From the IMG/VR virus record IMGVR_UViG_3300033067_001258, positions 1-24,286 of that record: a DNA stretch of 24,286 nucleotides; one strand, 5' to 3'. A model generated the notes under the pieces. The model was not told the origin of the DNA, made no database searches, and saw only the letters and a program-made list of their open reading frames with translations. Within the stretch, counting starts at the first letter, position 1. Each line of letters begins with the position of its first letter. Source of the stretch: a virus. Lineage: Duplodnaviria; Caudoviricetes. Positions 1 through 24,286 of the stretch are shown here, one piece after another. Made by a program: the position numbers and the translations under genes.

Positions 1-440
1 AGCAGCCACCCAAGGTTCTGCTGCCCGCCCTGCTTCAAGCCCGCCGACTGAGCGTCAAAGCTGCCCAGCAGGTCCTGCCCAGCGCCCGCGTACTTCGTCG
101 CCAGGTTCCGGCGCTGCTGAAGCACCGGACCGCCGATCGACTTGGTGAAAGCGTCCGCCGCGCCGGCGTTGCCCTGCGAACCGCGGATCAGGTTCATGAA
201 GTCGGCGTTGCCGAACACCGACCCAGCGTTCCGCTGAAACGCTTCGCCCTGCCGCGCCGCCGCGTAGTCCCTCGCCTTGCGCCCTGCTCGGTTCTGGCTC
301 GCGCCGCCGAAGATGCCGCCAGCGATCGAGCCCGCCGCGCCCAGCCCCAGCAGGTAGGGGTTCAACGCGGCCAGACCGCCCATCGCGCCCATCCCGCCAA
401 GCTGTGACATGCCGTCCTCCATCACGCCGTAGGAAGCCAT
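1..440 (-). CDS. Probable internal virion / DNA ejection (pilot) protein, partial (runs off the left edge)
   Basis: Not in the ORF track. I translated it from ATG 440 (GAGGT SD upstream): MASYGVMEDGMSQLGGMGAMGGLAALNPYLLGLGAAGSIAGGIFGGASQNRAGRKARDYAAARQ..., open to base 1. A Gly/Ala hydrophobic N-terminus followed by Q/A/R helices, downstream of tail genes, is typical of P22 gp7 / T7 gp14-like ejection proteins. Confidence 0.7.
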   Translation of the reverse strand, partial: MASYGVMEDGMSQLGGMGAMGGLAALNPYLLGLGAAGSIAGGIFGGASQNRAGRKARDYAAARQGEAFQRNAGSVFGNADFMNLIRGSQGNAGAADAFTKSIGGPVLQQRRNLATKYAGAGQDLLGSFDAQSAGLKQGGQQNLGWL

Positions 441-450
441 GCTGCACCTC

Positions 451-870
451 TCAGGTCCAAGTCACCGAGCCAACCGACACGCCGCCGCCCAGCACCGCGA
501 TGTGCGGATACCGAGTCACCGCCGACGCACTCACGTCCACGACAAACTGTCCGTCCGGCCCCGTCAACGCCAGCACTGCCTGGTTGGACACCAGCGCCGA
601 CAGGATCTGCCCCTTCGTCACCGTGCCCAGTGTCTGGCCCGAGCTTGGCAGCGCGTCCACCGAGCCCGCAAAGTGAATCCCCAGCCACCACACGCCCCGC
701 CACGGCTCGCGGTTCCGGTCCACGACCGTGACCGTCAGCCTCCGCACCGCCAGCGCCTGCGTCCCCGCCTCGAGCTTTGCCGAAGCGATAGGCCGGTCCC
801 AGTCGCGGCGCATCTGCGCCTCGAGCTGAGGACCGGGAGCGTGCGAAAGGGTGATGCGGTCTGCGGGCAT
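451..870 (-). CDS. Hypothetical virion protein, beta-rich (Ig-like?)
   Basis: 139-aa ORF with 1-nt TGATG coupling to the upstream gene; alternating beta-strand pattern; lies in the tail module. Confidence 0.65.
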   Translation of the reverse strand: MPADRITLSHAPGPQLEAQMRRDWDRPIASAKLEAGTQALAVRRLTVTVVDRNREPWRGVWWLGIHFAGSVDALPSSGQTLGTVTKGQILSALVSNQAVLALTGPDGQFVVDVSASAVTRYPHIAVLGGGVSVGSVTWT

Positions 871-1313
871 CAGTTGCTGTCCGGGAACATGCTGACGTAG
901 GCGGGCGTGTCGGCAGGTGCCAGCACTTCGACGCTGATCGCCTTGCCCACGGGAATCTTGGTGTCGTTCATGGGGAAGAACAGCACGCCCCGGTTCGGGA
1001 TTGCGTACTCCTCCAGTGTGATCTTGCCCGAGGGCTCGGCGGAGTAGTTCTTGTACGCCGCCGCACTGAACGAGCGGCCATCGGTCGGATCCTGCGCCGC
1101 CAGCGTGCCAACCGTGGTCGCGTTCGTCGTCTTGATGTCGGACTGCACGATCCGCACCACGATCGGCTGGCCGTCCGCCGCCGCCTGGAAGCTGATCACG
1201 CCCTGACCACGCTCCAACAGAGCGCCCTGATTGGCGGGCGTCTGAAACTGCACCAACGTCTTCAGGGCCGTCCCCGTCTGAACCAAACCGCTGATCACTC
1301 TCACGCGAGCCAT
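870..1313 (-). CDS. Hypothetical virion protein, beta-sandwich-like
   Basis: 147-aa ORF with GGAGGT SD; GC3-biased codons; beta-strand-rich. Confidence 0.7.
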   Translation of the reverse strand: MARVRVISGLVQTGTALKTLVQFQTPANQGALLERGQGVISFQAAADGQPIVVRIVQSDIKTTNATTVGTLAAQDPTDGRSFSAAAYKNYSAEPSGKITLEEYAIPNRGVLFFPMNDTKIPVGKAISVEVLAPADTPAYVSMFPDSN

Positions 1314-1322
1314 GTGAACCTC

Positions 1323-3437
1323 CTACTGCTGCGCAATGCCGCCGCCGTCGCCGCTTGTGAACGAGCCGACTGGACTTCCAATCTGCTGACCTCCGCCAAT
1401 GCCTCCGCCGCCCCCGCCACCACCACCGCCTCCACCACTCCCCGCCCGAAGCGGGAGCCGCGTCGCGGGCAGCTGGGACTGCACCGCCTGCCCAGACCTG
1501 CGGTAGCCGAACACGTACTCAAAGAGCAGCACCGGCGGCTTGGGCGTCCCGCCGTCGCCAAAGCCCGGACCGGCCGCCGGATCGGGGAACACCAGATCCC
1601 CCACCGGGTCCTTGCACGGCGCATCCGGAGCAGCCGCCGCACGCCGCCGATGACGCGTCCGGATCCGCAGCCTGCGCACGGCAGCCTTGCACTCCTCGAC
1701 CTTGAACGGCTTGCCGTCCACCGGAGTAAACGCCAGCGCCAGCGCCGGGGACCTCACCTTGTGGATGAACACACGCCCGATGTCGCCCTCCGACACCGTG
1801 ACCGCCATCGTGATCCATCGCTCGCCGTCCGCGCCGTACGCCTCTTCGGGCGTCCGTCCGCCATACACCGTCACCCGCATATCCGCAGACGACAGCGACG
1901 GAACCACGCTCAGCCCGGCCATGCCCAGATCGCCCGTTCCCTCTGGCCCACGCGCCAGCACCGCAAACGTCGCGTCGATGTTCTGGCCGTCATCGCTCCG
2001 GACCAGATCGTCCACGCGCTCGAAGATCAGCCCGCCCCGCGTCAGCATCAGGATTCGACCCAGATACACGCAGGACGCCGTGGGCTCAACCGTCGTCGGG
2101 TAGGTCTCGGGAAACAGGTACCCGGCACCCTCGGCAAAGCCCCCCAAGCGATCGTCGTACATGACGTGCGTCGCGGCCTTGCCGTCCTTCCGCGTCAGGA
2201 AGATCCGGCACTGAGAACGCGGGCCGTCCCGCCGCACCTGCACGATCCGCTGCCTCACGTCCGCCGCCGAAATCTGGATGAACTCGGTCAGCACGCCCGT
2301 GGAGATCGGGACCACGCCGCCCTCGGGGCTCATCACAAACAGCCCGTTCGGGCTATGTGCCAGCACCCGCCCAGATTCCAGCAGCGTCACCGCCTCGGCG
2401 CCGCAGATGCCGACCGTGGCCGACACCAAGGGCACCTGCGGAGTACCAAACCCGGGGTCACCGATAAACGCATACGTCGAAGCCCGGCACCCAACGATCG
2501 CGGCTCCACGATCGGCCTGCAGGAACGCCGTAATGGGCTCGGCGATCTTGCCCGGAGCGTCCGCCGGCGTCGCGAACGCCCGGAACCGCTGATCGGCACC
2601 GTAGTCCAGGTTGAACGCATCGCCCGAGGCGCTCATGTACAGGTGAATCCCCGACACAAAGACCAGCCGCCCGAGGAAGCTGCTCACCACCGTCGCGTCT
2701 GTCGATCCCGCCGCCGCCCCCGCGCCCGGCAACGCACCAGCGTTCGGGACAAACGGACTCACCGTCTTGGCCGCGATGTCGATCACGACGCACTTGGCAC
2801 CATCGACGCCGAACACCTTGGCCGCAAACTCGTGGAGGCTCACCGTCGAATCGCTGCCAAAGACTCCCGCCTTCAGCAGCTCGAAGTTCTGGCCGTCCGT
2901 GCACAAATACACGTCCCCGCCAGACACCGCCAGCACCGAATCCGCCCGCGACGAATAGTCCGGAGCCAGGCTGAACAGTTCAGCCCGCAGGACCTTCGCG
3001 CCGTTGTTCACCGCGGAGAACCCGAACCGACGGTTCCTCAGCAACACCGTCTCGGACGCGCCCAAAAGCGTGTAGCTCACCGCCGGAGAAGCCGCCCCGT
3101 TGAGACGCACCTCGACCTTGCCGTCAATCACCCGGACCTCGAGCGTGTACGGCACGCCCGCGGTCAACCCGTGCGCGGCCGTCGCCTTGGTCACCGGAGC
3201 CCCGCCCAGCGAGATCAAGCGAATCTCCACGTTCGAGCCGACCACACCGGCCTCCACGCAGGTCCGCAGATCGCCCGACGCCAGCACCCGGCCCCGCACC
3301 TCGTCGGCGGAACTGGCCAGCGTCAGCAGCAGAGCCGAGTTGCTGGGGAACTTGGGCGCGGCGATGAACGCGGTCGTCTGGCCGTCTCCGGTCAGCACCG
3401 CCTGCTTCGTCGTGGTGTCATACGCCCAGGTGCCCAT
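1323..3437 (-). CDS. Tail hub/nozzle-like protein (P22 gp10 / T7 gp12-like beta-propeller) with N-terminal ConA/LamG-like domain and Gly-rich C-terminus
   Basis: Propeller-blade motifs FLGRLVFVSG-LYMSASGDAFNLDY, IAEPITAF, VGICGAEAV, NGLFVM; N-terminal YTLEVRVIDGKVEVRLNG; position in the tail module. Start is ATG 3437 (or GTG 3446). Confidence 0.6.
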   Translation of the reverse strand: MGTWAYDTTTKQAVLTGDGQTTAFIAAPKFPSNSALLLTLASSADEVRGRVLASGDLRTCVEAGVVGSNVEIRLISLGGAPVTKATAAHGLTAGVPYTLEVRVIDGKVEVRLNGAASPAVSYTLLGASETVLLRNRRFGFSAVNNGAKVLRAELFSLAPDYSSRADSVLAVSGGDVYLCTDGQNFELLKAGVFGSDSTVSLHEFAAKVFGVDGAKCVVIDIAAKTVSPFVPNAGALPGAGAAAGSTDATVVSSFLGRLVFVSGIHLYMSASGDAFNLDYGADQRFRAFATPADAPGKIAEPITAFLQADRGAAIVGCRASTYAFIGDPGFGTPQVPLVSATVGICGAEAVTLLESGRVLAHSPNGLFVMSPEGGVVPISTGVLTEFIQISAADVRQRIVQVRRDGPRSQCRIFLTRKDGKAATHVMYDDRLGGFAEGAGYLFPETYPTTVEPTASCVYLGRILMLTRGGLIFERVDDLVRSDDGQNIDATFAVLARGPEGTGDLGMAGLSVVPSLSSADMRVTVYGGRTPEEAYGADGERWITMAVTVSEGDIGRVFIHKVRSPALALAFTPVDGKPFKVEECKAAVRRLRIRTRHRRRAAAAPDAPCKDPVGDLVFPDPAAGPGFGDGGTPKPPVLLFEYVFGYRRSGQAVQSQLPATRLPLRAGSGGGGGGGGGGGGIGGGQQIGSPVGSFTSGDGGGIAQQ

Positions 3438-3469
3438 GCTTCCCACCTACGTCCCGTGTGCGAAAGTCC

Positions 3470-3736
3470 TCAGCCGCCATGAAGGTTGCGAGAGTCGAGC
3501 AACGCGGGGTCGATCCGTTCGACCGCCTTGGACAAGATCTGCGCCGTGCGCTCCGTCCCGCTCACCACGTCGCGCACTTGCCCGATGATGGTGACGATCC
3601 GGTCCATCGCTGGGGCAACGACCGTTCGCCAGAGGACGACCAGCGATCCGACCAGCAGCACCAGGAACCCCCCAAGGGGTCCGACCATCCTCACGATCTC
3701 CACCAGCGTCGCGCTCTCTTCGGCAAGGGTGAACAT
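3470..3736 (-). CDS. Holin-like single-TM membrane protein
   Basis: 88 aa; one TM segment (GPLGGFLVLLVGSLVVLW) followed by an amphipathic/coiled-coil tail; GGAG SD; next to a lipoprotein gene. Confidence 0.5.
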   Translation of the reverse strand: MFTLAEESATLVEIVRMVGPLGGFLVLLVGSLVVLWRTVVAPAMDRIVTIIGQVRDVVSGTERTAQILSKAVERIDPALLDSRNLHGG

Positions 3737-3805
3737 GTCAGACTCCGCACAAACAGGTGTCAGTCACTCCCCGAGGGAACACACTCCGCCGGGTCTTGTG
3801 TCAGA

Positions 3806-4369
3806 TCAAGGGATCCCCGTCAGCAGGGACACGATCAGGGATTTCACGTCCGGGGCGATGTCCTTCGCGGCCTGAATCTCCGCGATCACGGCTTGCTTGC
3901 TCGCCTCGTCGCGGGCCTTCCAGTACTCCACCAGCGCCGGATACGCTTTGTTGAGCGATTCAATCGGGGCGCTCGCCGACGTGCCAAACTCGTCGATCTT
4001 GACCAGACCGATGTTCCCGTCGCCGTTGACCCGCAGCTCGATCCCCTTGGCCGTGATGTCCGTGCCGGAGTCCAGAGACAGAAGTCCGCGACCCTTGTCC
4101 AGAAACAACCTCCGGGGCGTCACGCCCACCGACTGCGTCTCCACACCGTCAGCCATCACCCGCGACCACGAACCGGGCCCAACGCCCGTCGAGCTCAGGG
4201 ACCCACGATCGACGTCGGACATGACCACCTGCGTCGGGGAGCCGTTGTCGGCACGAAAGACCTTGGCGTCCTGCTTCGTCACCGATCCGATCTGGCCGGC
4301 GCATCCCGTCAGAATCGCGGTCAACGCCAAGGCGAGCATCAGAGCACTGGACACCGGGCACTTCTTCAT
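3806..4369 (-). CDS. Lipoprotein (possible spanin-like or envelope protein)
   Basis: ATG 4369 with AGGAG SD; signal peptide MKKCPVSSALMLALALTAILTG|C with lipobox LTGC. Confidence 0.75.
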   Translation of the reverse strand: MKKCPVSSALMLALALTAILTGCAGQIGSVTKQDAKVFRADNGSPTQVVMSDVDRGSLSSTGVGPGSWSRVMADGVETQSVGVTPRRLFLDKGRGLLSLDSGTDITAKGIELRVNGDGNIGLVKIDEFGTSASAPIESLNKAYPALVEYWKARDEASKQAVIAEIQAAKDIAPDVKSLIVSLLTGIP

Positions 4370-4380
4370 GGCTGGACTCC

Positions 4381-5964
4381 TCACGTCGCGTAGTCGGTCA
4401 CGTATGCAATCGAGCCGTCGGCCTTCACCGACACCCCGAGCACCGAAACCGCCTTGCCAACGTCAAAGGTGTTGACGATGGAGCCGTCCACGCTGGACAG
4501 CTCCCAGATGTGCGCCTGGCCCGTTGCGCCCGGCCACACGTTGTTCCGATCCCCGCCGACGATCACGTTCCCATTGGTCGGGTTCACCGCGATCGCCGCC
4601 TGTCTGATCTGCCCACCGCTGGCCACGACGTTCTGCCGCCAGAGCATCCGGCCATCCTCGCCCGACAGCTTCAACACGCTGAAGCCAGCGCGGTTCTGCC
4701 TGCCCGCGATGTACACGTCCCCGTCGCCGTTGATCGCCACCGACTCGTACGTCGGGGTGTTGATGTCGTTGTAGTGGTACACCGGCGTGCCGGGCGGGCT
4801 CTCGTAATACCCAAAGCCCATCCCCGCCGCGTTCAGCGAATCCTGATCGACCATCCATTCCAGCGTGCCATCGGTCGCCAGCAGCCCCACGCAGAACGGG
4901 GGCCGCGCCGTGCCGTTGGGGCGATACGCCCCGGTCGGACCGAACCCCTGATTGGTCCTGGTGAACGCGATCTCGTTGAACGGACCGCCCGCCGCCACCG
5001 CCAGCATGTTGCACCCGTACGGACGCACCACCGGCAGCTCGCTCACGCGCATGTACCCGTGGTTCGACTCGTATCCGGCAGCCGCGGGGTCCAGCGCCAG
5101 CCCGAACTGCTCGCGGATGAGGACACTCCCCGTCGCGCCCTCGTTGATCCGGAAGCAATGGATCCCCGAGCGAGTCTGCTGCTGGCAGTACGGCTCGGTC
5201 ATCAGCCCATACCCAACCAGCGTCCCGGGCGTCTCGAATCCGTCCGTGGCCGGATACAACCGCTCCACGCCCTGATCGTCCTCGAGCAACGTCACCCCGA
5301 CGACTTCTTTGGTCCACCCGGGGTAGAAGTACGTCCAGCTCGCGTTGTCCTTGGCGATCCGGAAGATGTGCGGTCCGGCGCAAGCCCACAGCCAGTTCTT
5401 CGACCACACCAGCGAGTTGATCGCCGAGTGAAACGGGAAGGGGATCGCCAGCGTCCGGGAAAACACCAGCGCTCCCGTCGTGTCGTACACGCCCACCACG
5501 CCGATCGTGCGGCCGTCGCCCGCCACGGTGTTGACGCCCACCGCCAGCCGCGTTCCGTCCTGCGACCACGCGCAGGCGTTGGAGGCTCGATTCACGCCGT
5601 CCGGCTTGAACGCCGCCTCACGGTCCAGCGTCGGCACGTCGTCCAGCATCCAGACGTTGCCCTGATACGCCTCCACCAGCCGACTGGCGCCGCCGCCGAT
5701 CTCCGAGCCCTTGGACAGCACGTAGCCCGTGACAGAAGGGACCCGGGTGCAGGGGAGAAGTGCCTGCCCCGGGCCCGTCCCCAACGCTCTCGGAAAGGTC
5801 CGTCGATGACCACGCCTCATGCCCAGCTGCGCGCGGCCTCCGGGTGGCGCGAACACCTCCACATTCCGGATCGCGCCGGGAGGGCACGTATCCGGAGTCT
5901 GGTCGGTGAACGCGGGCACGTCGGAGGCCCCGCGCACGGGCAATGGAAGGCGGGAGGGTTCCAT
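4381..5964 (-). CDS. Beta-propeller tail/virion protein
   Basis: 527 aa with WD40/SBBP/PQQ-like blades (ACAWSQDGTRLAVG, VAINGDGDVYIAG, VLKLSGEDGRMLW, IAVNPTNGNVIVGG). Confidence 0.7.
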   Translation of the reverse strand: MEPSRLPLPVRGASDVPAFTDQTPDTCPPGAIRNVEVFAPPGGRAQLGMRRGHRRTFPRALGTGPGQALLPCTRVPSVTGYVLSKGSEIGGGASRLVEAYQGNVWMLDDVPTLDREAAFKPDGVNRASNACAWSQDGTRLAVGVNTVAGDGRTIGVVGVYDTTGALVFSRTLAIPFPFHSAINSLVWSKNWLWACAGPHIFRIAKDNASWTYFYPGWTKEVVGVTLLEDDQGVERLYPATDGFETPGTLVGYGLMTEPYCQQQTRSGIHCFRINEGATGSVLIREQFGLALDPAAAGYESNHGYMRVSELPVVRPYGCNMLAVAAGGPFNEIAFTRTNQGFGPTGAYRPNGTARPPFCVGLLATDGTLEWMVDQDSLNAAGMGFGYYESPPGTPVYHYNDINTPTYESVAINGDGDVYIAGRQNRAGFSVLKLSGEDGRMLWRQNVVASGGQIRQAAIAVNPTNGNVIVGGDRNNVWPGATGQAHIWELSSVDGSIVNTFDVGKAVSVLGVSVKADGSIAYVTDYAT

Positions 5965-5967
5965 GAG

Positions 5968-6612
5968 TTACCGGCTGCTGGCCACGACGTTGACGAAGTG
6001 CTCGCGCACGTCCACCCAGGCATCGCGGATCTGCAGGACCATGTCCGTGGTGCCGACGTTCGCGCTGGGATACAGAGCCAGCTCGACCGTGTCACCGCGA
6101 TGGATGCGCTTGCCGCTATCGGAGTTGAGCGCCGCAGCCACGTCGAACGAAATCGTCTGGAACCCGTCCACGGTGGTGTTGTCGCCGATCTTGGCCGCAG
6201 CCAGCACCGCCGACACCATGTCCGAGGTCAGGGCGATCTTGGCATTCGCACGCCAGATCGTCACCGCCATCGCGACCGTCAGAGTGGCGTTCTCATCAGA
6301 CGCCGCGTCCAGCTTCCGCAGCTGGAAGTTTGCGGTGAACTTCCGCTCGCTGACCTGATCCGGATCGCGGAACCGGTCGTCCACCTTGATCTGCGCCCGG
6401 ATCGGGGAAGCCGCGCCGGAGTTGAACGGGATCTGAATCACGCGGATCAGCGTGCCGATGCTGACGGTCTTGATGGTCGAGCTCGAGGTGAGCAGGTCGA
6501 GGTTCGAGGCACGCCACGCCTCAACCGGCAGCATGATCTTGGACGCTCGCCCGGTGTACTGCTGACCGCGAAGCATCACCCGTTCAATGTTGTGTTCAGC
6601 CGTGCCGCTCAT
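5968..6612 (-). CDS. Hypothetical virion protein
   Basis: 214 aa with AAGGAG SD; beta-rich; lies between the adaptor and the propeller genes. Confidence 0.7.
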   Translation of the reverse strand: MSGTAEHNIERVMLRGQQYTGRASKIMLPVEAWRASNLDLLTSSSTIKTVSIGTLIRVIQIPFNSGAASPIRAQIKVDDRFRDPDQVSERKFTANFQLRKLDAASDENATLTVAMAVTIWRANAKIALTSDMVSAVLAAAKIGDNTTVDGFQTISFDVAAALNSDSGKRIHRGDTVELALYPSANVGTTDMVLQIRDAWVDVREHFVNVVASSR

Positions 6613-6623
6613 GGATCACTCCT

Positions 6624-7463
6624 TCACCCGTTCCACGGGTTTCCGTTGTACTTGCCCGCCTGCCAATCCGACCGCGGCAGGACCGTTCGATCCGCCCCGG
6701 ACAACAGCCGCTTCGGACCATGCCGACGCGTTCGCTTGGTCGAGTCCAGCGACTGCGACTGCTCCAAAGCCGCCAGCCGCGCGGCCTTCACGCGCAGGTA
6801 CAGCTCGGAGTCCGTCTCGTCCATCTCGCGCCAGACCTCTTCGGCCCACTTCAAAATCGTGTCGTCATGGTCCGCGCCGCAGGGATGCCGGTCTGCCAGG
6901 TCAATCACCTTCGGCACCGACACGCGGAACTCGGCCTCGATCGTGTACGCCTGCGCCGGGATCGGCCAGAAGTTGACCTTCATCCCCGACCGCGACAGCC
7001 CCGCCTGTTCTCCGGGCTCCAACGCCTTGAACCCCGAATACCGAGGCAGACCCCGGTTGATGTACCGGTTGCGGTAGCGCATGACCTCCTGCCACGACCG
7101 GGTGGTGATCTCCGACAGCCGCGTCCTCGAGTCCGCATACCGCCAGTTGCCCACAGGCCCGGAAGTCACGAACGCCGGCAGCAGGTAGATCCCCGCGTCG
7201 CCGCCCACGCAGAACTCGCTTTGTCCGCTCGGGTCGAACGTGATCGACACCGTCTCGAACATGAAGCTCCAGTTCTTGTCCGACCGCAGGAACAGCGACA
7301 GCGCCTCCCGCACGCAGCTTTCCAGACGACGCAGCGTCTCAGCGTCGGTCGGCAGAGCCGCCTCGCTCGTGCCATCCGCGCCAAAGCTGGCCTGATTGAC
7401 CCGCACCGCCAGGTCGAGCATCAGGTCCCCGTAGGAGCGTGAGTTGTCCGCGTCGTAAGGCAT
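6624..7463 (-). CDS. Head-tail adaptor / tail tubular protein A-like
   Basis: Probable start ATG 7463 (MPYDADN...). N-terminal helices, then WSF, YLLP, G.PRY and FWPIPAQAYTI motifs typical of podovirus adaptors; located after capsid and decoration genes. Confidence 0.65.
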   Translation of the reverse strand: MPYDADNSRSYGDLMLDLAVRVNQASFGADGTSEAALPTDAETLRRLESCVREALSLFLRSDKNWSFMFETVSITFDPSGQSEFCVGGDAGIYLLPAFVTSGPVGNWRYADSRTRLSEITTRSWQEVMRYRNRYINRGLPRYSGFKALEPGEQAGLSRSGMKVNFWPIPAQAYTIEAEFRVSVPKVIDLADRHPCGADHDDTILKWAEEVWREMDETDSELYLRVKAARLAALEQSQSLDSTKRTRRHGPKRLLSGADRTVLPRSDWQAGKYNGNPWNG

Positions 7464-7468
7464 GAATC

Positions 7469-7497
7469 CGCCCCCCCGGCCTTTCGACCGGGGGGCG
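7469..7497 (-). promoter_or_regulatory. GAAA-tetraloop hairpin immediately upstream of the adaptor start codon
   Basis: Minus strand CGCCCCCCGGUC-GAAA-GGCCGGGGGGGCG, ending 5 nt before ATG 7463. Confidence 0.55.
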
Positions 7498-7573
7498 ATG
7501 TGTTCCGCGTGAACGAGAGGCACAAGGCCTTCGAGCGTGAGCGAGTTGGAGTCTCGTCACGCGGGTGATGCGC

Positions 7574-8116
7574 TTATTCGCCGATGCCGCCGTACGGGGC
7601 ACGGAAGCGGATGCGTCCGTTCGCCGCCGACGAGTAGTTGGCCAGCTGCAGGCAGTTGCCGCAGCTGATCGGGATGTTGGCACCGTTGGTACCGACAGCC
7701 GCGGGAGCCAGCGACCACGCGCCGTTGGCAGCGATCAGCAGATCGGTGTACGCGGTGAAGTTGCCCAGCAGCAGAGCATCGATCTCGTCGGCCATGGTCG
7801 CCACGGTAAGCCAGCCAGGACCCGAGCGACCGCCCGCCGGAAGATCGACGACGATGCCGACCACCAGCGGAAGGATGCCCGTCGCGGGCTTGGTGACGAT
7901 GTTGCTGTAGATGCCCGGGTCGGCGATCGCCTTCGGATCGAGCTTCGTGTACGTGCGGTCCGCCATCGCGGTCGGATCGGCACAGACAACGTACCCGTTC
8001 TTGACCGTGTCGCTGAGCGCCGCGCGGCTGGCCGGGGTCGCGTTGTAGCTGTACCCCGAGTAGTACACCCGCTTGGTGAGCATCTTGGACGAACCCTTGA
8101 GTGAACCGGAAGCCAT
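7574..8116 (-). CDS. Probable capsid decoration/cement protein
   Basis: 180 aa, Ala/Gly/beta-rich, GGAG SD, directly downstream of the major capsid gene. Confidence 0.55.
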   Translation of the reverse strand: MASGSLKGSSKMLTKRVYYSGYSYNATPASRAALSDTVKNGYVVCADPTAMADRTYTKLDPKAIADPGIYSNIVTKPATGILPLVVGIVVDLPAGGRSGPGWLTVATMADEIDALLLGNFTAYTDLLIAANGAWSLAPAAVGTNGANIPISCGNCLQLANYSSAANGRIRFRAPYGGIGE

Positions 8117-8166
8117 GTGTCAGTCTCCAGAATCGTGCGTGTGTGAGTGCTGAAAGGTTCAGGGAA

Positions 8167-8189
8167 TCCCGGGGCCAGACGCCCCGGGA
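8167..8189 (-). terminator. Hairpin after the major capsid gene (weak terminator or mRNA-stabilising stem)
   Basis: Perfect 9-bp stem TCCCGGGGC/GCCCCGGGA with a 5-nt loop. On the minus strand it is followed only by UUCCCU; the U-run precedes the stem. Confidence 0.4.
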
Positions 8190-8210
8190 AAACAACACCG
8201 CAGCCGCCGA

Positions 8211-9299
8211 TTACGGGACCGCATCGTGAACGACAACCTGCCGCTTCAGATTCGTGCAGATGAAGTTGTACATGCAGTCCCAGTCCTTCGCGAAGACGTG
8301 GGGCTGCGTGATGTCGTTCATGGGCTCGGTGGACTCCATCCACCATGCCTCGTGCACGAACGGGTTGAACACGCCGTGGTCGAGGATGTAGATCGGGTTG
8401 TACGCGAGGTTCTTCATCGCGCCGACGCCGACCACTTCGCAGCCGTCCAGCGTCACGGCGCCGGAGGTCTTGAAGGGGTTCCAGTCGCCGTTGCGCGGGT
8501 CGGGGCCGCTGTTCACCAGCTCCACGTAGTCCACGCGGTCATCGATGCTCATGTACACCTTCCGCTTCGGCTTGGCCGGATTGATGTACTCCTCGATGTC
8601 CTTGGGCGGAACGAAGTCGGTCTTGGCCAGGCCGCGCCGCAGCGTGCGCAGGGTCGTCGGATTGATGCCGCCCGACTTGCACGCCGCCCAGTTCTGCCAG
8701 CCGTCCACGACCGCGCCGTCCAGACCGGCGCACACCGTCGAAGTGGTGCCGTCCGCATAGCGGATGGTCTTGCCGCCGAACTGGCCGGTGTAGTCCACCA
8801 CGCCCGAGTCCAGGGGCTTGACCCAGTACGGCACGCCCCACGGGGTCAGGTCGTCGGTCGCGTTGTCCGGCAGCAGGAAGGCCGAGTTGTCGATCAGCTT
8901 CAGGATGTCCAGCACCGCGCCGTAGTACTGCTCCTTGAGGTAGTCGAGGATCTTGGACGCGCCCCGCATCTTGGTCAGCTGCGTGCGCTCGTAGACCGCG
9001 CGGGTGGTGGCATGGCACCACGGAGCCGAACCTTTGCGGGCAAGCTCCACTTCCTCCACGGGCCGCGTGCCGTACGGGCGGATGAACCGGGCCTGCCCGT
9101 TCGAGTTGAAGATGATGCGGAACTCGACGGAGTTACCGTCGGTCACCTTGATGCGTTCCTTCCGGAACCACTGGTCCACGACCACGAAGTTCTCGCGATC
9201 CATCACGCCCTCAAACCCGTCCCTGTTCAGGAAGTACGGGAGCGTGTGTTCGACCAGCCTGACGATCTGGGCATTGCTGATGCCTGAAGTACGGGACAT
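8211..9299 (-). CDS. Major capsid protein (HK97 fold, podovirus type)
   Basis: 362 aa, strong AAGGAG SD, highly biased codons, follows the scaffold gene. Motifs GNSVEFRIIFNSNG..YG, APW and G..KILDYLK match my recollection of the podovirus MCP family. Confidence 0.8.
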   Translation of the reverse strand: MSRTSGISNAQIVRLVEHTLPYFLNRDGFEGVMDRENFVVVDQWFRKERIKVTDGNSVEFRIIFNSNGQARFIRPYGTRPVEEVELARKGSAPWCHATTRAVYERTQLTKMRGASKILDYLKEQYYGAVLDILKLIDNSAFLLPDNATDDLTPWGVPYWVKPLDSGVVDYTGQFGGKTIRYADGTTSTVCAGLDGAVVDGWQNWAACKSGGINPTTLRTLRRGLAKTDFVPPKDIEEYINPAKPKRKVYMSIDDRVDYVELVNSGPDPRNGDWNPFKTSGAVTLDGCEVVGVGAMKNLAYNPIYILDHGVFNPFVHEAWWMESTEPMNDITQPHVFAKDWDCMYNFICTNLKRQVVVHDAVP

Positions 9300-9365
9300 A
9301 CCGAGTCACTCCTTGGGCTGGAACGACTGTGATGGATGCGGAACCACGACCGACGCCGACGCCTC

Positions 9366-10544
9366 TCAGCGACCGCTGAGAATCTTGTTGATCTCGTTCA
9401 GAGCTCCCTGATCGCCCTTCTGGGCGTTCGTACGAGCCCCCTTCCCGGGAACCGAATCGATCTCCCGGTGGTTGCGCTTGATCTGGCCACGCACCTGATC
9501 AGCGCCCTTTTGCTTGGCCTGCTGCTCGAACACGCCGGGGAACATGGCACGCGCGGCACGCGACATGAGCTCCCCGTCCGGCAGCACCCGCCCACGCTCC
9601 ACAAACGCCTCGTGCAGACGCCCCGCGGCAATCAGCACCGCATGCGCCCGCTGCTGCTGCTGAGGCGTCGCCGGAACGCCGTTGGGCCCGAGCAACGCCG
9701 ACAGCGCGGGATGCTCGGACACCAGCGCCCGGACCTGACGGCCAGCATCCACGATCGCCCGCCGACGCATTTGCGCCTGCTGCTGCGCCTTGCGCGGGTC
9801 CTGCTGCTGCTGAGGCTTGGCCTGCTGCTCGGGGGCGTCCTCGCCTTCGCCCAGCGCTTCCCGGATGCCGTCCACAAAGTCGGCCATGTCCGGGTAGTTC
9901 TGCTTCAGGGCCTCCAGCTTCGCCAGCTTCTTGGCCAGGCCCGACGCCTGGGGCTTGACTGCCTGGGGCTCCTGCGCCGCCTGCTCGGGGATCAGGAAGC
10001 CGAACGCTTCGGCGAGCTGATCGTCGTCGCCGCCGCCAAGGACCTCGCGCGTCAGAGCGTCCAGCTCGTCCTCGCCCTCGCCTTCCTGAGCCGGCGGAGC
10101 GTTGTCCTCGTCAATCTCGGCGCCGGGCTGGGTCTGCCCGTCTTCCCCTTCGTCGCCGAGCTCGAGGTCCTGCGGCTGCTGATCGCTCTCGAACTCGCCG
10201 CCGTCCTGCGGCTCATCGCCACGGCCACCGGCTGCGCCGATCACGTTCTCCACGACGTCTAGCGCCGTCGGCGCACCCTGCCGGGGCTTGTTGGCCTCAG
10301 CCCCACGGCGCACAACCGGCACGCCTCCAAAGCCGTCGCCCTCACCCTGTGCGGATCCCGCCTGCTGCCGGGTCTGCCCAGCCTGCGAAGGCGGACGGAT
10401 CGTCCGGGGCTGCGCCGACGCACCGGTGTTGCCGGTCTGGCGCTGGGGAGCGGACGGACGGGCACCGCTTCCGGTCTGCCCGCCAGAGGACGGAGCGCCG
10501 CGGCTCGCGCCGCCGCTCGAAGCATTGCTGCTGATGCGACTCAT
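9366..10544 (-). CDS. Scaffolding protein
   Basis: 392 aa; disordered G/S/Q N-terminus, very acidic middle and helical C-terminus; directly upstream of the MCP gene. Confidence 0.7.
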   Translation of the reverse strand: MSRISSNASSGGASRGAPSSGGQTGSGARPSAPQRQTGNTGASAQPRTIRPPSQAGQTRQQAGSAQGEGDGFGGVPVVRRGAEANKPRQGAPTALDVVENVIGAAGGRGDEPQDGGEFESDQQPQDLELGDEGEDGQTQPGAEIDEDNAPPAQEGEGEDELDALTREVLGGGDDDQLAEAFGFLIPEQAAQEPQAVKPQASGLAKKLAKLEALKQNYPDMADFVDGIREALGEGEDAPEQQAKPQQQQDPRKAQQQAQMRRRAIVDAGRQVRALVSEHPALSALLGPNGVPATPQQQQRAHAVLIAAGRLHEAFVERGRVLPDGELMSRAARAMFPGVFEQQAKQKGADQVRGQIKRNHREIDSVPGKGARTNAQKGDQGALNEINKILSGR

Positions 10545-10924
10545 GGGCTGGTTCCTTTCTGGGCCTTGGCCGCTTTCTCGGCGTTGCGCTCTTTCACACG
10601 CTTCACCGCTCCGGCCATCTGCTTGTACACACGCTTCTGGTGCGCGTCGTTCTTGAAGATCATCCGACCGCTGGGGGACAGCTCCGCATCCGGAACGTCA
10701 CGACGCAGCCGGTCGATGTGCTTCGGATCAAAACAAAGCTCTTGCGAAATCGCGTCCGACCCCTGCCAGTCCGGACGCGGACGCGCCGGAGCCGACGGAA
10801 CGATGGTGCATCGGTGAGCCCCGCACTTCTGACAGCGTGTTGAGTGCCGGTCAGCCACGCGCGCGAACTCATCGAACTCGTGAGAGCACGCGGGGTTCTG
10901 GCACTTGTACGCGTAGATGGGCAT
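10541..10924 (-). CDS. FmdB-family zinc-ribbon protein
   Basis: MPIYAYKCQNPACSHEFDEF...CQKCGA signature; this family is often found between portal and scaffold genes. Confidence 0.85.
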   Translation of the reverse strand: MPIYAYKCQNPACSHEFDEFARVADRHSTRCQKCGAHRCTIVPSAPARPRPDWQGSDAISQELCFDPKHIDRLRRDVPDAELSPSGRMIFKNDAHQKRVYKQMAGAVKRVKERNAEKAAKAQKGTSP

Positions 10925-10950
10925 GGCTCACCGATGCGGAGGGGTGCGGA

Positions 10951-11346
10951 TCAGACGGGGTTGGAAGCCTGCGGAGCTTCCGACACGGGCGGGTTGAGGA
11001 TGTCGCTGATGCGGGCCAGCACGTCCGAGCCGTCGTTGGCGATGTGCTTGGCCAGGTGCTCGACGGCTGCCACCGCGTTCTCCACGCGGGACACCACGTC
11101 GGTGCCGGGCACGCCCTTCGGAACGCTGTCGGGAACCTTGACGTTTTCGAGGGTGGAGAGCTTGGCCTCCAAGTCCTTCACGCGGGCAGTCAGCGCCGTG
11201 ATCTCGGTCTCGCGTGCGTTCAGAGCCTCGCCGTGTGCCGTCAGCACCTCGCTGAGCGTGCTTTCCAGATCACGCACCCGACCATCGAGCGCCTTGAGCA
11301 TGTCGAGGTGAAGCTGTTCCTGCGTCTTTTCGTCGCCTTCGGGCAT
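10951..11346 (-). CDS. Hypothetical coiled-coil protein
   Basis: ATG 11346 with GAGGA SD; heptad pattern LDGRVRDLESTL / LTARVKDLEAKL. Confidence 0.7.
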   Translation of the reverse strand: MPEGDEKTQEQLHLDMLKALDGRVRDLESTLSEVLTAHGEALNARETEITALTARVKDLEAKLSTLENVKVPDSVPKGVPGTDVVSRVENAVAAVEHLAKHIANDGSDVLARISDILNPPVSEAPQASNPV

Positions 11347-11357
11347 GGCTGGATTCC

Positions 11358-13130
11358 TCACGCTGCGCCAATCGCAGCGGTTGACTGAAGATCGCCCACG
11401 ACCTCGGACATCCGGGTCATGGGTCGATCAGGGGACTCGTTTGGTTGACGGGAAAAACGCGAGGACCGCACGGACCCCACCGCGTCAATGCCGGGCTGCC
11501 CGGTCAGAAGCTGCGCACGCGCCGCCGCCTCGGCCATCATGCCCGGGTCACGAATGAACTGCTCCGCGGTGTCCAGGTCGAACTCGTCGCGACCGACCCG
11601 GGCAATCGCGCCCAGATCCAGCATCCCGCCCGGAACCATCTGCATCGACGCCATCTGCACCTGCGTCGCCTGCAGCAGCATCGCCATGAACTCGTTGAGC
11701 CGGCGGGAACGGATCGCGTCGTCCACCTGCCGCATGGACCGGGGGACAACTTTGAACGTCGCCGCGCTCATGTCCAGTTGCATCATCTCGGGCGCGACCT
11801 CGACCGTCACCGCCCGCCCGTTGGGCAGCCGCACCGGCACCTTCTGCGTCTGCGTCGCGCCGGACTGAAGAATCGCGTAGATCCGTTGGCCGATTCCGGC
11901 CACAAACCGGTACGTCGTCGCCTCAGGGTCGCTCATCACGATCCCGGCCCGGTTGCTCTGGTCGTTGTACTGCGTCGCCGTCGGCTGCTTCTTGCTCGTG
12001 CCGCTCAGGATGTCCGTCGCCATCGCCAGATCGTGCGAGCCGATCATCTGCTGCACGAACGGATTGATCTCGGGAGAGAACCCGCCCTGCTGGATCTGGC
12101 TCCACTTGCTCACGTCGTCCACCGTGACGATCTCATCATCCTCGGCGTCGCGAATCGCCGCGATCTCCTCCTGATCCACGCCCCGCGAAGCAATCGCGGT
12201 GTTCTTGGCCCGCGCCACCTGGTCGGCCATGCGGTTCAGCGAGTCGGTCACGATCTCGGCCTGATCCCGAGCGATCGACATCCACGGCAGCCCGTACGGC
12301 TGATCGGGGATGGGGAAGAACTCGAGGAACTCGTACGGCCCGCGCCCCACGCCCGAGTACGTGTAGACCTTCAGGAAGTCGCTGGCGAACCCCTCTTCGG
12401 CGGGAAGGGTCGCGATGTACGTCACGCCGTCGCTGTAGATCGCCACGTCCATGAGCTCGACCATGTCGTCCAGCTCTTCGGACCACGAATCCATGCGCCC
12501 GGTCAGGTTGCTGAGGCGGTTCCCGTTGCTCTCGCCGTCGCCAACGGACGGAAGTCGCTCGATGATGTCGCGCCGGAACGTCCCGCGTTCCAGAAGGCTC
12601 TTGCGGCTCTCGATGTACACGTCCCCGTCAAACGCCCGCTGCTCGCGGTACCGACAGGTCACGTCCGTGACGTAGTCGTCCGGGGACACCCGGCGCAGGT
12701 AGGGCTTGGTGGTCGAATACTGCCGACCATCCAGCGCCACCCGGCCATCGTCGGCCTGCCTGCCCGTGCGGAGAATCCCGCAAGGCGAAGCCAGGGCGTC
12801 CATCATCGCCATCCGGAAGGTGTTGATCCAGCCCAGCGCGGGCATCTGCAGATTCAGCAGCGCGGCACCCACGCGGCACTGGCCCGCGAACTCAGCCGCG
12901 TTCGGCTGGATCTGGAACGTGGGCTCCTGCCCGGCCAGATAGGCCAGCATCACGCGAGCGCCACGGTTCTGCAGGTTCAGCGGACGACGCTTGCCGTCGC
13001 CGTCTCGGGCATAGTGCCTGCCCACGAAGTCCTGAATGTGCTCGCGGCGCAGACGACGCGGCGTCTCCCAGACATCGTCTGAGTGACGCTTGAGGTCGTA
13101 AATCTGCTTTGGGCCAATGGGGAGCGGCAC
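11358..13130 (-). CDS. Portal protein
   Basis: ~590 aa directly after terL; podovirus portal-like motifs RVSPDDYVTD, PDQPYGLP and TATQ. Start is probably GTG 13130. Confidence 0.85.
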   Translation of the reverse strand: MPLPIGPKQIYDLKRHSDDVWETPRRLRREHIQDFVGRHYARDGDGKRRPLNLQNRGARVMLAYLAGQEPTFQIQPNAAEFAGQCRVGAALLNLQMPALGWINTFRMAMMDALASPCGILRTGRQADDGRVALDGRQYSTTKPYLRRVSPDDYVTDVTCRYREQRAFDGDVYIESRKSLLERGTFRRDIIERLPSVGDGESNGNRLSNLTGRMDSWSEELDDMVELMDVAIYSDGVTYIATLPAEEGFASDFLKVYTYSGVGRGPYEFLEFFPIPDQPYGLPWMSIARDQAEIVTDSLNRMADQVARAKNTAIASRGVDQEEIAAIRDAEDDEIVTVDDVSKWSQIQQGGFSPEINPFVQQMIGSHDLAMATDILSGTSKKQPTATQYNDQSNRAGIVMSDPEATTYRFVAGIGQRIYAILQSGATQTQKVPVRLPNGRAVTVEVAPEMMQLDMSAATFKVVPRSMRQVDDAIRSRRLNEFMAMLLQATQVQMASMQMVPGGMLDLGAIARVGRDEFDLDTAEQFIRDPGMMAEAAARAQLLTGQPGIDAVGSVRSSRFSRQPNESPDRPMTRMSEVVGDLQSTAAIGAA

Positions 13131-13166
13131 GCGGAGAAATCCGCGCTCACGCCCTCGGGCACCCAA

Positions 13167-13194
13167 AGAGTACCAACCCCACGCCCCCCGTCAA
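13167..13194 (-). promoter_or_regulatory. Putative sigma70-like promoter upstream of the portal gene
   Basis: TTGACG (13194-13189), 16-nt spacer ending in TGG, then TACTCT (13172-13167), i.e. an extended -10 TGn. Confidence 0.45.
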
Positions 13195-15083
13195 CCAGCG
13201 CCCTTCTTGCGCACCCACTTCGCATAGCGCTTGCGGTACTCAAACGACCCCTTGGGGGGCACCCGCTCGGGGGGTTGCGTGCGGAACGCATACCGGGACG
13301 CGTACACCGCCAGCGCGTTGGCAATCACGCGGTCACCGTGGGTCTTGCGTGCGCTGGACGATTCCTCCTGCAGCGCCGCCGGCCCGCACCCGCCCGAGTC
13401 GTAGTGGATGTACCCGCGAGCTTCCTGCAAGGCAATCTCGCTGGGGTTCACGATCGCGAACCGTTCCAGCTCGCCCTTGTACTCATCCAGCAGGTCGAAC
13501 TTCTTGTCGTCGCTCGAGAACCACCCGTAGTTGTCGCTCTGGGTCCGCTTGGACCCGTACTCGTTCACCTGGCGGAACAGCCACGGATAAGCCAGCCGCC
13601 GCGCCCGCTGCCCCACGCCCAGACCGTGCCCGTTGGCTTCCCACGCCAAGAACGCAGCACCACGCGGACCGCCAAACCAGTACCCCAGCACGCAGAGCAT
13701 CCGGGCGAACTCGTCGGTGCTCATCTCGGCCGTCGCCAGCTCCGCGACAAACGTGCGGGTCTCCATCTCGAACACCGACGCCACCGAGTTGGAGGCCCCC
13801 ACCCCCTGCCCCACGTCCGCGCCGATCACGTACGTGCGGTTCTGCGCCGGTCGGTAGAACCCCCGATCGTCCTCGAACAGCTCGCACCACAGCTTCAGCG
13901 CCCCCGCCGAGTTGTCGAACAGCGCCCAGTCCCGCGCCTTGTGGTCCTTGATGGACACCTCAAGCTCCGCCTCCCCGGTGTACCGCAGGGATCCCACGTA
14001 CATCGGCTCGCAGGCGTTGGCCTTGATGTGGGCGGAGATCAGCCGCGTTGGGAAGATCACCCGCCCGGCGCCCTCGTGGTCCGCGTCGATGTTCTCGGCG
14101 ATTTCTCGCTTGGTCACCGCTCGCTTGATGCGGGCGTCACGCCATGCGGACGACACCCGGATCTGGCCCGTGTCCTCGTCCACGTACTCGTATCGCCCCT
14201 GCCCCTTCTGCGGGTGCTCATAGAACATCAGCGGCAGCACGCGCACCTTGCCCGACTGGACCAGCTCGGACCAGAACCCCGGCCCGTGCGGAGTGGAGTT
14301 GCCGATTCGGGTGGCCGTCGTGTCCGCCAATCCCTCCCAGATCACGCGGGCATCGTGGATACGCGCGATTTCGTCGATCAGTGCGGCCGTCACGCGCCCG
14401 CCGTGCCCAGCGTCGCCCGTGGTCGTGTCGCCGATGACCGTGTTCCCGTTGTCCTCGTTCACCAGCCGCATGTGCGTCAGCCGGTACTTGGGCACCATCC
14501 ACGGTGGCTGTCGCTTCAACAGGTACTCGTGCTTCTGCATGAGCGCCCGCATGTCGCCCTCGTTGTAGACCAGCTCCTCTTTGCGCGAGAGCTCGAAGAA
14601 GTTGGAGCCCTCGACGAACTGGAAGAAGTACTGGAACACCGCCACCAGCAGCCACGACGCGCCCATGTCGCGGGACTTGTCAATCGCCAGATCCTCGCCT
14701 TTGCGGATCGCATTGAACACCGCGTGGACAAACCGATCCTGACACGGCCAGGTGATGAACGGCTGGTGAACCCGCTCCCCGGTCACCGCCCGCTCCACGC
14801 CCCGCCCGTCCACCTGCTTCTGGACGTACGTGTCGCAGAAGGCGTTGAGCCAGAACAGGCACGCCTCGGGCGTGCCCTCGGACACCATCGCCTGCAGCGT
14901 CTCCCGCCACACCAGGTCGGTCTCGGCCCGCGTCAGCAGCTCTTTCCGCCAACGCAGGTTGGCGATCTTGTCCTTGGGGACCGGGATCTTCACCCCGGCG
15001 ATCTGGATGGCGTAGTCCGGAGGATGCTCCAGAGGCGCGGCGTTGGCCAATGGGCCTACGGGCTGGGCCGCTTTGAGTGCCAT
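13191..15083 (-). CDS. terL: Terminase large subunit
   Basis: Walker A KSRDMGASW, Walker B ALIDE, motif III NSTP; nuclease motifs IGADVGQG, WEANG and HGDRVIA. Confidence 0.95.
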   Translation of the reverse strand: MALKAAQPVGPLANAAPLEHPPDYAIQIAGVKIPVPKDKIANLRWRKELLTRAETDLVWRETLQAMVSEGTPEACLFWLNAFCDTYVQKQVDGRGVERAVTGERVHQPFITWPCQDRFVHAVFNAIRKGEDLAIDKSRDMGASWLLVAVFQYFFQFVEGSNFFELSRKEELVYNEGDMRALMQKHEYLLKRQPPWMVPKYRLTHMRLVNEDNGNTVIGDTTTGDAGHGGRVTAALIDEIARIHDARVIWEGLADTTATRIGNSTPHGPGFWSELVQSGKVRVLPLMFYEHPQKGQGRYEYVDEDTGQIRVSSAWRDARIKRAVTKREIAENIDADHEGAGRVIFPTRLISAHIKANACEPMYVGSLRYTGEAELEVSIKDHKARDWALFDNSAGALKLWCELFEDDRGFYRPAQNRTYVIGADVGQGVGASNSVASVFEMETRTFVAELATAEMSTDEFARMLCVLGYWFGGPRGAAFLAWEANGHGLGVGQRARRLAYPWLFRQVNEYGSKRTQSDNYGWFSSDDKKFDLLDEYKGELERFAIVNPSEIALQEARGYIHYDSGGCGPAALQEESSSARKTHGDRVIANALAVYASRYAFRTQPPERVPPKGSFEYRKRYAKWVRKKGAG

Positions 15084-15094
15084 GCGCCCCGCTC

Positions 15095-15547
15095 CTAGTT
15101 CTTGCCCTTGTCCAGCAGCCTCTGCGCCGCCGCCCCCGCCGCTGCAATCTCCGCGATCATCCGCTGATCGATGCTGGCGATCGTTCGATCGCTGCTCATG
15201 TCCACGTCCACGCGGATGGGCTCACGCCCGGAGATCCGCATCAGCACCTTGGCCGCAGCCGAGAACGCGACCTTGTCGTCCTGCGAATAGATCAGCTCGA
15301 ACATCCGCTGCACCGCGGCTTCGATGGGCGCGATCATCTCGCCCGCCCGCTTCCCGCTGGGGATCGCTCGCAGCGCCGCCCACAGCTCACGCTCGGCTTG
15401 CTTCACCGCATCCGGACGCCTCCCCGATCCGGGCCGCGCCCCGCCAGGTCCTCCCGGGTTGCCGGATGCAAAACGGCCATCATCCGCCCGCTGATCAGGC
15501 GGACGGTTGGGCTTGGGCTGGGCGGGTTTTGTCGGACGTTTGGCCAT
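15095..15547 (-). CDS. terS: Terminase small subunit
   Basis: GRFASGNPGGPGGARPGSGR motif plus helical body; directly upstream of terL. Confidence 0.8.
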   Translation of the reverse strand: MAKRPTKPAQPKPNRPPDQRADDGRFASGNPGGPGGARPGSGRRPDAVKQAERELWAALRAIPSGKRAGEMIAPIEAAVQRMFELIYSQDDKVAFSAAAKVLMRISGREPIRVDVDMSSDRTIASIDQRMIAEIAAAGAAAQRLLDKGKN

Positions 15548-16896
15548 CAGATCGGCTCACGAGGCCCACGCGTCAGGGTCCGCTGCTGCACGCGCGTCAC
15601 CCGTCCTGTCACTCCAACCTGCTCCAGCGCCGACGCGAAGCGGTTCATGTACCCGTTGCAGCCGATGGCTGAAGGGTGCACCTCGCCGCCTGTGGCGCTG
15701 GCAAGTCCCGCGATGCCGAACTCGCCCACGATCGACCCCGAGCCCGCCAGCAGCTCGCGCGACCGCACCGCCATGATCGGGCAGTCCGGAGCGCCGGAGG
15801 CCGTCACCAGCCACTCGGCGTCGTCGTCGTACGAATCGAACCGAGGATCAGTGCTGCCGTTGCCGGGGTCAGGAGCCCCGAAGATGACGATGCCAGAGAG
15901 CGTGTCACCCGCCGCCGTGGCCCGAGCCTTCGCCCGACTCACGATGTTCTGCAGGTAGGTCCGGCGCGTCGCCTGCGCCACTCCGCCGTCGTTCTGGCCC
16001 AGCAGGATGACCAGCACCCGCTTGGTGCCGGTGATCTTCGTGGCCGTCCACCACGACTCCCAGGCGCGATCGGTCACGCGCCCGGTGTACCCGCCCGAAA
16101 TCGTCGGATCGCCCGACGCCGAGGCCCACGCCCGCGAGGTCCATCCGCCGATGCTCATCGTGTCCAGGTACAACCCGCGCGGGCTGGCCAGCTCACCAAG
16201 GAACATGGCGTTCATCATCTGAAGCGACTTGCCCGTTTCGTCGTTCGCGCCGCCCTGCATCTCCATCGCGATCGACGACGTGCCGGAGCCGCAGGACACA
16301 TCGACCTTGTCCACGTACTCGTCCACGCCGCCGGTGTTCGGGCTGCTGGCATCCACCGCCGTGGTGCCGACCACCGAACCGTTGCGCTTGCCCACGAACT
16401 GCATGGCTGTCGGGCCCGTGGGCGTCCGCAGGATCAGCATCCGCGCCGTCGTGTCCGACCCACGCAGCGGGCCGAAGCCAGACCGGAACCACGCGTCCGT
16501 CGGCAAAGAGTACGAGCGGGAAAGCCCGCCAGTGAACCGGTTGGCCGTGTAGTCAAACTTCCAGAGCATCCCGACGTGCGCACCGTCAGAGTTGCCCTCC
16601 GCCGTGGCCGCAGCGCCAGGCGCGAAGTAGTTGACCGTGGCGTCCGAGGTCACGATCGAGTGATTCATCCCGGTGGCGGTGAACGGAGCCACCTGCGCAT
16701 CGTGACACGGGAACCCGTTGCACACGATGTCGATCTGCGAGGCAAACCCCAGCAGGTAAGGCACGATCGACGCATTGCCCGAACTGGTCCAGGTCGAGTC
16801 ACCGAGCCCAGTCAGGTGCAGCGCCGAACCGGGCAGCCCCGATTGAGCCGCCCGCAGCAGGTCCTTGAACCATCCGCCGTTGATGATCTTCGCCAC
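15547..16896 (-). CDS. SGNH/GDSL hydrolase (esterase) with inserted beta-sandwich domain
   Basis: Block I GLGDST, block II SIGG, block III LLGQND, block V EVHPS. Start is GTG 16896 or 16911. Confidence 0.8.
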   Translation of the reverse strand: MAKIINGGWFKDLLRAAQSGLPGSALHLTGLGDSTWTSSGNASIVPYLLGFASQIDIVCNGFPCHDAQVAPFTATGMNHSIVTSDATVNYFAPGAAATAEGNSDGAHVGMLWKFDYTANRFTGGLSRSYSLPTDAWFRSGFGPLRGSDTTARMLILRTPTGPTAMQFVGKRNGSVVGTTAVDASSPNTGGVDEYVDKVDVSCGSGTSSIAMEMQGGANDETGKSLQMMNAMFLGELASPRGLYLDTMSIGGWTSRAWASASGDPTISGGYTGRVTDRAWESWWTATKITGTKRVLVILLGQNDGGVAQATRRTYLQNIVSRAKARATAAGDTLSGIVIFGAPDPGNGSTDPRFDSYDDDAEWLVTASGAPDCPIMAVRSRELLAGSGSIVGEFGIAGLASATGGEVHPSAIGCNGYMNRFASALEQVGVTGRVTRVQQRTLTRGPREPI

Positions 16897-16927
16897 GCGA
16901 TGCCCTTCCACCCCCCCATGGCGGGGA

Positions 16928-17560
16928 TCAGATTTCCTTGAACAGAACGCCCACGCCAGTCGCCGCCGCAGTCGTGTCGGTCGTCGCGTCCACGCGCAGC
17001 TCCACCACGACCAAGGACGCGCCCTCCTTGTCCCACGACACGCGAGCCACCACGCCCGACTGCTGAAGGATGTTCACGCCGCCGCGCGTCTTGTCGGTCG
17101 TCGCGACCACCGTGTCCACCCAGCGGTAGTTGCTCGAGTCTTGGGGCTTGTACAGGCTTTGCGTGTTCACCGCGCCAGCGCCGCCGGTGAGCGTCAGGGC
17201 CAACACCAGCTCGCCCACGAACTCGGCGTTCAGGTCCTGCCTGCTGGGGTCGTCAAGCTCGTGGAGCTGCCAGACCTTGGCGTACGCCTTCTTGCCGGTG
17301 GCGTCCGATCCGTGGCGCACGATGAACCGCAGTTGAGCCAGGTCGCCCTCTTCGCAGACGAAGACAAGGCGTCCGGTGCTGCTGGCCAGAACCGTGCCGG
17401 GGGCGCTCAGCAGGTGCGTGTACAGCGAGTCGGCCGAGAACGCCGCCCCGCTGGACTGGTCGATTGTGACGATGCCGAGGCTTGGTGCACCCATCCGAGC
17501 CGGGTGCTGCGCGGTGCCGCGGAGGATACGACGCTGGCGATTTGAGGAACGAGCAGACAT
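16928..17560 (-). CDS. Hypothetical beta-rich protein, probably virion-associated
   Basis: 210 aa, GC3-biased codons, Arg-rich N-terminus. Confidence 0.7.
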   Translation of the reverse strand: MSARSSNRQRRILRGTAQHPARMGAPSLGIVTIDQSSGAAFSADSLYTHLLSAPGTVLASSTGRLVFVCEEGDLAQLRFIVRHGSDATGKKAYAKVWQLHELDDPSRQDLNAEFVGELVLALTLTGGAGAVNTQSLYKPQDSSNYRWVDTVVATTDKTRGGVNILQQSGVVARVSWDKEGASLVVVELRVDATTDTTAAATGVGVLFKEI

Positions 17561-17596
17561 GGCGCGGGGCTCCCGCGCTCACGCTCGTGTGCCGGT

Positions 17597-17626
17597 AGAG
17601 TATCGCGGTGCCAGCCCTTTCGCCAA
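17597..17626 (-). promoter_or_regulatory. Putative promoter at the head of the late operon
   Basis: TTGGCG-18 nt-TACTCT in the divergent intergenic gap; same -10 hexamer as the portal promoter candidate. Confidence 0.35.
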
Positions 17627-17676
17627 CCCTGCGGATTCGCCTTGTGCGTGCCCGTCGCCGCGCTGAGACGTGGACG

Positions 17677-17958
17677 ATGGGGGACTTGCTGCCGCTCATC
17701 GAGGAGCACTGTCGCGATCGGTGGCTCGTGCGGTCGATTCAGACTGGCGAGGCCCTATTCACGCCGCTGGGCGTGCAGGAGATCCGCAGCAACTTCGGAG
17801 CCCCTTGGCCTGCGGCGCTGGTGCGTGCGGTCGTTCCCCGAAACACGGGTGGGACTGCGGAGCGGGTAATCGCGGTCTACCTGGACGACCGGGGCAGGAT
17901 CAGCGTTTCGACGGCGAAAGCTCCGCCGAAAGGTCCTGCGTCATCCGGGGCGGGTTGA
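17677..17958 (+). CDS. Hypothetical protein (only plausible plus-strand gene)
   Basis: 93 aa, MGDLLPLIEEH...VIAVYLDDRGRISV; protein-like composition and GC3 bias; fills a gap with no good minus-strand ORF; SD is weak. Confidence 0.55.
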   Translation: MGDLLPLIEEHCRDRWLVRSIQTGEALFTPLGVQEIRSNFGAPWPAALVRAVVPRNTGGTAERVIAVYLDDRGRISVSTAKAPPKGPASSGAG

Positions 17959-18235
17959 AGTTCCACTGATATCCGGGATCGCGGGAACGAACGGACCCCA
18001 GCCCGTCGCGCTCGATCTGCTTGCGCGCCTGCGTCTCTGCCGCCAGGCACATCGTGCGAAAGTCGTACAGCTGGCCGTCAGCATCGGCAAACACATGCGG
18101 GTCCTTGGCGCTGAACATCACGCCCCGGGTAGGCCAGAGGGTGACCGCACGCCCGTTGACGAACCCGCGAAGCGCCTTGGCGTTCCGCTGCTTCCGGTAG
18201 TGCTTGGCGCGGTATCGATTGCGCTTGCTGGGCAT
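17900..18235 (-). CDS. Hypothetical basic protein
   Basis: GAGGA SD before ATG 18235 (alternative start 18241); N-terminus KRNRYRAKHYRKQR. Confidence 0.65.
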   Translation of the reverse strand: MPSKRNRYRAKHYRKQRNAKALRGFVNGRAVTLWPTRGVMFSAKDPHVFADADGQLYDFRTMCLAAETQARKQIERDGLGSVRSRDPGYQWNFNPPRMTQDLSAELSPSKR

Positions 18236-18353
18236 GGTCATTTCCTCAAACCGCCCCCCGGCCTAGACGCGCCGAAGCTCGTCCCGACATGCAGCCGACT
18301 TTCAACCGGGCAGGCAGTGCCCCAATCCTACCCCCACCTTGCCACCGTTGAAA

Positions 18354-18878
18354 TCACCGTTGATTCCGCGACAGCCACCACCTGCCCAGCAGAGCCGCGT
18401 CCGCCACGTCTCCCGCATGGGTCTTTGGCCCAAACTGATCTGCTGGCACGTTGAAGGCGTAGGACGCCATCTGCACCCGCTTGGACTTGTACGGGTCGGC
18501 CGCAGTCTTGCCCCTGATACCGACCGCCCACGTGTCCACCGGCACCAGGTCGGGCGTGTAGCCCATCACGTCCGCCGCGACGATGGCGGCGCCGACGGCC
18601 CCCCCGTACATCGGCAGGGTCATGGTCGATCGTTGGGCCTTGGGACCACCGCGCGGCCTTGCAAACGGCGTCTCGATGACCACGGCTTCGGCTTTGTGCC
18701 CGCCCCTCCCGTGCCGCAGGAGTTCTTGGATTTGTCTGGCGATGGAGGCGCAGCGTGCCCAGCCGTCGCCTTCTGGTCGGATCGTGCCAGCCTCAAGGAG
18801 CCGGGGCTCTGGGTGCGCCGCTTGGACGAACGCGTAGCCGGTGCAGCCAATGCCTGGGTCTAGGGCGAGGACGATCAT
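18354..18878 (-). CDS. ruvC: RuvC-like Holliday junction resolvase
   Basis: True start ATG 18878 (ATGA overlap). Motifs MIVLALDPGIGCTGYA, VIETPF and DVADAALLG carry the D-E-D-D acidic set. Confidence 0.88.
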   Translation of the reverse strand: MIVLALDPGIGCTGYAFVQAAHPEPRLLEAGTIRPEGDGWARCASIARQIQELLRHGRGGHKAEAVVIETPFARPRGGPKAQRSTMTLPMYGGAVGAAIVAADVMGYTPDLVPVDTWAVGIRGKTAADPYKSKRVQMASYAFNVPADQFGPKTHAGDVADAALLGRWWLSRNQR

Positions 18879-19111
18879 GGATTCCACCTCTGCCTCGCAT
18901 CGGCACCGAACACGCAGCCAGCGTTCGCCCTGGCGAACTCCCGGACCGCCCGGTACGCGCCAGGCATCACCTCCACGCGGACCGTCACCTGTCCGGGGCG
19001 TCTCAGGGTGTAAACGATCGCCCAGACGCCGAAGGTGTTCATCAGGAAGAACCACAGCCGCTCGTAAATCCAGATCGGGCGGTAGGTGATTTGCTTGTCC
19101 TCTTCCATCAT
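18875..19111 (-). CDS. Small hypothetical protein, possibly membrane-associated
   Basis: MMEEDKQITYRPIW...; AGGAG SD; ATGA overlaps at both ends. Confidence 0.6.
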   Translation of the reverse strand: MMEEDKQITYRPIWIYERLWFFLMNTFGVWAIVYTLRRPGQVTVRVEVMPGAYRAVREFARANAGCVFGADARQRWNP

Positions 19112-19269
19112 CGCGCTCCTTGTCCCATCCCCACCAGCATCGCGCACACGCCCACAAACACGATCAGGAGCACCATCAGGATCACACGCCGCAGGATCGC
19201 CGCGTCCCGCTCCATGCCCCCGGTGGTGTCCGACCACCACTCCCATCCGCCCTCGTCGTCACGGTTCAC
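19108..19269 (-). CDS. Small single-TM membrane protein (53 aa)
   Basis: GTG 19269 overlaps the upstream TGA; TM segment VILMVLLIVFVGVCAMLVGM. This is the 3' end of the 367-aa track ORF, whose remainder is shadow sequence. Confidence 0.55.
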   Translation of the reverse strand: MNRDDEGGWEWWSDTTGGMERDAAILRRVILMVLLIVFVGVCAMLVGMGQGAR

Positions 19270-20153
19270 GCTTGCACCCCTTCCGCCGGCAGGCCCAGCA
19301 GCTTCCGCGCCTCGTTGTCCTGACGCGACACGGCCAGCCTCGGGTTCCCGGGCGTGCCCGGCCTCCAGGTCTCGGCCCCGATCGCGGACACCATGCCGCT
19401 GACCGCTTGGGGCAGTCCCTTCTTCGCATCCCATCCCGGCCAGTACACCGTGGACCAGTCCCCGCGCTGGTCCCAGATCAGCACCTTCGCGGGGTCGGGG
19501 CGAGCGACCTGCTTCCATGCGGGGTGCTTGGCGTCGGTGAACGACCGCTCCACCGTCTGGCGCTCGATGACGTGATGGGTCACCAGCTCGCCCAGCGCGT
19601 TGTACATCGCGGGGCTCCACATGCCCTCGACGCCGAAAGGCAGCCCCGCTCGCCTTTGGCTGTCGCCGACCGCCTTCAGTGCGTCGATGAACGGTTCGGC
19701 CTTGGCCACAGCCGCGGCGTCGATGATGAGCCCGCAGGCCAGACGCCAGCACTCGGACCCGTACAGCATCACCGCAGCCTTCGCCACTTGCGGATCCGGA
19801 GTGTCTTGCGCCGAGCCGATGTACAGGATGACCCGCACCCCGCGCCGCACCAGTGTGCGGACCAGCTCTCGCACGGACTCCACATACGTCTCGGGCAGGA
19901 AGCGGGCCGAGTCGGCGCGGCTCAGACCGTTGATGATCCCGGTCGGAAACTGGATGATGACCTCGTCGCCCGCCTTGAACTGGTCCAACGGCAGGCGTCC
20001 GCCGACGCTCCTGCTGAACAGGACCATCGCGCCGAGCGGGTCGCAGAAGATGCTGCCCGGGATGCCGATGGGGTTGTGGAGGGTGTCGTCCGAGTAGGTG
20101 ACGCACGTAGACACGGCGCACCAGTACGAAGGCTTGGTGGGTTGGGTGGTCAC
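19266..20153 (-). CDS. Hypothetical alpha/beta protein (TIM-barrel/glycoside-hydrolase-like?)
   Basis: 295 aa, AAGGAG SD, GTGA coupling; repeating beta/alpha units (GVRVILYIGS, GLIIDA, FGVEG). Confidence 0.6.
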   Translation of the reverse strand: MTTQPTKPSYWCAVSTCVTYSDDTLHNPIGIPGSIFCDPLGAMVLFSRSVGGRLPLDQFKAGDEVIIQFPTGIINGLSRADSARFLPETYVESVRELVRTLVRRGVRVILYIGSAQDTPDPQVAKAAVMLYGSECWRLACGLIIDAAAVAKAEPFIDALKAVGDSQRRAGLPFGVEGMWSPAMYNALGELVTHHVIERQTVERSFTDAKHPAWKQVARPDPAKVLIWDQRGDWSTVYWPGWDAKKGLPQAVSGMVSAIGAETWRPGTPGNPRLAVSRQDNEARKLLGLPAEGVQA

Positions 20154-20395
20154 TTGCGGGGCTCCTTGCGGAGAGCGGCCACCTCAGCGTCCATCGCGTG
20201 CACCGCGTCAATCGCTTTTTGCATCCGGACGCGGTTCGCCCTGGGTTTCCTTCTCCATGCGGAACACGCAGCCAACAACTCGCTCACAATTCGCACCTGA
20301 CGCTTGCGGCGATCCGCAGTAGCTCGGGCCTCCAATGCCTCTTCGGCCGTCAAGCCGGTTGCCTTGTCGATCGCGGCCTCGATTGGGGTTCTCAT
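20150..20395 (-). CDS. Hypothetical helical protein
   Basis: 81 aa, AAGGAG SD, coupled on both sides. Confidence 0.7.
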   Translation of the reverse strand: MRTPIEAAIDKATGLTAEEALEARATADRRKRQVRIVSELLAACSAWRRKPRANRVRMQKAIDAVHAMDAEVAALRKEPRK

Positions 20396-21249
20396 GCGTT
20401 CTCCTTGAAAACGTCCCGGATGCGCCGGGTGGTGATGTCGATCTGGTTCTGTCGGATGTCGATGCCGATGGCGTTCCGCCCGTGCTTCAGCGCCGCGAGG
20501 ATCGTGGTCCCCGACCCGCAGAACGGGTCCAGCACCGTCCCGCCAGGCGGGCAGCAGGAGCGGATGAAGAACTCGGGCACCTTCTCGGGGAACGGAGCCT
20601 CGTTCTCATGCGCGAGCTTGTGGCCCATGTTGCCGCCACCCGCAGCACCGCAGTCGATCACGTTGCCGGGGTTTGCAATCTGAGGAGGACGGAAAAGTCC
20701 GTCCCGAAGTCGCTCGCCGTTGGGCTTACGCCGCGTTTGAACTTTTGCGTTGATCCGCGAGCCGTCCGCAAGCCGGTGAGACGGAGGGCCACCCGGGCCG
20801 TAGACCGGGGGCTTGCCCATCGCCGTGTTGTCGCTCCACGGCAGCCGCCCATGCGTCGCGCACACGCAGAACTCGTAGTCGTTCCGGAACCAATCCGGCC
20901 CGCCGCTGCCGGGGATCCCCACACGCGAGTACGCCGGAGGCTTCCGCAGCTTCACCCCGCGCCGGTGCAGATCCGCCATCATCAGCGCCGGAGTCGCCGA
21001 CCACTGGTAGTCCCGCGTCTGGCCCTCCACGACCCAGACCACGGCACCCCGCGAGACCCGGTAGCACTCGATGAATCGCTCCACCGCCCAATCCACCCAC
21101 GCCTGCCCGGACAACGCGAACCCGATGCCGTAGGTCCGCGCGGACTCGTACGGCGGGCTGGTCACGATCAGGTCCACGCTCGCGTCGGGCATGCGCCGCA
21201 GACGTTCCAGGCAGTCGCCGACGAAGAGGTTGTAGGTGCCGCCCTTCAT
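20392..21249 (-). CDS. DNA N4-cytosine/N6-adenine methyltransferase, beta class
   Basis: GDCLE...DLIVTSPPY (motif IV) precedes APFPE and VLDPFCGSGTT (motif I). SPPY favours m4C. Confidence 0.93.
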   Translation of the reverse strand: MKGGTYNLFVGDCLERLRRMPDASVDLIVTSPPYESARTYGIGFALSGQAWVDWAVERFIECYRVSRGAVVWVVEGQTRDYQWSATPALMMADLHRRGVKLRKPPAYSRVGIPGSGGPDWFRNDYEFCVCATHGRLPWSDNTAMGKPPVYGPGGPPSHRLADGSRINAKVQTRRKPNGERLRDGLFRPPQIANPGNVIDCGAAGGGNMGHKLAHENEAPFPEKVPEFFIRSCCPPGGTVLDPFCGSGTTILAALKHGRNAIGIDIRQNQIDITTRRIRDVFKENA

Positions 21250-23039
21250 GCGCTCACCGCCTTGCGCTCAATGCGACCTCTCGGGAACGAGCTCGACACC
21301 AGCGCTCGAACCACCTTCGGATGACACGCGTTGCCGATCAGCCGAACCGCCTCGCGCTGGGTCTTCGGCCAGATGTACCCCGGCGGGAACCCCATCGCCG
21401 CGGCCAGCTCGCGGGGTTTGAGCATCCGGAAGAGGATGTCCAAGATGACGTACTCGGTGCCGGCGATCGCCACGCACACCAGCCCGTGCCGGTCGCGCGT
21501 CGTCACGGTCCCGAGCGGGTCGCTGGCCTTGTGCCCGCCCGCCTCCGACCCGTAGAACTTAATCATCAGCGCCGCCACAAGCGCTGCGTGCCCGCCGCCG
21601 GACACGACCGTCCGCAGCGGTTCACTCACGCCGCCGGTCTGCTTCTCGCCGTGGTTGAGATAAGCCAGCACCGGAGCCACCAGCCCGGTCTGCCCGCCCG
21701 TGGTCACGGTCGGCGTCGGGGCGGTCACCGGCCCGCCGGTGTGATGGGTGGTGTTGTGCATCAGCACCGGGGTCACCACCGCCTGCTTCGCCCCGTTCAC
21801 CGCCGTTCCGAGCAGATCGCCCACGGCCTGGCACCGCGGGCGCTGGCCTTCACGCTCGCCGTAGCCCGTGGTGGCCAGCACCGGCGCGATGATCGCCTGG
21901 TGCCCCTTGGTGGTGATCGTCGGCCCGGGCTCATCGACGCGCTGGCCGAACACCCCGCCGTTCTGGGGCGCGATGATCGGCGTGCACACCGCCAGGTCCT
22001 GCCGCGTCGTCTGCGTCGGCATCGGATCATCGACGCTCGACACCTTCCACCCGCGGCCCTCACCTGTCTGCGTCACGCGCAACAGGAACGGCGCGGGGTC
22101 ATTCAGGACGTAACGCCGGATTCCCTCCGCGATCCGCGCGAGCGTTTTCTCTGCGAGCGGGCGGGGGCGGTCAAAGATTGACCGGCCAAGGTCGGACCAG
22201 TCGATGATTTCGGCTGCAGCGCGGTACTGAGCAACGGGCCCGCGATGGCTTGAACCACGCCTCCGAGCATGGCCGCGATCGCTTCCGCGTCCCCCTCCGC
22301 CTCCACGCTCACCATCTTGATCGTGATCTTGCTTCCCATGTGTCGCCTCCGGCCAGCAGATCGGGAGACCGTCGCGCCTGGCCTGCACGTACAGCCGCTT
22401 TCTCCGGCTCGCCGACCCGAAATCGGCGGCCTCGATGATCTTCCACTCCACCACGTACCCACACCGCTCCAAGCTGCGCTTCCAGCGCCGGAACGTCTGC
22501 CCACGCTTCTCGGGCACGGGCTCAAGGATCGGGCGGCCCGCCTGGTCCTTCACCACCGCGCCGGCCTCATCCGTCCGCGCCCGCACCGGCCCCCACTCGA
22601 GGAACTCCGGCACGTTCTCCACCCAGATCACCCGGGGGGACGCCGCGGACTTGGCCCACTTCACCACCACCCAAGCCAGATCGCGCACGCGCTTGGACAC
22701 CGGCGCCGAGCCGCGGGCGCGGGAGAAGTGTCGGCAATCGGGCGATGCCCACAGGCCCGCGACCGGACGGCCAGCCGCCACCGCCTCGGGCCGGTTGCTC
22801 CACACGTCGCCGTGCCGGTGATTCGTCCAACGGTGGTTGGCCTCGTGCGTCTCGATCGCGGTCTTGCAGTGGTTGACGCACTCGTGCACGATCAGCCCGG
22901 CATCCTCGATGCCCTGCGTCGCGCCGCCGCCGCCAGCAAAGAGATCCACGATGATCTCGTTTGAGGCGACCGCTCCCAACTCGGACGCGGCCACACGCAT
23001 CCGAATCGCAGCGTCGAAATCCAGCAGCCCGCCCTTCAT
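21246..23039 (-). CDS. DNA cytosine-C5 methyltransferase (phage type)
   Basis: Motif I DLFAGGGG, IV SPDC, VI ENV, VIII RRKRLY, IX RMLKPRELAAAMGFP, X IGNA. ATG 23039 has an AAGGAG SD, which the track start 23081 lacks. Confidence 0.93.
   Translation of the reverse strand: MKGGLLDFDAAIRMRVAASELGAVASNEIIVDLFAGGGGATQGIEDAGLIVHECVNHCKTAIETHEANHRWTNHRHGDVWSNRPEAVAAGRPVAGLWASPDCRHFSRARGSAPVSKRVRDLAWVVVKWAKSAASPRVIWVENVPEFLEWGPVRARTDEAGAVVKDQAGRPILEPVPEKRGQTFRRWKRSLERCGYVVEWKIIEAADFGSASRRKRLYVQARRDGLPICWPEATHGKQDHDQDGERGGGGGRGSDRGHARRRGSSHRGPVAQYRAAAEIIDWSDLGRSIFDRPRPLAEKTLARIAEGIRRYVLNDPAPFLLRVTQTGEGRGWKVSSVDDPMPTQTTRQDLAVCTPIIAPQNGGVFGQRVDEPGPTITTKGHQAIIAPVLATTGYGEREGQRPRCQAVGDLLGTAVNGAKQAVVTPVLMHNTTHHTGGPVTAPTPTVTTGGQTGLVAPVLAYLNHGEKQTGGVSEPLRTVVSGGGHAALVAALMIKFYGSEAGGHKASDPLGTVTTRDRHGLVCVAIAGTEYVILDILFRMLKPRELAAAMGFPPGYIWPKTQREAVRLIGNACHPKVVRALVSSSFPRGRIERKAVSA
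22103..22339 (-). CDS. Putative overprinted 78-aa protein nested in the +1 frame of the C5 methyltransferase
   Basis: GGAGG-6 nt-ATG; MGSKITIKMVSVEAEGDAEAIAAMLGGVVQAIAGPLL...; GC3 codon bias switches to this frame. Confidence 0.5.
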   Translation of the reverse strand: MGSKITIKMVSVEAEGDAEAIAAMLGGVVQAIAGPLLSTALQPKSSTGPTLAGQSLTAPARSQRKRSRGSRRESGVTS

Positions 23040-23051
23040 GCCCAGCTCCTT

Positions 23052-23248
23052 GGTCCCGCTATCGCCCGTGCCCGGAACCACGGGACGGGCAACACACCCG
23101 CCCCGTGGCCCCCGGTTTGTCCAATCCCGCCAGCCGCCTTTCAGCAGCGGGCGGACCTTCCTGAGACCTAGAGGGACGGGTCACGGCTTCCCGGCGCGCG
23201 CTCACCCGAGCGAAGGTCCGTCCTCTCACGCCAGCGTTCCGCGCTGGC
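23052..23248 (-). ncRNA. Candidate structured cis-regulatory RNA leader of the methyltransferase genes
   Basis: Dense set of stems with G-U pairs that form only on the minus strand, a GAAA tetraloop and mutually exclusive pairings; no family recognised. Confidence 0.45.
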
Positions 23249-23256
23249 TGTCTGCG

Positions 23257-23478
23257 TCACACCCGCGGCGGCCAGTTCCAGCAGCCCGCCTTGGGCTCCT
23301 CGCTGTACTGCACGCGGTTGAAGAACAGGCCCATCGGGTTCAGCACGCACACCGTGACATCGGTGTCGGAGTGAACCTCGGCGATGACTGCGGCGCGGGG
23401 CACGCTCTTGAACTCTCCGCCGGGAGTGCCGTACGCCTGATAGTGAACGATTCGACCAACGCTCGGCTTCTGATCCAT
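23257..23478 (-). CDS. Conserved small phage hypothetical protein
   Basis: KPSVGRIVHY...RAAVI...WNWPPRV pattern that I recognise from many phage hypotheticals; GAAGGA SD. Confidence 0.8.
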   Translation of the reverse strand: MDQKPSVGRIVHYQAYGTPGGEFKSVPRAAVIAEVHSDTDVTVCVLNPMGLFFNRVQYSEEPKAGCWNWPPRV

Positions 23479-23516
23479 GACCATCCTTCTGCCTGAAGAG
23501 AGTCAGGCGCTCAATC

Positions 23517-23545
23517 CCCCGCGTCGCCTCTCGGCGTTCGCGGGG
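23517..23545 (-). promoter_or_regulatory. GAGA-tetraloop intergenic hairpin
   Basis: Minus strand CCCCGCGAACGCC-GAGA-GGCGACGCGGGG; no good U-tail. Confidence 0.4.
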
Positions 23546-23580
23546 TGCCGGGGGCTAGGCCCCGACGCGCATGTGTGCCG

Positions 23581-24282
23581 TCACGGGCACTCACAAGGCC
23601 CAGTCGTCTTGCATGTGGGGCAACGCGACGGCTCGGCTGTCGGTGCCAGCAACGAGGCGAGGTCCTCGATCAGCGTCGCGGCGGAGACGTGCACGCGGGT
23701 GAACAGCTTGTACATGAGCTCCGGCTCGTTCTCGCCGTACATCAAGACGTGGACCGGACGACCGGCCCCCGCGAACCACCCTGCCTCGGCGTGTGCCGAA
23801 CGCCCGCAGGGCAGCACAAGCACGCAAGCGGCGCACTCCTGCATCGCCTCAAAGTCGGAGCGGAATCCCGCCTCAGCGATGGGGTGACTCAGCGCGTCCC
23901 GGTACGTCTCCGGAGTCCACGACTTCCAAGCCGGGTCGATGTCGCTCCACCGAAACCCGTTGTCGCCAGGACGCGGGTTGCGGAAGTCGTACACCTCGTG
24001 CCCGTTGAGCCTCAACAGTTCAACCACCCTCGGTTGATCGGGGTTCCTCCAAGAACTTGCAACGTAAATCTTCTTCGCGCCAGCGTGGGGCGTCGCCTCT
24101 GGCTTCGTCGCTTCCAGGGCGTTCATCACGTCGTGTCGCAAAACCGACCCCTCAACAAGCACCCGCTGCCTTCCAAGCGGCTTCTCCTCTGTGACCCGCA
24201 CGCTGTTCATGTACACAGCCATGACGCCGCGAGCGTCTGTGTTAACACTGATTTTGACGTACAAATTTGCGCTCTCGCTCAT
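23581..24282 (-). CDS. Nucleoside 2-deoxyribosyltransferase-like (nucleotide N-glycosidase) protein with extra N-terminal domain
   Basis: KIYVASSWRN, GHEVYDF, DFEAM, VLVLPCGRSAHAEAGW (catalytic Glu position) and EPELMY. Confidence 0.8.
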   Translation of the reverse strand: MSESANLYVKISVNTDARGVMAVYMNSVRVTEEKPLGRQRVLVEGSVLRHDVMNALEATKPEATPHAGAKKIYVASSWRNPDQPRVVELLRLNGHEVYDFRNPRPGDNGFRWSDIDPAWKSWTPETYRDALSHPIAEAGFRSDFEAMQECAACVLVLPCGRSAHAEAGWFAGAGRPVHVLMYGENEPELMYKLFTRVHVSAATLIEDLASLLAPTAEPSRCPTCKTTGPCECP

Positions 24283-24286
24283 CGTT

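Follow-up and report, generated by a model that had tools for sequence, protein, structure and literature searches.

Genes nested in another frame of a larger gene are known in phages, such as E in D of phiX174 and Rz1 in Rz of lambda, both of them overprinted. Overprinting is taken here in the sense given in the accessible text of PMC8227390 and PMC6195259. Other described systems also resemble the locus reported here, as far as the accessible parts of their publications go. Overlapping alternate-frame insertion (OAFI; Leonard et al., bioRxiv 10.1101/2024.11.07.622342) is a synthetic arrangement in which both genes stayed functional; no natural case is named in the accessible text. In M.EcoHK31I, a beta chain which supplies motif IX is encoded in an alternative frame inside a C5 methyltransferase gene (PMC2836561). 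The PeSL cassettes of T4-type phages consist of conserved expression signals flanking variable unknown genes, which are shuffled by recombination (PMC2839356). For out-of-frame remodelled genes of E. coli, the out-of-frame fusion or insertion of transferred genes has been proposed to be tolerable (PMC8788219); the word methyltransferase is absent from the main text of that paper.

The stretch of DNA analysed here (the window) is a complete virus record of 24,286 bases with about 67% GC, and it encodes, among others, a portal-like gene, a RuvC-like gene and two adjacent methyltransferases. The 24 kb record seems to be partial. The locus of interest lies in the C5 DNA cytosine methyltransferase, whose features are listed in Table 1. 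This enzyme matches PF00145 and carries motifs I, IV (catalytic PDC, Cys102), VI (ENV), VIII, IX and X in order on a single chain, residues 538–580 aligning with motifs IX–X of solved enzymes. Its predicted fold resembles HhaI and DNMT1, with pLDDT below 50 at residues 240–265, which lie in the insert loop, and likewise over 309–533. The catalytic halves are under purifying selection in the four pairs compared (dN/dS 0.10/1.08, 0.06/0.59, 0.28/0.85 and 0.22/0.64). In a loop-free tree, a quick version without bootstraps, the enzyme groups with that of a Phycisphaerales genome bin (SH-aLRT 98), which points to Phycisphaerae as the probable host.

Table 1. Features of the methyltransferase locus in the window.
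Feature	Position	Strand	Basis
C5 DNA cytosine methyltransferase, outer gene, 597 aa	21246..23039	minus	PF00145 (E 1.6e-27), phrog_116, motifs
SD-like GGAGG, made by enzyme P-E-A codons, 6 nt upstream of inner ATG	22346..22350	minus	sequence
Inner start ATG, His (CAT) plus first G of next codon	22337..22339	minus	same position in relatives
Putative passenger insert, 37 codons, +1-coded	22227..22337	minus	codon use, structure model
Run-on tail of inner ORF, 41 codons to TGA (22105-22103)	22103..22226	minus	codon score, variants
Whole inner ORF P0002, 78 aa / 78 codons	22103..22339	minus	ORF list; no homologue found

Some other features of these enzymes are worth recording. The adjacent N6/N4 methyltransferase (PF01555, 20392–21249) shares 4 bases with the end of the C5 gene, which couples the two. 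The variable region of the C5 enzyme (21450–22100) is made of repeated units P-x-x-T-[IV]-T-T-x-x-x-x-x-[LV]-V-x-P, whose number seems to vary across relatives (lengths of about 400–1000 aa); model confidence is low there. In many members of the clade (P0005-P0075 alignment A1), motif IV reads A-S-A-A-C and not the usual P-x-C or P-C, with an invariant cysteine. One relative of 996 aa (P0093) has a short loop and an extra PF14890 (intein splicing) domain. Seven loci (L173, L282, L306, L309, L314, L316 and L327) present a different, cysteine-rich insert (CxxC...CP) preceding the AA motif. It resembles an in-frame zinc-binding domain, and several of its carriers are actinobacterial.

An earlier note on this DNA had pointed to a stretch of the methyltransferase which looks off-frame, with codon use unlike that of the rest of the gene, and to the +1 frame over the same bases, with GC-ending codons. 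Both observations hold. The enzyme frame reads the 37-codon insert as a loop rich in G, R and D following motif VIII. Third-position GC in this frame is 0.46, whereas the flanks have 0.91 and 0.89; at the first position, equivalent to the third of the +1 frame, the insert has 0.86. We scored codons with a table drawn from 18 further genes of the window. For the insert this yields −0.57 when read as enzyme and +0.39 when read in +1, a gap of 0.96 bits per codon which is reached in 0 of 5550 overlapping control windows (mean −1.30, sd 0.42). The GGAGG, the ATG and the final TGA are present as described, and the enzyme frame has no internal stop from 23039 to 21246: a small gene-like frame does lie where the enzyme is variable, and the frame of the enzyme itself is intact. 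The proposed extent is right only in part, as the +1 coding signal is confined to the first 37 codons or so of the inner ORF. The basic tail of 41 codons scores as enzyme (0.16 in the enzyme frame vs −0.41 in +1), and 10 of its 12 variants are silent in the enzyme frame, compared with 1 of 12 in the +1 frame. The tail is a +1 shadow of conserved enzyme codons, without constraint of its own.

Openness as such is no evidence in the window, where codon permutation keeps the +1 frame open with P = 1.0. That frame is also open for 70 codons upstream of the inner ATG, a region with no +1 coding signal by codon score. RNA folding around the inner start gives no signal (z 0.95), and a single-sequence model of the peptide predicts a helix at 18–41 followed by a low-confidence tail. 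An assembly artefact is unlikely, since two contigs (depth 48 and 277) cover 21200–23100 without any difference; both come from one study and may be the window's own source. A weak +1 codon score was also seen at 1323–1500 of the window, in the poly-glycine C-terminal tail of a 704-aa tail-region protein, where it probably reflects low complexity.

Alignment of homologues, proposed as a check, confirms the extra loop and shows that in relatives it is filled with unrelated sequences. Among the best 120 of 1544 homologues, selected for full-length enzymes, 118 could be parsed and 2 could not. A long loop of 40–117 aa after WPExTH is found in 69 of the 118, including the window, while 49 have a short loop; natural lengths range from about 13 to 117 aa. 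The 69 long loops split into 63 unrelated groups (E<1e-3). They are enriched in G, R, S and D and depleted in L, I, F, M, Y and W. For protein-only loops we used back-translation, which is only a screen since it recovers 39% of known inner residues; in this screen, the best possible +1 coding score exceeds that of the adjacent enzyme segment in 68 of the 69.

The content of the loop changes much faster than the enzyme. We compared 52 enzyme pairs with 85% identity or more around the loop, and only two share a loop at p<0.01. Seven pairs reach 98% identity or more; in six of them the loops are unrelated, in one case as a borderline result (p=0.05). A clear example is the trio P0004, P0007 and P0008, with enzymes 99–100% identical and unrelated loop cores of 30, 66 and 85 residues. 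Enzymes which are nearly identical yet hold unrelated loops indicate that turnover at this site outpaces enzyme divergence. The tree needs 13 gains or losses of a long loop, at least 6 of them forced by well-supported branches. The ancestral loop was short, and close relatives of these enzymes exist with nothing inserted.

At the DNA level, first locus searches gave mostly distant short-loop enzymes. Pattern and genome searches led to 457 sequences including the window, with the left anchor present in 330. The right anchor was sought in any frame, and 21 hits without it were left out. This gives 231 distinct loops, 217 short and 14 long. The genome-sourced long loops come from overlapping class and order samples around the Phycisphaerales bin, in 6 of 15 and 5 of 13 matching genomes, respectively. 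All 14 long loops show the arrangement of an alternate-frame insertion: their length is a multiple of three, the enzyme frame has no stop, and the +1 frame is open and scores best. The +2 frame has stops in 13 of them. None of the 14 +1-coded inserts, which we call passengers, has an internal +1 stop, and in 5 of the 14 such openness is to be expected by chance (P above 0.85).

The boundaries of many passengers are written in enzyme codons. In 12 of the 14 long loops the start is the ATG at the position of the His codon. The stop falls exactly 6 codons upstream of the AA motif in eight cases and at 5 codons in one, as a TGA or TAA spanning an L-K or L-T pair. The remaining five passengers, including that of the window, run past the insert before stopping. 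In L452 (1896–2096) the passenger extends from the His ATG to the boundary stop, and the enzyme is broken by a frameshift just upstream, either real or a sequencing error.

The earlier note had warned that the GGAGG might be a mere by-product of the conserved PEA codons. This is answered in part: among the best 120 of 1544 homologues the enzyme motif is SD-compatible in 66 of 69 long-loop relatives, compared with 12 of 49 short-loop ones. The long-loop motif is W-P-E-[V/K/A/R], and the same 66 permit GGAG plus a purine. Pro at position 4 of the motif is found in one of the 69 and in 29 of the 49. In the DNA itself, an SD-like word is present in 9 of 11 long loops vs 20 of 121 short ones. In GC-rich genes, the ATG forms in 9 of 10 long loops vs 23 of 73 short ones, and the His is encoded by CAT in 9 of 10 long loops, compared with 35 of 167 (21%) His codons elsewhere. 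The p-values for start and SD are overstated, because the sequences counted are kin and not independent. A similar SD word precedes 12 of the 24 other genes of the window. In L403 Tyr replaces His and the ATG is kept; L277 has CAC at the His codon and its own GGAG and ATG further in. The empty loop of L175 already spells an SD, an ATG, a few codons and a stop. In view of these codons, the start signals look maintained.

Several passengers give indications of their origin and fate. Out of seven tested by tblastn, two match annotated phage genes (L415 and L405) and five, the window's included, do not. For L415, 56 records of Microbacterium phages match 80% or more of the passenger, the best with 44% identity over 97% (E 5e-12); the match reaches the last codon of the ordinary gene 89. 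For L405, the passenger's matches lie in three cyanophage records, in the N-terminal part of an ordinary gene (E 3e-6). In the stretches inspected, these homologues sit away from annotated methyltransferases, and the genomes carrying L405 and L415 contain no donor copy. To judge from the matches, these two passengers are of independent, foreign origin. The L277 passenger has a PHROG match (E 2.7e-4), the one in L262 no match in viral contigs, and 16 passengers compared with each other gave no non-self match. Two of five nested peptides looked up are already on record as called proteins.

A different fate is seen in L276 (2300–2580), where only enzyme residues 223–289 or so are retained and the methyltransferase is deleted on either side of the loop. 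This locus occurs in five records (also L067, L278, L338 and L373), identical over the 700 bases compared. There the passenger stands free within an operon of small ATGA-coupled genes, itself joined by an ATGA overlap, and the +1 shadow of the enzyme motif forms the end of the preceding gene. A search with the L276 core found only itself, plus atlas hits under 0.9. This passenger and the P0003 loop belong to one family (z 26, with 26 of 39 positions compatible); P0003 is the closest relative of the window's enzyme. From its surroundings, the L276 passenger is to be read as having outlived its methyltransferase as a free gene. Since it stands free while most of the enzyme is deleted, passengers can outlast their host gene.

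The window's own passenger is less well supported. Searches with P0002 or its first 41–42 aa, as the earlier note suggested, found no homologue in viral contigs, 1.84 billion representatives, PHROGs or Pfam. For P0002, the same result was obtained in a word-index search of longer proteins, in the ESM Atlas, in phage records and in 351 Phycisphaerae-class genomes. Such searches are weak for a nested peptide of 40 aa, which gene callers skip. Relatives of this passenger may sit in the loops of P0004 and P0017, weakly suggested by z 6.7 and 6.2 over 25 shuffles (p 0.002 and 0.11, uncorrected for 69 comparisons); the comparison with L276 is not significant (p 0.07). A variant of the window passenger is found in two wastewater runs which belong to a single study, on contigs of depth 10.5 and 3.6. 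One of the six insert changes listed is silent for the enzyme, vs 21 of 30 in the flanks (p=0.024), the flanks coming from other contigs. In the +1 frame 3 of the 6 are silent, where 24% are expected, which is not significant, and none of them creates a +1 stop. Other metagenome contigs contain a close relative with a short empty loop and another which diverges just after the ATG-G into a different frame. As the boundary stop is missing and the frame runs on for 41 codons, the window passenger may be a shortened or 3'-fused copy. The evidence for the family is strong, that for the window's own peptide moderate.

In many relatives, then, the slot is filled with unrelated +1-coded sequence, the enzyme frame is open, and the starts and many of the stops fall at fixed codons. 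We consider it likely, from the sequences compared, that the loop after motif VIII is a hypervariable slot for foreign +1-coded DNA, and that the 37-codon insert of the window is one captured passenger, probably translated from the RBS and ATG contained in the enzyme codons. The mechanism would be as follows. The enzyme codons W-P-E-x-T-H-G spell GGAG-N-ATG and, at the far end, L-K, L-T or L-I spell TGA or TAA, so that the ends of the slot would resemble both ends of any small phage gene. Recombination at such short matches could swap the few codons between the ends for a whole gene. Many captures should leave the enzyme frame open, because GC-rich genes are often free of stops in their −1 frame, and selection on the enzyme would purge the rest. 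Ordinary genes of this phage are open in −1 in 66, 50 and 39% of windows of 37, 65 and 90 codons, vs 30, 11 and 3% in +1. The conserved halves of the enzyme might then act as homology arms for the exchange of passengers between phages. The passenger is predicted to be translated from the enzyme mRNA, and passengers are predicted to be accessory proteins without a role in methylation.

A stronger version is tentative, and we hold it to be somewhat less likely than not: phages of Phycisphaerae might have made the loop a standing platform for gene capture, with remodelled RBS, start and stop, boundary-precise loading, swap arms, and selection on the enzyme which shields the passenger from frameshifts. 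If this were true, genes called DNA methyltransferase would conceal dozens of expressed but unannotated genes for host takeover or anti-defence.

The main rival to foreign capture with translation is that the captured gene pieces are neutral filler in a permissive loop. The frame in the window would then make no useful protein, and starts and stops would be aligned only through short-match recombination at gene ends. The orphan state of P0002, the absence of a boundary stop in the window passenger, the lack of significant +1 selection in its variant, the very fast turnover and the many cases in which +1 openness is expected by chance all agree with this. It does not account well for the shift of the enzyme motif to SD-compatible codons, with Pro at position 4 almost gone from long-loop enzymes, nor for an ATG which persists through the change of His to Tyr, or is supplied anew in L277. 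The absence of internal +1 stops in all 14 passengers and the persistence of one passenger as an operon gene after enzyme loss also speak against it, and we regard neutral filler as unlikely.

Much less probable is that the enzyme was formerly encoded by two genes which flanked a small third one, the halves being re-fused later by read-through, so that the nesting is a relic of fusion. The 3' junction, with the passenger TGA over the enzyme xTG-A, does have the geometry of ATGA coupling. However, no enzyme split into two genes at the slot is found among the 231 distinct loops, L-K also occurs in the short loops of distant relatives, and the 5' junction is out of frame for a normal overlap. Many separate fusions would be required, or else swapping anyway.

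That the inner peptide serves the methyltransferase as an accessory subunit or a regulator, in the manner of the M.EcoHK31I beta chain, was one of the options in the earlier note, which had itself doubted a beta chain of that type; nesting in an alternative frame of a C5 methyltransferase is indeed what is described for that chain in the accessible text of PMC2836561. Here that doubt is borne out, since motifs IX and X lie on the main chain. An accessory role of any kind is highly improbable, because near-identical enzymes hold unrelated passengers and close relatives hold none; the passenger homologues, moreover, lie away from annotated methyltransferases in the stretches inspected. Among the options originally offered, an unrelated peptide fits best, its suggested anti-defence role being putative.

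Least credible of all is a de novo overprint of the existing loop, which was the original interpretation, or the C-terminus of a +1 frameshift product. The orphan status of the window peptide and the openness of its +1 frame well upstream of the ATG are what either would allow. Overprinting finds no support, because the insert follows the codon use of the inner frame and not the outer one, the inserts of relatives are unrelated, and two of them match ordinary phage genes; the ancestral loop, besides, was short. The +1 codon use of the insert, together with the swapping of unrelated inserts, indicates that the frame arrived as foreign coding DNA. A frameshift product is disfavoured, since the upstream +1 frame carries no coding signal and in L171 and L297 is closed by a stop two codons before the ATG. 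The upstream open length ranges between 1 and 99 codons among relatives, and a search for slippery runs gave none. A compensated double frameshift of the enzyme is rejected: the inner peptides do not resemble the enzyme, and the loop was short in the ancestor.

The proposed capture of foreign genes in the slot may now be set against the systems mentioned above, as described in the accessible text of each paper. Like OAFI (bioRxiv 10.1101/2024.11.07.622342), it would place an entire inner gene, with its own RBS and in another frame, in a presumably tolerant loop of an open outer gene. OAFI is engineered, with genes recoded to remove stops and an RBS added, whereas the methyltransferase slot is natural and recurrent and takes its putative RBS and its ATG from the outer codons; the register is also opposite, the inner gene of the slot being shifted by one base and not by two. 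With M.EcoHK31I (PMC2836561) it shares a second polypeptide encoded wholly inside a C5 methyltransferase gene in another frame. On the other hand, motif IX is on the main chain here, where residues 538–580 carry IX–X, and the phages do not have the same inner frame: the nested chain is not conserved, with 63 groups in 69 loops and no non-self match among 16 passengers. PeSLs (PMC2839356) are repeated intergenic units of promoter and stem-loop, while the slot is single, intragenic and bounded by translation signals, with an open outer frame. The E. coli genes (PMC8788219) are new genes with off-frame pieces, and not a fixed site hosting many whole genes with both frames preserved.

No published report of this slot turned up in a literature search, which covered few subscription papers. 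In print, out-of-frame insertion into a working gene was found only as an engineered method. The slot also points to hidden phage accessory genes largely missed by annotation and to a methyltransferase loop which would accept over 100 arbitrary residues. A single site with more than 60 distinct inserts, along with a case of a passenger that outlived its host gene, makes it possible to test how gene overlaps arise, persist and disappear.

As in the E/D pair of phiX174 and the Rz1/Rz pair of lambda, a gene with its own start is fully nested in another frame. Those pairs are fixed and arose by point mutation in an existing gene, whereas the overlap in the slot is imported and the partner changes: the overlapping DNA is not ancestral and does not have outer codon use, as would be the case for an overprinted de novo gene. 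Long nested genes of viruses are usually explained by overprinting; the methyltransferase slot represents a repeated natural case of out-of-frame insertion of whole genes.
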